Assembly (NCBI GenBank): GCA_963818965.1
Contig: CAWFUG010000009.1
Location: 224,001 to 288,000, forward strand
Direction: 5' to 3'
Length of the DNA stretch: 64,000 nucleotides
Source of the DNA: an uncultured Verrucomicrobiae bacterium
GTDB lineage: Bacteria; Chlamydiota; Chlamydiia; Chlamydiales; Rhabdochlamydiaceae
Below, piece after piece: positions 1 to 64,000 of this stretch. How positions within the stretch are numbered: position 1 is the first letter of the stretch; each line of letters starts with the position of its first letter. The position numbers were made by a program, and so were the translations under genes. The notes under the pieces were generated by a model. The model did not search any database. It was not told where the DNA came from and saw only the letters and a program-made list of their open reading frames with translations.

Positions 1-2
1 CG

Positions 3-827
3 CGATTTGATGGATCGGTTTGGTCAGAGCCTAAAGAGATCGTAAGCGCAGTGCACTCCGTATGTTGGAATCCCGTCCTCTGCAGACACCCTTCGGGAGA
101 GTTATTTTTGTTTTACCACGTGGGCCCTAATCCTCGCCAAGCGGTCCATTTTCTAAAAAAGTCACGCGATGGGGGTGTTTCTTGGTCGGAGCCAGAAATG
201 CTACCTGCCGGAATTACTGGCCCCACAAAAAATAAGCCGCTCGTAACGGGAGAGGGTACTCTCATTTGCCCTGCTTCTGTTTGTGTCGGCGAGCCGACAG
301 ATCTTTTTAAAGCGACGGCGTGCTGGATCGAAATTTCTGAGGATGGAGGCGCGCACTGGAAAAAAGTGGGGCCCCTCGAGGTCCCCGATCGAAAATTCGG
401 CGCCATTGAGCCTGCTCTTTTTCAGGATGGAGCAGGGCACCTGAGAATGCTCTGTAGGGACCGAGCGCACAAGGTCGGTGGGGTGGGTTTTATCTGGGAA
501 TCGATCTCTGAAGATGGCGGGCTCCATTGGTCAGAGTTGAGGCAGACAGAGCTACCGAATCCCGATTCTGGACTCGATGTCGCCGATTTGGGCGGCGGTA
601 AAGTCATCCTCTTCTACAACCACTCGCACACAGACCGGTTCCCGCTCCACATGGCGCTTTCTGTCGATGGTGGAAACCATTGGTTAGCACCTCTCGTATT
701 GGCTGAAGTCGGGGAGTTTCCGGCTGCGATCGCGACAGCGGATGGGTTGGTGCATGTCACGTATGCTACTCCCTGTGCAGAGTCGGAACAACGCCGCATT
801 AAGCACGTCATTATCGATCCGAGGTAA
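3..827 (+). CDS. BNR/Asp-box sialidase-like (exo-alpha-sialidase family) protein, 5' end outside the window
   Basis: Four Asp-boxes (SRDGGVSW, SEDGGAHW, SEDGGLHW, SVDGGNHW), GPTKNKP and LPNPDSG motifs; the frame is open back to position 3 (RFDGSVWSEP). Confidence 0.8.
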   Translation, partial: RFDGSVWSEPKEIVSAVHSVCWNPVLCRHPSGELFLFYHVGPNPRQAVHFLKKSRDGGVSWSEPEMLPAGITGPTKNKPLVTGEGTLICPASVCVGEPTDLFKATACWIEISEDGGAHWKKVGPLEVPDRKFGAIEPALFQDGAGHLRMLCRDRAHKVGGVGFIWESISEDGGLHWSELRQTELPNPDSGLDVADLGGGKVILFYNHSHTDRFPLHMALSVDGGNHWLAPLVLAEVGEFPAAIATADGLVHVTYATPCAESEQRRIKHVIIDPR

Positions 828-837
828 TTTTATACTT

Positions 838-1890
838 TCATTGCTTTAGTCTTTCTTCGATCCAATCATAGGCCCTTATGAGTGGAGCGCGATCTTCGGG
901 GAGCTTGGAGAAATAGATCTTCTCATTTTGGAAATCGATGAAAATGAGGTTCTCGTCGATGAATTCCATGCCGATTACTGCATCGAGACCTATAGGGGAT
1001 TGCATTTTTACGAAATTGACAGGCCCGAATTCTTCGCCTCCTATCTGAAATGTTTTGGTGTCCCAATGATCTTTTTCATTAAAGATGAGATGATTTTCGT
1101 TATTGAAATTCCATTCTTGGGGATGTTCTAGATCAATAGTTGTGTGGTTTTGGTTGTGGTTCTCGGAACCCCTATTTAAAAGATTCCAGGTTGCTCCTGT
1201 ATCTAATGTGCAGCGCAAGGGTCCTGCTTCAGAGATAGCTTCGAAATCGATGAGATGTCGATCTAACAAAAGGGGGGTTTCCACGAATGCATCCACTGGG
1301 TAGCCCTGTTGTTTTAGGGTATCCAAACTATCGCATACGATGATGGCAGAATGTTCGCAATCAAGCAGTATGTTAAAGGATCTAAAAACATACCAACCCA
1401 TTCTTCCTAAATGGTCTTCAGAGATTTCTTTTTCTCCTTTCTTAAGGACACTATCTTCTATGAATTCCAAGTTTTCTGCAGCTATCGTCATAGGAAAAAT
1501 CTTCAATTTTCCTATATGTATTTCTGGCACTTCATAGATATCATATTCATAAGATTTACCCCTAAGGCCACAAAAAGTTTCCTTTCCTAAGAATGATTTT
1601 TTTTCAAGGTTTTGGATAAAGTCCTTAGGCAGACGAATTCCTCCTGAAAAACCTAGATCGACTTTTGTCAATACCGTTTCATTTTCAATTTTTACTTCTA
1701 GTTGGGGATCATTTGCGCGAGAAAATGAATTGATCTTTAAAGGAACAAAATATTTTTCCTCAGTAAAGAAACCCGATGTTTCCATCGGGTCTTGAAAAGA
1801 AGGCTTTTTCAAAAGAAAATAGCTCGCCAATGCACAAATAAGGGAGATCGCTAGAAGAAGCTGTCGTTTCTGCGTGCTAGTTTTGTTCAT
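838..1890 (-). CDS. Membrane-anchored two-lobed retropepsin-like aspartic protease
   Basis: N-terminal hydrophobic helix; lobe 1 VDLG...GRMG (degenerate), lobe 2 LDTGA...VIGMEFI. Confidence 0.65.
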   Translation of the reverse strand: MNKTSTQKRQLLLAISLICALASYFLLKKPSFQDPMETSGFFTEEKYFVPLKINSFSRANDPQLEVKIENETVLTKVDLGFSGGIRLPKDFIQNLEKKSFLGKETFCGLRGKSYEYDIYEVPEIHIGKLKIFPMTIAAENLEFIEDSVLKKGEKEISEDHLGRMGWYVFRSFNILLDCEHSAIIVCDSLDTLKQQGYPVDAFVETPLLLDRHLIDFEAISEAGPLRCTLDTGATWNLLNRGSENHNQNHTTIDLEHPQEWNFNNENHLIFNEKDHWDTKTFQIGGEEFGPVNFVKMQSPIGLDAVIGMEFIDENLIFIDFQNEKIYFSKLPEDRAPLIRAYDWIEERLKQ

Positions 1891-2770
1891 ATCCCCCTCG
1901 GGCGCTTACACCCGTTTCGCCTTTATCATTTTGTCTAACCTCTGCCTCGACACGCCCATGGCCATCCTCATACCCACCTTTAGCAGAAGCACCCCATTCT
2001 GTCCCGTTTGGCCCTGTTTTAAAATCGATCGAGCCCTCGGCATATACGCCTCTTCCCCCATTATCGTTATCTCTTCCTCCGCCTCCTCCCCCCCGTCTAA
2101 TGGGCAGGATTTCAACGCCTTCTGTGCTAGACAGGTCTTTTTCCGGTGCTGATTGAAACAGAGAAAATCGTTGTTTCACCACTGTTAGGGTTCCAGGCAA
2201 ATCAACTAGCAGGATGGAGGTTGTCGCATCGTCATCCGTATTAGTTAAATTGATGGTCTGGCGTGATACGTCATTTGAGCGAACATAGGCCTTGTATCGA
2301 TTAGCTCCATGAATGACAAATTCCAATACTTCTTCATTGGGTATATTTTCTTCCTCAGAGAGGATGACGGTTGCTTGTGAAAGAGGATATTTACTTGCGA
2401 TAAATGATCCCCGTTTCTGCTTAGGAATGTGGATGAAATGTGCATAAGTTTTCTGTAGCATTTCGTATAAATGAGAAGCCCGTTGGGTAGAAGTATTGGT
2501 CATATGCACGACATCAGCATCGCCGTATAAAATGCGTTCTGCTATGTCGTCGACTTGCATCGCCGATGGAAGATCTAGATTGAGAATGGTCATATCGGTA
2601 AAAGAAGGTTCTTTTTCCGGAAGAGCATTTCGCAGGTGGAAGGGCTGGTTGTTTGTATTGTAAGCTGTAAGATCGTACTGAAAAAGAGGGTTGGTTTCTT
2701 CTGGTTCTGGGGAGGTAGCAAAGATTGTATTTACTATCACTAAACAGGGAAAAACGAGGTGCATTTTCAT
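1877..2770 (-). CDS. Secreted hypothetical protein with degenerate EEP-like segment and Gly-rich C-terminal tail
   Basis: Signal-like N-terminus, AGGAG RBS; DADVVHM...GSFIASKYPL resembles EEP-fold motifs without the catalytic QE; overlaps the protease start by 14 nt. Confidence 0.55.
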   Translation of the reverse strand: MKMHLVFPCLVIVNTIFATSPEPEETNPLFQYDLTAYNTNNQPFHLRNALPEKEPSFTDMTILNLDLPSAMQVDDIAERILYGDADVVHMTNTSTQRASHLYEMLQKTYAHFIHIPKQKRGSFIASKYPLSQATVILSEEENIPNEEVLEFVIHGANRYKAYVRSNDVSRQTINLTNTDDDATTSILLVDLPGTLTVVKQRFSLFQSAPEKDLSSTEGVEILPIRRGGGGGGRDNDNGGRGVYAEGSIDFKTGPNGTEWGASAKGGYEDGHGRVEAEVRQNDKGETGVSARGGYEQN

Positions 2771-2818
2771 AGAACTCTCCTAAAGAAAAAGTTTCTGCGA
2801 TAAGCTAGCAAATTTTAA

Positions 2819-2839
2819 AAATTTCGCAAAGCGAAATTT
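2819..2839 (-). terminator. Hairpin, possible intrinsic terminator
   Basis: AAATTTCGC-AAA-GCGAAATTT directly after the stop of 2841..3158. Confidence 0.4.
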
Positions 2840-2840
2840 A

Positions 2841-3158
2841 TTAATCTTTAGCGGGCCACTTGAAGGTAAAGGAGACACTCGTCGAATCATCGTCTTTGTC
2901 TTCTTCTTTTTCTTCTCTATCTCTAAAACGCGTGCTCTTTTTTTTCTCTGAGGTATGTTGTTTCTGCCATTTTTTGAATTCTATTCGGTGTTGCGAAGCA
3001 GGATCCAGGTTTTTGCCTTTTGCGATGACCTTGACGTTGCCGATGGTCTCTTCTCGGATGACGACAGAGGGGTCTTCTTTTTTTGTGTTCTTGGAGTCTT
3101 CGGCACATAGGTAAGTCGCAAGGGAGAGGGATAAGATAGTAAGAAATTTCTTTTTCAT
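2841..3158 (-). CDS. Small secreted charged hypothetical protein
   Basis: MKKKFLTILSLSLATYLCA signal peptide; K/E/D-rich body. Confidence 0.65.
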   Translation of the reverse strand: MKKKFLTILSLSLATYLCAEDSKNTKKEDPSVVIREETIGNVKVIAKGKNLDPASQHRIEFKKWQKQHTSEKKKSTRFRDREEKEEDKDDDSTSVSFTFKWPAKD

Positions 3159-3283
3159 AGTTGGCCTTTTTTGGTTTCTGAAACGATAACATAAGAGTTG
3201 GGGGTGGATGCAAGAGGAATTTTCCTATTTTTAAGCGCTGTGTTATTATGCGCGTCACGAATCCTTCTAAGGGAGAGTAAGTC

Positions 3284-5053
3284 ATGGTGTCCTATAGGGA
3301 GTTGGTCGGTTTTTTGTGGCGTTTTGTGCGGCGGCAGAGGGGGAAGTTTTTTTCAATTATGCTCCTGGATGCGTGCGCGTGGCCGCTCGATGCTCTGGTG
3401 TGGCCTTATATCTTGCATCTCGTCGTGGATATTTTTACGCGGTTCGATGCGAACCGGGGGGCGGCATGGCAGGAATTGCGAGGGCCGGCTCTATTGGGTG
3501 TGAGCTTAGTCGTCTTTGTCGAGGTGACCTCGCGGACGATGGGATTTTTGTGGGCCAAGGCAATGCCGAAGCTGCAGGCGGATATCCGGATGGAGATGTT
3601 CGATCACGTTCAGCACCATTCTCCTCGCTATTTCAATGAGCGATTTGCGGGGAGTCTTGCGAACAAGATGACCGATATGACGACGCAGGCGGACGCGATT
3701 CTCCAGCAATTATTCTGGCCGATCGTCCCGGCGATTGTCACTTGTGCCGCGGCTGTGGTGATTTTATGGTTTACAAGTCCCATTTTTGCGGGGATCTTGC
3801 TCGCTTGGATTGCGATTCATCTCGGGATCACTTTTAAATTCATCCGCCCGGTCGATGCTTATGAGCACCGGCATGGAGAAGCGCGGAGTACTCTTTTGGG
3901 AAGGATCGTCGACAGTTTTACCAATAATTTTGCCGTCAATCTGTTTTACCGATTTCGACAGGAGAAGAGCACTCTCATGCCGTTTCAAAATGCAGAGGAA
4001 ACGACGAATGTGCAAGCGAAATGGTATGTCGAAAAGATGTTCTGTTTGACCTCTTTTTTCTTTCTCATCACGCTCTTCCTCGGGATGAATGGTTTTTTGA
4101 TCTATCTGTGGCTCGACAATCGGATCAGCGCGGGTCAGGTCATTCAGGTGTTTAGCATCGTGTGGAATGTGGCGAGCATCATGTGGGTAGTGGGTCGCTC
4201 TTTGCCGGTCTTCTTTCAGGCTTTCGGCATTGCAAAACAAGCCTATTCTGTCATGCACGATCCGCAAGATATCGGAGACACATCGGGTGCGAAAAAACTC
4301 TCGATTTCTTCGGGGGGTATTGCTTTCGAAGAGGTTTCTTTTCGCTACGGAGAAAAGGCGCTTTTTGAGAATAAGAATGTCCAGATTCGGGGTGGGGAAA
4401 AGGTCGGTCTCGTCGGTTTTACGGGGGCTGGCAAATCTACTTTTATCAATTTGATCCTCCGCTTTTTCCCGCTTTCTGGAGGCAAAATTTGCATCGATGG
4501 GCAGGACATCGCGCATGTCACTTTAGAGTCGCTCCGCGGCCAAATCGCTCTGATTCCTCAGGATCCTCTTCTCTTTCACCGGACGTTGCGCGAGAACATC
4601 GCTTTCGGAAAATCAGATGCTACAGAAGAGGAAATCTTCAACGCTGCGCTTCTGGCGCACTGCGATGAGTTCATCCGACAAATCCCCGGCGGTTACGAGG
4701 CGAAAGTGGGGGAAAGAGGCACCAAGCTCTCTGGAGGGGAGAAGCAGCGGATCGCAATCGCCCGGGCGATTTTAGCTGACGCGCCCATTCTTATCTTGGA
4801 TGAGGCGACATCCTCTCTAGATTCTGTGACGGAGAGGTATATCCAAGACAGCCTGGACAAACTCATGCAGAATCGCACGACGATCGTAATCGCGCACCGC
4901 CTCTCCACCCTCTCTCGCATGGACCGCATCCTGGTGCTGGACAAGGGCAAGATCGTGGAAGAAGGGACCCACGCCGATCTATTGGGTAAGGGCGGTCTCT
5001 ATGCGCACATGTGGAAGATGCAGGTCGGTGGGTTTTTACCTGAGGCGCCTTAA
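3284..5053 (+). CDS. ABC exporter, fused permease/ATP-binding protein
   Basis: N-terminal TM domain; Walker A GFTGAGKS, signature LSGGEKQR, Walker B ILILDEATS, IAHRLST. Confidence 0.95.
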   Translation: MVSYRELVGFLWRFVRRQRGKFFSIMLLDACAWPLDALVWPYILHLVVDIFTRFDANRGAAWQELRGPALLGVSLVVFVEVTSRTMGFLWAKAMPKLQADIRMEMFDHVQHHSPRYFNERFAGSLANKMTDMTTQADAILQQLFWPIVPAIVTCAAAVVILWFTSPIFAGILLAWIAIHLGITFKFIRPVDAYEHRHGEARSTLLGRIVDSFTNNFAVNLFYRFRQEKSTLMPFQNAEETTNVQAKWYVEKMFCLTSFFFLITLFLGMNGFLIYLWLDNRISAGQVIQVFSIVWNVASIMWVVGRSLPVFFQAFGIAKQAYSVMHDPQDIGDTSGAKKLSISSGGIAFEEVSFRYGEKALFENKNVQIRGGEKVGLVGFTGAGKSTFINLILRFFPLSGGKICIDGQDIAHVTLESLRGQIALIPQDPLLFHRTLRENIAFGKSDATEEEIFNAALLAHCDEFIRQIPGGYEAKVGERGTKLSGGEKQRIAIARAILADAPILILDEATSSLDSVTERYIQDSLDKLMQNRTTIVIAHRLSTLSRMDRILVLDKGKIVEEGTHADLLGKGGLYAHMWKMQVGGFLPEAP

Positions 5054-5144
5054 GATTTGGCCGTGGAGGCTCTTGCGGCAATACAGCGGTGGTAAGATAT
5101 TTTCTGAAGGTGCTATAACTGCTCATCTCAAAGGGGAGGAGTGC

Positions 5145-5786
5145 ATGCTCAAGGCGCTGTCGTTTTTTACAATCATCTCAAGTACTTTATTTTCAGGAGA
5201 AGACATGACGCAAATTCAGGTTTTAAAGGGGAAGGAAGTTGCTCGGTATATCGATGCTCTCGTCGATTTAAGGAGTTCCTATTTTCGGGAATATCCCTAT
5301 TTTTATCAGGTAAATCTATCTGCAGAAAAAGAATATTTGGCGATGTATTCCAGTAGTCCCCATACAGTTTTTATCGTGGCAGGAGAGGAGCCAGTGGGAG
5401 TATTGACTGGATGTCCTTTAACAGAGTCTGCTGAGTTCTATCAGCGGCCGTTCGTAAATAAGAAAATGGATCTCAATAAGGTGTTTTGTCTGGGAGAATT
5501 CGTTTTTCAAAACGGATATGAAAACGAAGTGATACAAAAAAAAATGTACGAAAAACTGGAAGAACAGATTCAAAAAGAGCAAAAATACAATCAAATGCTC
5601 GTTTATGAAGTAGTGTGTCCCGAAAATGACTCTGAGCCTTCTGACTATGTTTCAATGGAAGAATTCTGGGAAAAGATGGGATTTGTCAAACAGGATGATT
5701 TTTCCTATTCTATGCCTTGGGAAGATAGTCGTACAAACCAACAGGTTGACCATACCCTCGTTGCCTGGCTTAAAAACATTGAATAG
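5145..5786 (+). CDS. GNAT-like acetyltransferase with signal-like N-terminus
   Basis: GGAGG RBS before ATG 5145; LR..YFREYPYFY, LGEFV and FWEKMGF motifs of a GNAT subfamily. Confidence 0.6.
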   Translation: MLKALSFFTIISSTLFSGEDMTQIQVLKGKEVARYIDALVDLRSSYFREYPYFYQVNLSAEKEYLAMYSSSPHTVFIVAGEEPVGVLTGCPLTESAEFYQRPFVNKKMDLNKVFCLGEFVFQNGYENEVIQKKMYEKLEEQIQKEQKYNQMLVYEVVCPENDSEPSDYVSMEEFWEKMGFVKQDDFSYSMPWEDSRTNQQVDHTLVAWLKNIE

Positions 5787-5820
5787 AAAGAATTCCAAAC
5801 AGATTGCGGGAGATCGTTAT

Positions 5821-6216
5821 ATGAAAAGAATTTTATGTTTATTGCTAACAGCATTCATCTTTCTCAGTTCAATCGATTCTCATGCACATGGGGTTGAGAA
5901 TTTTAAAAACTACGTCTACAATGACGAAGGAGATCCCGTCTTCATTAAGATTTATATCCAAGCTTCGAAAACAGAACGTCAACACACAAATAGCGGGTCC
6001 TTTCAACAAGATTGTTTGCACCAACTTTTAGTTCGAATATCTCAGGAAGATCAGAAAGGAAGTTATGTAGTGATCCCAATTAAGAAGAAAAAAGACAAAG
6101 ATGATAATGATGATGAAAGCACTTGGGAGTGTCCCTATTGTGGAAGAATTAACAAAGCTTCACAAAATCGATGTGGTACGAAAGGATGCGTTCTTAATGG
6201 CTACAACGGATCTTAG
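5821..6216 (+). CDS. Secreted hypothetical protein with C-terminal Cys4 zinc ribbon
   Basis: GGAG RBS; signal peptide; WECPYCGRIN...C....C. Confidence 0.65.
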   Translation: MKRILCLLLTAFIFLSSIDSHAHGVENFKNYVYNDEGDPVFIKIYIQASKTERQHTNSGSFQQDCLHQLLVRISQEDQKGSYVVIPIKKKKDKDDNDDESTWECPYCGRINKASQNRCGTKGCVLNGYNGS

Positions 6217-6224
6217 GAAAAGCG

Positions 6225-7187
6225 TTAATACTCTGCGTTGTCTGCTGCGCGGATGAGTTCCAAGGTTTTCTCCAAAAAAGAAATGCCTTGGTAGGTTCGC
6301 GTCAGTTTTTTATGAAGCTTGGTGTATTGTTTTTGCAGGAGCCAAGTTTCTGGATTTGAGACGTCCACACGGAACCCTAACCCAGTATTGAATAAAAATC
6401 TTCGAGATACGTGGTCCCTTATCCCTATTTTAAAAAATGCTTCCAATGCAGCCAATTCATGTTCCAGCTTTTTCAAATGCGCAGCGGATGGTTTTTTTAA
6501 TGTAAATCCGAGCCGTCCCATAGAAGTGAGAAGGGTTGTCATTTTGTGGAATAGTGCTGCATTTCTTTCGCCGTACCCTAAGCAAATTCCCAGAAGATCC
6601 TCTCTTGAATAGAACTTTTCCTTGAATTTTTGATCGTGCAAAAGAAGGCTGAATAACGATTCTTTGTCCAGAATTAAGGGGTTAAGATCTGTGAATTTGT
6701 GAAAGTGTCGATCTAAAAGAGAAAGCATCAGATGTTTGTTGAGTACAGTCACTTGCATAAAATGAAGCTCTTCATCATTTTCAAATACATCGAAAAAGAT
6801 ATTTTTCCCGCAAAAAAGGTGCTCATATTTTTTCCAAATTTCTAATCCTTTATGAAAAAGGGCGTTCTCATTATCGAATCCCTCAAAAAAAAGATCCAAT
6901 CGATCCAAACTGTCCAAACGGTAGGAATTTACAATCAGTTTGGGTTTTAAATAGGAATAAAAACTCATCGGTTTTCCACCTAACAGGGTATAACCTATGG
7001 CATCTTCCTGAATTAAACATCTAAAGAAGAATTCTAAAAAAAAGCGCTCCTTTGAGGGTAGAGAAGAGAGGAATTTTTTTATGTCCATTTGCTTTGTGGA
7101 TATTTTCCCATGTCCGGAGATGCATCCAAAAATAAGGAGCAAAAAGAGAAGAAAGGGAACGATTTTTTGGATGGGAGAGTGGCGCAT
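6225..7187 (-). CDS. Hypothetical protein (possible lipoprotein)
   Basis: 320-aa ORF; hydrophobic N-terminus ending IFGC; GYTLLGGKP and LLGICLGYG..NA motifs. Confidence 0.65.
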   Translation of the reverse strand: MRHSPIQKIVPFLLFLLLIFGCISGHGKISTKQMDIKKFLSSLPSKERFFLEFFFRCLIQEDAIGYTLLGGKPMSFYSYLKPKLIVNSYRLDSLDRLDLFFEGFDNENALFHKGLEIWKKYEHLFCGKNIFFDVFENDEELHFMQVTVLNKHLMLSLLDRHFHKFTDLNPLILDKESLFSLLLHDQKFKEKFYSREDLLGICLGYGERNAALFHKMTTLLTSMGRLGFTLKKPSAAHLKKLEHELAALEAFFKIGIRDHVSRRFLFNTGLGFRVDVSNPETWLLQKQYTKLHKKLTRTYQGISFLEKTLELIRAADNAEY

Positions 7188-7231
7188 GAGATAATTCTAC
7201 ACAAAGCTGAGGTTAAAACCAATTTCTTGGT

Positions 7232-9190
7232 CTACTCGGAGACCTGGGCGCTGGAGCTGGTTATACTATTGGGATCGACTGGTTGGTAGCGGCCCCTTAG
7301 GTGCTCGAATAAAAAGCGCTCTGCGTGATCGAGATAGAGCATTTTATTCGAGAAGTTGGCGAAGCGATGTCCTTCATCGGGGAATAAGATGTAAGTCACT
7401 TGCTTGTGGTTTGCTTTCATGCTGTCGTAGATTTGTTGAGAGGCTTTTTCTGTGACGATGTGGTCATTTTTGCCGTGGACTAGGAGGAGGGGAGCTTTGA
7501 TGGCCTCTAAGTAGTTGAGGGGGGAGCATTTTTCTAAGTAGTCGATTCCCTCGGGTGTATCGGGATTGCCGCCCATGCTGATGATAAATGCTTGTTTGGT
7601 GAAGAACATGAGCTTGTCGGAAAGGGGGCTCGAAGTGAATTCCCAAAATTTAGGCACGTTGTCGAGGATGGTTTTAAGATGGGAAGGGGCGCAAAGGGCT
7701 ATGCAGCAGGTGAAATAGTCTGGGGAAAAGGTGAGACCGGCGAGGGCTTCATAGCCGCCGTAACTCCCTCCAAAGATAGCTAGCTTGTCTCTTTGTGTAA
7801 TCCCTTTTTCGATGCAGGCTTCTACGGCATCGATGACATCGAGGTGCGCTTTTCCGCCCCATTCGCCATTACCTGCATTGACAAACGCTTTTCCAAAGCC
7901 AGAGGAGAGGCGGAAATTCACGCTGAGGACTGCATAACCGCAACTGGCGAGCCATTGGTGATACGGGTTGAATTGAAATTTGTCTCTGACTTTGAAAGGC
8001 CCTCCATGAGGTACGACGACGAGAGGGATTGGTTTCTCGACGTAGCCGCCTTTATCGCATTCTCGCGGGAGAGTGTAGTAACAGGTGAGCTTCTGTCCAT
8101 CTCTTGCGTCGATGACTATCGAGTACATCTGCGCAAAGCTGTCATTTTCAGATGGGGAAGAGAGAAGGGAAGAGAGGGTTTGTTTGTTTCTATCATAGAG
8201 CCAGAATTGTCCGCCTCTATCGGGAATGCTGTTTGAGACGATCCACCTCTTTCCAGATCTGCTGCTATTGATGACTTCAAAATTAGGACCGGCGTGTTTT
8301 TCGAGGAAGGCGAGGTCGCTTTCGATTGCGGTATCGATAGCGTGCCATTTTTTCTGCTCGTAGTAGGAGGCGTAGGCCTTGGCTTCTCCTGCGATGAAGA
8401 GGACTTCGTCGATGTCGCTTTCAAGGGATGCTCCTAGGATCTTTTCATCGCTGGAGAGGGATAGAGATTTGAGGATGAGCTGGTTGGTGTCGGAGAAGCG
8501 GTTATCCAAGAGGTAGACTGCGTGGTTTTTTTCGTCATAAGAGAGGAATTCTGTGTGGAAGGCATCAGCAGAGGAGAGTTGCATGAAAATAGCGTCATCA
8601 GCAGTGAGTACTGTCCACGAACCGTCTGTATCATCGATCCGTATTTTCAGGATGAGCTCTAGATTGTCGCTGACGAGGAATTTTGCATAAGCGTCATTTT
8701 GAAAAAGAAGCTCGCATTGGCCAGAGTCTAAATTTAAGCGGTAGAGATCGTGAAAATGGGGGGTTCTGTGATTGAGGCCGATGACAGCGCTGTTGTTTTG
8801 AGAGCTGATTTGAATGACTTTGGCATTGACGGGAGAAAATTTCTCTGTATAGACGACGTGTTCTTTGGAGAGGATGTCGATGCCGTGCAAGTGGAGTTGC
8901 CCTGTCCCGTTTTCATCCTTGAGAAGCAAGATTTTTTTGCCATCGCCGGACCAAAAAAATTGGATGATTTCTTGGGTATCGAAGGAGGTGATCTGTTCTT
9001 TTACATTTAGAAATACATTGGAAATGCCGTTGGCATCGGCGCCGACGGAAGCGATCGACTTTCCATCAGGACTGATTTTTGCTGAAATGAGAGAGGGCTT
9101 TGCGAAGAGTTCCTCTTTTAAAACAGAAGCGCTTTGTGCTGTGATAAAGGACATGAGTATACCTAAACAAATGAAAAATAGACGAGCCAT
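7232..9190 (-). CDS. S9 family serine peptidase (prolyl oligopeptidase/acylaminoacyl peptidase-like)
   Basis: HGGP, GGSYGG nucleophile, HGKND, FPDEGH; beta-propeller-like N-terminal half. Confidence 0.92.
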   Translation of the reverse strand: MARLFFICLGILMSFITAQSASVLKEELFAKPSLISAKISPDGKSIASVGADANGISNVFLNVKEQITSFDTQEIIQFFWSGDGKKILLLKDENGTGQLHLHGIDILSKEHVVYTEKFSPVNAKVIQISSQNNSAVIGLNHRTPHFHDLYRLNLDSGQCELLFQNDAYAKFLVSDNLELILKIRIDDTDGSWTVLTADDAIFMQLSSADAFHTEFLSYDEKNHAVYLLDNRFSDTNQLILKSLSLSSDEKILGASLESDIDEVLFIAGEAKAYASYYEQKKWHAIDTAIESDLAFLEKHAGPNFEVINSSRSGKRWIVSNSIPDRGGQFWLYDRNKQTLSSLLSSPSENDSFAQMYSIVIDARDGQKLTCYYTLPRECDKGGYVEKPIPLVVVPHGGPFKVRDKFQFNPYHQWLASCGYAVLSVNFRLSSGFGKAFVNAGNGEWGGKAHLDVIDAVEACIEKGITQRDKLAIFGGSYGGYEALAGLTFSPDYFTCCIALCAPSHLKTILDNVPKFWEFTSSPLSDKLMFFTKQAFIISMGGNPDTPEGIDYLEKCSPLNYLEAIKAPLLLVHGKNDHIVTEKASQQIYDSMKANHKQVTYILFPDEGHRFANFSNKMLYLDHAERFLFEHLRGRYQPVDPNSITSSSAQVSE

Positions 9191-9274
9191 GAGGAAGAAT
9201 TTTAGCAGGGGGGGGTGTTTTCCGTCTATTATTCAGAAGTTATCCGTAGGACAACTTCTGAATTCATTGAGATG

Positions 9275-9341
9275 TACCACAGTCGGCTTGAAACTTCGAA
9301 TTTGGCGCGGCCAAATTCGAAGTTTCAAGCCGACTGTGGTA
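9275..9341. repeat. Perfect 32-bp inverted repeat (palindromic element)
   Basis: TACCACAGTCGGCTTGAAACTTCGAATTTGGC-GCG-GCCAAATTCGAAGTTTCAAGCCGACTGTGGTA. Confidence 0.9.
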
Positions 9342-9346
9342 TAGCG

Positions 9347-10525
9347 TTAGAAATCGAGCTGAGCGGATAGGCTGATTCCTTGGTAGCCCAAATCTCCTGG
9401 CGTTGCAGAGAGTGTGTTAAAATTGGGATTGCCTGTAGGTTGCTGCCATTGGTTCTGGTTCATATACAGATGGTACTCGTAGGCCGCCTTTAGCGTGAGT
9501 CTAGCTCTACTCTCACAGGATCCAGAGCACCATTTGAGTCCCAAATCGAGATCGAAGACGGGTTTTTCTGTGCGGAAGCTATTTGCCAACAACCAGTCGC
9601 GTCCTGCGTTGGCTTCGCCTCCATTATTGAGCAATCCTTTTTCATGGACTTTGAAAAAGCCGAATAGAAGGGAAAAATCGACATCTCCGAAAATACTAAA
9701 TCCCCATTTGAGTTTCCAATCAGTACCTAATCCTGCGAGAAAACCGAATCCCCAAAATTGATTTTTGAGCATTGTGTCATTTGTCAATTCCACTCCTACT
9801 CCAGGGTCGAATCCGAAGACGATAGAACGGAATCTTTGAAAAATAAAGGTGGAGCGGGCGCCGACATGGGGTCTTAGGGTCAAGTGTTCCCCGACGAAAA
9901 ATTCCCGGCCTAACTCCAGATCGACCTGATCCAAATAGACTTTCCAAGAACCCTTTGCAGAGGTCGTAGCGACTCCCAAGAGCCCGCCTCCCGTTGCAGT
10001 GCCCCAGATTTGACTCACATTCGTGGTACCGTGGTCTTTTGCATGGCCTCGAGAGACATTTTTCATGTGTGTGTATTTAAGGCCAATATCCCATCGATCG
10101 TAGGGAATGTTATAACCCGCGCCTATTCTAAAGCCCCAATCCCATCCAAAATCGACATCGAGAATTTTATAGGAAATGGGCGCACGTCCGTTGGCAGGTA
10201 TTGCTCCGAGTGTAGTTTCTTGGGCGTAGTAGAGGTTATCTTCTACAGCTTGCCAAGCAAGCGCTTCTCCCATGACCCAAAGGTTCGTTCCCTCTTTTAC
10301 CATCGGCCTTACAGGAGTATTGATTCCTTCTGAGAACTTTTTTTTAGGATTTGTTTGCGTGGAAGGAGTCGAAGAGGGTGTGTTTTCCTGTTGATAGGCT
10401 AAGTGGTCATCCATCAGGTTTTCGATTTCAAAGGCTTCTTCTAGCTCTTGGTAGTAAGGTGATTCTGTCGCGAAACTGTACATACAGAGTGTTAAAAAAG
10501 CTGATGTTAAATAGGTCTTTTTCAT
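9347..10525 (-). CDS. Lpg1974/MOMP-like outer-membrane porin
   Basis: Signal peptide; WDWGFRIGAGY, D.ELGREF, LRPHVG, FWGFG motifs; C-terminal F (AQLDF). Confidence 0.8.
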   Translation of the reverse strand: MKKTYLTSAFLTLCMYSFATESPYYQELEEAFEIENLMDDHLAYQQENTPSSTPSTQTNPKKKFSEGINTPVRPMVKEGTNLWVMGEALAWQAVEDNLYYAQETTLGAIPANGRAPISYKILDVDFGWDWGFRIGAGYNIPYDRWDIGLKYTHMKNVSRGHAKDHGTTNVSQIWGTATGGGLLGVATTSAKGSWKVYLDQVDLELGREFFVGEHLTLRPHVGARSTFIFQRFRSIVFGFDPGVGVELTNDTMLKNQFWGFGFLAGLGTDWKLKWGFSIFGDVDFSLLFGFFKVHEKGLLNNGGEANAGRDWLLANSFRTEKPVFDLDLGLKWCSGSCESRARLTLKAAYEYHLYMNQNQWQQPTGNPNFNTLSATPGDLGYQGISLSAQLDF

Positions 10526-10564
10526 GCAATCCTCAAAAAGGGAAACTTTTTTTTCTTTTCCTTG

Positions 10565-10629
10565 TATACCCAAGTGGACTCAAAAGTTGGCGCGGCCCTA
10601 CGGCCAACTTTTGAGTCCACTTGGGTATA
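10565..10629. repeat. Palindromic element with 27-bp perfect arms (TATACCCAAGTG type)
   Basis: TATACCCAAGTGGACTCAAAAGTTGGC-GCGGCCCTACG-GCCAACTTTTGAGTCCACTTGGGTATA. Confidence 0.9.
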
Positions 10630-10757
10630 ACTGGTACCCTGAAAAACTGCAAACTGAATTTTTCAATCAAAAGTCACATCTTGGGTATTAATGGGATTAT
10701 TGGTAAGAAGAGAAATAGAACCTATGAAACCTTTTACTTGGGTATAAAGGGGACACG

Positions 10758-13383
10758 ATGCAGACAAAGGAACAGTTGCGGCTTACTGAGAATAAGGGAA
10801 ACGTACCTCCTTGGTACAAGTGGGGACCTTATGTCTCGGAGAGGGCTTGGGGAACCGTGCGGGAGGATTATAGTCCGAATGGAGACGCGTGGGCGTATTT
10901 TCCGTTTGATCGCGCTGCATCTAAGGTCTACCGATGGGGAGAGGATGGGATTGCGGGATGGTGTGATCGGTATCAGGTCCTCGTATTTGCCCCCGCTTTT
11001 TGGAACGGGGAGGATCCGATTTTAAAAGAGCGCCTGTTCGGGTTGGCGTCGACGGAGGGCAATCACGGAGAGGATGTGAAGGAGTATTATTACTACCTCG
11101 ATGGGACACCGACCCATTCTTACATGAAGTATTTGTATAAGTATCCTCAATCGAAATTTCCTTACGAAGAGCTGAAGGTGAAAAATAGTCAACGGGGGAC
11201 TTTTGATTCTGAGTTTGAATTAATCGATACGGGGATTTTTTCTGAGAATCGCTACTTTGATATTTTCATCGAATACGCGAAAGCCTCTGCAGAGGATATC
11301 TGCATCCGGATCGAAGTGTTCAATCGAGGAGATCGAGAATCTAGTTTGCACTTGTTACCGCAACTTTGGTTTCGCAACCAGTGGGCTTGGGGAGATGAGC
11401 GTCAGAAAGAGCCGAAAATCACCCACGTGAAGGGAAGCGGGGTTTGTCTTGTGGCAGATGATGAAGCGATGCCCTCGATGAGTAATCTGCAATTCGATTA
11501 CCACTTGGGAAAGCGGTATCTGTACGGCCCTGCAGAGGGAAAAGCTCTCTTTACGAATAATGAGGATGCTGCTGGTCAGCCGTATTTAAAAGATGCGTTT
11601 CATCGCGCTGTAGTGGGAAAAGAGAAGACTACAAACCCACAAGAGATAGGAACGAAAGCGTGTTTGCACTACACTTTGAATGTCCCGGCAAAGGGCTCTG
11701 TCGTCTTGGAGTTGCGGTTGACGGATCAAGAGATGAAACATCCCTTAGAGGATGTCGCGAAGATCGTGGCGCTACGCAAGCAGGAAGCAGATGAATTTTA
11801 TGCGACGGTGCAGCCTCACAAAGCGACGGAAGAAGAGCGCTCGATTCAACGGATGGCATTTGCGGGGATGCTCTGGAACAAGCAGATCTACCTCTACGAT
11901 GTCAATCAGTGGCTAGAGGGGGATAATACGCGGGCAAAGCCGCCTGCTTCCCGTTTGGGCATCCGGAATGTCCACTGGCGTCACTTGAATTCGATGCGGA
12001 TTTTGTCGATGCCCGATAAGTGGGAATATCCTTGGTTTGCCGCATGGGATCTCGCCTTTCATTGTATTACCATTGGCTTGATCGATATCGAGTTTGCAAA
12101 AGACCAGCTTTGGTTTTTGCTCTTCGATCAATTCCAGCACCCTAATGGGGCGATTCCCGCTTATGAATGGGAGTTCTCCGATCTCAATCCTCCCGTTTTT
12201 GCGTGGGCTGTGTTGCGCCTGTATCAGATGCAGCTGCAGCAGACGGGAAGTGGCGATACGCTCTTTTTGAATAAGTGCTTTTCCAAGCTGCTCATGAACT
12301 TCGCCTGGTGGGTGAATAAAGTGGATAGCTCGGGGAACAACGTGTTCGAAGGGGGATTTTTGGGGCTCGATAACATCACGATCCTCGACCGTTCTAAGCC
12401 CTTTACCGATGGGACTATCCTCAAGCAATCGGATGGAACGGGGTGGATGGCGAAATTTTGTTTGGATCTGATGCGCATGGCGCTCGAGCTGGCTAAGACA
12501 TCGCCAAGCTATGAAGTGATGGCGACTAAATTCTTCCAACACTTCATCTATATCGCCGATGCGATGAAGCGGATGGGGGATAAAAACTACGGCCTATGGA
12601 ACGAAGAAGATCACTTTTTCTACGACGTTCTCGCTTATCCCGATGGAAAAGTCTCTGAATTCCGCGTGCGCTCACTCGTCGGACTCATTCCCCTTTTCGC
12701 TGTCGAAGTTTTGCATGAGGAGGAATTTGCCCGCTTTCCTGAATTTAAAAAGACGTTCGATTGGTTTTTAGAGAACAGACAGGAATTGACGAAGGATGTC
12801 GTCCTCCCCATCGAAAAACACAAGCAAAAGGGTTATATTCTGACACTCGTCGATGAGTCCCACTTGAGAAAGATTTTAAAATACGTGTGGGATCCCGAAG
12901 AATTTCGCTCTCCCTACGGATTGAGGAGTCTCTCGAAATACCATGAGAAGAATCCTTTCCATTACCGCGATCGGAGCGTGCAATATGAACCCGCAGAATC
13001 TTTGGACCGACTCAAAGGGGGCAACTCCAACTGGCGCGGACCCATTTGGACTGTTCCGACCTATCTGCTCACGATTTCATTGAAGAAATTCGGTGAGGCG
13101 TTTGATGGGGATTTTGGGCATCGCAGTGGATAAACAGCATCCGATTGGACTCAATGCCATGGCACAATCGTTTGCAGAGAGCATCATCGCCATTTTCAAG
13201 CGCGATAAAAGGGGGATTCGCCCCGTCTTTGGAGAGAACTTCCCCTTTACCAACGATCCTAACTGGGATGATTACTTTCTCTTCTACGAGTATTTCCACG
13301 GGGACACAGGCAAGGGCCTCGGCGCTTCCCATCAAACAGGCTGGACCGGCCTCGTTGCCAATTTCATCCAGGAGTATCGGTAG
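10758..13383 (+). pseudogene. GH63/MGH1-like glycoside hydrolase split by a single frameshift near 13107-13115
   Basis: WGPYVSERAWGTVREDYS, MPDKWEYPWFAAWD and NSNWRGPIW in 10758..13133; the family C-terminus (FYEYFHGDTGKGLGASHQTGWTGLVA) is in the overlapping frame ending 13383. Confidence 0.8.
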
Positions 13384-13438
13384 AGTGGGAGCTATTGCAA
13401 TATAAGCAAAAATCGCTTATACCCGAACGCCTTCGTGC

Positions 13439-13534
13439 GGCGTTGTTGCATAAAGGGAAGATAATAACCACAGAGAGCACAGAGGACACAGAGAGAAAAA
13501 CAAAAAAAATGCCCCTCTCTGTGGTCTCTGTGGT
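13439..13534. repeat. Orphan IS903-like terminal repeat followed by CACAGAG/CTCTGTG repeats
   Basis: GGCGTTGTTGCATAAA at 13439-13454 is identical to the IS left end at 42874; then ACCACAGAGAGCACAGAGGACACAGAG...CTCTGTGGTCTCTGTGGT. Confidence 0.75.
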
Positions 13535-13948
13535 ATATAGTGCTTCCAGTTCCAAAGGCACCCAACCTCATTTGAATCAAGGGTTAATATTAATTCAATA
13601 TTAATCTTTATTCGAATTTAGACTTTCATTTTGTACGATTATGGAAGGTATATAATCCCAACCTGGTCAAGTTAATCTACAGGTGTCTATAACAGTCATC
13701 AATTGTATGTAACCTTATATGCAGATAGAACCGTCCAGGACTACCTCGAAAAAATCTCCAACATGTATCGAAATACTGATTGTATAGCGTCATGTCTCTA
13801 CAAACCTTCCACAAGCGCTCTATTGGGTATTAAATTCGGGGAGTAAGGCGGTAGGTAATGCAATCTCGATTCGAGACCCCTTCAAACAATCGTGAAGTAA
13901 GGAGATGTTCTCGCTGAGGCTTGTTGAAGATTTTCTACGAGTTTTTAT

Positions 13949-14878
13949 TTGGAACTATTCCAACGTGCAGAGAACGAGTACTCTGAAACGAAAATGAATG
14001 CATTGGACTATGCCATTTATCATATGAGAGATTTTGAAGAGCTCCACATAGACGTGATCGAGGAATTATTCAGAAAAGGCATCCAAGTTACGGATATGAG
14101 TGGATCCACGCCATTCGAGCATTTAAAAAAATGGAAAAGTTTATGTCCGGACCCTTTGTTAACACTATTCACAGGCAATATTAACTCATGTGGACAGGAG
14201 GTAGAATTAAGTGAAAACGAAGAAGGGGAAGTGAGCTTAGGAATTGATGTATGGATGAACGTAAAAAAAGGCATAAAACTGTACGACGGTCCTAATTTCA
14301 AACTGCAGCGTCTCTCTGAATATGCTCAAGTGGAAAGAAAATATGTACCTGATTCTTCTTCTTTTTTGACGTTCAAAGAATTTAAAAAAGAGCTTTACAT
14401 GCTTGAAAGTCTATTTAAGTGCGTTAAGTTCACCGCCCTGAAAGATACAATCTGTATCTTTGGAATGAAGTCTTATAAAACAGAAGACCCCAAAGGTAAT
14501 GAACTTTCTTCTGAGAGTGAGGATGCCAGCGCATCTTCTGAAATAGAAGACCCCAAAGGTAATGAACCCTCTTCTGAGAGTGAGGATATCAGCGCATCTT
14601 CTGATGAGAAAGAATCGTATGATATAGCAGCGGATTCTCAGGGAAGATCGATCATTTTAGGTCTTTTCCACGATACAATTTCCCTCTACAATGAAGCATT
14701 TACTGTTTTAGTCAGAGAAGGAACATTTGACGCCTGTTTTACCCAAAAGAAAATTAAGAAGTACACGGCTCTGTTAGATCAGATCACAAAAATATTTCCG
14801 ATCGATTCTGCCCAACTCGATGCCGCTTTTCAAGATGAAATCCGCGCAGGGGTCGATGCTGCTTTCGGAAAAGTTTAA
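13949..14878 (+). CDS. Hypothetical acidic protein, possibly the surviving 3' part of a decayed gene
   Basis: 309-aa ORF; start uncertain; upstream frame interrupted by stops. Confidence 0.5.
   Translation: MELFQRAENEYSETKMNALDYAIYHMRDFEELHIDVIEELFRKGIQVTDMSGSTPFEHLKKWKSLCPDPLLTLFTGNINSCGQEVELSENEEGEVSLGIDVWMNVKKGIKLYDGPNFKLQRLSEYAQVERKYVPDSSSFLTFKEFKKELYMLESLFKCVKFTALKDTICIFGMKSYKTEDPKGNELSSESEDASASSEIEDPKGNEPSSESEDISASSDEKESYDIAADSQGRSIILGLFHDTISLYNEAFTVLVREGTFDACFTQKKIKKYTALLDQITKIFPIDSAQLDAAFQDEIRAGVDAAFGKV
14482..14604 (+). repeat. 63-bp tandem duplication inside a CDS
   Basis: Two copies encoding EDPKGNE(L/P)SSESED(A/I)SASS starting at 14482 and 14545. Confidence 0.9.
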
Positions 14879-14903
14879 AAAGCACACCCAAATTCACTTC
14901 AAC

Positions 14904-15776
14904 TCACTTGGGCTCACTCGGCTTCTGCTGCACCACGGTCAAGATGCCGCCGAGGGTCACTAGGGCGATTCCAATCCAGCCCCAACTATCGGGGACGACA
15001 CCCCAGAATTGCCACTGGATGAGCCCCGAAAAGACGATCACGGAATAATTGAACGGTCCTAAGAGAGTGGGGCTTGCGTACTGATAAGCCTGTGCGATGG
15101 CGAGCTGAATCCATCCCAGCAGAAATCCCATGGCGATTAGGAGCAGCCATTGCGTCTGATTGAGTGGGATCCATTGAATGATCATCAGAGGAAGCGTGAA
15201 GAGCGATGCGATGAAAAAGTAATAGAAGAGGATGCTCAGCACTGGCTCTGTTTGTTTCAAATTTCTGACGGCCTGAAGGGCGATGGCGGAGAATAGGCTC
15301 GCTAGCAATGCAATAAAGTCCATTGAATTTTTCAGTAAACCCTCTGAAGGGTTGAGGATAAAAAAGACCCCGATAAACCCCAAGATGAGACTTGCCCAAA
15401 CCGTGAGCGAGACCTTTTCTTTTACCCAAAAGATGGCCACAAGGGGAAGGAAGAGGGGGGCTGAGTTACCGAGTAAGTTTGCATTGATGAGTGAGATGTA
15501 TTTGATCGCGATAAAAAAGCAAGCGTAAGAGAGAAGGCCTGTAATCGCTCGAAACAGATGAAGGGGCAAGCGGTTTGTGCGCAATGTTGTGATTTGCCGC
15601 ATCAAAATAAAAGGGACTAAAAGCAACAGTGCGACCAAATTTTGCGAAAAGAGAACGATGCCGATCGGCACTGTTTGCATGACGACTTTACCGATCGCAC
15701 TCAGGATCGATGAAAAGAAAAATGCCAGGAGGATGAGAGAGATCCCGAGGAGATGTCTTCGCGATATCATGAGCAT
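14904..15776 (-). CDS. DMT/EamA family transporter
   Basis: About 10 hydrophobic helices, two EamA-like halves; GGAGG RBS before ATG 15776. Confidence 0.85.
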   Translation of the reverse strand: MLMISRRHLLGISLILLAFFFSSILSAIGKVVMQTVPIGIVLFSQNLVALLLLVPFILMRQITTLRTNRLPLHLFRAITGLLSYACFFIAIKYISLINANLLGNSAPLFLPLVAIFWVKEKVSLTVWASLILGFIGVFFILNPSEGLLKNSMDFIALLASLFSAIALQAVRNLKQTEPVLSILFYYFFIASLFTLPLMIIQWIPLNQTQWLLLIAMGFLLGWIQLAIAQAYQYASPTLLGPFNYSVIVFSGLIQWQFWGVVPDSWGWIGIALVTLGGILTVVQQKPSEPK

Positions 15777-15867
15777 GGGAGCCTCCCTTTTTTGATCATA
15801 AGGATGCATACTCATTTTTGCAAGATTGGACCCAGTGCCCACAACCCGCAACGTTTATAGTGAACTC

Positions 15868-15922
15868 AAAAATTGGCCGTAGGGCCGCTTGATAAGCTCC
15901 CGCGATTGAGTTGCCAAAGAGG
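15868..15922. repeat. Half copy of the palindromic element family
   Basis: TTGGCCGTAGGGCCGC...AAGCTCCCGCGATTGAG is similar to the reverse complement of 37485-37540. Confidence 0.6.
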
Positions 15923-15935
15923 CGTGTTGTCTTAT

Positions 15936-16028
15936 TACCCCGCGCGCTTGAGGATGGTGCATTCGAGCCTTTGATCAGCCCCCGCAGTTCGACGCGCTCA
16001 AATGCACCATCCTCAAGCACGTGGGGTA
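15936..16028. repeat. Palindromic element with 33-bp arms (3 mismatches)
   Basis: TACCCCGCGCGCTTGAGGATGGTGCATTCGAGC...GCTCAAATGCACCATCCTCAAGCACGTGGGGTA. Confidence 0.85.
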
Positions 16029-16037
16029 TAAATGCCC

Positions 16038-16066
16038 TTGACGATTAGTCGTTTACGCGATAGGAT
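16038..16066 (+). promoter_or_regulatory. Sigma70/66-type promoter
   Basis: TTGACG-17 nt-TAGGAT upstream of ATG 16094. Confidence 0.55.
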
Positions 16067-16093
16067 TCGCCAAACGAACCTTAAGGAAATCTT

Positions 16094-16807
16094 ATGAAAA
16101 GACTCGCGCACATCTCCCTTTTGCTGACACTGTTTTGTTCTCTGCATGCCAACTACAACGAGAAAGAGTACCATCATCTCAATGAAATAGCCTTAAAGGC
16201 GGGAGCGGACAAAGGATCGAGCTTCCACAATTACACAGAATGTTACTCACAGTACTTCGCTCCTCTTAGGGACAAGCCGATTAAATTTCTAGAAATCGGC
16301 ATCTATCAAGGCTCTAGTGTAAAAATGTGGGAAGAGTATTTTCCCACCGCAGACCTGCATTTTATCGACATTACCTTTGACAATGTGCAGTATCGTTCCG
16401 ATAGATCTCGGTATTACCTATGCGATCAGAACAACTCTGCACAGCTCCTCGATTTCATTCAGTCTAGCGGAGGCAATTTCGATGTCATCTTGGACGATGG
16501 GGGGCATACGATGAGCCAGCAAATTACGAGCTTTTGCACCCTGTTTCCGCATGTAAAGAGCGGCGGGATGTATATCATCGAAGATTTGCACACTTCTTAC
16601 TGGAGCTTATTTGGAGGAGGGGGAACCGATTCTACGATTCATTTCCTGAAATCTCTGATTGACGAGGTGAACTATGTCGGAGCTAAGACATCTCGAGCAA
16701 GCCACCGCGACCTTCCCTCTTCTCTTTTGGATGAATTGAACCTCTATCAAAAGCAGATCTATTCGATCCACTTCTACGACAGCGTAGCAATAATCATTAA
16801 AAGGTAA
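16094..16807 (+). CDS. Class I SAM-dependent O-methyltransferase-like protein with signal-like N-terminus
   Basis: ADK...HNY, FLEIGI, FDVILDDGGH, GGMYIIEDLHTSYW. Confidence 0.8.
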   Translation: MKRLAHISLLLTLFCSLHANYNEKEYHHLNEIALKAGADKGSSFHNYTECYSQYFAPLRDKPIKFLEIGIYQGSSVKMWEEYFPTADLHFIDITFDNVQYRSDRSRYYLCDQNNSAQLLDFIQSSGGNFDVILDDGGHTMSQQITSFCTLFPHVKSGGMYIIEDLHTSYWSLFGGGGTDSTIHFLKSLIDEVNYVGAKTSRASHRDLPSSLLDELNLYQKQIYSIHFYDSVAIIIKR

Positions 16808-16823
16808 CGCATACCCGTAGCGC

Positions 16824-16951
16824 GCCCGAGTGCATATACCGCTTCCACCTTAATCGTACCCAAGAAAACCGAATGAAAAGTTCTCAATTTGAGGCTTTTA
16901 ATCGGTTTGCTTGTGGTTACGATTGAGGTGGAAGGGGATATATACTCGGGC
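16824..16951. repeat. Long imperfect palindrome between convergent genes
   Basis: GCCCGAGTGCATATACCGCTTCCACCTTAATCGTA...TACGATTGAGGTGGAAGGGGATATATACTCGGGC. Confidence 0.8.
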
Positions 16952-18685
16952 TTATTTCTTGAGGAATGCGCGGACTTTGGCGAGAGGGAGTGTATTGAAG
17001 ACATTTTCCTTTTGGAGCCAGCCTTTGCGGGCGCTATTGATTCCTGCGGCGCAGTAGCGTAGATCTGTGGTGGAGTGTGCATCGGGATTGATGCAGCACT
17101 TGAGCCCTTTTTCTGCGGCGCGGATCCACAGGCGCCAATCCATATCAAGGCGCATGGGGTGGGCGTTGAGTTCCATGATTTTTCCGTTGGCGATACAGGC
17201 ATCGATCACTTTCGCGGCATTGAGAGCATAAGGCTCTCGCTTGAGGAGCAGTCTTCCTGTCAGGTGCCCTAGCATCGTCGCATAGGGGTTTTCGATCGCT
17301 TTGATGAGGCGTTTGGTCATCGCCTTTTCTTCCATGCGAAAGGAGCGATGCACGGAGACGATCGCAAAATCGAGTTGCTTTAAGAGAGAATCGGGAAAGT
17401 CGAGTTTTCCATCCGTCAAAATATCGCACTCCAGTCCTGAAAAGATATAAGGGGAGAACTTTTTCGATCGGTTGAGTTGTTGGATCTGGTGGATCTGTTT
17501 GAGGAGCTGCTCCTCATTCATGCCATTGGCTTGGAAACTACTCTGGGAATGGTCGGAGATGCCGATGTACTTCCAATGTAACTTTTCTGCAGCCGCCACC
17601 ATTTCTTCAAGGGTATTGTGGCCATCAGAGGCAGTCGTGTGGCAATGAAAGGCTCCCGTGAGATCCTTTTCTTCAATGAGATGGGGGAGCTTTCCCTTGC
17701 GAGCTGCTTCAATCTCCCCGCGGTCTTCTCGCAATTCAGGAGGGATGAACTCTAGGCCTAGGAAATGGTAGATATCTTCCTCTGTGGGGTTCTTTTTCTT
17801 TAAAGGTGTCTTTTTATGAGCCTTGTCTAGAGGCTCGAGACCATATTCACTCAGGCTCCATCCCTTTGCATTGGCCAATTGCCGAACGCGGATGTTGTGT
17901 TCTTTAGAACCTGTGAAATACAGGAACGCGTAGCCAAATTCTGCTTCAGAGATGACGCGAAGATCAGCTTGTAGCCCTTGCTTGAGACGTACCGTCGCTT
18001 TTGTCGGACCCTTGGCGGTAACTTTTGACACCCAAGGCTGTTGAGTGAACCAATCGATCACTTCGCGCGCTTTAGAAGAAGCCACGAGGATATCCAGATC
18101 TCCGATCGTTTCCAATCTGCGCCGAAAGCTACCGGCGATTTCCACTTTCTTCACGGCTTTGAGGGAAGAAAAAGCTTTGAGGAGGGTGTCGACTAAAGGG
18201 ACGGCATCCCACCAGAGCATTCTCTTGGCGTAGGTTTTGATCTTTGCGAGGTTGTCCAAGATGCTCTTTTGCGTCTTTGCCCCAAAGCCGGAAAGTGTTG
18301 CGATTTTTCCTCTAACGGCCGCTTTTTTTAAATCTTGGACCGTCTTGATTTTTAATTTTTCGCGCAGGAGTTTGACTTTTTTCGCCCCCAGTCCCGGAAC
18401 TTCGAGAAGCTTGAGCACTCCTGCGGGGATTGTCTTTTTTAATTTTGTATAGGCGGGGAGTTTGCCTGTACGGAACAGCGTTTCGATCTTTTCTGCCATA
18501 TGAGATCCGATCCCAGGGATTTCTTCGAGCCGTTCCTCTGCGACGAGGCGTTCGAGATTTTCTTCCAGGTTTTCAAGGGCGCGCGCGGCGTTATGGTAGG
18601 CGCGCACTTTGAAGGGGTTCTCTCCTTCCAAATTTAGCAGAGTCCCCATCTCGTCTAGAATATGTGCAATTGTATGTTTATCCAT
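16952..18685 (-). CDS. polX: DNA polymerase X with C-terminal PHP domain
   Basis: ENPFKVRAY, HhH motifs, AGSFRR, GDLDILV, YFTGSKEHN; PHP motifs HCHTTASDG, SDHS, DAH. Confidence 0.93.
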   Translation of the reverse strand: MDKHTIAHILDEMGTLLNLEGENPFKVRAYHNAARALENLEENLERLVAEERLEEIPGIGSHMAEKIETLFRTGKLPAYTKLKKTIPAGVLKLLEVPGLGAKKVKLLREKLKIKTVQDLKKAAVRGKIATLSGFGAKTQKSILDNLAKIKTYAKRMLWWDAVPLVDTLLKAFSSLKAVKKVEIAGSFRRRLETIGDLDILVASSKAREVIDWFTQQPWVSKVTAKGPTKATVRLKQGLQADLRVISEAEFGYAFLYFTGSKEHNIRVRQLANAKGWSLSEYGLEPLDKAHKKTPLKKKNPTEEDIYHFLGLEFIPPELREDRGEIEAARKGKLPHLIEEKDLTGAFHCHTTASDGHNTLEEMVAAAEKLHWKYIGISDHSQSSFQANGMNEEQLLKQIHQIQQLNRSKKFSPYIFSGLECDILTDGKLDFPDSLLKQLDFAIVSVHRSFRMEEKAMTKRLIKAIENPYATMLGHLTGRLLLKREPYALNAAKVIDACIANGKIMELNAHPMRLDMDWRLWIRAAEKGLKCCINPDAHSTTDLRYCAAGINSARKGWLQKENVFNTLPLAKVRAFLKK

Positions 18686-18710
18686 AAATAGGGTTGATAC
18701 CACATTCGGC

Positions 18711-18743
18711 TATACCTAAGTGAGCTCAAAAGTTGGGTATATA
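18711..18743. repeat. 33-bp short dispersed element
   Basis: TATACCTAAGTGAGCTCAAAAGTTGGGTATATA; 32/33 identical to the reverse complement of 35944-35976. Confidence 0.85.
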
Positions 18744-18804
18744 ATCATCGGTTGAAAAAAAAGATCTGGAGGAATAGATTTTCTTGAATAAAGGAGAAAT
18801 GGGA

Positions 18805-19719
18805 ATGAGTTTATCCACGCCGAAACTGAGAGGGTACCTGATGGTCCTGGCATCTGCCCTCTGTTTTGGTACCTATGGGGTATGGTCGCGTTTTCTCGGA
18901 CCTGAATTTGGCATCTTTTATCAGGGGTGGGTGCGCAGCATCATCATTCTCATCCTATTAGTGCCCATTGCGATCTTCGGTAAGCACCTAAAACCGATTA
19001 AGAAGGGGGATCGGAAGTGGTTTGCAACCACGATGATTTTTACCGTTTTTACCCAGGTGCCACTCTATTATGCATTCAACCATCTTCCATTGGGAACGGC
19101 TACACTGATTTTTTATGGGTTATTCCTGATTTCCTCTTATGTGATTGGCTGGATTTTCCTCGGTGAAAAAATGACAGTGGTTAAGATTGTCTCCCTCGTA
19201 ACAGCTCTTGTTGGACTCTTTATCACGTTTGGCCTGTCATTGGCTGTTTTTTCTATCGGAGCTATGCTTCTCGCTGCTTTAAATGGGATTGCAAGTGGGG
19301 GAGAAGCGGCCACGAGTAAAAAATCGACGGAACGCTACTCTTCCCTTCAAATCACTGCCTATTCATGGATACTGATCCTCATCACACATCTTCCGCTGTC
19401 ATTGATGATGCAGGAGCATCAGCTGATGCCCGCTTTGAGTTGGGAGTGGCTAGCTATGTTAGCTTACGCCGCTTCGGGGCTGGCTGGATTTTGGCTCGTG
19501 ATTGAGGGCTTTAGATTTATCGAAGCGAGCATCGGCAGCTTAATCGGATTGCTCGAGATTATTTTCAGCGTTTTATTTGGCGTCTGGATTTTTAATGATC
19601 AGTTAAGCACTCCTATTGTTTTGGGTGGTCTGATCATTCTCGCTTCAGCGATCTTGCCCGATGTTTATTCTCTGCTGCATCCGAAGTCAAAACCCATTCC
19701 ACCTCCACCGCCTCTATGA
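18805..19719 (+). CDS. DMT/EamA family transporter
   Basis: About 10 TM helices, two repeats; AGGAG RBS. Confidence 0.85.
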   Translation: MSLSTPKLRGYLMVLASALCFGTYGVWSRFLGPEFGIFYQGWVRSIIILILLVPIAIFGKHLKPIKKGDRKWFATTMIFTVFTQVPLYYAFNHLPLGTATLIFYGLFLISSYVIGWIFLGEKMTVVKIVSLVTALVGLFITFGLSLAVFSIGAMLLAALNGIASGGEAATSKKSTERYSSLQITAYSWILILITHLPLSLMMQEHQLMPALSWEWLAMLAYAASGLAGFWLVIEGFRFIEASIGSLIGLLEIIFSVLFGVWIFNDQLSTPIVLGGLIILASAILPDVYSLLHPKSKPIPPPPPL

Positions 19720-19780
19720 GTTTAATAATACCAATGTACCCCAAAAACTGGACAATTTTTGGGGCTTGCTACAGGGCGGG

Positions 19781-20284
19781 TTAACCATACGTAAAGCCGG
19801 GCCAAGATCCTCCAGACTCTCGAGAACTGCTGTCAGCGGGAACCCGTTTTTGTACAGCTCCGAGGTAGACATTGATTGCTTCTTCTGAGACCTGCATCCA
19901 ATGAGGCCTAGGATCATAGATAACATGAGAAGCCTGTGTGGCATGACGGGTGAGGGCTTTTTGCAGTTTACGATCCAATGAATTGCCTACATCGGTAACC
20001 ACAACGGAAGCAGTAGCGCAAGCTTTTGCGATTTGTTCTGCTAATGCGTCTTCTTGTTCTGATGAAATGCCAGCGATGTCTTCCTCAGGTAACTGTGCAT
20101 CGAAGGAAGAGAAAGTTTTCACCTTAATTTCACGCTCTTGAAATGTCTTTAAGGCGGGTCCTGTCGCATAAATTTCGATAGTTTCACTTCTGGGGCATTG
20201 TCTTATATAGGTGGCAAAATGATCTGCAGAGGACTCGTGGCAGGTGATCAGACGTACTGCAGTAGCTGAGATTGACGATGACAT
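19781..20284 (-). CDS. Hypothetical protein, possibly truncated
   Basis: AAGGAG RBS, 167-aa ORF; no family recognised. Confidence 0.45.
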   Translation of the reverse strand: MSSSISATAVRLITCHESSADHFATYIRQCPRSETIEIYATGPALKTFQEREIKVKTFSSFDAQLPEEDIAGISSEQEDALAEQIAKACATASVVVTDVGNSLDRKLQKALTRHATQASHVIYDPRPHWMQVSEEAINVYLGAVQKRVPADSSSRESGGSWPGFTYG

Positions 20285-20424
20285 AAGGATCTCCTTATTT
20301 TACCAGGGTTTAGGTATGAGCCTATCCTGAACTCTATAGGCTCCTAGCGGAAATATTTTACTAGAAAGGGTTGAAATAGAGCGAGTTAAAAATGGAGGAT
20401 GAGAATTTTCAGAGTTGTGCCAGT

Positions 20425-22107
20425 CTAATCCATGGTTTGTAAAATGGCCGATGCCGCATTGTATCCAGATGTATAAGCTGCATCTGCAGTGCCGCTTCTA
20501 ATTTGATTCACAGCCTCTCCAGCGAAAAACAGTTTATTTTGTACTGGCAATGTTAAATTCACAATATCCAAATAAGAGGTGTTAGTCGAAGGGTACATAT
20601 AGGCTCCTAAAGAAAATGGGTCTTGCCCCCATCTTGTGATCTGGTATTGTACAGGTTGCGAAGGAGCTGATGGGTAAATTGTTTGTATTTGAGCCATTAC
20701 ATTATTCACAATTTGAGCGTCTGATAGGGGTTCTGACGTTCTTGCCCAATCACCAAGGAGAAAAGCGAGTAAAATTGGCGGATTACTTCCCGGAGTATTC
20801 GGATCTGGCACAAAGTTGGAATAAGTCAATATCATATCATAGTTTATTGATGAATCTGGCGTGTAAGGAAGTACAAGTGTGAAATTGGGATTCCAAAAAA
20901 CGCTATCGAACTGCAGGAATACTTTGTCCATTAGGGAAAAACCCATATTTTGTATTGCAAGCTGATGAGATGCTGGTAAACTTGGAATGAATTGGATTGA
21001 ATTCGTTTTTAAAACTCCAAGGGGTACAGTAATCACCACATAATTTGCGCTGTATGCCATACCACTACTTGTGTTAATCACTACTTGGTCGTTTGTGTAG
21101 TTGATTGTGGAAACAATGGAATTTAACTCAATGTTTAGTGAGTTTATATTGAAAATTGTATTAATAAAGTTTGTGTATCCACCTGAAGGAAATGCATCGT
21201 GTCCTAGGTTAAGATAACTAGGCCCAACGGTTGAAGATATGTATTTTGTGTTATCTCCAAACCAACTGGAATATATTAAATTATAGACGAATGGTGTGTA
21301 TATCGAAGTTGGGGGCGTAATAGTCGCCGTATAACAATTAACCGCATCTTCGAATGTTCCGCAACTCGCGAATGTTCGAGTCAATATAGAGAGAAATTGG
21401 TTCGAATAGTATGTGTTAATGTCAGGGTCTGTGATTTGAGTGCTGCCGTTAAATAAACCGATGTCCCCTGCAGTAAAAGGTGTGTTTATTAACGGAATGC
21501 CATATTCTCTTGCTAGGTCAGCTAATACATTATTGTCTATGTCATGGAGCCAAGAAGCGCCTAAGTCAGTCCATGCGCCGTCCATAGTTGTAGTTTGAAG
21601 TCTTCCGCCAATTCTATCTCTGGCCTCTAATATCAATACATTCATATTATTTTCTTGCAAAACTGACGCGGCCTCCAAGCCAGAAATTCCAGCTCCAATT
21701 ACGATTGCATCATAGGTGGGCACAGGCGTGACGGTGACATTAATCGGAACCTGCACAGCGTCTAGCGTTGGCTTAGCCCACACCTTGAGTACCGTTGAAA
21801 TGCTCTGCGCAGAAGTCGGTTGCAATTGCAGTGTAATGGTACTGGACTCTCCTGGAGCTAGTGGAGTGCCGAGGGTGCTCGATACGACGGATAAGCCGCT
21901 GGTGGTTGAAAATTGACTTTGGTTCGTGGGAATGACAACAGCTCCCGATGAGATATTCGTCACGGTAAAGGTGGCTGTGTTAATGGAATATTCTGAAACC
22001 GTTGTTGGAAATGGCGTTGTCGTATTAATAGAAATGAGGTGTGCGAACACTTTAAGTGGGAAAAATAAGAAAAGGATCCCTGAGAACTTTCTGCTCAGAA
22101 GTTTCAC
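20425..22107 (-). CDS. Flavin amine oxidase (MAO/polyamine oxidase family) with signal peptide and N-terminal Ig-like domain
   Basis: GAGISGL, LEARDRIGGR, DLGASWLH, TRWGQDPFSLGAY, FFAGEA; Thr/Ser-rich beta-sandwich-like N-terminus; GTG 22107 with AGGAG RBS. Confidence 0.85.
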   Translation of the reverse strand: MKLLSRKFSGILFLFFPLKVFAHLISINTTTPFPTTVSEYSINTATFTVTNISSGAVVIPTNQSQFSTTSGLSVVSSTLGTPLAPGESSTITLQLQPTSAQSISTVLKVWAKPTLDAVQVPINVTVTPVPTYDAIVIGAGISGLEAASVLQENNMNVLILEARDRIGGRLQTTTMDGAWTDLGASWLHDIDNNVLADLAREYGIPLINTPFTAGDIGLFNGSTQITDPDINTYYSNQFLSILTRTFASCGTFEDAVNCYTATITPPTSIYTPFVYNLIYSSWFGDNTKYISSTVGPSYLNLGHDAFPSGGYTNFINTIFNINSLNIELNSIVSTINYTNDQVVINTSSGMAYSANYVVITVPLGVLKTNSIQFIPSLPASHQLAIQNMGFSLMDKVFLQFDSVFWNPNFTLVLPYTPDSSINYDMILTYSNFVPDPNTPGSNPPILLAFLLGDWARTSEPLSDAQIVNNVMAQIQTIYPSAPSQPVQYQITRWGQDPFSLGAYMYPSTNTSYLDIVNLTLPVQNKLFFAGEAVNQIRSGTADAAYTSGYNAASAILQTMD

Positions 22108-22117
22108 ACGATTCTCC

Positions 22118-22948
22118 TTAAAATAAATGAGTGTAACTAAAATAGACATCATTTGAACTCAATGTGCCGGTATGGAGCCGATAGGGATATGCTGAACCTC
22201 GCGTGCCGAATGATGTCTTGCCAGAATGCACATAATGGTACCCCACAGAAATCCGTTCATGCAGAAAACCCGACAGATGGCACCAATTGAAAGCGAAGCT
22301 TATGCCCCCACCTGCTTGGTAAGCGAAATTGAGATTCGTATGAGAGTAAAAGGGATGCAGAGGGGTATAACCGGAACCGCTGACGGCCTTTTCTTTATAA
22401 TTTTTTGCTCTGTTCCAGACAGGGCCTATGCCAAAGTCGATAAAAGGGGAAATATAATTCAGCATCCAAGTGAGTTGCATTTCAGCCATCACGCGTGTGC
22501 TCTGGATTTTATACTTATAGTGATAAAGCGTGCTGCTAGCATTACCCGCAGCAGTCTCGATCACCCGACCCTTAAAATGATAGTCTTGCGGACTGAAATA
22601 AGCGCCAACGCCTAGCGCAATAGCGGGTTTCCACCGTGCGCCGGTAAACTCATAACCCCCATGCACGTTCAGCGTCACAGCGAGCGAGCGTTGGCTTTTA
22701 AGAGGGTATGCATCGGTGATTAAAACGCCGCTGTCATAGGAAATTTTTGGTCTGCTCTTCCCTAATTTTGCAAAGCTAGCTCCCACTTCTGCCCCTAAAT
22801 AACCGTGGCCAAGAGGTAAAGAATTGGGAGAGTTGCTTGAACATGAGGCGGGTGTAGGCGTGGAAAAAATGGGCATCGCAGACCAAGCATGGGTTAGGGA
22901 GGATGAGAACAGTGTGAAAACCCCGATGGCTCGTAGGATTGCTGACAT
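22118..22948 (-). CDS. Small outer-membrane beta-barrel (opacity/OmpA-like) protein
   Basis: Signal peptide, alternating aromatic strands, PFIDFGIG, NFAYQAGGG, terminal F. Confidence 0.65.
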   Translation of the reverse strand: MSAILRAIGVFTLFSSSLTHAWSAMPIFSTPTPASCSSNSPNSLPLGHGYLGAEVGASFAKLGKSRPKISYDSGVLITDAYPLKSQRSLAVTLNVHGGYEFTGARWKPAIALGVGAYFSPQDYHFKGRVIETAAGNASSTLYHYKYKIQSTRVMAEMQLTWMLNYISPFIDFGIGPVWNRAKNYKEKAVSGSGYTPLHPFYSHTNLNFAYQAGGGISFAFNWCHLSGFLHERISVGYHYVHSGKTSFGTRGSAYPYRLHTGTLSSNDVYFSYTHLF

Positions 22949-23064
22949 GGCAAAGATTCCTTGGAATGAAAGGGTGAATTTGAACAGCAACCCAATTCCA
23001 AGTCAAGTTGTTTCAAAATTTTGTTGTGGGGTATAGCAAAGGGGGCTGTTTTATAGATCAGAGT

Positions 23065-23222
23065 GGCGTTGTTGCATAAATAACTGAATTTCAGCACAGA
23101 GATGGAAAACCACAGGTAGGAACTTTTTTCATATGAATTTCCTCTCTGTAGTGAAGTTGCATATATTCAGAATGGAATGATGGGGAGCTAGATTAGGTCC
23201 TGATGAATTACGCAACAACGCC
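23065..23222. mobile_element. 158-bp MITE with IS903-like terminal inverted repeats and 9-bp target duplication
   Basis: Left GGCGTTGTTGCATAAAT, right AATTACGCAACAACGCC; GATCAGAGT at 23056-23064 and 23223-23231. Confidence 0.9.
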
Positions 23223-23230
23223 GATCAGAG

Positions 23231-24253
23231 TTAAAAATCGAAACGCAAATCGGCCGTGAGTCCCTGTAAGATCAGGTCGATGTTATCGGTGCCTGAATCG
23301 TTGGTAAATACCTGAAACTGACTGAACCAGTCTTGGATCTCATAACTTATTTTCAGAGCAAAGTGGGAGCGGTTTTTATCGAAGTTGAAATCCCATCCGA
23401 GTCCCATGGAGGTTTGAAGCAGGAGAGCTCCAAAGTTTCGATTTTTCATCGGTATAGAGGTTTGGGTGTGAAATACATCGGTGAATTCATCTCGAAGTGT
23501 CCAATGACCCCACATAAAGGCACTTGTGAAATTGCCGATCAGACTGAAAACATGTCGGTTGACGTTTCCGAGAATCCATTGCGCATCGATCCCTCCCTTA
23601 GGGCCCCCTCCTCGGAAATTGTTTTTTACAGACTCAGAGCCTGAATATAAGAAGCCGGGAATGCCAAAATTCGGGGTCGACCATTTACCGTGGATCGCTT
23701 GATTGATCCATCCCGCTTTTGCACCAATTATTGGGCGCAAGGATAAGGATTTACTGACCAAGAAGCTCCTGCCTAAATCCCAATCGAACATGTTGTAATG
23801 GATGTTGAAGCTGATTTTCCCCTTTCCAAATGGTTCTAGTAGAGAAAGTCTCGCAGCTAAAAATCCCGACGTGATCGGTCCATTGGCATGAGCTGTGGTC
23901 CGCGTTTGAAACCAGGTATAGGTGATTTGTGTATCCCACTGATCATGGTGCATATTGTAACCGAGACCGACCCTAAAACCTGGGTCCCAACCGAAGGAGA
24001 TGGTTTTAAAAGTGTCCGTTACGAGATTCCCTTTCGCAGTGACTACATCCGCCCAGTCCACTGTTTCGCTGGTGTGCCAATACAGGGCGTTTGCGGAGAT
24101 GACGATACTTTTATCTTGGGTCTGGGGTCGATCGGAGAGGTTCGGTAATCCGCAATCCTTTCTCTTTGTCTGTTCACCCGTAGAACCGGCATAGAGCTTT
24201 ACGCCAACTGACAGGAGAAGAACAACCACTACTTGTATTAAAACATTTGCCAT
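23231..24253 (-). CDS. Lpg1974/MOMP-like outer-membrane porin
   Basis: GFRVGLGY, DQWDTQ, MFDWDLGRSF, LRPIIG; ends LRFDF. Confidence 0.8.
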   Translation of the reverse strand: MANVLIQVVVVLLLSVGVKLYAGSTGEQTKRKDCGLPNLSDRPQTQDKSIVISANALYWHTSETVDWADVVTAKGNLVTDTFKTISFGWDPGFRVGLGYNMHHDQWDTQITYTWFQTRTTAHANGPITSGFLAARLSLLEPFGKGKISFNIHYNMFDWDLGRSFLVSKSLSLRPIIGAKAGWINQAIHGKWSTPNFGIPGFLYSGSESVKNNFRGGGPKGGIDAQWILGNVNRHVFSLIGNFTSAFMWGHWTLRDEFTDVFHTQTSIPMKNRNFGALLLQTSMGLGWDFNFDKNRSHFALKISYEIQDWFSQFQVFTNDSGTDNIDLILQGLTADLRFDF

Positions 24254-24278
24254 TTTGTTTTCTCTTATCTAGATCACG

Positions 24279-25295
24279 TTAAAAATCGAACCGGCAGTTG
24301 AAAGTCAAACCTTGGAGCGTTAAATCGCCATGTAAAGGTACGAGTTGCGAGGTAGGCACTCTGAGTTGATTGAGCCAAAGTTGCATTTCATAACCCAACT
24401 GCGTGGCAAAGTGGGACCTTCCCTTATTAAAATCGACATCCCATCCAATCCCTAAAAATCCTCTGAACATCAGGGCACCTAGCGTCAATCTCTTCATATT
24501 GACTACGACATCTGCTCCGGTGGAGTTCTTATACACGTTAGCGCAGTTCCAAGTGCCCCAGAGCGTCGCAGCGGAAAAATCCCCAAAAAGACTGGGATAG
24601 TGCGTGCCAAAATCGCGCAATTTCCATTTTGTATTCAAACCGCCGAGTGGGCCTACACCCCAAAAGTTATTTTTCGCATACTCTTTGCCTGAATCTGTCG
24701 TGAGGACCTTTGCAATAATCAGATCTTCGTAATGCACATGAATCGGTTGATGGATCCAACCTCCTTTTAGACCGATAAAGGGGCGTAGGGAGAGGCCTTT
24801 GCTCACCCAGTAACTGCGGCCTAATTCCCAGTCGAACATATTGAAAAGAAGGGCCCAACGGATCTTTGCGCGTTGTGCTAAATTGTCGCTTAGGTCTGCT
24901 GCAAAGAACTCAGGATGGATGGTCCCGTTCGTAATAGATATTTGCTTGGTTTGATGAGCCTCTGTTCGAAACCAGGTCCAATAGAGTTGTGTATCCCATT
25001 GATCGTATCGGAAATTGTATCCTGCCCCAACTCGAAAACCAAAATCCCAATCAAAATGGAAATCGGGTGCACCAAAAGAACTGGTGTTATCGCCTACTTT
25101 GAGCAGGTCTGCCCATACCGCTGAAGCTTCCTCTGAAACGAACCAGGCGAGGAAATCAGCAGAGAGATCCCATTTTCCTAAGACGCGTTGTGAAACGTTC
25201 GGTAGGCCGCGGGTTTCTAAAGGAGTCGGTTCTGCTGCATCCACTTGGACCAGTAGCATCAGCACGGCTAGAATGCAGATAATGCGCTTTTTCAT
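24279..25295 (-). CDS. Lpg1974/MOMP-like outer-membrane porin
   Basis: Same motif set; ends CRFDF. Confidence 0.8.
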   Translation of the reverse strand: MKKRIICILAVLMLLVQVDAAEPTPLETRGLPNVSQRVLGKWDLSADFLAWFVSEEASAVWADLLKVGDNTSSFGAPDFHFDWDFGFRVGAGYNFRYDQWDTQLYWTWFRTEAHQTKQISITNGTIHPEFFAADLSDNLAQRAKIRWALLFNMFDWELGRSYWVSKGLSLRPFIGLKGGWIHQPIHVHYEDLIIAKVLTTDSGKEYAKNNFWGVGPLGGLNTKWKLRDFGTHYPSLFGDFSAATLWGTWNCANVYKNSTGADVVVNMKRLTLGALMFRGFLGIGWDVDFNKGRSHFATQLGYEMQLWLNQLRVPTSQLVPLHGDLTLQGLTFNCRFDF

Positions 25296-25311
25296 GTTGG
25301 TTTATATAAAG

Positions 25312-26418
25312 TTAAAAATCAAAGCGAAGCTCAAGGGTCCCTCCTTGCAAGGTCAATTCATTGTCAAATCTTCCAGTGTCAAATGAGTAAAACTGGAGTT
25401 GATCTAACCAAAATTGCATTTCATATCCCAATTGCGTCAAAAAGTGATATTCACCCCTGCAAAAAGTGAGGTCCCAGCCGAATCCCAAGAAGGTCCTCAA
25501 CATAGAGGCTCCGCTGTTGTTGTGGGGAAGTTTCACAGAGACTTCTTGTCCGATGTCGTTTTTATACACATCCTTAAATGTCCAATGTCCATACAGGATT
25601 GCCGCAGAAAGATCTCCCAAAAGGCTTAAAGAATGATTGCCGAGGGCAAGTAAGTTCCACTTCGTGTTAATACCGATGCTGGGTCCCACGCCCCAAAAAT
25701 TATTTTTGATGTTTTCTCTTCCCATCTCAAAGGGTTGATAGACGGGGGGAGCGGGTGGAAGCGTCGGATCGTGCCATTGGGTGTGAATCGATTGGTAGAT
25801 CCAGCCTCCCTTTAGACCTACAAATGGTCGAAGCGATAGCGCCTTGCTAATCCAAAAAGCCCTACCTAATTCCCAGTCGAATATATTGAAATGGATCGTC
25901 CAATCGATGCTCGCCTTTTGATAGGTTAAACCTTTGACTCCAGCACCACTTGCATTATCGACATAGAAATTACCCACAAAGGCAGAATAGACTGAGTTGG
26001 GGACACTGGAGACGTGATCATTCCCTCTCGCATGAAACCGGGTATAATAAAATTGAGTATCCCACTGATCATGCTTCATCCCATAACTGAGACCGACTCG
26101 AAGACCGGCATTCCAATCGAACTTAATGTCCCGTATATCGCAAATTTCGGGGGAGCCGTCACCGCCTGTGATCACTTCCGCCCAGTTTTCAGTCCCGCTT
26201 TCCTGTGCACGCCAAACGAGAAGATCGGCGAAAATGGCAACACTTCTGGAGCTTGGTTTGAATCGAGAGGAGATGTTCGGCAGCCCGTTGCTAGTGTCTT
26301 CTGCTTGCTGAGTGGTTTGCTGTTTTTTCCCTGCAACAAGCCCATAGGAGTGGGCGGTGTTTGCATAGACGACGTTGGCCAGAAGTGCCACCAGTCCGAA
26401 AAAAAAATTCGCTCTCAA
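25312..26418 (-). CDS. Lpg1974/MOMP-like outer-membrane porin
   Basis: Same motif set; ends LRFDF; TTG 26418 preferred (GGAG upstream, clean signal peptide, room for a TTGACG-18-TACGCT promoter). Confidence 0.8.
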   Translation of the reverse strand: MRANFFFGLVALLANVVYANTAHSYGLVAGKKQQTTQQAEDTSNGLPNISSRFKPSSRSVAIFADLLVWRAQESGTENWAEVITGGDGSPEICDIRDIKFDWNAGLRVGLSYGMKHDQWDTQFYYTRFHARGNDHVSSVPNSVYSAFVGNFYVDNASGAGVKGLTYQKASIDWTIHFNIFDWELGRAFWISKALSLRPFVGLKGGWIYQSIHTQWHDPTLPPAPPVYQPFEMGRENIKNNFWGVGPSIGINTKWNLLALGNHSLSLLGDLSAAILYGHWTFKDVYKNDIGQEVSVKLPHNNSGASMLRTFLGFGWDLTFCRGEYHFLTQLGYEMQFWLDQLQFYSFDTGRFDNELTLQGGTLELRFDF

Positions 26419-26558
26419 AGGCAGGCTCCGTTTGTGCTGAGTCAATAGCGTATGAAAAATTTATATTTAACGTCAAGCGGGTTGTGTTGCTTTAAATCCC
26501 CCCTTCTTGGTAAAAATAGCTCTGCTATGAGAAGTCTGTTATAAAACAAGGGTTTACA

Positions 26559-26714
26559 ATGAACAAAATGAGAAAAATTCGACTAGTGCTATTGCTCAGC
26601 GGTGCTTTTTTTACATCTATCGGTTTATACGCCTGTGGAAAATGCTCAGTGCAGCCAGATGGAAAACCGTCTTTACCGGCCTTTTTCGCTTGCTCGGGAT
26701 GCCAGGGAAAGTAG
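26559..26714 (+). CDS. 51-aa Cys-rich small lipoprotein/secreted peptide (not in ORF track)
   Basis: MNKMRKIRLVLLLSGAFFTSIGLYACGKCSVQPDGKPSLPAFFACSGCQGK; signal peptide paralogous to that of 26835..27713. Confidence 0.6.
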   Translation: MNKMRKIRLVLLLSGAFFTSIGLYACGKCSVQPDGKPSLPAFFACSGCQGK

Positions 26715-26724
26715 AACAGTCTAT

Positions 26725-26796
26725 CGACTTAAGAATCGGGTAGGGCCTTATCAAAGCCCTGGGATTCGACATATATCCCTCCCGATTTTTGGGTCG
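26725..26796. repeat. Degenerate palindromic element
   Basis: CGACTTAAGAATCGGGTAGGG...CCCTCCCGATTTTTGGGTCG with internal AAAGCCCTGGGATTCGAC similar to the copy at 37402-37540. Confidence 0.55.
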
Positions 26797-26834
26797 TATT
26801 CGGTATAACAGAATCATACAACTGAGGATTGACG

Positions 26835-27713
26835 ATGAGCAAAACAGGAAAGATTCGATCAGTATTATTGCTAAGTGGAATTTTTTTACTATCTACCAGT
26901 TTATGCCCCTGTAGCAGACAAAATACAGCACAGCGAGCAGAGGTCGCAAAACCGCAGCTTACTCAAGAGATCCGCTCTAAAGTCTTGGAAATCATAAAAT
27001 ACGCGCAGGATATTCCCGGATTAAAAGCGGAAGAATCTTCCTCTTTAAGAGAGAAAACCGCCGACATTTGGAATGCCCTCGTGGACAATTGTATCCTAGA
27101 GATAAGTGGTACAGACAAAGACGTACGCCCTCATTTCGTCGCGATTCAAGGGATGGTCGAACAGGTGCTCGCCTCTGAATTGCAAAAAGAAGTGAAGGTG
27201 CTCAAATGCATCATTCATACGCCCATGCCCGCAACACCTCTTTGCACGACAGGGGAAATTTCCAGAGAATTGGTCGATCCTTCTATTGAAGTCGATCCAG
27301 CCCGTCTGTTTACTGTAAAAGCGAGAACGACGATTCTCAGAGACTATCTTTTTAAGGGTGGGGACCTCTACAGCATTTATCCTAAAGAGGGACTAAAAAA
27401 ACGTACAGAGGAACAGCTGGAAATTTACCAGCAGGAATTAATGAATTACCCGACCCATCTTTTCGATCTCCCCTTGGAGTGTGAAACGATTCCCACGGAT
27501 CTGATTGGAGCGACTTATTTTTTCAAAGATCAGTCGGGTCACACGTTTGTCTTTGCCATTAAAATCGCACAAGCGAATGATCCAAAAGAAGTGGCTGATT
27601 TTGGACTGTGGTTCGGCCCTGTCGACCATCCCGCTGTTAAGCAGCGGATTCAGTCTGTCTCCCACTACTTGGAACAACAGCACTCAACTATTCTAAAAAC
27701 AGCGCAAGAATAG
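26835..27713 (+). CDS. Secreted/lipoprotein hypothetical protein
   Basis: GAGG RBS, signal peptide; IHTPMPATPLC motif; no family recognised. Confidence 0.7.
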   Translation: MSKTGKIRSVLLLSGIFLLSTSLCPCSRQNTAQRAEVAKPQLTQEIRSKVLEIIKYAQDIPGLKAEESSSLREKTADIWNALVDNCILEISGTDKDVRPHFVAIQGMVEQVLASELQKEVKVLKCIIHTPMPATPLCTTGEISRELVDPSIEVDPARLFTVKARTTILRDYLFKGGDLYSIYPKEGLKKRTEEQLEIYQQELMNYPTHLFDLPLECETIPTDLIGATYFFKDQSGHTFVFAIKIAQANDPKEVADFGLWFGPVDHPAVKQRIQSVSHYLEQQHSTILKTAQE

Positions 27714-27722
27714 TCCTTTTTA

Positions 27723-27860
27723 GAGGATTGCGAATTTGAGCGGTACATAAAAGCCCCGGGGTTTCACGATCGGAGAGGGAACCTGTATTTCTTCAATACT
27801 GGCCCCCTTTCCGATCGTGAAATCGCGGGAGCTTTCACGCGGCTTAAATTCGCAATCCTC
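27723..27860. repeat. About 140-bp palindromic element (RPE-like)
   Basis: Arms GAGGATTGCGAATTT.AGC, inner TTTCACGATCGGA/TCCGATCGTGAAA, core TGTATTTCTTCAATACT; reverse complement aligns with 53452-53584. Confidence 0.9.
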
Positions 27861-27875
27861 AAACGGGTGGGATAT

Positions 27876-28100
27876 ATGAAAAACATGAATATTTTGCTAA
27901 GCATTTTTTGTTTGTCTCTTGTGTCAAATGCACAGTGTGAAGAGAAAAAACATCCCCAACATCTTGCAGATGACCATGGCGAGCATCATGATCACGGCGA
28001 TGGAGATCATGACGGCCATCACGATGGGGATGAGCATCATGATGGCGATAGGCATCATGACGACGAACATCGTGATGATGATAAACATTGGTATGACTAG
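27876..28100 (+). CDS. Small secreted His/Asp-rich protein
   Basis: Signal peptide then about 15 His in HHDGD-type repeats. Confidence 0.65.
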   Translation: MKNMNILLSIFCLSLVSNAQCEEKKHPQHLADDHGEHHDHGDGDHDGHHDGDEHHDGDRHHDDEHRDDDKHWYD

Positions 28101-28186
28101 TTTTGTAAAGCGCTCTTGGTCTGGAGCTGCGATGACGCATAGATCGATGGGGAACCTGGCAGACCTGTGCTGCCAGGTGGTAATAC

Positions 28187-29890
28187 CTACATCTTTGGCG
28201 GATGACGCCTAGAATCTGCATACTGAAGAATCTTTTCGGCGAATGCATCTTCGAGATTTTCAAAGCTACGGCTCATTTTGACAGCTGCTGGAGCAAAAGA
28301 GACTCCACCCGAGCCCATATGGGTTGTGCAGCGGGCATTCCCCACCTTGCAACCATTTCGATAGAGGGCACCGAGGGTCGGGAAACCATCGTAAGCGACG
28401 GAGCGTCTGCCGACCCAGCGATTCAAAATGCCCTGACTTTCCAATGCATGAATGTCATCAAAAGATAGTTGAATCGCCTTGGTGTCGTAGCCGCAAGCGA
28501 TGGAAACCATTTCGGGCAGCACATCATTGACCATATTGAGCTGTACGAGGTGTCGATTCCGCGCAAAATCTTGATCGATCTTTGGCAGTTGATCCCCATA
28601 AAATGCTTTTGTTCCTGCAACCCCGATAATGAGTCTGTTCTCTTTATATCTCGCTTGCCAGGCCAGAACAATGCCCACCTTATGAACCTCCATGCAATGA
28701 CTGAAATTTTTATATAGCTCTGCTTGCTCGGAAGAGAGGGGGATGTTCAGTGCAAGGGATGGGCCAGCAAATGCTGAATAAGCGGGTTCATCAAAGCCTA
28801 ATTTATTTAGCGTTCCAACGGCCTCTCCAGGGCAGAACACGTAATAAGCGTTATCCTTTACGGAAGAGCCATCGGCAAATTTCAGACCGATGACATTGAG
28901 GTTGGAATCATTATCGAACTCTACAGCTGTAACTTCCCTTTCAAATTCCAATCGAAAACAGTCTTGGATCTCTCCAGAGGCATCCGTATAAGTTCCCATC
29001 TTTTTCTTGAGGTAATCATAAAATTTGGGCAGGAAAACAGGTGTGCTAATACATCCTCCCGGTCGCCATAAGGCGGAACAATCATTCTTCCAATTTAAAC
29101 CTAATGTATCGTCTAATTCAGAGTGGTCTTTGCAAAAATCAGCAAGAGAGGGGTCGATCGCCATGACTTCATCTGGGGTCAAGATCCTGCAGTGATTATA
29201 GCCCAATTCTGTATAAGTCGCCTGCATCCCCAGCGCACGGATCCTGGCATCAGGGACGTCGTAGATAAGATCGATGCGATAGCCATCATGTAACACTATT
29301 TTATCTCTATGGTTGGGTTCGTAGCAGGGATTGTAATTGGAATCTTCCAAGATCCCTTTCAATTCATCATCTCCCTCTTCATAGAGATCTTTCCATAAAT
29401 CCATGCTCATTTTACCGAGCAGCAACAGATTTTTTGTCCGATCTTCATGATTTTCATCATGGGCGTAGAGTTCTACTGCTTCTTTAAATCGAACAGCCGC
29501 TGTTGAGTCATTGACCCCGGGAGCATCATCCACGCGAATTCCACCTGGCTCACTGAATAAAATCCCTAATTTTTCCGTTAATTCTGGGCCACGTGGCACG
29601 ACGGAGAGAATTTCATCAGGCGTCAAGCTGGGGAAAATGTTGAACGCAGTATTTGTTAAGGCATTTCCACTCCCTGAACGGCCATGACCTACGAAGGGAG
29701 AGCTTTTTTCATAAATGACAATCTGAAGTGGGGTACCCTTTTTTACCGCGTCCCTATGCGCGTAATAAGACTCTAACACTCCAGTGATCCCCGCTCCCAC
29801 GATCACAACCTTGTGCTCGGTTACGGGCACTTCACTAGAGAAGAGCAAACTCAGGAAACAGGAAATTATCAATGCAGCAACACTTTTCAT
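28187..29890 (-). CDS. FAD-dependent oxidoreductase (D-amino-acid dehydrogenase-like)
   Basis: VIVGAGITG, IYEK, WVGRRSVAYDGFPTLG, HMGSGG. Confidence 0.75.
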   Translation of the reverse strand: MKSVAALIISCFLSLLFSSEVPVTEHKVVIVGAGITGVLESYYAHRDAVKKGTPLQIVIYEKSSPFVGHGRSGSGNALTNTAFNIFPSLTPDEILSVVPRGPELTEKLGILFSEPGGIRVDDAPGVNDSTAAVRFKEAVELYAHDENHEDRTKNLLLLGKMSMDLWKDLYEEGDDELKGILEDSNYNPCYEPNHRDKIVLHDGYRIDLIYDVPDARIRALGMQATYTELGYNHCRILTPDEVMAIDPSLADFCKDHSELDDTLGLNWKNDCSALWRPGGCISTPVFLPKFYDYLKKKMGTYTDASGEIQDCFRLEFEREVTAVEFDNDSNLNVIGLKFADGSSVKDNAYYVFCPGEAVGTLNKLGFDEPAYSAFAGPSLALNIPLSSEQAELYKNFSHCMEVHKVGIVLAWQARYKENRLIIGVAGTKAFYGDQLPKIDQDFARNRHLVQLNMVNDVLPEMVSIACGYDTKAIQLSFDDIHALESQGILNRWVGRRSVAYDGFPTLGALYRNGCKVGNARCTTHMGSGGVSFAPAAVKMSRSFENLEDAFAEKILQYADSRRHPPKM

Positions 29891-30055
29891 TCGCATACCT
29901 CGTTATAAATCAGCGCGTTGAGAAATCTTTAGTCGGTTCATTCGACCCTGTAGACTTTAAGAATTATGTAAATTTTGCTTCAACTCATTTTCCAAATGAG
30001 CGTAAAAATTTTCTGCGGGGATGGGTGCGTTGTTTCGGTGTAAAAAATTTTAAAA

Positions 30056-30084
30056 TTGCCGGAAAGAAGAAAGCTGTGTATAAT
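30056..30084 (+). promoter_or_regulatory. Sigma70/66-type promoter of the leader-ABC operon
   Basis: TTGCCG-17 nt-TATAAT with an AT-rich upstream tract. Confidence 0.7.
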
Positions 30085-30126
30085 CACGTTTAGTTACAGG
30101 GCAGTCTTTGCCCTAAGAGAGATAAT

Positions 30127-30255
30127 ATGAAACAAGAGCTTAATTCTATTTTTTGCCCCCGTCGAGAACAACTCTCGCGAGCGCAAGCATCAGCTGTTCT
30201 TTCTTCATTCATTCTTTTCGTCTCTCATTCTCATCATCGTCATCATCATTCCTAA
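30127..30255 (+). CDS. Candidate histidine leader (attenuator) peptide, 42 aa (not in ORF track)
   Basis: MKQELNSIFCPRREQLSRAQASAVLSSFILFVSHSHHRHHHS*; six CAT codons in eight positions just before the stop. Confidence 0.65.
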   Translation: MKQELNSIFCPRREQLSRAQASAVLSSFILFVSHSHHRHHHS

Positions 30256-30264
30256 TATTTTTTT

Positions 30265-30306
30265 GTTCGTTGCTCTTTAGCGACGGATGGATTTTCAAAT
30301 TTTTTG
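30265..30306 (+). terminator. Hairpin plus T-rich tract after the leader ORF, possible attenuator
   Basis: GTTCGTTGCT-CTTT-AGCGACGGAT (with G:U pairs) then GGATTTTCAAATTTTTT. Confidence 0.4.
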
Positions 30307-30395
30307 TTAGTTAATTGCGTTTTTTGTTGATTTTCTGTTTTTTACATTACTGTAAAAAACGGGCTTAAACGATTTTAAAAAAAAGGATGTACATT

Positions 30396-31163
30396 ATGAA
30401 GGTATTGAATAAATTTTCGAAGATTTTAGGGAGTTGTTTTCTTTTTTTTGGAAGCCTTGCAGCTGAGGAAACATTCACCGTGGGCACCACTTCTGGATAT
30501 GCCCCCTATGTAAGTCTAGATAGTAAAGGAGAGTATGAGGGCTTTGACATCGATTTAGCAAAATTGGTGGCAGAGAAACTGAATAAAAAACTCGTAATCA
30601 AAGATATGGGAAGCATGCCTAGTCTGATGATCGGACTCAAGCAGAAAAAGGTCGATGCCGTCATCTGGGCTGTCTCGATTACGGAAGAGAGGCAAAAGCA
30701 GATGGAAATGATCTATTACCAGGGGGAAAAGATCACGACCATGCCTCTACTCTTCTGGGGCAAGATCCCTGAAAATATCAAAGGTCCAGAAGATTTAAAA
30801 AATGATCCTAAAAAGATCGTCTGTGTAGAGGCGGGCACCTATCAAGAACAGGTCATGAACACCTATCCCGGTTTAACCCTTAAAAATGTCGACAAAATCA
30901 CCGACGCCCTCATCGAAATCAAATTCGGAAAATCCCTTGCTGTCGCGATCGATAATTCGTTGGTTTCTTTCGTAAAACAGCAAAATCCAGAGGCAAAGGT
31001 TCTCTATTTTCCATTACCGTCTAGCCAGCAGTCTTTAGGGAACGGAATCTGCATCTCTAAGGATAACCAGGTGCTCATAGCTGAGGTTAAAAAGGCCGTA
31101 GAAGAGCTTACCAAAGAAGGGAAAGTTCAAGATTTAGAGAAAAAATGGAACATGGGCGCGTAG
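30396..31163 (+). CDS. Polar amino-acid ABC transporter substrate-binding protein (ArtJ/HisJ-like)
   Basis: VGTTSGYAPY, GFDIDLA, SITEER; signal peptide. Confidence 0.9.
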   Translation: MKVLNKFSKILGSCFLFFGSLAAEETFTVGTTSGYAPYVSLDSKGEYEGFDIDLAKLVAEKLNKKLVIKDMGSMPSLMIGLKQKKVDAVIWAVSITEERQKQMEMIYYQGEKITTMPLLFWGKIPENIKGPEDLKNDPKKIVCVEAGTYQEQVMNTYPGLTLKNVDKITDALIEIKFGKSLAVAIDNSLVSFVKQQNPEAKVLYFPLPSSQQSLGNGICISKDNQVLIAEVKKAVEELTKEGKVQDLEKKWNMGA

Positions 31164-31167
31164 ATTT

Positions 31168-31842
31168 ATGGATACCACTAACTATATTTCGCTTTTAGAG
31201 CGCTCGCTTCCTCTTCTCTTGAAAGGGGTGGTAATGACCGTGCAAATTTTAATCTCCTCAGCCTCTCTCAGCTTGCTATTGGGATTACTATTCGGGATTG
31301 CCTCTTGCAATCGGTTGCGGATTCCGTTGCTCTCCCAGGCAATAGAGTTTTTGACTTTTGTGCTACGAGCCATTCCCTTTTTTGTGCAGCTCCTGCTCGT
31401 CTATTTTGTTTTGCCAGATCTCTTAGGGTTCAATCTCGAACCCTTTCCAGCATCTGTCATCGCATTAGGACTCTGCTCTTCAGGCTATGTGGCTCAAATG
31501 GTGCGTGGCGGACTCAATGGGATTCCCCCAGCCCAGTGGGAGAGCGCCTTTGCTCTGGGGTTAAATATTCCCCAGAGCCTTCAGCACATCATCCTGCCGC
31601 AGATGGGGCGTACTATTCTTCCTCTATTGAACAATGAGCTGGATTCGCTCTTAAAAAGCACGTCGATCGTATCCTCGATCGGAATGTTAGAACTGACTCG
31701 AATGGGAATGAATATCGTTTCCAGAGAGATGCAGCCGGTCGCGATCTATTTGACAGTGGCTTTTTTCTATATCTGCATGTCTGCCTTATTAAACCTAGTC
31801 GCACGAATGCTTGAAAGGAGGCTCACCTATGTTAAAAATTAA
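31168..31842 (+). CDS. Polar amino-acid ABC transporter permease
   Basis: LRAIPFFVQL, QWESAFALG, LLKSTS. Confidence 0.9.
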   Translation: MDTTNYISLLERSLPLLLKGVVMTVQILISSASLSLLLGLLFGIASCNRLRIPLLSQAIEFLTFVLRAIPFFVQLLLVYFVLPDLLGFNLEPFPASVIALGLCSSGYVAQMVRGGLNGIPPAQWESAFALGLNIPQSLQHIILPQMGRTILPLLNNELDSLLKSTSIVSSIGMLELTRMGMNIVSREMQPVAIYLTVAFFYICMSALLNLVARMLERRLTYVKN

Positions 31843-32542
31843 AAACCTATCCTGCACAAAAACGGAAAAGGAAATTCTCAAAAACCTATCTCTAAACATC
31901 CCTAAAAACAGAACAACGCTACTGCTCGGCAAAAGCGGTTCTGGAAAAACGACATTATTGCGGTGCATTGCGCAGTTGGAGACTCACTATCAGGGGGAAA
32001 TATCCTACCAAGATCAGCCCATAAACCAGTTATCTCCCAAACAACGCTGTCAGATCATCGGTTTTATTTCGCAGTCTTTCCCCTTATTTCCTCACATGAA
32101 CATTTTGGACAATTGTGCCAATGCCCTAAGGGTCCTCTTTAGAACCCCAAAAAAAGAAGCTTATACCCAGGTAAGAGAGACCCTGGGCCTGCTCGATATA
32201 GAACAGCTGGCCTCATCCATGCCAAGCCAACTCTCCGGAGGACAGCAGCAGAGAGCTGCGATTGCAAGAGCCTTGGTACTCAATCCCCCCTTTTTACTCT
32301 TCGACGAACCGACATCTGCACTAGATCCAGAAAATGCAGAGCGATTCACGCAGGTCATTCGCAATCTTCAGAAAGGGGGGACCGGCGTGATTATCGCGAG
32401 CCACGATATGAACCTAGCTTCCAAACTCCTAGACACCGTCTATTTTTTGGAAGAGGGATTATTTGCCGAAAGTTATGACGCACAGTCCGGGGAGCCTTTG
32501 TCCAGCGAGAGCAAAATCAATCAGTTTTTATCTGTTTTTTAG
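31829..32542 (+). CDS. Polar amino-acid ABC transporter ATP-binding protein
   Basis: GKSGSGKT, LSGGQQQR, LLFDEPTSALDPE; AGGAGG RBS. Confidence 0.92.
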   Translation: MLKIKNLSCTKTEKEILKNLSLNIPKNRTTLLLGKSGSGKTTLLRCIAQLETHYQGEISYQDQPINQLSPKQRCQIIGFISQSFPLFPHMNILDNCANALRVLFRTPKKEAYTQVRETLGLLDIEQLASSMPSQLSGGQQQRAAIARALVLNPPFLLFDEPTSALDPENAERFTQVIRNLQKGGTGVIIASHDMNLASKLLDTVYFLEEGLFAESYDAQSGEPLSSESKINQFLSVF

Positions 32543-32575
32543 GGAATCAGCTCATATTTCAGATCTACTACATCC

Positions 32576-32606
32576 AAACCAAAAGCGAGTTTATCGCTTT
32601 TGGTTT
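32576..32606 (+). terminator. Intrinsic terminator-like hairpin after the ABC operon
   Basis: 13-bp stem AAACCAAAAGCGA-GTTTA-TCGCTTTTGGTTT. Confidence 0.6.
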
Positions 32607-32680
32607 CTATTCAGTTGCGGAAAAAATGCGGAAAAATTTAACGTGCTCCGACGAGCTTTGCTGTTTAAGAGTTGGAAAAT

Positions 32681-33616
32681 ATGAAAGAAAAAAAACATGT
32701 TTTGTCGCGCTCAGACCAAAAAGACATGAATTTCTCTATGAGGCTTTCCTTTTTTGTCGGCCTGTTCATGCTTGCCATCAAATACTACGCCTACGTCATC
32801 ACGGGCTCAACAGCGATCATGTCGGATGCAGCCGAATCGATTATCCACGTCTTTGCCGTCGGTTTTGCAGCCTATAGTATGTGGCTAAGCCTCAAGCCAG
32901 CCGATGCCAATCATTTGTATGGCCATGAGAAAATCGGCTTCTTTTCAGCGGGATTTGAAGGAGCGATGATTATCATTGCTGCCGTTTACATCTATTTTGA
33001 ATCGGTGCAAAAAATCATACATGGTGTGGAATTACAAAATATCGATACGGGATTGCTTTTCATTTTGGCAGCGATTGTCATGAATTTCTTGCTAGGCTAC
33101 TACCTGATCCGGAAAGGCAAGAAGTACAAATCGATCATTTTAGAGGCTAATGGAAAGCATATTTTAACCGATTGCCTGACGAGTATTGCGGTTGTTATCG
33201 CCTTGGTCTTAGTGCAGTTGACGCATATCTCCTTATTTGATCCGATTGTCGCTTTGCTTGCGGCAACTAATATTTTATGGACCGGGGGAAGGCTCATCAA
33301 GAAATGCATTAGCGGGTTGATGGATCAGACAGATCCCGTTCTGCACAAGAAAATCACTGCAATCCTCGAAGAAGAAACCTCTAGGATGGACATGGCATTC
33401 CACCATTTACGCCACAGGATGTCAGGGCATAAGGTGTTCATCGAATTCCATCTGCTCTTTGCCGATGATATCAAATTAGGAGAGGCTCACGAAATAGCCA
33501 GCGGGATTGAAGCCAAACTGCAGGACGCGTTGGATATGCCTGCAGAGATTTCGAGCCATCTCGAGCTCAAAATACACCACGATGCTGTCCACGAGAAATT
33601 CGGTCTGCCTATTTAG
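32681..33616 (+). CDS. Cation diffusion facilitator (FieF-like) transporter
   Basis: SDAAES, HLYGHEK, HILTD, C-terminal dimerisation domain. Confidence 0.9.
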   Translation: MKEKKHVLSRSDQKDMNFSMRLSFFVGLFMLAIKYYAYVITGSTAIMSDAAESIIHVFAVGFAAYSMWLSLKPADANHLYGHEKIGFFSAGFEGAMIIIAAVYIYFESVQKIIHGVELQNIDTGLLFILAAIVMNFLLGYYLIRKGKKYKSIILEANGKHILTDCLTSIAVVIALVLVQLTHISLFDPIVALLAATNILWTGGRLIKKCISGLMDQTDPVLHKKITAILEEETSRMDMAFHHLRHRMSGHKVFIEFHLLFADDIKLGEAHEIASGIEAKLQDALDMPAEISSHLELKIHHDAVHEKFGLPI

Positions 33617-33622
33617 ACCCTG

Positions 33623-34354
33623 TCATTTCGAGATGAGCTCTCGCGCAGCGCTCCACGCTTTTCTAAGCAGAAAAAAGTTCTCGAAGATACACGCTATGTT
33701 GTTGTAGTTCAGAGCATAGAAATCGCATGCGCGTAAATCTTCCCCTTTTTGGACATAGCTACCCGGTGTCAAATCCTCCGGGCAGTTTTTGATCAGCTCT
33801 TCGATACCTTGCAAGGTCATTTCAGGATGGCATTGGAACCCATAGGCGTAAGGTAGATAACGGATGATTTGGCGAGGGCACCCTTCACTTTTGGCCAAGA
33901 TTACAGCCTGTTTTGTCAAGCCGGGCATATCCCCGTGCCAATGGGTAACGGCAAATTGTTTGGGTAAGTGGGCTAGGAGGGGATCGTGCACCCCTTCCTC
34001 TGTAAGCTGGATAGGAAAAATCCCTATTTCCTTATGAGGACTGCGCTCAGTAGCTGCCCCCAATGCTTCGCCCATAAGCTGCGCGCCCAGACAAAAACCA
34101 AAAACGGGAATCTTCGCTTTCAGTGCACTCTTTAGGAAATCGACTTCTTCTTTTAAATAGGGATATCTATTGAGATCGGGCCCGGCGCTTTGAGGTCCAC
34201 CCATGGAAATAATGAGATCAAACGCACAGCCGTGGGGTAATTTTTCTCCTTTGAAGGGAGAACAGTAGTCTAGTTTGCAATTTTTTTGAGCCGCCCAATC
34301 TGCGATGTATCCAGGCGTTTCAAAGTCTACATGCTGTATGAACAAGATGTGCAT
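33623..34354 (-). CDS. Type 1 glutamine amidotransferase domain protein
   Basis: MGGP, GFCLGAQL, HWHGD, QCHPE. Confidence 0.9.
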   Translation of the reverse strand: MHILFIQHVDFETPGYIADWAAQKNCKLDYCSPFKGEKLPHGCAFDLIISMGGPQSAGPDLNRYPYLKEEVDFLKSALKAKIPVFGFCLGAQLMGEALGAATERSPHKEIGIFPIQLTEEGVHDPLLAHLPKQFAVTHWHGDMPGLTKQAVILAKSEGCPRQIIRYLPYAYGFQCHPEMTLQGIEELIKNCPEDLTPGSYVQKGEDLRACDFYALNYNNIACIFENFFLLRKAWSAARELISK

Positions 34355-34399
34355 TTATCCCTCGCAATTTACGGTTCGTATCAGCTAACTCTTCAAAAA

Positions 34400-35794
34400 T
34401 CATGGCGAAAAATCGCCTTTTCGAGCCACTTGGGTATAAGCGTGAAGAGCTTCTTTTGCTGCCTTTTCATGATCGATCATGGGAGCTGGATAGCTTTTGC
34501 ATCCAGTCCGGTACTTTTCCTCATACCACGCATGGATCGCTTTAGGCGGCACATCGCGAAGTTCGGGAACCCATTTTTTTATATAAATACATTCAGGATC
34601 GAATTTTTTCTGCTGGTTCCAGGGATTGAAAATGCGAAAATAAGGCTGGGCATCACATCCTGTGCTAGCGACCCATTGCCAATTTCCATTATTCACAGCA
34701 GGGTCGTAGTCGATCAAAGTTTGAGCAAAGTACTTTTCGCCCCATCTCCAGTCGATGTGTAAGTCTTTGATGAGAAAGGAGGCTACAATCATGCGCACGC
34801 GATTATGCATAAAGCCAGTCTCATTCATCTCTCTCATTCCTGCATCGACAATCGGAAAACCGGTAGAGCCTTCACACCAGCGCTGATAAGCTTTTCGGTC
34901 ATAGGACCATTTGAGCTGATCGAATTTAGGGTGGAAAGCACCCTTAAAGACAGAAGGGAAGAAAAATGCAATCGCTGTAAAAAAGTCTCTCCAATAAAGA
35001 GAGCGGATTAATTCATGGTGGGGACCTAAAGCGCTGCAAAGTGCCGCATAAACTTCCCGCGGGGAGCAGACGGTGAATTTTAGATAAGGGGAGAGGTGTG
35101 TAGAGTATTCTTCTGCTGGAAAGTCCCTGAGCTTTCCGTATTTACTAAAAGAACTTAATTTTTTGAGAATTTTCAGCGCTTCCGCCCGCCCTCCGAGCAA
35201 TCCATTTTTTACAGTTTGCTTAGGAAAGACTGATTTGTCTTCTGCAAAGGGGATCGATCCGTGGAAGTAGTTGGTTCTTCGGTTCTCTACAGGAGGCGAC
35301 ACTTTCTGTTTTGAGGCATTGCGAAAGTAGGGTGTAAAAATCGCGTAGGGCTTTCCATCTTTTTTCAGAGTCTCTTCAGGGGGATGAAGTAGAGCATCGT
35401 CGAAAGAATAAAAGGGGATAGCCCCCTTTTCACACGCTTTTTCAAGCTTTTTGTCTCTTTGCCGACTATAGGGAGTGTAGTCTCGGTTGACGATCAAAGC
35501 CTCAATGGAAAGCTCTCGCAGGCATTTGCTCACAACTTCTTCCGGCTTCCCCTTAAAAAGAAAGAGCTTACCCCCCTTTTTCTTTAGCTGATTATCGAGA
35601 TCTTCGAGAGATTCAATCATGAATTGCAGGCAATGATCGCTTCTAAAAGGATTTTTCTCGATCTGTTCTTCTGTGAAAATGAAAGCGGGGATGACAACTT
35701 CTGAGGATTTTAACGCAAAAATGAGCCCTGTATTATCCTCAAGCCGCAAATCACGCCGGAATAAAAAAAGAGATCTTCGAAATTTTTTCTCCAT
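34400..35794 (-). CDS. phr: Deoxyribodipyrimidine photolyase
   Basis: FRRDLRLEDN, LSPYLKF, TGFPIVDAGMRE, MHNRVRM, NNGNWQW, FRIFNP. Confidence 0.95.
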   Translation of the reverse strand: MEKKFRRSLFLFRRDLRLEDNTGLIFALKSSEVVIPAFIFTEEQIEKNPFRSDHCLQFMIESLEDLDNQLKKKGGKLFLFKGKPEEVVSKCLRELSIEALIVNRDYTPYSRQRDKKLEKACEKGAIPFYSFDDALLHPPEETLKKDGKPYAIFTPYFRNASKQKVSPPVENRRTNYFHGSIPFAEDKSVFPKQTVKNGLLGGRAEALKILKKLSSFSKYGKLRDFPAEEYSTHLSPYLKFTVCSPREVYAALCSALGPHHELIRSLYWRDFFTAIAFFFPSVFKGAFHPKFDQLKWSYDRKAYQRWCEGSTGFPIVDAGMREMNETGFMHNRVRMIVASFLIKDLHIDWRWGEKYFAQTLIDYDPAVNNGNWQWVASTGCDAQPYFRIFNPWNQQKKFDPECIYIKKWVPELRDVPPKAIHAWYEEKYRTGCKSYPAPMIDHEKAAKEALHAYTQVARKGDFSP

Positions 35795-35943
35795 TTTTAT
35801 CCTTTTTTCTCGGCGTTCTCCGATTTTTAGAGTTTACCTACCGATTAGAAAATATTCCAGCTTCAGCAATCCGTGCGGGAAAATCTTTCAAAATAAAGGC
35901 GAGGGTCAGTTACAATCAGGCTCATAGACAGCATTGGAACCCA

Positions 35944-35976
35944 TATATACCCAACTTTTGAGCTCACTTGGGTATA
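35944..35976. repeat. 33-bp short dispersed element
   Basis: TATATACCCAACTTTTGAGCTCACTTGGGTATA, reverse-complement twin of 18711-18743. Confidence 0.85.
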
Positions 35977-36042
35977 AGACGAATGATTATCAATTGCGGC
36001 AAAACAGGCAAAATTTTTTAAGCAAAGGAGTGTTATAAGACT

Positions 36043-36795
36043 ATGACACACAAGAAACTGGAAAACAAAATAGCTCTTATAACGGGGGGATCTCGAGGAA
36101 TCGGCGCTGCCATTGCTAGGCGTTTTGCTAAGGAAGGATGCCATATAGCGATTAGCTACACAGAATCCAAAGAAAAAGCCCTCTCTTTAATGAAGGAGCT
36201 CGAAAAAGAAGGGGTCAAAACTCTAGCAGTTCAAGCAGATCAAGCCAATCCCTTACAAGCAGCAAATCTCGCCAAAAAAGTAGGTGAGCATTTTGGTAAG
36301 ATCGATATCCTAGTAAACAATGCGGGCATCCATGTAGGAGGTTCCATCGACGATGCTAATCTTGATATGGATGGAATTGCAAGACTGTTAGCAGTCAATG
36401 TGGGAGGGGTCTTTGCAACAACACATGCAGCGGTTCCTTTTATGAAAGACGGCGGGCGTATTATTATCATAGGGTCCATTAATGGAGAGCGGATAACATT
36501 TTCTGGGGGAGCTAATTACGCCGCTACAAAAGCAGCTCTTCTTGGCTACACACATGGTTGGGCAAGGGATCTCGGCCCAAAAAACATAACAGTCAACCTC
36601 GTACAACCAGGCCCTATCGATACGGACATGAATCCAGACAACACAGAATTTGCAGAGATGGTCAAGAAAAGCGTTGCTTTGGGACGTTATGGCAAACCTG
36701 AGGAAATCGCTTCAGCAGTTGCCTTTCTCGCCAGTCAGGATGCTTCCTATATCACAGGTGCTGTACTCACTGTCGATGGTGGCTTTTTGGCTTAA
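36043..36795 (+). CDS. SDR family oxidoreductase
   Basis: TGGSRGIG, NNAG, YAATK, PGPIDT, VDGG. Confidence 0.93.
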   Translation: MTHKKLENKIALITGGSRGIGAAIARRFAKEGCHIAISYTESKEKALSLMKELEKEGVKTLAVQADQANPLQAANLAKKVGEHFGKIDILVNNAGIHVGGSIDDANLDMDGIARLLAVNVGGVFATTHAAVPFMKDGGRIIIIGSINGERITFSGGANYAATKAALLGYTHGWARDLGPKNITVNLVQPGPIDTDMNPDNTEFAEMVKKSVALGRYGKPEEIASAVAFLASQDASYITGAVLTVDGGFLA

Positions 36796-36950
36796 AAGGT
36801 GGATTTTGTGAAATCAAAATGGTTCAAGTTGGACTACCTGGTTTGTTGAATAGCAGAGGATCCTCTCCATTCAAGAAGCAAGTAGTCCCCATCTTTACTG
36901 ACCCCTTTTCCTATTTTGATCCAGCCCTGATCATCTCGATGGAGACCCGC

Positions 36951-37364
36951 ATGAAAAGTGAACACGATAAAACAATGCTATGTCCTTGTCGAAGCGGTAA
37001 ACAATATGAGGTGTGCTGTCAACCTTTTCATCAGGGAAAGAAGCCGGACACAGCCCTACAGCTTATGCGGTCGAGATTTGCAGCGTATGCGCTGTGCATG
37101 CCAGATTACATTATCCATACCACACATCCAGCAAACCCCCAATTTTGTCATGATACCGGAGAATGGGCTCAAAAAATATCTGAATTCTCTTTACATACTG
37201 AATTCAAAGACTTAAGAATTCTAGGATTTCAAGAGAACGGTTCCTTGGCTACAGTCACTTTTGTGGCTCATCTTATTCAAGACAAAAAAGATGTTTCGTT
37301 TACCGAAAAAAGCTACTTTGAAAAAGTAAAGGGCAAATGGCTTTATCGCAGCGGTGAACATTGA
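36951..37364 (+). CDS. ychJ: YchJ family SEC-C motif protein
   Basis: CPCRSGKQYEVCCQPFH, LMRSRF.AY, TTHP, E.S.F...W.Y. Confidence 0.85.
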   Translation: MKSEHDKTMLCPCRSGKQYEVCCQPFHQGKKPDTALQLMRSRFAAYALCMPDYIIHTTHPANPQFCHDTGEWAQKISEFSLHTEFKDLRILGFQENGSLATVTFVAHLIQDKKDVSFTEKSYFEKVKGKWLYRSGEH

Positions 37365-37401
37365 ATATCTCTACAAAGACGGTCGATAATACCAATTCTC
37401 G

Positions 37402-37540
37402 AAAATAACTTGCATTAGAGCTGCGTCAAAGCCGCCGGGATTCGACGATCGTAAGTTGGGTTGTATTTCTTGCAATACTACCCCCTCTTCGACAATCTCA
37501 ATTCCGGGGCTTTGGCGCGGCCCTACGGCCAAGTAATTTT
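37402..37540. repeat. About 140-bp palindromic element (diverged RPE-like copy)
   Basis: Arms AAAATAACTTG/CAAGTAATTTT; core TGTATTTCTTGCAATACT; contains TTGGCGCGGCCCTACGGCCAA as in 10565-10629. Confidence 0.75.
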
Positions 37541-39121
37541 TTATCCTTCATTATGATCGGATATCTCTAGTTCGTAGCTGAGACAATGCGGGCCCAGCTT
37601 ACGGGCTGAGGCATCGAGCATCGCTTCAGAAAAGTCCTTGTCATTTTCAGGGTTTCTTCCAGCGAAATAAACTGCAGTATCTTCGCCGCAATGAGTGTGA
37701 ATGAATTCCGCATATACGTCCATTAATACGTCCCCTAAGATTCCACTGGTCTGTGCACCTGAGGTGATATAGTAATAATGGTTATTTTGCGGAGAAAAGC
37801 CGGTTACGCAGTTTAAGAAGTTGATGTTTAGTGGTTTTTTATTTGAATTAGGCTCCCAACCGAAGAAAGCGCCGGGAGTTGGAATGACTGTGAATTCTGC
37901 ATCAGCGAGTTTCTCTTTGATCTTTTCCAGTAAAGGCGTTAACTGTTCGCCAAGTTTTTCAGTGACTTCTATAAATTGCTCAAGTTGCGTAAGGTCAGTT
38001 TTACAGAGATTAAGGCTGTCTTTATTTTCCTTGACTGCGTAAAGGAGTTGGACCGCCAAATTATAGTCTTGCACAAAGAAGGAGCCTTTGCGTCCTGGCG
38101 CCATCATCAAATCAAGGTGATAGGCGGGTTGAGGCACAAAAGTGACCTTGTCAGCATCACAGCACAGTTCCTTAGGGAAGAGTTCTTTATAGACAAATTC
38201 CATCTGTGCTAGATATTTGGTAGCAATATTACGTCCCCTGATTTTATCCCTCTCTAAATCGAAATGAGTATAGTTATTCAAGTCTGAAATATCTTGTAAG
38301 CCGCCTCTCCTTAAGATTTCCCTGAGCATACTCCGATCCATTGGGTATTTTAAAATACCACTATCAGCTAAGAGCCCCATTGCAAGCATGTCTAAGAGCA
38401 CAGATTTAATAGCAGCATCATTTAAGGATCTTGAAATCTCCTCTGCTTTTTTTTCGATGAGTTCAGGAATGAAACCATTCTCCATTCGCAATATGTGGTA
38501 TGTCATGAAAGGAAGATCATCTCCGATAATGTAGCGAGAATTTTTGTTCCTATCGGTGACATAGAAACTATTGCCTCCTTCGAAATAGAGTTTAGAGTCT
38601 CTTAGCAGCTCATTTTTTAATCCATCAACGGTTCTTCGATCGAGTTTGTTCGCTCCGACACTACCGACGGTGGCACTAACAAATGAAGGATGATCTGATA
38701 GTACGACTGGGTGGTCTCTTTGGTGAAGTGCACGAAGACCTCTTAGATAAACTGCAACTTTCGTATGATCTGAACAGTTGGGCTTTAGAACATGGCCGTC
38801 GGCAGTACAGAGTTTAGGATCTCGAACGGAGTAGATCTGGGTGCTCTTGGGGTATTCCATCTCGAACCCCTCTCTCTCTCCGATCTCTTTGATGTTCTCA
38901 AAAAAGTAACTGCTGAATCCTTGATAGGGTGTAGAAAAAAGGAGTTTATGGATCACCTTGCCAAAATCATTTACCGTTGAGTAAGTAAACCCGGATTGAT
39001 CTTGACCTACAGCAGCAGAGGCTGGGCTAAAGACTCCCTGGCAGACCCTTTGAGCAGCCTCGCTGGGGACCCACGGTTGCATAGGAATCCGACTTGTGTT
39101 CGTTGTACTCTGTGTTGCCAT
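37541..39121 (-). CDS. Pentein (agmatine/peptidyl-arginine deiminase-fold) protein, candidate effector
   Basis: Ordered motifs VRD, FEGGN, YHLD, NFLN, GPHC; S/T-rich unstructured N-terminus. Confidence 0.55.
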   Translation of the reverse strand: MATQSTTNTSRIPMQPWVPSEAAQRVCQGVFSPASAAVGQDQSGFTYSTVNDFGKVIHKLLFSTPYQGFSSYFFENIKEIGEREGFEMEYPKSTQIYSVRDPKLCTADGHVLKPNCSDHTKVAVYLRGLRALHQRDHPVVLSDHPSFVSATVGSVGANKLDRRTVDGLKNELLRDSKLYFEGGNSFYVTDRNKNSRYIIGDDLPFMTYHILRMENGFIPELIEKKAEEISRSLNDAAIKSVLLDMLAMGLLADSGILKYPMDRSMLREILRRGGLQDISDLNNYTHFDLERDKIRGRNIATKYLAQMEFVYKELFPKELCCDADKVTFVPQPAYHLDLMMAPGRKGSFFVQDYNLAVQLLYAVKENKDSLNLCKTDLTQLEQFIEVTEKLGEQLTPLLEKIKEKLADAEFTVIPTPGAFFGWEPNSNKKPLNINFLNCVTGFSPQNNHYYYITSGAQTSGILGDVLMDVYAEFIHTHCGEDTAVYFAGRNPENDKDFSEAMLDASARKLGPHCLSYELEISDHNEG

Positions 39122-39510
39122 TATTTCACCCTCAATAAACTGTTAATTAAATAATTTATAATACTGGTTTTAAGAGATTTTGTTTTTAATCTTAGTTGTT
39201 GTTAATATACGTTATTTTGCCATTTAATTAAATGGTTATTTCTATGGTAATTGTATAACCCAAGTTGCCATCACTTTGTGGCACTAGTCGCATAAAACCC
39301 ATCCCCCTGAACTAGATTTACTTACAAATATACTGCCACCAATCTTGATATTCCACTTTTTAGGAAATAAGCCTCTGATCAATGATGTTTTTGTTCAAGT
39401 GGCTTTTATGTAATAATTATTTAAATTTCGTTTTTTTATTTAATAAAAAATAACGTGCGTGAGAAAATGACTTTAGTTAAATTAATGTAACTTTATTTTT
39501 ATTGCGACTT

Positions 39511-40038
39511 ATGAGTTTTGATTTGTCCAGCCTAGAAAGTCAACAGAAACAGGGAAAAGAATCTAGACAAGTTAAGCTCTCGGAAAACACATCTTACTAC
39601 ATTAAAACCTATCTCAATCCATACAAAAAGTGGAGTGTTGCATCTTCTCCAAAACAGAGGATCGATTTACTAAGAAACGCAGATGTGAACTGGACCTCTA
39701 TATCGGACCACATCAAAGGCATGGACTATCGAGATTTTTTAGGAACGCCTTATTGGAAAGCCATAGCCGCACATACTAAATATAGGGCTGGATATCGGTG
39801 TCAGCTCTGTAACAGTCGTAGGGATTTAGTCACTCACCATAGGGATTATGGGATCCACGGGCGAGAGCATGCCCATATGTACGATCTGATCGTGCTTTGC
39901 AATTATTGCCATGAGAAGTTTCATGATGTTGAAGAAAAAAAGACTGAATCATGTGACAGCACTTGCAAATCTCGTTTTATCATTTTGGGACTTATTGTAT
40001 TAGTAGTAGCGTATTTTCTTGTTTTAGGAGAGATTTAG
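39511..40038 (+). CDS. HNH endonuclease-domain protein with C-terminal TM helix
   Basis: YW...RAGYRCQLC...HHRDY...DLIVLCNYCHEKFH; hydrophobic tail. Confidence 0.7.
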   Translation: MSFDLSSLESQQKQGKESRQVKLSENTSYYIKTYLNPYKKWSVASSPKQRIDLLRNADVNWTSISDHIKGMDYRDFLGTPYWKAIAAHTKYRAGYRCQLCNSRRDLVTHHRDYGIHGREHAHMYDLIVLCNYCHEKFHDVEEKKTESCDSTCKSRFIILGLIVLVVAYFLVLGEI

Positions 40039-40043
40039 TTTCT

Positions 40044-40595
40044 CTAGGTTTCAAGATTTTTCCTTCTCAGTTCCTTATACATTTCTTGTTTGAGTTTTTC
40101 TATGGTCTCCTGCATTTCATCAGAGGAAATCGGTCCTTTTGCATTTGCCAGATACATTTTCACCAGGAAGCTAAATGCTGAGCTATCGCCTTCTTTCCTG
40201 GGGATATAATGGACATGTACATGGGGCACCGATTGTCCCACTTCAATGCCATTTTTTTGAAGGAGAAGGTAGGAAGAGGTGCTAAATACCTCGGTTACTG
40301 CTCGGTCTACTTTTTTGATTACCTTGCCCATTTGGGTTATCTCTTGATCGGTAAGTTGCTCGAATCGCTCAACATGTCGTTTTGGAAGCACGAGGCAATG
40401 GCCCGGCAGAACAGGCTTGTGTGTGTACAACGCTAAGACAAGATCATCTTCGTAGAATTTCTGCCGCTCTAAGACACGGGGATCACAGAACGCACAGTAT
40501 TCGGTAAAATGAGCCGGCCGGGGAGAAAAGAAGTAAATTCCTCCTATCAGGCTGGTCAACAAGAGAATGGCAAAAATCATCCATTTTTTACGCAT
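40044..40595 (-). CDS. HIT family hydrolase
   Basis: CAFC, GHCLVLPKRH, GQSVPHVHVHYIPR; N-terminal TM helix. Confidence 0.9.
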   Translation of the reverse strand: MRKKWMIFAILLLTSLIGGIYFFSPRPAHFTEYCAFCDPRVLERQKFYEDDLVLALYTHKPVLPGHCLVLPKRHVERFEQLTDQEITQMGKVIKKVDRAVTEVFSTSSYLLLQKNGIEVGQSVPHVHVHYIPRKEGDSSAFSFLVKMYLANAKGPISSDEMQETIEKLKQEMYKELRRKNLET

Positions 40596-40669
40596 CTTTC
40601 TCCACTCCTACCTGCATCCTATCCGTGCTGATGCGTTCATGTGATTGGGATTGTGCTGGTTAAGAAAGA

Positions 40670-40716
40670 TGGAGCAAGCTGGACTTGAACCAGCGACCAG
40701 CGGGTTATGAGTCCGC
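40670..40716 (-). repeat. att site: displaced 3' half of the tRNA(CAT)
   Basis: 47-nt near copy of 51645-51691; identical 16-bp core CGGGTTATGAGTCCGC at 40701-40716 and 51676-51691. Confidence 0.9.
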
Positions 40717-40822
40717 AGCACCCCCGCCACTTCCCAGCAGCTAACTCCCCGAAATCATAGCGGAAAGCCAGCCTTTCGAGCTACTGCGAACTGTCGTGAT
40801 TTATCGCTCTTTTTTGTATGCC

Positions 40823-40846
40823 AGTGGTCCACAAATGGTCCACGGA
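40823..40846. repeat. Candidate integrase arm-type binding sites
   Basis: AGTGGTCCACAAATGGTCCACGGA, 23/24 identical to 51542-51565. Confidence 0.75.
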
Positions 40847-40970
40847 AATTGTCGCCACACTGTCGCGACTTTTGAACTGTTCGGAATTTCCGAATGGTTC
40901 GATTTGTTCTAAGTCATTAAAAATAAGATATATAACAAATTTTTGAGAAACTCTCTTCTTTTCGGTTCAA

Positions 40971-41026
40971 CTGTTCAATATTTCTATCTGTTCAATATAT
41001 ATTGAACAGTGTATTATAATGAACAG
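40971..41026 (+). promoter_or_regulatory. Operator/promoter of the toxin-antitoxin pair
   Basis: Perfect 22-bp palindrome CTGTTCAATATATATTGAACAG (40988-41009), extra half sites at 40971 and 41019, TATAAT at 41015-41020. Confidence 0.65.
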
Positions 41027-41038
41027 AAGGAGATCGCA

Positions 41039-41770
41039 ATGAAAGGTCGTTTCCTAGTAAGTTCCAATGAAGATCCAGCAGAAGGGAATGTCTATGCAGA
41101 CAAGTCTTCTCTCGTGCTTGATTGGCTGCTTCGAGAAGGACTTTCTAGAGAAAGCTTCTCATTGAGAGAAGTCGCTAAAGAAGCGGGAGTAAGCCTCGGT
41201 CTGGTTCAACGTGTTTTCAATATTCTGGTATTGAAAGGACTTCTTCAAGTTGAAGGAATAAGAACCTCCAAGAGGTTTTCCTTTAACAAACCAAAAGAGC
41301 TTCTAGAAAGCTGGTTAGAGCACTATAGCATCGTGAAAAAATGCAAAATCAGAACGTATCGTTCTGCTCTTTCTGGCAAGTCAGAGTGGTTCAAGGCTTT
41401 AAAGAAATCTGGACTCGAGCAAAACGTGATCTTGGCTCTTCATTCAGCAGCCGAAGCGCTTGGGCTTAAGAATACCAATCTAGAAGGATTAGAATTGTAT
41501 GTCCTTGATCCTTCCGTTAGAGCGAAATTGGAACATACTTTGCAATTAGAGCCACAAGAAAGAGGGTATGAGGTTTTGTTGATCGAACCTTATTACAAAA
41601 TGCTACTCAAGCAAAATGGGAAGGACGGTAAAGAAATTAGCATTTGCCCGCTTCTCCTTACCTTTTTAGATCTTTATCATTTTCCCCTGCGAGGACAAGA
41701 ACAAGCAGAATTTATAGCTCAGCGAGCACCTGAACTGAAACGCATTTACAAAAGCCTTAAGAACAAATGA
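41039..41770 (+). CDS. AbiEi-like (type IV TA) antitoxin with N-terminal HTH
   Basis: SLREVAKEAGVSLGLVQR HTH; LLESW..Y, ALHSAA, FLDL...RGQEQAE; AAGGAG RBS. Confidence 0.7.
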   Translation: MKGRFLVSSNEDPAEGNVYADKSSLVLDWLLREGLSRESFSLREVAKEAGVSLGLVQRVFNILVLKGLLQVEGIRTSKRFSFNKPKELLESWLEHYSIVKKCKIRTYRSALSGKSEWFKALKKSGLEQNVILALHSAAEALGLKNTNLEGLELYVLDPSVRAKLEHTLQLEPQERGYEVLLIEPYYKMLLKQNGKDGKEISICPLLLTFLDLYHFPLRGQEQAEFIAQRAPELKRIYKSLKNK

Positions 41771-42546
41771 AACAGATTCAAGAAGACAAGATCATTTCAG
41801 AATTTTTAAAATCACTTGGACCATGGCGAGATTTCGTTGTTATTGGGGGTGGTTTTGCTCTTTTCATTTACAAGCTTTACCTCGCCGATCCCAAGCTCGA
41901 GAACCCTCCCGTTGGAACGCGCGATATTGACTCGTTGATTCCCAGGAGGATTCCTGAAATCTCTAAAAAGAACATCGCCAAATACCTCAATGAAGCAGGT
42001 TTTACCCATATTTTCAAAGATGTCGATGTTCCTGCGACAGAAAGCTATGTGAAAGAGATCGATGGGGTAGAAGTAGAGATCGAGTTTTTAACGGACTCGG
42101 CTACCCGAGATGATAAGAATAAAAACGTCATGATTGCTGGCATTGTTGCTCAGCCTTTGAGCTACTTGACGCTAAGTCTACAAACGACAATGGAATTTCG
42201 AACCTATTCAGGAGAAGCGGGAAAAGTCGTCTCACCTGGAGCATGGATTTTCCATAAAGGGCTTACTTTTACTAGGCGGAAAAGCTCATCAAAGATGCTT
42301 AAGGATCTCTATGGAATCTGGTATGTAGCCACGCAGCTGGGAGATTTTTCCGAGCAAGCGCTTAATGAGTTTGCTTTTCTCTCTCAGCAGCATCCTAAAT
42401 GGCTGCAGACATTTCAGAAGCAATTATCCAACTGGATCAATCAGGCGTCTCCAAATGATTGGTTTAAGTTAGAGTCTCAAGATCCGTCTGGTAAGCTGAA
42501 AAAGCTAACCTTTGAACGCATTCTAAAGAGGCTGCTGGCCTTTTAG
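41767..42546 (+). CDS. Nucleotidyltransferase-fold toxin (AbiEii/GSU2403-like)
   Basis: VVIGGGFA, TRDID, EIEFL, HK...KDLY; 4-nt overlap with the antitoxin. Confidence 0.7.
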   Translation: MKQIQEDKIISEFLKSLGPWRDFVVIGGGFALFIYKLYLADPKLENPPVGTRDIDSLIPRRIPEISKKNIAKYLNEAGFTHIFKDVDVPATESYVKEIDGVEVEIEFLTDSATRDDKNKNVMIAGIVAQPLSYLTLSLQTTMEFRTYSGEAGKVVSPGAWIFHKGLTFTRRKSSSKMLKDLYGIWYVATQLGDFSEQALNEFAFLSQQHPKWLQTFQKQLSNWINQASPNDWFKLESQDPSGKLKKLTFERILKRLLAF

Positions 42547-42596
42547 CCAATGCTAGATGAGGCCGCGTTATAGGGATTCACAAATTTAATCTAGCT

Positions 42597-42873
42597 TTAG
42601 GTTGGCGAAATGCCTAGATATTTATTTTGTGTATAAGTGGCAAGAGCATGAATTTTTGAAGGGCCATACCTTCTAATATTTTCGAAGACATTAGAACGAA
42701 CAATCCTGCCGTGTTCAAGAAGTTCATCTCCAGTCAGTATTATGACAGGTGCAAGTATTTGTGCTTTTTTTACATCATATTTTTTCCCCCATAAAGCTAA
42801 TTCACGAAGAAGTTTTACTTCTTTTTTCGTCAATTCACTTTCTTGACGAAGCATAGAGATTACAATTCCAGAG
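42597..42873 (-). pseudogene. 3' remnant of an unknown gene cut off by the IS
   Basis: About 90 protein-like codons (GIVISMLR...APVIILTGDELL...YLG); the upstream part of the ORF lies inside the IS. Confidence 0.6.
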
Positions 42874-44009
42874 GGCGTTGTTGCATAAATAGCTGCGGAT
42901 AAGGTTCTTCTTGCCTTAAGCCCAGCGAGCTTGTAAATTTTTTGTTGCTTACACGAAAAATTTGAGGCTCGATATGGCTCCCAAGAAAGATACAACTCCT
43001 TCCAAGAAAAAAGACAAGTACCAGATCCGCAACTGGCGCCAGTATAACCAATCATTGGTAAATCGGGGAAGCATCACTTTTTGGTTTGATGAAGATGCCA
43101 TTGAAAAATGGCACAGTGTCGAAAAGACTGGCAGGCCAGGGAGACCGGAAGTTTATTCAGATTTTGCAGTACGTTGCGGCCTAGCGATCAAGGCTGTTTT
43201 TCGGGTTGCCCTTAGGGCTTTACAAGGCCTCATCACCTCTCTGATCAAAATTCTTGGACTCTCGCTTAAATGTCCTAACTACTCTCTTTTTTCTCGACGG
43301 GCGGAAGGCCTCCAAATTCCGATGAGACATTTTCTCAAACCCGGGGAGCACTTGAACATAGTTTTTGACTCAACAGGTTTAAAAGTTTACGGAGAGGGCG
43401 AATGGAAAGTTCGTAAACATGGGTACTCCAAGCGAAGGACATGGCGCAAGGTCCATGTGGGGATGTGTGCAGATACAGGGCAAGTGATTGTTAGTGGCAT
43501 CTCTTCGAATAACGTGAGTGACGATGAGGCAATGCTTGCTATGATGACGACATTAGAAGGAGTGAAAATAGGGGATGTTTTCGGTGATGGTGCCTATGAT
43601 ACAACAGACTGCCGCCAATTTATCTATGATATTGGGGGAAGGCAGATTATCCCTCCAAAGCGGACAGCTAAACAGCAGAAGAAAAACCCATTACCTGCTC
43701 TTAAAGAGCGAGACGAGGCGATTCAAAAAATTAGGGAACTGGGGGAAGAAGGCAGAGCAAAATGGAAACAAGAAATCGGATACCACCAAAGGTCGCGTGT
43801 TGAGACCCATATGTTTCGGCATAAAACGATTTTAGGAGATCGGCTCACTGCTCGAAAAAAAGAAACCCAGGCTACAGAAGTAGCGATAAAATGTGATGTT
43901 TTGAACCGAATGACAGGATTGGGAATGCCTGACAGTTGCAAGGTCGCAGTCTAGGCCGCCAGTGATTGAGGAGGTTTATGCCGCTTGTCGGCAATTATGC
44001 AACAAAGCC
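42874..44009 (+). mobile_element. IS5 family (IS903 group) insertion sequence, 1136 bp
   Basis: TIRs GGCGTTGTTGCATAAAT and AATTATGCAACAAAGCC; flanks ATTCCAGAG and ATTCCAGAC. Confidence 0.9.
42974..43954 (+). CDS. IS5/IS903-type DDE transposase
   Basis: NW..YN..L..RGS.T.W, DSTGLKVYGEGEW, RRTWRK.H, DGAYD, GYH.RSRVET. Confidence 0.93.
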   Translation: MAPKKDTTPSKKKDKYQIRNWRQYNQSLVNRGSITFWFDEDAIEKWHSVEKTGRPGRPEVYSDFAVRCGLAIKAVFRVALRALQGLITSLIKILGLSLKCPNYSLFSRRAEGLQIPMRHFLKPGEHLNIVFDSTGLKVYGEGEWKVRKHGYSKRRTWRKVHVGMCADTGQVIVSGISSNNVSDDEAMLAMMTTLEGVKIGDVFGDGAYDTTDCRQFIYDIGGRQIIPPKRTAKQQKKNPLPALKERDEAIQKIRELGEEGRAKWKQEIGYHQRSRVETHMFRHKTILGDRLTARKKETQATEVAIKCDVLNRMTGLGMPDSCKVAV

Positions 44010-45810
44010 ATTCCAGACAGATCATCAGCACCCCATCTCCAATAGAATAGATTGTTTTCCCAGCTATTTGCTGCTTCTCGATTTTTGCGGTGGGTAGATA
44101 GCCTGATTTCAGAAGTAATTCATAAAGAATATCTTCTTGAGACGCCTTGGAATCGATATGAGGGATATGTCCTTCAAGCTTCAGGAGCAGTTCATGTACA
44201 GTTATTTGGGAAGTCGGTTCCCATATCTTGAAGTTGGATTTATCGAGTTTTAGGACTTTGAAGCCGAGATCGAAATTTGCTTGAGTTCCTACTTCCTGCT
44301 TAATTTTGTCGATCACTCGTTCGATTCTAGCTTTTCCGATGTCAGCAATCGTTTTAAATCCGGCCTTGAATGTCTCAGATTCTGGTGGGCATGGTTCTGG
44401 AAGTTGGACCATAACGAATTTGCGATTGCCATTGTCTTCGACATTTATATCAAATACGGCCTGCGCAGTTGGACAGGACCCTGAAAAAAAATCACAAACT
44501 ATATCTTGATTCTTAGTCAGTAATATCAAAAGATGTTTGATTAGCTTCGATGGTTTGGGATAAGGGAAAATATCTTGATTGCCAAATAATTCTTCTAATT
44601 CTATTCGTGCTGCTTGCGTATCCGGTAAATTTTTAAGAACAGATTTAGAAGATTGATAATCAACAAATTTTTTCGAGTAAAGCTTGCCGTTTTCTTTAAA
44701 GAAAAATTTTTCGATTTGCTGACCTTTGGTATCAAACACTTTTTTCCCAGACAGCCAGTCAAGAATCATATTTTTCATAGTCCAGCCAGCAATCAGAGTT
44801 ACTGGTTTTGCCAAACGACCTTCTTTAAAAATAAGGTCATCAACAATTTCTATACTTTCAGACCCTTCAATTCTTCCATTTAAAATTTTATCTTCACCTT
44901 CATATTCAATCCCAGCCGGAAAATTGATAGGAGACGCAGGATGTCTTGCATCAACTTTCTTATTGCAACGTTCAATGGAATGTTCAACATTATCCGACTT
45001 ATAAAATTGATTTAGACAAGTTTTGTTTTTTGCATAACCAAGTATATATTCGTGAGCTCGTGAAATATGGCCCGCATTAATACCTCTTGGTAATTCCCAA
45101 ACAAAAGGTGTAAGAGCATTTTCTTCGCCAAAAATCTCATCGCACATTTTTTTTAGATTTGTCATTTCGTTATCATCAATAGAAATAAAAATTACTCCAT
45201 CTTCGCGAAGTAAATTTCTTGCTAGATAGAGGCGAGGATACATCATATTCAGCCACTTAGTGTGAAAACGGCCTTCATTAGGAGTATTTGTGGAAAATTT
45301 CTTTCCCTTGTCATCAACCAAACCAGCATAAGCAAGATAGGTGTCGAGAGATTCTGCATAGTGATCTGGGTAGATAAACTCCTTTCCAGTATTGTAAGGA
45401 GGATCGATATAGACCATCTTGACTTTGCCGTAGTAGGACTTCTGAAGAAGCTTTAATACTTCAAGGTTGTCACCTTCGATAAAGAGATTTTCAGTAGTAT
45501 CAAAATTAACAGATTCTTCTCGGCATGGCTTAAGAGTTGCAAGGGATGGTTGCTGGATAATCTTTAGGCATTCCTTTTTTCCAGGCCAATCCATTCCATA
45601 ACGTTCTTTACGGCCTTCAAAAAGATCACTAAAAGTTCCAAGCTCAGCCCTTAACTTTTCAAAATCAATGGACTCAACCAATCTTCCTTTTTCATTTAGG
45701 GTTTCAGTAAAAACAGAAGGAAAAAGAGCTTTGAGCTTAGCTCTATTTTCAGTGCCAACATCCCTGGACTCAAGAGAAACCTTTTCTAGTTCGGTTTGGG
45801 ATGTGTTCAT
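44010..45810 (-). pseudogene. Type III R-M Mod-like adenine DNA methyltransferase, C-terminally truncated by the IS
   Basis: EGDNLEVLK, YIDPPYNTG, WLNMMYPRL, YPKP, DFFSGS; native sequence ends at ICLE and the ORF runs into the IS to 43951. Confidence 0.85.
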
Positions 45811-46601
45811 TTGGCCTCCTGTAACTGTTGTTGCTTTATTTTTACTTGCTTAAGACTCTCTAGTTCTCGCTCAAATGAAATTTCTTCGATATCGTCTCGA
45901 GCTAGAAAAAGCATTCCTCCGCCACCCATCGTTGTAGGATTTATTGCTTTATTTTTCTTGCTGAGATTGTGAAGGTGTAGAGCTGTAAGTTGCTGAATCC
46001 TATCTTTATCTTCTTTTCGTAGCTTCACGATTAATTGTTGGATATATTCAAAGATCATTTTTCCGTATGCAAAAGCCTCATCTTTAGAAGGTAAATAGCC
46101 CTCATGGATAACGTTGTTTCTAAATTCGCTACATTTGAGAGATGAGGTAATTTTTTGATCGGGAAAAATTGGGGGACATTCCTTGAATCTCTTTAGATAT
46201 AGAAAGATGAAAGCCCCTAATTGGCGCTCAGATTGCTTTTTTATACTTTTCCACGCCATTTCAAAGCCTTCTGGTAACGAATCTTCCAGAGTAAATAGTT
46301 TGATGCAAAACTCATAAAAACGCTCTAATGCTTTAGCAAAGGCAAAGGTAGACTCTGCATAGTAGCCATCAAGTAAGGCCAAGGCTCCAATTTGGAAATG
46401 AATTTCAAAAGGAAATTGCTGTAGACAGACTATTGTTTTATGCCCATTTTTGCATGATAACTCACACGTTCCGTCTCTTAAATAATCAGAAAGCAGAACC
46501 AAGGAGGGGGCTGTTGCAAATTTGGTCATACGATCACGGCAAGATAGACAATTTATCCAATCAAACCTATTTTCTGCTAAAACTGGGACGTCTTGAGTCA
46601 T
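45807..46601 (-). CDS. Hypothetical protein with N-terminal Cys/His cluster and HEPN-like RxxxxH motif
   Basis: CLSC...CKNGH; ALERFYE helix; FRNNVIH; ATGA overlap with the methyltransferase. Confidence 0.6.
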   Translation of the reverse strand: MTQDVPVLAENRFDWINCLSCRDRMTKFATAPSLVLLSDYLRDGTCELSCKNGHKTIVCLQQFPFEIHFQIGALALLDGYYAESTFAFAKALERFYEFCIKLFTLEDSLPEGFEMAWKSIKKQSERQLGAFIFLYLKRFKECPPIFPDQKITSSLKCSEFRNNVIHEGYLPSKDEAFAYGKMIFEYIQQLIVKLRKEDKDRIQQLTALHLHNLSKKNKAINPTTMGGGGMLFLARDDIEEISFERELESLKQVKIKQQQLQEAK

Positions 46602-46610
46602 TAAAATACC

Positions 46611-49445
46611 TTAAATCAGTTTCCACCGGATGGTGAAAAGAGTTTGTTCTTCTATATTTTGTTTTAACCTGGCTTGAGTTTGATCGATCAGGGCATCTTT
46701 TTGTTTATCAATTCCTCTGACAGCCTCATCATACTCTTTCCAAGCGGAATCTCTTTTTTTCTCGAGTGTGCGTAAACTTCTCTGGATTGCCAGTTTTTCA
46801 GGAAAATTAAGAGCTGTCCGCACCTGTTTTTTTAACTCCGTAATTTCGCTATCATAATCATCTAGTGTAGTTTTTAGCGACTGCCGTTTATCATCCTCCC
46901 AACGGTCAAGTTTGTCCATCTCTTCTTGAAAGAAAACGCCGCTTCTCTCAGATATAGTGGAAAGGAGATCGGTTTTCATGCGTTGATAGGCCAAATCGGT
47001 GAAATGAGTAGGGATAGAGGAGGAGTATCGAACATCGGCCGGTAGGTTAAAGAGTCGACGGGCTTGGTCTGCGTCTAACTCGTTGCCATCATCGGTTAAC
47101 GCAATAGAGAGAATGTGGTCTTCGGAGTCTAGCGCATTGACTGTCAATCGTTTCACTACAAGGATGCCGGAATGGCCAATAAGAGGCTCCAGGGCGGATA
47201 TTTTCCTTCCATGCCCTGTGTAGCGAAAAGTAAGCTCAGCTGGAGGTAGCTGCCTTTCTTGAGCTGAGTTAAGAACCCAGTGTGCAAGTGGGTGCTGACT
47301 TCGATAATGATAGCCAGTGGTGTCTTGTCGTTTGAGCGTATAGAGGCCGGTTTGAATTTCTGGCTGAGGTGGCGTTTTCAGTGTGAATGTGAGAGCAGCT
47401 TCGTTAAATGTAGCCTGTTCTTTGAGGAGGTGTTGCGTTGTGTCCCAGAGCAGAGCCTCATAAAGACTGAGAGATTCAGTCGTTTTTTCCTTATAAATAT
47501 TGAGTTTTTCTGCCACCTCAGCATCGAAATTCTCCAAAAGCTTTTGGCGTGTGGACCGCATATTCTCGATAATTTCGGCACTCAGGTCATGTTGCAACGC
47601 GTCAAAGGCTGATTGGATGTCTTCTTTCTTTCTACACGTTTGGTAAATGTCGGCAATCCGTTTTTCAAAGTCGATTCCAGATTCAATACTGCCAAGGACT
47701 TCATCACTGGCTCCAAAAACACCATTGAATAAGCGGAATTTTTCAGAGAGAAGCTGATAAACCCGTTGATCAGCGGCATTGTTTTTATTGAGAAAATTTA
47801 CTACCACCACATCGTGTTTTTGGCCGTATCGGTGACACCTGCCAATTCGCTGCTCAATTCTCTGGGGATTCCAAGGAAGGTCATAGTTGACTACAAGAGA
47901 GCAGAATTGGAGGTTGATCCCTTCAGCCGCTGCCTCAGTGGCGATCATGATTTTAGCTTTTTCGCGGAAGTAGTCGACAAGAGCAGCTCGAGTGTCGGCG
48001 GTTTTTGACCCTGTAATTTTATCTGTGCCGCTAAAGCGAGATTCCCATTCGGTATAAATGCTTCGTGAGTGTCCATCGCTATTCGAGCCGTTAAAAAGAA
48101 CAAGATCGTCAGCATATCCATTTTCTGAAAGGAGTTTGACGAGGTAGTTTTGAGTTCGGCGAGATTCAGTAAAAATGATTGCTTTTTCTGCCCCTCCGAG
48201 CTCGCCTGTCATTTGAAACCCTATTTTCAAGGCTTTAAGAAGGGATTCTCCCTTTGCGTTCTGAGTGATTTTCATGGAGAGGTCAAAAAAGCTTCGAAGT
48301 TCTAGGATCTCTTCTCGAATGACTTGCTGTTCTTCTGGGGTTAAGGGCTGCGGAGCTTCATCATCATCGATTTCTAATTCATCTGCCAACTCTTCAAATC
48401 TTTCAAAATCTTCTTCAAGAGAGCGGTCTGATTTTTTGTCGTTTTTAAGGCGCTTTTCGAGCTTGTTGATAAGAGACTCTAAGGCCCCGGCAATGGCGAA
48501 AGTCGATGATGCAAGTAATCTACGTAAAACGAGTGTCATCAAGCTCCGTTGACTTGAGGGAAGAGCCTGTAGGTTGGGGCGACAGAGATAGTCTGAAATC
48601 ATATCATAAAGGATTTCTTCGTCTTCAGTGGGTGTAAATTCTTCAGTGTGAGCTTTCCTTTCGGTATATTGTATGTATTTAAGCACTTGGCGTCGAAGGG
48701 TGCGCTTACAAACCTTATTGAGACGGTTTTTCAGATCATCGAAGCTATCTTCAGAAGTAAGCCTGGCGAATTGAGATCGGAAGCTTTTTAGGTCGCCAAA
48801 AGTGTGTTCGTCGATGAAACTGACTAGCCCATAAAGCTCGAGCAGTGAGTTTTGAAGAGGTGTGGCCGTGAGAAGTAGTTTGGGCGCATGTTCTGTTGCC
48901 TGTTTTAACTCTCGAGCAACCTTGTTCCCAGTTTTATAGACATTCCGGAGGCGATGGGCTTCATCTATGACGATGAGGTCCCATTGAACAGATTTGATGA
49001 AGTCCGCTTTATTGCGAGCGAAAGAATAAGAGCAAATGACGATTTCAGAAATATCAAAGGGATTGCACTCTCCTTCTTTGATGGCTTTTTTAAAAGAGGA
49101 GGTTTCCAAGATGATGGAGGGGAGGTAAAATTTTTCTTGGAGTTCTTGGTGCCACTGCTTTCGTAAGCTTGAAGGAAGAATAATTAAAAGCTTTCTCTTT
49201 CGCTCGGCCCATTTCTGGGAGAGAACAATCCCGGCTTCAATGGTTTTTCCAAGACCCACTTCATCGGCAAGAATGGCGCCTTTAGAAAGGGGGGATCGAA
49301 ACGCGAATAGTGCTGCGTCTACTTGGTGAGGGTTTAGATCGACCTGAGAATCCATTAAGGCTGCTGTAAAACGTTCCACGCTATCTGATGGGCATCGTCG
49401 GAGCAATTCATGAGCAAAAAGCTTTGCGTGGTAGTCTGTAATCAT
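46611..49445 (-). CDS. SNF2-family helicase/ATPase
   Basis: LADEVGLGKT, DEAH, LTATP, EGINLQ, YDLPWNPQRIEQRIGR; coiled-coil C-terminus. Confidence 0.92.
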   Translation of the reverse strand: MITDYHAKLFAHELLRRCPSDSVERFTAALMDSQVDLNPHQVDAALFAFRSPLSKGAILADEVGLGKTIEAGIVLSQKWAERKRKLLIILPSSLRKQWHQELQEKFYLPSIILETSSFKKAIKEGECNPFDISEIVICSYSFARNKADFIKSVQWDLIVIDEAHRLRNVYKTGNKVARELKQATEHAPKLLLTATPLQNSLLELYGLVSFIDEHTFGDLKSFRSQFARLTSEDSFDDLKNRLNKVCKRTLRRQVLKYIQYTERKAHTEEFTPTEDEEILYDMISDYLCRPNLQALPSSQRSLMTLVLRRLLASSTFAIAGALESLINKLEKRLKNDKKSDRSLEEDFERFEELADELEIDDDEAPQPLTPEEQQVIREEILELRSFFDLSMKITQNAKGESLLKALKIGFQMTGELGGAEKAIIFTESRRTQNYLVKLLSENGYADDLVLFNGSNSDGHSRSIYTEWESRFSGTDKITGSKTADTRAALVDYFREKAKIMIATEAAAEGINLQFCSLVVNYDLPWNPQRIEQRIGRCHRYGQKHDVVVVNFLNKNNAADQRVYQLLSEKFRLFNGVFGASDEVLGSIESGIDFEKRIADIYQTCRKKEDIQSAFDALQHDLSAEIIENMRSTRQKLLENFDAEVAEKLNIYKEKTTESLSLYEALLWDTTQHLLKEQATFNEAALTFTLKTPPQPEIQTGLYTLKRQDTTGYHYRSQHPLAHWVLNSAQERQLPPAELTFRYTGHGRKISALEPLIGHSGILVVKRLTVNALDSEDHILSIALTDDGNELDADQARRLFNLPADVRYSSSIPTHFTDLAYQRMKTDLLSTISERSGVFFQEEMDKLDRWEDDKRQSLKTTLDDYDSEITELKKQVRTALNFPEKLAIQRSLRTLEKKRDSAWKEYDEAVRGIDKQKDALIDQTQARLKQNIEEQTLFTIRWKLI

Positions 49446-50170
49446 CCGAGCACACCATTTGCGGCAAGCCGATAGGAACAAAGGCTGCAAGTCGGATTGG
49501 ATTCTGGGGGTTGGGCTGTGGTTAGTGTGGAGTGAATTTCAAGTAATTTAGGCTCAATCCAGCTATCATCGCCAAGATAAGGGATGACCGATATCTCGAA
49601 TTTTAGGCATTCGTCAAATGCAGGGACGTCCTTCTTGCCATTGCAATAAACAAAATAGCCTGTAGGAGAAACTGTAAATCCGTTCATTCTGAATAGCCAT
49701 TGGTAAATTTCCATTTGCCTTTTGTAGCTAATTTGCCAGTCTGCATCTAAGTTGATTTCACCAGCTTTACTGGTCGCCTTATAGTCCACGATGATCAGTT
49801 CTCCAGAAGGAATGATCCAAACGTCATCAATGGCTCCTGTCACTAAAAATCGAGTCGTTTCGTGTAAGTAGGAAATGCCCTTCAGATTTTTTCGCCATTC
49901 ATCAAGTTTTTCATGTTGAAAAGGGATTGCATCAATTTTATGTTTGATCATCAGCGGATGGGCTTCGCCTTTTGCTCGGTAGAAGTCGAATTCTTTTTTC
50001 AAGAGATGGTCAACAGCAGAGTTGAGGTTGAACGGAAATCCTCCAGGTTGCGCAACTCCAAGTTTGCGATCGAGGTAGAAGCAAAAGGGACATTCACAAA
50101 AAAGCTCGATCTTTGACCGACTTAATTTGAATGGTTTTGTGTCTTGTGGATCAAAGCCCTTTCTTTTCAT
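49442..50170 (-). CDS. PD-(D/E)XK (RecB/Cas4-like) nuclease
   Basis: LSRSKI..CECPFCFY, GAIDD, VDYK, QMEIY, CSLC; ATGA overlap with SNF2. Confidence 0.8.
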   Translation of the reverse strand: MKRKGFDPQDTKPFKLSRSKIELFCECPFCFYLDRKLGVAQPGGFPFNLNSAVDHLLKKEFDFYRAKGEAHPLMIKHKIDAIPFQHEKLDEWRKNLKGISYLHETTRFLVTGAIDDVWIIPSGELIIVDYKATSKAGEINLDADWQISYKRQMEIYQWLFRMNGFTVSPTGYFVYCNGKKDVPAFDECLKFEISVIPYLGDDSWIEPKLLEIHSTLTTAQPPESNPTCSLCSYRLAANGVLG

Positions 50171-50409
50171 ATTTTCCGTTTTAAGTTGTTGATTTAACGT
50201 ATAATAAGATAACAGAATTGCAAATAATGCGATATATTGATTTAACGACAATTAAACTATTTTATTTGATTTCGATCTGTTTGTTGTTTTAATGGAGACG
50301 GTCAGAATAAAGGAATTTTTTAGGGTATTCTAAATCAATGCGTAAAGATTGATCTCTTCGTCAAAGAATTTCTTGTTTTGAGAGTGTTTCCTCTGTGTTG
50401 TGTGCTATT

Positions 50410-51477
50410 TTATTTTTTACTACTGAACAATTTCTCATTTAGGCCCGCAGCTGCCGAATAGATATGTGCATTGGAGAGATGGGCGTACCGCTTGGTCATT
50501 TGGACGGTTTTGTGGCCAAGTAGAGTCCCGATCTCTAACAAGCTCGCCTGATTCATGGCCAAATAAGAAGCGGCAGTATGACGAAGATCATGGAAGCGGA
50601 AGTTGGAGATTCCAGATTTTCCCAGAGCTGTTTCCCATGCTGAGCGAATGTCAATGGGTTTGGACGAGGAATGTGGAGCAGGAAATACGAGAGAGTCAAC
50701 GGTTTGATTGGCGTATTTTGAACGCAAAAGATCCAATGCCATTCCAAGGAGAGGGACAAAGCGGCGATCTCCGTTTTTTGTGGTTTGTAAGAGGATCGAA
50801 CCTCGGCCCAGATCGATATCACCCCATTTGAGATTCATGATTTCGCCTCTCCTCATGCCAGTTGAAAGAGCTAGTATAACAATTGGGTAGAGTCCTTTTG
50901 ATTCGCTTTCTCGGCAGGCAGATAGCAGCCTTTCCTTTTCATCATCGTTGAGAAAGCGAGTTCTCCCATTGGAAATTTTCGGCTTTGAGATTTTCATAAT
51001 GGGATTTTCCTGGATCCATTCCCAATCCTTAACCGCGATAGCAAAGGCATGAGACAAACTGGCAAGGTAGCGGACTACGGTTGTGGAAGAACGGATTGTG
51101 CCTTTACAAGTCAGTCCTGAAAGCAGCTCATCCCGTTTCTGTGCGATGAGGCTTGGCTTGATATCTGAAAGGAGGCAATGCCCCAGTTCCTGTTTCCACC
51201 AGAGAAGATGTTGGCGGACGTTTCTTGCGTTTTTTGGCTTTGACAGAAGAACTCTTTCAATATAGCGGTCGATCAGCTCCGCTAAAGTATTTTTGCTGCC
51301 AGGTTTGTCATATGCATATTTGCCTTGTTCAACAGCCGATTCGGTATCGCGTTTCCATTTCATGGCGAGAGTTTTGGAGGCGAATGATTGGATGAGGACT
51401 GGATGACCTTTAATGCGAACGCGGGCGCGGTAGGAAACCGTCCCGTCTTTATGGGTGCGTTTATCGATGCCTTTCAC
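50410..51477 (-). CDS. Tyrosine recombinase/integrase
   Basis: TGMRRGE, TKNG, FHDLRH, LGH, RYAH. Confidence 0.95.
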   Translation of the reverse strand: MKGIDKRTHKDGTVSYRARVRIKGHPVLIQSFASKTLAMKWKRDTESAVEQGKYAYDKPGSKNTLAELIDRYIERVLLSKPKNARNVRQHLLWWKQELGHCLLSDIKPSLIAQKRDELLSGLTCKGTIRSSTTVVRYLASLSHAFAIAVKDWEWIQENPIMKISKPKISNGRTRFLNDDEKERLLSACRESESKGLYPIVILALSTGMRRGEIMNLKWGDIDLGRGSILLQTTKNGDRRFVPLLGMALDLLRSKYANQTVDSLVFPAPHSSSKPIDIRSAWETALGKSGISNFRFHDLRHTAASYLAMNQASLLEIGTLLGHKTVQMTKRYAHLSNAHIYSAAAGLNEKLFSSKK

Positions 51478-51541
51478 AAGCTTACCTTTGTTTAGATTTT
51501 CAAAGGTTAGCTGCTGGGCTTATCGCCAATTGTTGTAGGCG

Positions 51542-51565
51542 AGTGGTCCACAAGTGGTCCACGGA
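51542..51565. repeat. Candidate integrase arm-type binding sites
   Basis: AGTGGTCCACAAGTGGTCCACGGA. Confidence 0.75.
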
Positions 51566-51644
51566 TGTGAACCGTGCTTTAGGCTGATTTGAGTGCTTTG
51601 TCGTAACCAGCTCAGTTTCAGCCTTATGATGCCAAAAAGAAATG

Positions 51645-51718
<74 letters not shown>

Positions 51719-51832
51719 AGAGTGAGTAAAGTGAGCATAGCGGAAGTCAGATTGAGAAATCAATGAGGATTTTTTTTGCAGAGAAACGTCGAGGTGCGCT
51801 ATAGAGTTGAGGTAAGCATTTTTTTTACTAGG

Positions 51833-53023
51833 ATGGGGATGGGGCGCTGGATTTCTGTTTTGGGCTCGTGCGTGTGTTGTTTTTCTCTCTGTGCGGAAGA
51901 AGAGATCGCCATCATTGAGCCGATGGTGTTGACGCGGGGGGATAGCCTTCCGGTCGAGAGCTTTGCCGATGCGACGGATCCCTATCTCGAGGGGTATATT
52001 CAGGCGTTGATCGACGCCCACTATTACGAATACCAAGTGGTCGTGATTGTCAAGGACCACAAGGTGTATTTGGCGAATCTCCCGCATAACGAGTTGTTGG
52101 CAAAGAGTATCATCGCGTTTGTCTCCGATATTCCCGGTGTTACGTCGGTGGAATCGACGGATGTGTCGAATGCGGAGCTGGAGACGCGTAAGAGCTATGT
52201 CGAACAGCCGCGGATCAATGGGGTTTGGTTTCCACAGTCGACGGTGTTATTCGCCCCGCTCGTTGCCGATCCGCGTCAGCCGACGAACTCGGTGGCGCTC
52301 AGGGTGGGCGATAAGGTGATTGGGGATATCGTCGCGGCGGTTTCTTTGGGGGATGACTTTCCGATCTTTCGCTGGTTGAATGTGTGGTGTGGGGATATGC
52401 AGATCGGGATCGAGGCGGGGATTTGGTCGGTCTTTAACTATTCTAACATTCCCCATCGTCCGAAGCACGAGACGTGTGAGCTGGTCAACACCGATTATTT
52501 GGTGGGGATTCCTGTGACGTATGCTTATGATCGGTGGTCGTTTCGTTTGCGGGTTTATCATATCTCTTCCCATTTGGGAGATGAGTTTTTGGTCAACCAC
52601 CGCAGGTATATCCGCCATCGGAAGAATCCGAGCATGGAGGCTCTAGACTTCTTTACTTCTTATCAGTTTTCTAGCCACTTGAGAGGGTATTTTGGGCCGG
52701 GGGTGGTCTTTCACAGCGATCCTTCTTTTAAGCTCAAGCCATTGTATGTGGAGTATGGGCTGGAGCTGAGGCTTTTGGGGAGCAAGTTGTATTACCATCG
52801 TTTGTATGGGACGCCGTTTTTTGCGGTCCATTTGGAAAACTGGCAGCAGAGGCATTGGGATCTCGATATGACGTTTAAATTGGGCTATGAGATCAGTAAG
52901 CTGCAGGGGATTGGACGTAAGATGCGGGTCTATATCGATTATCACCATGGCTACTCTTACGAGGGGCAGTTCTTTAATGAACGCACGCAGTATGGAGAGT
53001 TTGGCTTTTCTTGGGGTTTTTAA
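51833..53023 (+). CDS. DUF1207 domain protein (chlamydial outer-membrane-like)
   Basis: LFAPLVADPRQ, LVNTDY, YHISSHLGDEF, terminal F. Confidence 0.75.
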   Translation: MGMGRWISVLGSCVCCFSLCAEEEIAIIEPMVLTRGDSLPVESFADATDPYLEGYIQALIDAHYYEYQVVVIVKDHKVYLANLPHNELLAKSIIAFVSDIPGVTSVESTDVSNAELETRKSYVEQPRINGVWFPQSTVLFAPLVADPRQPTNSVALRVGDKVIGDIVAAVSLGDDFPIFRWLNVWCGDMQIGIEAGIWSVFNYSNIPHRPKHETCELVNTDYLVGIPVTYAYDRWSFRLRVYHISSHLGDEFLVNHRRYIRHRKNPSMEALDFFTSYQFSSHLRGYFGPGVVFHSDPSFKLKPLYVEYGLELRLLGSKLYYHRLYGTPFFAVHLENWQQRHWDLDMTFKLGYEISKLQGIGRKMRVYIDYHHGYSYEGQFFNERTQYGEFGFSWGF

Positions 53024-53384
53024 CTTGAAAGATCCCTTCTTGGATGTGGGCGTTGCCAAAGTTGATGAGAAGGCCCGCTTCCAGTTCTGTGAGGCGTAAG
53101 TAGGTGAGCAGTTGCGCGTGGTAGGAGGGGTAATTTTTCCCTGTCGCCTTGATTTCGATGATCACTTTATTTTCGACGAGGATGTCTAAGAAGAGGGGTT
53201 CTCTCACTTCTTTGTCTTTGTAGGTAACGGGGATGGGGAGTTGGCGCTGGCTGCGCACGCCTCTCAGCGAAAGTTCATGACATAGAGCGGATTCATAGAC
53301 GGTTTCGAGTAGGCCGGGTCCACCCAAGAGGTGGTGCACTTCGACGGCAGAATCGAAGATGTGTCGGTAGAGTTCATCATTCAT
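52974..53384 (-). CDS. GxxExxY family PD-(D/E)XK protein
   Basis: GPGLLETVYE, DILVE..IIEIKA, AQLLTYL, GLLINF. Confidence 0.88.
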   Translation of the reverse strand: MNDELYRHIFDSAVEVHHLLGGPGLLETVYESALCHELSLRGVRSQRQLPIPVTYKDKEVREPLFLDILVENKVIIEIKATGKNYPSYHAQLLTYLRLTELEAGLLINFGNAHIQEGIFQVKNPKKSQTLHTACVH

Positions 53385-53434
53385 GGAAGAGAATTTTAGA
53401 ATCGGATCGATTTTTGGTCAAATTTAATTTTGGG

Positions 53435-53601
53435 CACACCCCGCTCCGTTAGGAATTGCGCATTTGAGCCGTGTAAAAACTCCCGCGATTTCACGATCGG
53501 AGCGGGGGCCAGTATTGAAGAAATACAGGCCCCCTCTCCGATCGTGGAATCCCGGGGCTTTGATGCGCTCAAATGCGCAATTCCTAACGGAGCGGGGTGT
53601 G
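53435..53601. repeat. 167-bp palindromic element (RPE-like) with perfect 35-bp arms
   Basis: CACACCCCGCTCCGTTAGGAATTGCGCATTTGAGC (53435-53469) and its reverse complement (53567-53601); core AGTATTGAAGAAATACA. Confidence 0.92.
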
Positions 53602-55707
53602 GAACCCGTCGGGGGCGGGGGGGAACTGGGGCCCGATGGCGAGGGTGTTGGAGAAGTACTGGCGGTAGACTTTGAGGCCTTGCTCTGCGGTGCTGACGCA
53701 GTAGAAGGTGTTGCTGACCCATTCGGAATTGCGGATGGTGCCGCTTTTGAGGTTGCAGTGGTAGCGGCTGGTGATCTTTTCTTTCCAGTAGCTCGGTGCG
53801 CCGAAGAGGAGGACCGGGGTGGGGGTGATCGAGCCGACTTTGCGGCGAACCTCTTCGAGGCACTGCTCGAAATCGGTACCGAATCCTCCTGATAAGATGA
53901 TCGGAAAATCGAGGTGGAATTCCGCTTGTCGTTCGACGAGTTGATCGAGGCGGTAGGTCATTTTGGCTTCGATGTAGGGGTTTTGTTTTTGTTCTTGGAT
54001 GTTGAGGTTGTTGCTATTGCGGAAGTCGACGACGTTAGCGCAGGAGAGGATGCCGAGGCGGTTGGCGACGCGGTTACCCACTTCCATCAGGCCAGGTCCG
54101 CCTCCTGTGACGAGGGCGATGGGGGTCTCTTTGTTGAAAAGGGGGTGGCTCATCTCTGAGCGCATTTCGATGAGGCCGCGCAGTAAGTCGGAGAGTTCTT
54201 GTTCTAAGTCGCCCACGACGAGGGTAGATCCGTAGATGCCGAAAGAGGTGGATTTGATGAATGTGTCGACGAGAGGCTCTGGCACGAACATGCCTGTGTC
54301 TTTGCCGGGTTTAGGGATGTATTGCAGGACGTTGCCGCTGGTCTTGTCGACCCAATAGAGGGGGATGCCGAATTTTGCGAGGTCGAGCATCATCGAGCGG
54401 TCTTCGTGGGAGAAGAAGTTCCCATAGGCGAGCGATGGGTATTGGAAATAAATCCCTTTTAAGCAGCGCTGAACAGCGTCGCTGAGGAGCAGCCGCTTCA
54501 TAAGGGGAGAGGGGAAGTAGCGGGTGAGCAGAATCCCTTGGCTTGTGATTTGTCCTTCTTCAATGGCTCTGAGAAAGGGGGTGCAGGATTGCTGTTCGAT
54601 ATAGCGCTGGACGAGAAGGGCTTGTTGGGCGGGATAGAAGAGGCCGGGGAGGGGGTTTTTGTAGGTATCTCGGGCGATCCAGTCATTGGCGGTGAGGTTG
54701 AGGAGTTGCTCTCCTTTTACGACGAAGACGGAGGCGCGCTGTGTCTTGTGGTTGGGCGCGGTATCGAAGGCGGAGAAGAGGGCTTGGGGGTTCTCTAGGC
54801 AGCTTTGGAGTTGGTCGCGATCGGAGAAGAAGACGTGTTCGCGGTGGGGCTCTAAGGTGTAGAACTCGATGGGCATGGCCGTGATCTCGCGCGAGGAGGC
54901 ACCGAAGAGTTCATAGACATCTCCTGAGGCGGTCGTGTCAGGCTCGAGGACGTTGGCGCTCGTGTGGTGTACGCCTTCAGGCAAAAGGGGATCGACGACT
55001 TTGCCAAAAGCGGTGCGGATGTGTAGAGGGGCTGTGCGGACGAGGAGGATGTCGGTCTGGGAGACTTTTCGAGGGTGGGAAGGATTCCAACGCTGATCGA
55101 GTTGGATGAGTGTGCGCAGGCGGAATTGAAGATGGATGAGGGCTTTAGCGACGGTGGGAAGCAGGCCTAAAATCGCTTCAGGATCGTAGGAGAGGGTTCC
55201 TTCTTGCAGTTGGAGGTAGGCGACGGTTCTCCCTTCGATCTTTTCGAGGAGAAGCTCATCTCTTCCTTTGGGACCTCCGAGCGATAGCAGGGGCCTTCCT
55301 TCGCGATCTGTGCGGCCGAACATCCGGAGCAAATAATCGGGATTGCGCACGCGGCGTCTCGGGTCTGCAGCGAACAGTTTGCCGATATAGGCTCCTGTGG
55401 TAAGGAGGGGAAGCAGGCTTTTCCCGATTTTTCCATAAGCTTTTAGGTGGACTTTAGCGAGGGCTGAATTATTTTTGAGATCGAGGGTGATCTCTTGGAG
55501 GGTACCGTCCAGTCCGAGTTGTGCTAGCGTGCTTTTGAGATTGAAGGAGAGGTGCTCTTTGGGGATCGAGAAACCGACGAAGGCGGGAGAGATGTTTTGA
55601 ATGGCGATGGTGGCGGCGTACTCTGTGGGCTGGATGGGAGTGATCGTGGTGATCGCACCATCTGGTGTAACGAGGTCGTAGTGAGCGGGGGTGAGGTAGC
55701 TTTGCAT
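53584..55707 (-). CDS. Conserved chlamydial protein with C-terminal LOG-like domain
   Basis: TGGGPGLME, GGFGTDFE motifs; 707 aa. Confidence 0.75.
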   Translation of the reverse strand: MQSYLTPAHYDLVTPDGAITTITPIQPTEYAATIAIQNISPAFVGFSIPKEHLSFNLKSTLAQLGLDGTLQEITLDLKNNSALAKVHLKAYGKIGKSLLPLLTTGAYIGKLFAADPRRRVRNPDYLLRMFGRTDREGRPLLSLGGPKGRDELLLEKIEGRTVAYLQLQEGTLSYDPEAILGLLPTVAKALIHLQFRLRTLIQLDQRWNPSHPRKVSQTDILLVRTAPLHIRTAFGKVVDPLLPEGVHHTSANVLEPDTTASGDVYELFGASSREITAMPIEFYTLEPHREHVFFSDRDQLQSCLENPQALFSAFDTAPNHKTQRASVFVVKGEQLLNLTANDWIARDTYKNPLPGLFYPAQQALLVQRYIEQQSCTPFLRAIEEGQITSQGILLTRYFPSPLMKRLLLSDAVQRCLKGIYFQYPSLAYGNFFSHEDRSMMLDLAKFGIPLYWVDKTSGNVLQYIPKPGKDTGMFVPEPLVDTFIKSTSFGIYGSTLVVGDLEQELSDLLRGLIEMRSEMSHPLFNKETPIALVTGGGPGLMEVGNRVANRLGILSCANVVDFRNSNNLNIQEQKQNPYIEAKMTYRLDQLVERQAEFHLDFPIILSGGFGTDFEQCLEEVRRKVGSITPTPVLLFGAPSYWKEKITSRYHCNLKSGTIRNSEWVSNTFYCVSTAEQGLKVYRQYFSNTLAIGPQFPPAPDGFHTPLR

Positions 55708-55790
55708 AAATACACTTTACTTCATTTGGACTCTGTCGTCAAATTTCAGAATCGGATAGGATGTTCCATAGTAGTTGAGGGTAGAAAAAG

Positions 55791-56663
55791 ATGATTAGGC
55801 GGAGCTTGGGGACGCACGATGGTTCGTTTCACGCGGATGAAGTGACGGCGTGTGCGCTTCTTTTGGTGTTTGGAGAGATCGATGCGGACAAGATCGTGCG
55901 CACGCGAGATCCTGATGTGCTGAAAAATTGCGACTATGTCTGCGATGTCGGGGGGATCTACGATCCGAGCGTGCGGCGCTTTGACCATCATCAATCGGAA
56001 TACAGGGGGATTTTAAGTAGCGCGGGGATGATCTGGCTCTATTTGAGAGAGCGGGAAGTGATCGATCGCGTGTTGTATGATTTTTTGAATGACTCTTTGC
56101 TCTTAGGGGTGGATGCGCACGACAATGGCAGGATCACGCCGGAAGTGGGGATTTGCACTTTTTCTCAAGTGGTTGCAAATTTCGTCCCTCCACAGTACGA
56201 CGCTCCCAAACAGGAACTCGATGCTGCTTTTTTTGAAGCGGTAGCATTTGTGAAGGGGCATTTGCTCCGCTTATTGGATCGGTTCCGCCACATCCAACTC
56301 TGCCGAGAAAAAGTCGAAAAGAGCATGGCAAAAAATGAGATCTATCTCTTTTTTGATGAGGCGATGCCCTGGATGGATTCCTTTTTCGAGATGGGAGGAG
56401 AACAGCATCCCGCTCTTTTTGTCATCATGCCCTCGCAAGGGCATTGGAAGCTCCGGGCGATCCCCCCTTCGATGGAGCGACGGATGGATGTACGGCTCCC
56501 TTTGCCTTTGGAATGGGCAGGGCTTTTGGATGAGGAATTAAAGAAGGTGTCCGGGATCCCTGGGGCTATTTTTTGCCATAAGGGGCGATTCATCTCCGTC
56601 TGGGAGACGAAAGAGGATGCTTTTCAAGCGCTGGAATTCGTTTTGAGGCAAAGAGATAAATGA
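55791..56663 (+). CDS. MYG1 family protein
   Basis: THDGSFHADE, RTRD, DVGG, FDHHQ, SSAG, DAHDNG, IFCHKGRF. Confidence 0.9.
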   Translation: MIRRSLGTHDGSFHADEVTACALLLVFGEIDADKIVRTRDPDVLKNCDYVCDVGGIYDPSVRRFDHHQSEYRGILSSAGMIWLYLREREVIDRVLYDFLNDSLLLGVDAHDNGRITPEVGICTFSQVVANFVPPQYDAPKQELDAAFFEAVAFVKGHLLRLLDRFRHIQLCREKVEKSMAKNEIYLFFDEAMPWMDSFFEMGGEQHPALFVIMPSQGHWKLRAIPPSMERRMDVRLPLPLEWAGLLDEELKKVSGIPGAIFCHKGRFISVWETKEDAFQALEFVLRQRDK

Positions 56664-58396
56664 AGCCGTTATTGATTCTTTTTTTCTGCCTCCCATTGGT
56701 CCTCCTTGCAGAAGAAACGGAGGAGCTTTTAAAGAAGAGGATCTATGCGCATTTGGCCATAGCGGATCGCGTCTCTGCAGTGGAAGAGGGAAAGCGGGCC
56801 TTGGAGCTCTACCCTGAGTCGAAGGGAGTGCAGCTCGCTTACATCCGCGCGCTCTCAGAAAAGGGAGATGAAATGGAGGCCTTGTCTCAGTGGCACGATT
56901 TTTTAAAGCTATTCGATGAAGAGAAAAGCAATCGACGCATTTTGGAGACGTTGGCATGGGGTGTATTGAACAAGGCGGAAGAGTCGTCGCAGCTCAATGT
57001 GCGGCTCTGTGGGCTTATCGGTGCCGCCTTGACGCGCGATGCGCGGGCGATTCCGTTTTTGTTGGGGCAATTGAGAAGTAGCAATGCGCTCTTGCGCTCG
57101 CTCGCTGTCAAGCTCGCTACCTCTTATCCCGATGCGCCGATTCAAAAGGAGATCGAGCGGCTCTTGCGCGAGGAAAAGGTGTGGTATGTCCGCATCGAGG
57201 TCATTCGGGCAGTCGGCGCCTTGCGGATAGAGGCGCTAAAGGGTAAGCTCACGGAGTTGATCTCCCACCCCCAAGCCCTCGCAGAAGAAAAGGCGGCGGC
57301 AATGATCGCCCTCGTCAATATGTATGATCATATCGACCGTGATGAGCTCCTCGCACTTGTGCAAAGCGATCGCGCGGGTTTAAGACAACTCGCAGCCGAG
57401 ATCATTACCCATCTCAATTTAAAGGGACAACTCGATTTACTCCTGCCCCTTCTAAACGACCCATCCTCAGATGTCAGAATTTCGAGTCTCAATACGCTTG
57501 CGCTCTTAAGGGTCGAGAAAATCGGTACGACATGGGTCAAAGATCTGATCCAAGAAAATGTAAGAGCAGTGGTTCCTGAGGTCGCTATTACAGCGGCGTA
57601 TGTCTTATTACTCCTCGATGAAAAGGCGGGAAGCGCTGCTTTAGAAAAGTGGCTTAAGAGCGGCGTCGGAGAATGGCGGCGCATGGCCTCTGCTGCACTT
57701 GCAGTCAGTGGAAAGTATGGCTTGCGCCTTTGCCTGAAAGAGATCGGTAGGACAGAAGATCTGTATGTGAAGGTCAATCTCGCAAAGGCCTTGATCGGCC
57801 AGCGCGTCCATGTCAAGCGCGCCTCTCAGTGCATTTACGACGTCTTTTTTAAAGAAAAAGAGACATTGTGGATGTGGGATGCAGAGCGCAACCCTCTCTT
57901 TCAGTCTCTAGCACCGAGTCGAATGAGACACACAGATCAAATCCCCAACTACCCGACCGTGGTCGATCAACTCGTCCGGCTCGATCTCTTGTCGATCCTC
58001 AGTATCGTCCGTTTTGAGGGCGCCCAAGAGGCTGTGAAGCAGTTTTTACAAATGCGCTCTTGGGGAGTAACGGGAGCCGCCGCAGCGACCCTTCTGCAGG
58101 AAGGGGATGAAGAAGGGTTGGAGGCGGTGCGTGGCTTGATTGGAGACCCTGATGAAAACATCCGCGTGCAGGCGGCATTGATCCTGGCGATCGTGGGGAG
58201 CGACCCTTCTGCGGTTAAAGTACTCCAAGAAGCCTATCCGGTCCTAGACCGAGAAATGAAAATCCACATCTTAGAAGCCCTCGCCCATATCGGAGATCCC
58301 CGTTCGATCCCCTTTCTCCTCGATATCTTAAACGAGCCGTTCCAGGTGTTGCGCGTCGTCGCGGCATCCGCCCTCATCCAGTGCCTCTACCACTAA
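56660..58396 (+). CDS. HEAT-repeat protein with signal peptide
   Basis: Repeated LL.D....VR..A..AL helical motifs; ATGA overlap with MYG1. Confidence 0.8.
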   Translation: MKPLLILFFCLPLVLLAEETEELLKKRIYAHLAIADRVSAVEEGKRALELYPESKGVQLAYIRALSEKGDEMEALSQWHDFLKLFDEEKSNRRILETLAWGVLNKAEESSQLNVRLCGLIGAALTRDARAIPFLLGQLRSSNALLRSLAVKLATSYPDAPIQKEIERLLREEKVWYVRIEVIRAVGALRIEALKGKLTELISHPQALAEEKAAAMIALVNMYDHIDRDELLALVQSDRAGLRQLAAEIITHLNLKGQLDLLLPLLNDPSSDVRISSLNTLALLRVEKIGTTWVKDLIQENVRAVVPEVAITAAYVLLLLDEKAGSAALEKWLKSGVGEWRRMASAALAVSGKYGLRLCLKEIGRTEDLYVKVNLAKALIGQRVHVKRASQCIYDVFFKEKETLWMWDAERNPLFQSLAPSRMRHTDQIPNYPTVVDQLVRLDLLSILSIVRFEGAQEAVKQFLQMRSWGVTGAAAATLLQEGDEEGLEAVRGLIGDPDENIRVQAALILAIVGSDPSAVKVLQEAYPVLDREMKIHILEALAHIGDPRSIPFLLDILNEPFQVLRVVAASALIQCLYH

Positions 58397-58411
58397 GACA
58401 CAGAGAAAAAA

Positions 58412-58485
58412 TTTCCTCTCTGTGGTTTCCCTTCTCTGTGGTTAAAATTTTTCAACCACAGAGAAGGGAAACCACAGAGAGGAAA
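58412..58485. repeat. Perfect 32-bp inverted repeat built from CACAGAG units
   Basis: TTTCCTCTCTGTGGTTTCCCTTCTCTGTGGTT-10 nt-AACCACAGAGAAGGGAAACCACAGAGAGGAAA. Confidence 0.9.
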
Positions 58486-58553
58486 GGGGATGGTACAGAG
58501 ACAAACGACTGCTGAAAAAGGCCTGGTGGTTTTCCTTCTCTCTCTCGGTTTTC

Positions 58554-59459
58554 TTATGCAAAAGCGGGAGAAATGCGTGCGCCGAGTTCGGGGATCGTGG
58601 CGCGTTGGGCTTGTTTGAAGGTGATGGGCTTTAATTTTTTGTTTTTAAAGCGGAGGAAGATTTTCGCATTGGGGTCTTTGCAGGCGTTACCGAGGGTCTG
58701 ATGTGTCGTTCCGTAAGGGGAGAAGGTATAGAGGTCTTTTGGGATCTTTTTGAATCTGGTGAAGTGGGGCGCGCGCATGAGAGCATCGATAAAAGCGGTC
58801 GCTGTCTTCGCTTCGAGGACCCATCTCCGAGTGCGCAGGAGCTCTTTTTGTTTTTCTTTTAGATTTTTTTCAATCTTTGTGTGCGGTTGTTTTGCATAGG
58901 AGGGTTGTATTTTACGCAGGGCTTTTGCCTGTTCTTTGGCCTTTTTTTCAAAGGAGCGGTATGCCTCGAGGAGGCAGTTGCGCTTGGCTAATAAAACTTT
59001 TAACTGATCGAAGTGTTTCGTTGCGGTGATTCCCAATTTGCTCAATTTTTTCTGTACAGATTCTTTTTTAAGAGAAGAGATAGGCTTGTAGTGGTTCTGA
59101 ATCGCTTCCATACCCTTCTTTTCATCCTGTGCCTGTGCCGCTTTTTTCATAAGGGCGTTATAAACAGCGACGGCTGCTGGCGCAGCGAGGGTAAGGGCCA
59201 GGCCGGTTACGGGTGCGTAAATGGGGCAAAAGAGAGTGACGGAGATAAAGCCGGCCAGCGCAAAGACTGTATAAGCGACGAGGGAGGCACCTGCTGCGAT
59301 TTTCCAAAGCGTGCTGGATCTTTGTGAAGAAGTGATTTGTTTCGGGTTGAGCTGTTCCCAGCAGCGATCGAGATACGTCTTTTTTTCCGGTTTTGTCGCG
59401 GGAGAGGCTGAAAAGATCTGGGGTAAATGGGATGACTGATTTTGAATTTTTGTAGTCAA
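58554..59459 (-). CDS. Inc-like protein (bilobed hydrophobic domain plus basic coiled coil)
   Basis: TTG start with AGGAG; S/T/P-rich N-terminus, about 50-aa hydrophobic stretch, Lys-rich helices. Confidence 0.55.
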   Translation of the reverse strand: MTTKIQNQSSHLPQIFSASPATKPEKKTYLDRCWEQLNPKQITSSQRSSTLWKIAAGASLVAYTVFALAGFISVTLFCPIYAPVTGLALTLAAPAAVAVYNALMKKAAQAQDEKKGMEAIQNHYKPISSLKKESVQKKLSKLGITATKHFDQLKVLLAKRNCLLEAYRSFEKKAKEQAKALRKIQPSYAKQPHTKIEKNLKEKQKELLRTRRWVLEAKTATAFIDALMRAPHFTRFKKIPKDLYTFSPYGTTHQTLGNACKDPNAKIFLRFKNKKLKPITFKQAQRATIPELGARISPAFA

Positions 59460-59527
59460 CTTAAACTCCTGCTTAATTTGCTGTAATTATACAGGAGTTC
59501 TTTTGGTAATTAAACCGTAAAAAATGA

Positions 59528-59968
59528 TTATTTCTGGTTTAAAAAATTGATGGCGTGTTTTTGCATTGTCTTGAACAGGCTGGCTAGGCCATTAGAGCGG
59601 CCAGGAGAGAGGATCGAGGGGATCCCCCATTCTTCTAGGAAGAGGGGTGGGGAGATCAGGAGAACTTCAGGAGTTTCTCCGTCGTAAATGAAGAGGAGTA
59701 GGGCGGCAAGTCCTGCTGAGATCAGAGCCTCAGAATGGGCGTGGAAGCGCATCTTCCCTTCTTCTAGTGAAGCGTGGAGATACATGATGCTCTGACAGCC
59801 GCTGACGACATTTTCTTTGAGTTTAAGTGCCTCGGGGTAAGGTTGTAGCAGCTTGCTGAGCTCGATGATTTTCTCGTAGCGCTTTTCGGCTGAAGGGCAG
59901 CAACTAAACATTTTTTTCAGTTCTAACTGTTTTTCCAAGAACGTCCCTCGGTGGGTGGAAAAAATCAT
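59528..59968 (-). CDS. sufE: SufE family protein
   Basis: VSGCQS, SEALISAGL, LSPGRSNGL. Confidence 0.88.
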   Translation of the reverse strand: MIFSTHRGTFLEKQLELKKMFSCCPSAEKRYEKIIELSKLLQPYPEALKLKENVVSGCQSIMYLHASLEEGKMRFHAHSEALISAGLAALLLFIYDGETPEVLLISPPLFLEEWGIPSILSPGRSNGLASLFKTMQKHAINFLNQK

Positions 59969-60053
59969 TTCAGCCTCGTTTTAGAAGGCTATTATAATCT
60001 GGTTGACATTTTGAGGGAAATGCTGTTTCATAAGGTCTGAATTTTTGTATAAG

Positions 60054-60216
60054 AACTTAATCCCAGTAAAATTTTTCGTCGATTTTCGGGGTTCTTTTGG
60101 TGAATTTTCATTTCAAATTCGGGGGCCTGTAGGTAGTGGATATTACCTCTGAATTTGAAACGGAAATTGGCTCAAAAAAAACGAAAATCGACTGAAACTT
60201 TTTACTGGGATAGGTT
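60054..60216. repeat. About 160-bp imperfect palindrome upstream of infA
   Basis: TCCCAGTAAAA..GTCGATTTTCG..TTTCAAATTC / GAATTTGAAA..CGAAAATCGAC..TTTTACTGGGA. Confidence 0.8.
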
Positions 60217-60238
60217 TAAACCTCAAGTCTAATTAAGT

Positions 60239-60457
60239 ATGCCGAAAGAAGACACGATTAAAATCGACGGGACCGTGGAAGAGCTCCTTCCCAACATGAC
60301 ATTCCGCGTCGTTTTGGAAAATGGGATGAAGGTGCTCGCTCACCTTTGTGGAAAAATGAGGATGCGCAACATTCGGGTTCTCGTTGGAGATATCGTGACA
60401 GTCGAGATGTCTCCTTACGACCTTTCGAAGGCGCGTATCGTTTATCGGCAGAGATAA
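60239..60457 (+). CDS. infA: Translation initiation factor IF-1
   Basis: [20 protein letters not shown]. Confidence 0.97.
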
Positions 60458-60565
60458 AAAAGAGTTCTTCGCGGTTTTTGGTTGAAAATATTTAGCCTCG
60501 AGAATAAACTTGGCTGCTTTCGACCAGATAGGATGAATGAGTCTCTAAAATTTTATTGCGCAAGT

Positions 60566-60637
60566 GCCCAGATAGCTCAGTGGTAGAGCATTTGCATGGT
60601 AAGCAAAAGGTCGAAGGTTCGATTCCTTTTCTGGGCA
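60566..60637 (+). tRNA. tRNA-Thr(GGT)
   Basis: Cloverleaf, anticodon arm TTTGC-ATGGTAA-GCAAA, GGTTCGATTCC. Confidence 0.93.
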
Positions 60638-60684
60638 AGATTTAAGGAAATACAATTACAAAGTGGAGCCACACGGAGGAAGTA

Positions 60685-61869
60685 ATGGCAAAAGAAGCAT
60701 TTCAGAGGACCAAACCTCACGTCAACATTGGAACGATTGGACACGTCGACCATGGTAAGACATCTTTAACAGCGGCGATTACGAAGATTTTGGCTTCAGA
60801 AGGTAAAGCCAAGTATCGCGATTACGCTTCGATCGATAACTCTCCAGAGGAAAAAGCTCGGGGGATTACGATCAACTCTTCACATGTCGAGTATGAAACG
60901 GCTGCACGCCACTATGCTCACGTCGACTGCCCTGGCCACGCCGACTATGTGAAAAACATGATTACCGGTGCCGCTCAGATGGACGGTGCGATTCTCGTCG
61001 TCGCCGCGACAGACGGTGCGATGCCTCAGACGAAAGAGCACATCTTGCTCGCACGTCAAGTCGGCGTTCCTGCGATTGTCGTCTTCTTGAACAAGATGGA
61101 TATGATCGGCAAGGGCGACGAAGAACTCGTTGATCTCGTCGAGATGGAGCTCCAAGAGCTTCTCGAAGCGAAAGGGTATAAGGATGTACCGATCATCCGC
61201 GGTTCTGCGTTGAAGGCGCTGGAAGGAGATCCTCAGTACGTCGAGAGCATCAAAGAATTGATGCGAGTCGTTGATGAGAAGATCCCAACGCCTGTGCGCG
61301 AAATCGATAAGCCTTTCTTGATGCCTGTTGAGGACGTTTTCTCGATCTCAGGACGAGGAACGGTAGCGACGGGTCGCGTCGAACGCGGTAGAGTAAAAGT
61401 CAACGATAAGCTCCAACTCATCGGAATTCGCGACACGCGCGAGATCGTCGTTACAGGTCTTGAGATGTTCAACAAGATCCTCGATGAAGCGCAAGCGGGA
61501 GAGAATGTCGGCGTCTTGGTGCGCGGTGTGGAGAAGAAAGATATCGAGCGCGGAATGGTTCTTGCAGCTCCAGGGACTTGTAATCCTCACACGAAATTTA
61601 AAGGGACGATCTACGTTCTGACGAAAGAAGAAGGTGGACGTCATAAGCCGTTCTTCACTGGATACCGGCCTCAATTCTATTTCCGTACGACGGACGTAAC
61701 AGGAACTGTTACACTTCCTGCGGGAACGGAGATGGTGATGCCAGGGGACAACGTCGAACTGGAAGCGGAATTGATCCATCCGATTGCTATGGAAGAAGGA
61801 ATGAGATTTGCGATTCGAGAAGGCGGAAGAACGATCGGAGCCGGAACCGTATCAAAGATCATCAAGTAA
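60685..61869 (+). CDS. tuf: Elongation factor Tu
   Basis: [25 protein letters not shown]. Confidence 0.99.
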
Positions 61870-61889
61870 CCTCAGTTGGTTGGGGGCAA

Positions 61890-61920
61890 GAGCTCTGTTT
61901 TTTTGAGCAGAGCTCTTTTA
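61890..61920 (+). terminator. Hairpin after tuf
   Basis: AGAGCTCTG...CAGAGCTCT followed by TTT. Confidence 0.5.
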
Positions 61921-61930
61921 TTTGTAAGGT

Positions 61931-62003
61931 GGGTGTGTAGCTCAGTTGGTAGAGCAGCGATCTCCAAAGTCGCCGGTCGGGGGTTCGAATCCCTCCGCAC
62001 TCG
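61931..62003 (+). tRNA. tRNA-Trp(CCA)
   Basis: Cloverleaf, anticodon arm GCGAT-CTCCAAA-GTCGC. Confidence 0.93.
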
Positions 62004-62064
62004 ATGTCGGAGTATGCTGTATTTGGATGCAGTATAAATTTCTCTCTAAGGGGAAGAACGCTTT

Positions 62065-62340
62065 ATGTGTGCTATGGATACAAAGCTCGGTCAGTCTCGC
62101 GTAAGTTTCGATGCTTCTCAGCGACAAGTGAGAAAGCAGAGATCCTTCTTTCGTTTTCTTCAAGAGTTGAAGGAAGAGCTTAAGAAGGTGAGTTGGACGA
62201 CAAAGGCGGAGCTTCAGCTTTCGACTAAAGTGGTGATTTGTGCGGTATTTATTCTCGGACTTGGGATCTATTTGGTGGATCTCATCGTGAAGTCGGGGTT
62301 GGATCTGATCGCACAGGTAGTGCGTTTTATATTTGGATAA
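62065..62340 (+). CDS. secE: Preprotein translocase subunit SecE
   Basis: ELKKVSW motif plus TM helix; between tRNA-Trp and nusG; alternative start 62074. Confidence 0.9.
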   Translation: MCAMDTKLGQSRVSFDASQRQVRKQRSFFRFLQELKEELKKVSWTTKAELQLSTKVVICAVFILGLGIYLVDLIVKSGLDLIAQVVRFIFG

Positions 62341-62357
62341 TTCGGGTTTGAGGCCGT

Positions 62358-62906
62358 ATGCATAAATGGTACGTCGTCCAGGTGATATCTGGCCAGGAAA
62401 AAAAGGCGAAAAAGGCGATTGAAGAAAATCGCGAATCGAAGGGAATGGAAGAATTAGTCGACTCCGTTCTCGTTCCGACGGAAAATATCGCCGAGGTGAA
62501 AGGTGGACAGCACAAGGTCAGCGAGAAAAAGTTGTGGCCAGGGTATATCCTCGTCAAGATGAACCTGACGGACGATTCCTGGATGTATGTGCGCAACACG
62601 AACGGCGTCTTGGGGTTTTTAGGAGGAGAGAAACCAGCTCCTTTGACTCAAGCGGAAGTGGATGCCATTCTCTCCGATCTCGAAGAGAAGAAAAAGGGCG
62701 TGGTGCAGAAACACAATATCACATCGGGCGATCGAGTCAAGATTATAGATGGAGTGTTCATCAATTTTATCGGAACGGTACAAGAAGTCTTCCACGATAA
62801 AGGACGCTTAAGTGTGCTCGTTTCCATCTTTGGACGAGAGACCCGCGTAGATGATCTCGAATTCTGGCAAGTCGAGCAAGTTTCAGCAGAAACAGAAGTC
62901 TCGTAA
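62358..62906 (+). CDS. nusG: Transcription factor NusG
   Basis: WYVVQV.SG.E, PGYILV, KOW domain, IFGRET. Confidence 0.97.
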   Translation: MHKWYVVQVISGQEKKAKKAIEENRESKGMEELVDSVLVPTENIAEVKGGQHKVSEKKLWPGYILVKMNLTDDSWMYVRNTNGVLGFLGGEKPAPLTQAEVDAILSDLEEKKKGVVQKHNITSGDRVKIIDGVFINFIGTVQEVFHDKGRLSVLVSIFGRETRVDDLEFWQVEQVSAETEVS

Positions 62907-62974
62907 AATTAGGTAACAGAAACGGAAGTTTCTTAAAATTGGGCAACAGAAACGGAAGTTTCTTACAATTGGAC
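62885..62974 (+). repeat. Three tandem 30-bp units derived from the nusG 3' end
   Basis: AGCAGAAACAGAAGTCTCGTAAAATTAGGT / AACAGAAACGGAAGTTTCTTAAAATTGGGC / AACAGAAACGGAAGTTTCTTACAATTGGAC. Confidence 0.88.
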
Positions 62975-62981
62975 AAGTAAA

Positions 62982-63410
62982 ATGGCAAAAAAGATCGTCA
63001 AAGTCATTAAATTGCAAATCCCAGCAGGTAAGGCGAATCCTGCTCCACCCATCGGACCAGCTTTGGGCGGTGCTGGAATCAACATTATGGGGTTTTGCAA
63101 AGAATTTAATGCAAAGACACAAGATAGGGCAGGGGATATTCTGCCTGTTGAAATTTTTGTGTATCAGGATAAAACTTTTTCATTTGTCACCAAGCAACCT
63201 CCTGTATCTCGCATGATTCTCAAAGAAGTGGGGATAGAGAAAGGTTCTAAAGTGCCAAACCGGGATAAAGTCGGAAAACTGACGAAATCCCAAGTGAAGA
63301 AGATTGTGCAAAACAAGCTCTCAGACATGCGTGTCGAATCTGAAGAAGCAGCAATGATGCTGGTCATGGGTACGGCGCGTTCTATGGGAATTGACATTAT
63401 TGAAGGATAA
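62982..63410 (+). CDS. rplK: 50S ribosomal protein L11
   Basis: [29 protein letters not shown]. Confidence 0.98.
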
Positions 63411-63416
63411 AGGGAA

Positions 63417-64000
63417 ATGCATCGAAGCAAAAGATTTCGGGAGATAGCCAAATTGATCGACGAGACTAAGGTCTATTCGATTGAAGAAGCTATCGAGGTT
63501 TTACAGAAGTGTCCGCCGGTGAAGTTTGACCAATCGGTGGAGATATCACTATCTACAGGCATCGATGCCCAAAAATCAGACCAGCAAGTGCGCGGGACTG
63601 TGTCATTACCGAATGGCTCAGGAAAGCGCATGATCCTCGTCGTCTTCGCAAGAGGCGATAAAGTGAAAGAGGCATTAGAAGCGGGTGCTGATTATGTTGG
63701 GAATGACGATCTTTTAGAAAAGATCAAAGCAGGGTGGACAGATTTTAACGCTGTGATTGCGACCCCTGACATGATGCGTGATGTAGGTAAACTGGGAAAA
63801 ATTTTAGGGCCACGGGGGTTGATGCCAACACCGAAGGCAGGAACTGTCACTGCAGACGTCGCGAAAGCGATTGCTGATGTCAAGGGAGGAAAAATCGAGT
63901 TTAAATCGGATAAGCACGGGGTGATCAATAGCCTCGTCGGAAAACTCTCCTTTGAAGCTAAAAAACTCATGGAAAATATCGTCTCTGTTTTGTCTGCGAT
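63417..64000 (+). CDS. rplA: 50S ribosomal protein L1, partial (runs off the window)
   Basis: MHRSKRF...KFDQSVE...[13 protein letters not shown]...[11 protein letters not shown]. Confidence 0.95.

Follow-up and report, generated by a model that had tools for sequence, protein, structure and literature searches.

A conserved histidine-codon leader before a likely histidine importer in Chlamydiota

Attenuators that operate through runs of histidine codons are textbook regulation. Chlamydiae possess few transcription factors and must obtain most amino acids from the host. Classical His attenuators situated before transporters in other phyla were reportedly predicted by Vitreschak et al. in 2004. 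In the part of the source available to us, RNA attenuators are tabulated before the his operons of some Firmicutes only, with chlamydiae being absent, and HisR regulons are described as including histidine-controlled hisXYZ family 3 ABC importers, also in auxotrophs (PMC9413887). Other described systems couple a short upstream ORF (uORF) to the Rho factor, as seen in the accessible portions of the respective reports: in the Bordetella pertussis cruR system a ribosome held on the uORF shields an intragenic C-rich Rho site, with an importer being under its control (PMC9426467); in the Escherichia coli tnaC and speFL systems the ribosome is held near the end of the uORF and shields a C-rich Rho site (PMC12360218). 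As for chlamydiae, the available part of one source describes Rho as acting on the transcripts of stalled ribosomes in C. trachomatis, and the unvalidated trpL mentioned therein is the only cis leader peptide for chlamydiae in the literature we found (PMC7755916). No description of a His-run leader in Chlamydiota was found in the literature covered, which lies mostly outside the subscription journals.

Anatomy of the leader and the importer operon

The window, i.e. the whole stretch of 64,000 nucleotides that was analysed, belongs to a genome (G000) of 2.24 Mb, which is 88% complete. The leader and importer locus within it displays the following features:

30056..30084, + strand: promoter of the sigma-70/66 type, TTGCCG-17-TATAAT, with 10 of 12 consensus matches
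30098..30114, + strand: small 5' hairpin directly before the ribosome site of the leader
30115..30121, + strand: purine-rich ribosome-binding site of the leader
30127..30255, + strand: leader ORF of 42 codons, with six His codons near its end, then one codon and TAA
30190..30255, + strand: leader-internal stretch rich in C/U and poor in G (C>G bubble), predicted to be a loading site for Rho
30262..30291, + strand: hairpin 3' of the leader stop (predicted pause or weak terminator), followed by four U and then CAAA
30292..30386, + strand: U-rich spacer, holding a second, non-conserved hairpin (30336-30363)
30387..31163, + strand: family 3 amino-acid binding protein (SBP, PF00497), predicted to bind histidine; likely start at 30396
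31168..31842, + strand: polar amino-acid ABC permease (PF00528)
31829..32542, + strand: ABC ATPase (PF00005)
32576..32606, + strand: 13-bp hairpin 3' of the operon, a probable terminator (-17.4 kcal/mol, poor U tail)

The preliminary description of this region had named several of these elements, all of which were recovered: the promoter, the 42-codon ORF with a His-rich end, a hairpin at 30265-30288, a T-rich stretch before the operon, which corresponds to a U-rich spacer of 131 nt between the leader stop and the first ATG of the importer operon, and an SBP-permease-ATPase array with the expected Pfam domains, followed by a probable terminator. The -35/-10 pair of the promoter is kept in eight aligned relatives and also in a copy of the cassette that heads the his operon of another genome (G032); promoter-like matches in the region number 4 vs 5.2 in shuffles, i.e. 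they show no excess. Counterparts of the small 5' hairpin are seen at three loci (L031, L032 and L033) and in the G032 his leader. The leader peptide ends in S-H-S-H-H-R-H-H-H-S-stop, and its six His codons (30226, 30232, 30235, 30241, 30244 and 30247) are all CAT. The segment 30200-30239 has 12 C and two G. The core hairpin (30265-30288) folds at -10.9 kcal/mol, or at -12.4 kcal/mol with the weak U-A/U-G pairs of 30262-30291 included, and the sequence directly 3' of the latter is UUUUCAAAUUUU. The operon itself is of the family 3 polar amino-acid type, as it combines an SBP_bac_3 domain, a BPD_transp_1 domain with the HEQRo motif and an ABC ATPase. A cation-efflux gene lies 3' of it in the window.

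Conservation of the His run and the likely substrate of the importer

We defined a leader as an ATG-initiated ORF of 12-60 codons, located no more than 520 nt upstream, with at least four His in its last 10 codons; in G000 such an ORF is found upstream of just one of 1470 long ORFs, namely the SBP of the window. SBP loci were sampled from 100 relatives, with use of the best 30 matches, and from GTDB, where the best 80 out of 316 confirmed stretches were used and the closest SBP relatives are labelled Chlamydiales or Chlamydiota; duplicates (L033, L034, L059, L065 and L089), a split entry (L090), a truncated one (L026) and most of the distant matches were removed. A quick maximum-likelihood tree of the 86 SBP proteins contains a clade of 74 related, and hence not independent, rows with a support of 99, of which three come without upstream DNA, leaving 71 loci to be scored. 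Among these sampled best matches a clear His-run leader is present at 46/71 loci and a weak one at three (L039, L054 and L087); at 14 a gene of the TrpR family is found directly upstream instead of the leader; at eight neither leader nor repressor was found in the 520-700 nt upstream that were examined. Several of the last eight are inside longer operons. The mainly chlamydial subclade has 42 clear and two weak His leaders among its 52 members.

The leaders range from 14 to 48 codons across the family; that of the window, earlier called unusually long, thus falls within the family span. The last His is one codon ahead of the stop in 35/46 leaders, the stop is TAA in 41/46, at least five of the eight nt 3' of the stop are U in 34/46, and an SD-like word (from a permissive list) is present 5' of a leader ATG in all 46. 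CAT accounts for 217 of the 248 His codons, vs 49% genome-wide. The spacers between leader and first gene span lengths from 34-56 nt at the short end up to 326 nt. No conserved arrest-peptide motif was found; what the leaders have in common is limited to the His run and an S/F/L bias driven by codon choice. In the sister group of the SBP clade, four of five members have a leader with an Arg-run end. Hence, the earlier expectation of a His run conserved in frame across orthologous operons is borne out by the clear leaders at these loci, as well as by the cassette's presence at his operons, and the leader is a real, conserved His-codon element before a likely histidine importer.

The histidine biosynthesis operons were approached through hisD, which is present in one of 101 relatives and in three of 400 genomes of the order: in all three of the latter a purH-his operon, with the order type purH-hisI-hisG-hisE-hisD-hisC-hisB-hisH-hisF-hisA, is headed by a His-run leader. 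Two further purH-his operons bring this to 5/5 seen; these two depend on the leader, having been found via DNA likeness to it. The G032 operon was confirmed with Pfam, hisE being assigned by eye, and the others were recognized by the purH domain and visible likeness. From promoter to hairpin the G032 copy displays a mean column identity of 85% with the window, and no SBP match was found in G032; the cassette thus travels between genes for import and genes for biosynthesis. A pattern search additionally placed the leader before a sodium:solute symporter gene and a gene of the Asp/Glu racemase family; this is no census, as the strict DNA pattern matched three of 301 genomes and missed the window itself. 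A His-run ORF of G044 (L169) was left out because it overlaps the end of a gene on the opposite strand. A conserved His leader on both importers and his operons would provide chlamydiae with a direct gauge of histidine supply.

In G000 (88% complete) no hisD, hisG or hisB was found, which fits the histidine auxotrophy presumed in the preliminary description, and neither HisR nor ArgR was found in this same assembly. At 14 Dependentiae-rich sister loci the place of the leader is taken by a short gene of the TrpR family (PF01371, as tested for L071), with a 20-bp palindrome of the TGTGCTATCATGATAG type visible in about 11/15. By analogy to the HisR-hisXYZ arrangement, this gene may encode a HisR-like repressor.

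The nearest solved structures of the SBP are those of Chlamydia ArtJ (PDB 3DEL, 3N26 and 3QAX; 29-34% identity, TM up to 0.89). These are arginine binders, which counts against a histidine ligand; a structure model with a pLDDT of 95.5 establishes the family fold only and does not name the ligand, and the HisJ model gives a score of 57.8, with a cut-off of 459. The pocket residues W94, E148 and M76, along with a one-residue insertion, are invariant in 71/71 His-clade rows, and the Arg/ArtJ-like rows show S/T, Q/E/C and F at these positions. The SBP of the window is an ArtJ paralogue whose pocket is different, and ArgR was not found in G000 (88% complete); both points correct the parallel formerly drawn to the ArgR-regulated artJ/glnPQ genes. 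The SBP of the window has no His residue at all, and those encoded behind His leaders have 11 in 11,187 residues (0.10%), vs 1.0% in the leaderless clade members and 1.9% in the Arg-leader SBPs; the latter, in turn, are low in Arg (0.9% vs 2.2%). Distant family 3 SBPs are likewise His-poor (0.35%), and the argument from His avoidance is thereby weakened and is supportive only. Taken with the regulation, it points to histidine as the probable substrate of the importer, and the leader is likely to assign this substrate to a clade of unannotated SBPs.

Codon runs of other kinds emerged when 1382 short intergenic ORFs of G000 were scored for the base composition of the cassette. The His leader of the window ranks second, and among the top eight are also a leader with a Pro run upstream of proBAC, another with a Phe run upstream of an unknown gene of 329 residues, and a related pair of cassettes in which strong ribosome sites and Tyr/His tails precede paralogous F-box ORFs. 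The Pro leader is present at the proB loci in 12 clear cases and one weak case out of 19; Phe-rich tails occur in four of five loci of the 329-residue gene, being at the ORF end in some only; the F-box cassette pair was found in G000 only, among 101 genomes, and its reading therefore relies on its anatomy.

Predicted output of the leader and its alternatives

The presence of the leader before both importers and his operons makes ribosome-mediated induction under histidine shortage very likely, and we regard His-responsive ribosome control of some kind as highly probable. What the ribosome would control is suggested by the RNA. The last 45 nt of the leaders are rich in C (0.32-0.37) and poor in G (0.07-0.09), and their Ser, Leu, Arg, Phe and Cys codons are C/U-rich synonyms: TCY makes up 77% of the Ser codons vs 34%, and pyrimidines occupy 309/390 four-fold third positions vs 56% in the SBP genes, being higher in 43/46 loci. 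When compared with synonymous resampling, YC dimers are up in 43/46 leaders, G is down in 45/46 and folding is weaker in 40/46. This synonymous bias implies that selection acts on the RNA, and the C/U-rich stretch so selected coincides with the predicted footprint of a ribosome halted at the His codons.

Accordingly we propose a mechanism in which we infer that the leader is translated, that the ribosome stalls and the polymerase pauses, that Rho acts and that histidine is the ligand. When histidine is plentiful, the ribosome would pass the His codons, terminate one codon on and leave; Rho would then load on the bare, unstructured C/U-rich end of the leader and catch up with the RNA polymerase where the hairpin and short U run make it pause in the spacer, ending transcription before the importer. 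Under histidine shortage, the ribosome would be held at the CAU codons with its footprint over the C-rich stretch; with this covered, Rho could neither load nor pass, and the operon would be transcribed. We give this output, namely a stalled ribosome covering a Rho loading site in the leader, a slightly better than even chance, and prefer it to its rivals on account of the codon bias, the presence of rho and nusG in G000, the cruR geometry and the action of Rho in C. trachomatis. As uORF-gated Rho attenuators require, the predicted stall site overlies or adjoins an unstructured stretch with C>G; the stretch's short length (about 45-60 nt) and its having more U than C count against the model. 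rho was found in 76/76 near-complete relatives and not in the leader-bearing G017 (58% complete); being near-universal, its presence is not discriminating. The leader offers a simple test of whether the hairpin switch of classical attenuation is dispensable once a plain codon run is combined with a Rho site inside the ORF; should this be so, the cassette would also be a compact, reprogrammable amino-acid sensor, the codon tail of which predicts the substrate of unknown genes.

Histidine could also be sensed with the hairpin serving as a weak intrinsic terminator, perhaps aided by NusA, NusG or Rho, whose efficiency would be set by the position of the ribosome; we consider this unlikely. UUUUC follows right after the hairpin at 30262-30291, a hairpin of -5 kcal/mol or better lies 3' of the stop in 38/50 leaders, many of these beginning 4-17 nt past it, and the hairpin is kept in the his-operon copies and in the nearest subclade, where double changes affect three of 10 pairs (six sequences), so that an intrinsic component is possible. 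However, 12/50 leaders are without any hairpin, 33/50 fail a loose terminator test that 17/50 pass, and the leader hairpin of the window, with its four U and then CAAA after the stem, was not among the calls of a terminator scan. Moreover, in ribosome-constrained folding this hairpin keeps its 5' arm 99-100% paired whichever His codon the ribosome occupies, and drops to 84% solely when the ribosome has reached the stop; for a biosynthetic operon this logic runs the wrong way. When the His region was paired with the spacer, the resulting duplexes had a mean z of +0.1 relative to shuffled spacers, with 1/46 below -2, and no conserved antiterminator was found among the 46 leaders. The suggestion in the preliminary description that the 3' strand of the hairpin alternatively pairs with the His codons thus finds support neither in the duplex z nor in constrained folding. 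A hairpin switch set by ribosome position was rejected as a candidate, with no mutually exclusive structure appearing in either analysis; the leader hairpin has the look of a pause site or weak terminator rather than that of a switch.

A stalled ribosome might act after transcription, by shielding the C/U- and U-rich single strand from RNase E-type cleavage or by boosting translation of the first gene through re-initiation, which we hold to be decidedly improbable. U-rich unstructured spacers are plausible nuclease targets. Some spacers are only 34-56 nt long, and re-initiation following leader ORFs is argued for in the accessible part of PMC4833913; but the rise of C and YC and the fall of G inside the ORF fit Rho better, and other spacers extend to 326 nt. 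Very little probability attaches to translational attenuation, wherein a free His/pyrimidine tract would base-pair to the first gene's ribosome site as in mycobacterial poly-Cys leaders: such a tract is able to pair with any purine-rich SD, and this is the demonstrated mechanism for Ms5788A in the available part of its report (10.1101/834739). Yet duplexes between a leader and its own start lie at -7.0 kcal/mol vs -7.6 for swapped ones, beating the median swap in 18/46; the pair of the window has the median rank among 163 unrelated starts, and placing a ribosome raises SD accessibility by more than 0.2 in 0/45. SD sequestration was ruled out as a candidate by these swap and accessibility tests. 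Poly-His tails bind metals, and the cation-efflux gene after the operon in the window would suit a His-tailed peptide that binds metal, acts in trans or belongs to a leader sensing some non-histidine signal. We consider this the most improbable of the readings, as conservation is limited to the tail, the length varies from 14 to 48 codons, the synonymous bias is at the RNA level, leaders built to this plan also end in Arg, Pro or Phe in front of matching or other genes, and the cassette stands before his operons too.

Extending the preferred Rho-occlusion reading to the other codon runs, we tentatively raise the possibility, doubtful as it stands, that one portable, codon-reprogrammable RNA cassette runs an amino-acid sensing network in environmental chlamydiae and Dependentiae, F-box genes included. 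Its parts would be a promoter, a ribosome site, a short ORF with a Rho site, a terminal codon run, a stop and a U-rich pause; its His run would serve importers, the symporter and his operons, its Arg run the sister importer, its Pro run proBAC, its Phe run the unknown gene and its His/Tyr runs the paralogous F-box genes. If true, the F-box cassettes would couple effectors that degrade host proteins to the amino-acid shortage of the bacterium itself.

Comparison with described systems

The leader resembles enterobacterial hisL (RF00514), as far as the latter is covered in the part of PMC9413887 available to us, in being a short ORF with tandem His codons that is associated with histidine genes and, very likely, in sensing charged His-tRNA. 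Unlike hisL, the leader of the window has no Rfam match: a search of 29800-30500 gave no RF00514 match at E<=10, the best E of any family being 0.29 and all being below gathering, and none was obtained at the gathering score in L148, L176, L175 and L119. Set beside the G+C-rich terminator and 7-8 nt U tract of classical hisL-type attenuators, the leader hairpin of the window has four U and then CAAA, and 17/50 leaders pass the loose terminator test. Further, the His run is at the very end of the ORF, and the chlamydial leaders are without a conserved terminator/antiterminator pair, mostly stand before an importer and occur in Chlamydiota. The leader is attenuator-like, yet fails the hairpin-switch features that define hisL.

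cruR (PMC9426467) has the same geometry as the chlamydial leader, with a C-rich site inside the uORF and an importer downstream; cruR, tnaC and speFL (PMC12360218), however, use an arrest peptide and a free ligand (Cu, Trp and ornithine), whereas the chlamydial leader has a cognate codon run and a predicted Rho action. The poly-Cys leaders of Actinobacteria share with the chlamydial ones the cognate codon run by the stop and, for most of the latter, the lack of terminator hairpins, and Rho was first proposed for the poly-Cys leaders (PMC1262725). The tested poly-Cys case proved to be SD sequestration (10.1101/834739), for which the swap test gives no support in the chlamydial leaders; these, unlike the poly-Cys leaders, have their own SD and a C/U-rich coding tract. 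Finally, the HisR-hisXYZ systems (PMC9413887) share the family 3 ABC importer, and in the sister operons of Dependentiae a TrpR-family gene likewise comes first; in the chlamydial operons, unlike those regulons, a leader ORF stands in place of the repressor.

Leaders with Pro, Arg and Phe runs

The plan of the histidine leader, a short ORF with a run of one codon in its tail, recurs with other amino acids. Two such leaders lie in locus L112 of the genome that contains the window (G000):

G000:C11:139236-139310 (-), Pro-run leader before proB-proA-proC
G000:C11:134777-134884 (-), Phe-run leader with five terminal Phe codons

The Pro leader ends in ..APPPPPFLG-stop, with five Pro codons, and is followed by a U-rich spacer. 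Across the proB loci such a leader is clear in 12/19 and weak in 1/19. Arg-run leaders of the same plan precede the binding-protein gene in four loci of the ArtJ-like sister clade (L021, L022, L023 and L025), and in one relative (G016) the Arg-leader importer operon stands back to back with a Pro-leader proB. The gene downstream of the Phe leader encodes a 329-aa protein of no known family; its homologues have a Phe-rich tail upstream in L142, L143 and L145, and none in L141.

His leaders before other genes and further cassettes

Where chlamydiae possess a his biosynthesis operon, which is rare, purH (AICAR recycling) is its first gene and a His leader stands in front; the operon of G032 has a HAD phosphatase fused to hisC. 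Elsewhere, His leaders precede a symporter and a racemase-family gene. Each line below gives the position of a leader, followed by what lies behind it:

L146:11499-11630 (-), purH-his operon
L166:3210-3299, purH-his operon
L167:3262-3384, purH-his operon
L170:947-1057, purH-his operon
L171:176-289, purH-his operon
L175:1506-1604 (-), sodium:solute symporter gene, G079
L177:1506-1646 (-), Asp/Glu racemase-family gene and an unknown gene, G403

G000 additionally contains three short ORFs or cassettes:

G000:C12:63392-63490 (-), locus L113, leader cassette before an F-box ORF
G000:C8:211776-211871 (+), locus L114, leader cassette before an F-box ORF
G000:C8:288557-288652 (+), locus L117, short ORF before a BrnQ branched-chain amino-acid transporter

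The two F-box cassettes are mutually related (promoter, SD, leader, U-rich stretch), one with a Tyr and the other with a His tail. The ORFs behind them are paralogues of 123 and 142 aa with 47% identity, and a search of 101 genomes turned up the pair in G000 alone. The BrnQ-linked ORF ends in ..VVMVALTRT, with a downstream spacer that is C-rich rather than U-rich.

Other features of the window and close relatives

23231-26445 (-), three tandem paralogues, 338-377 aa, C-terminal -RFDF
27919-28212 (+), repetitive Met/Ile-rich ORF
27859-28263 (-), His/Arg-rich frame antisense to it

The paralogues have the look of outer-membrane beta-barrel proteins and are putative members of such a family. The ORF/antisense pair overlaps the end of a divergent FAD oxidoreductase gene, and a Pfam search with it returned no match. 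Two close relatives (L035 and L036) have a G+C-rich inverted repeat inserted in the spacer downstream of the leader.

A TrpR-family gene in place of the leader

In Babeliales/Dependentiae the same importer is headed by a short TrpR-family gene (L071-L090: 14 loci plus the split L090), whose promoter is overlain, in most cases, by a 20-bp palindrome. This gene and the importer probably constitute a HisR regulon, one that the passages of PMC9413887 consulted do not list.
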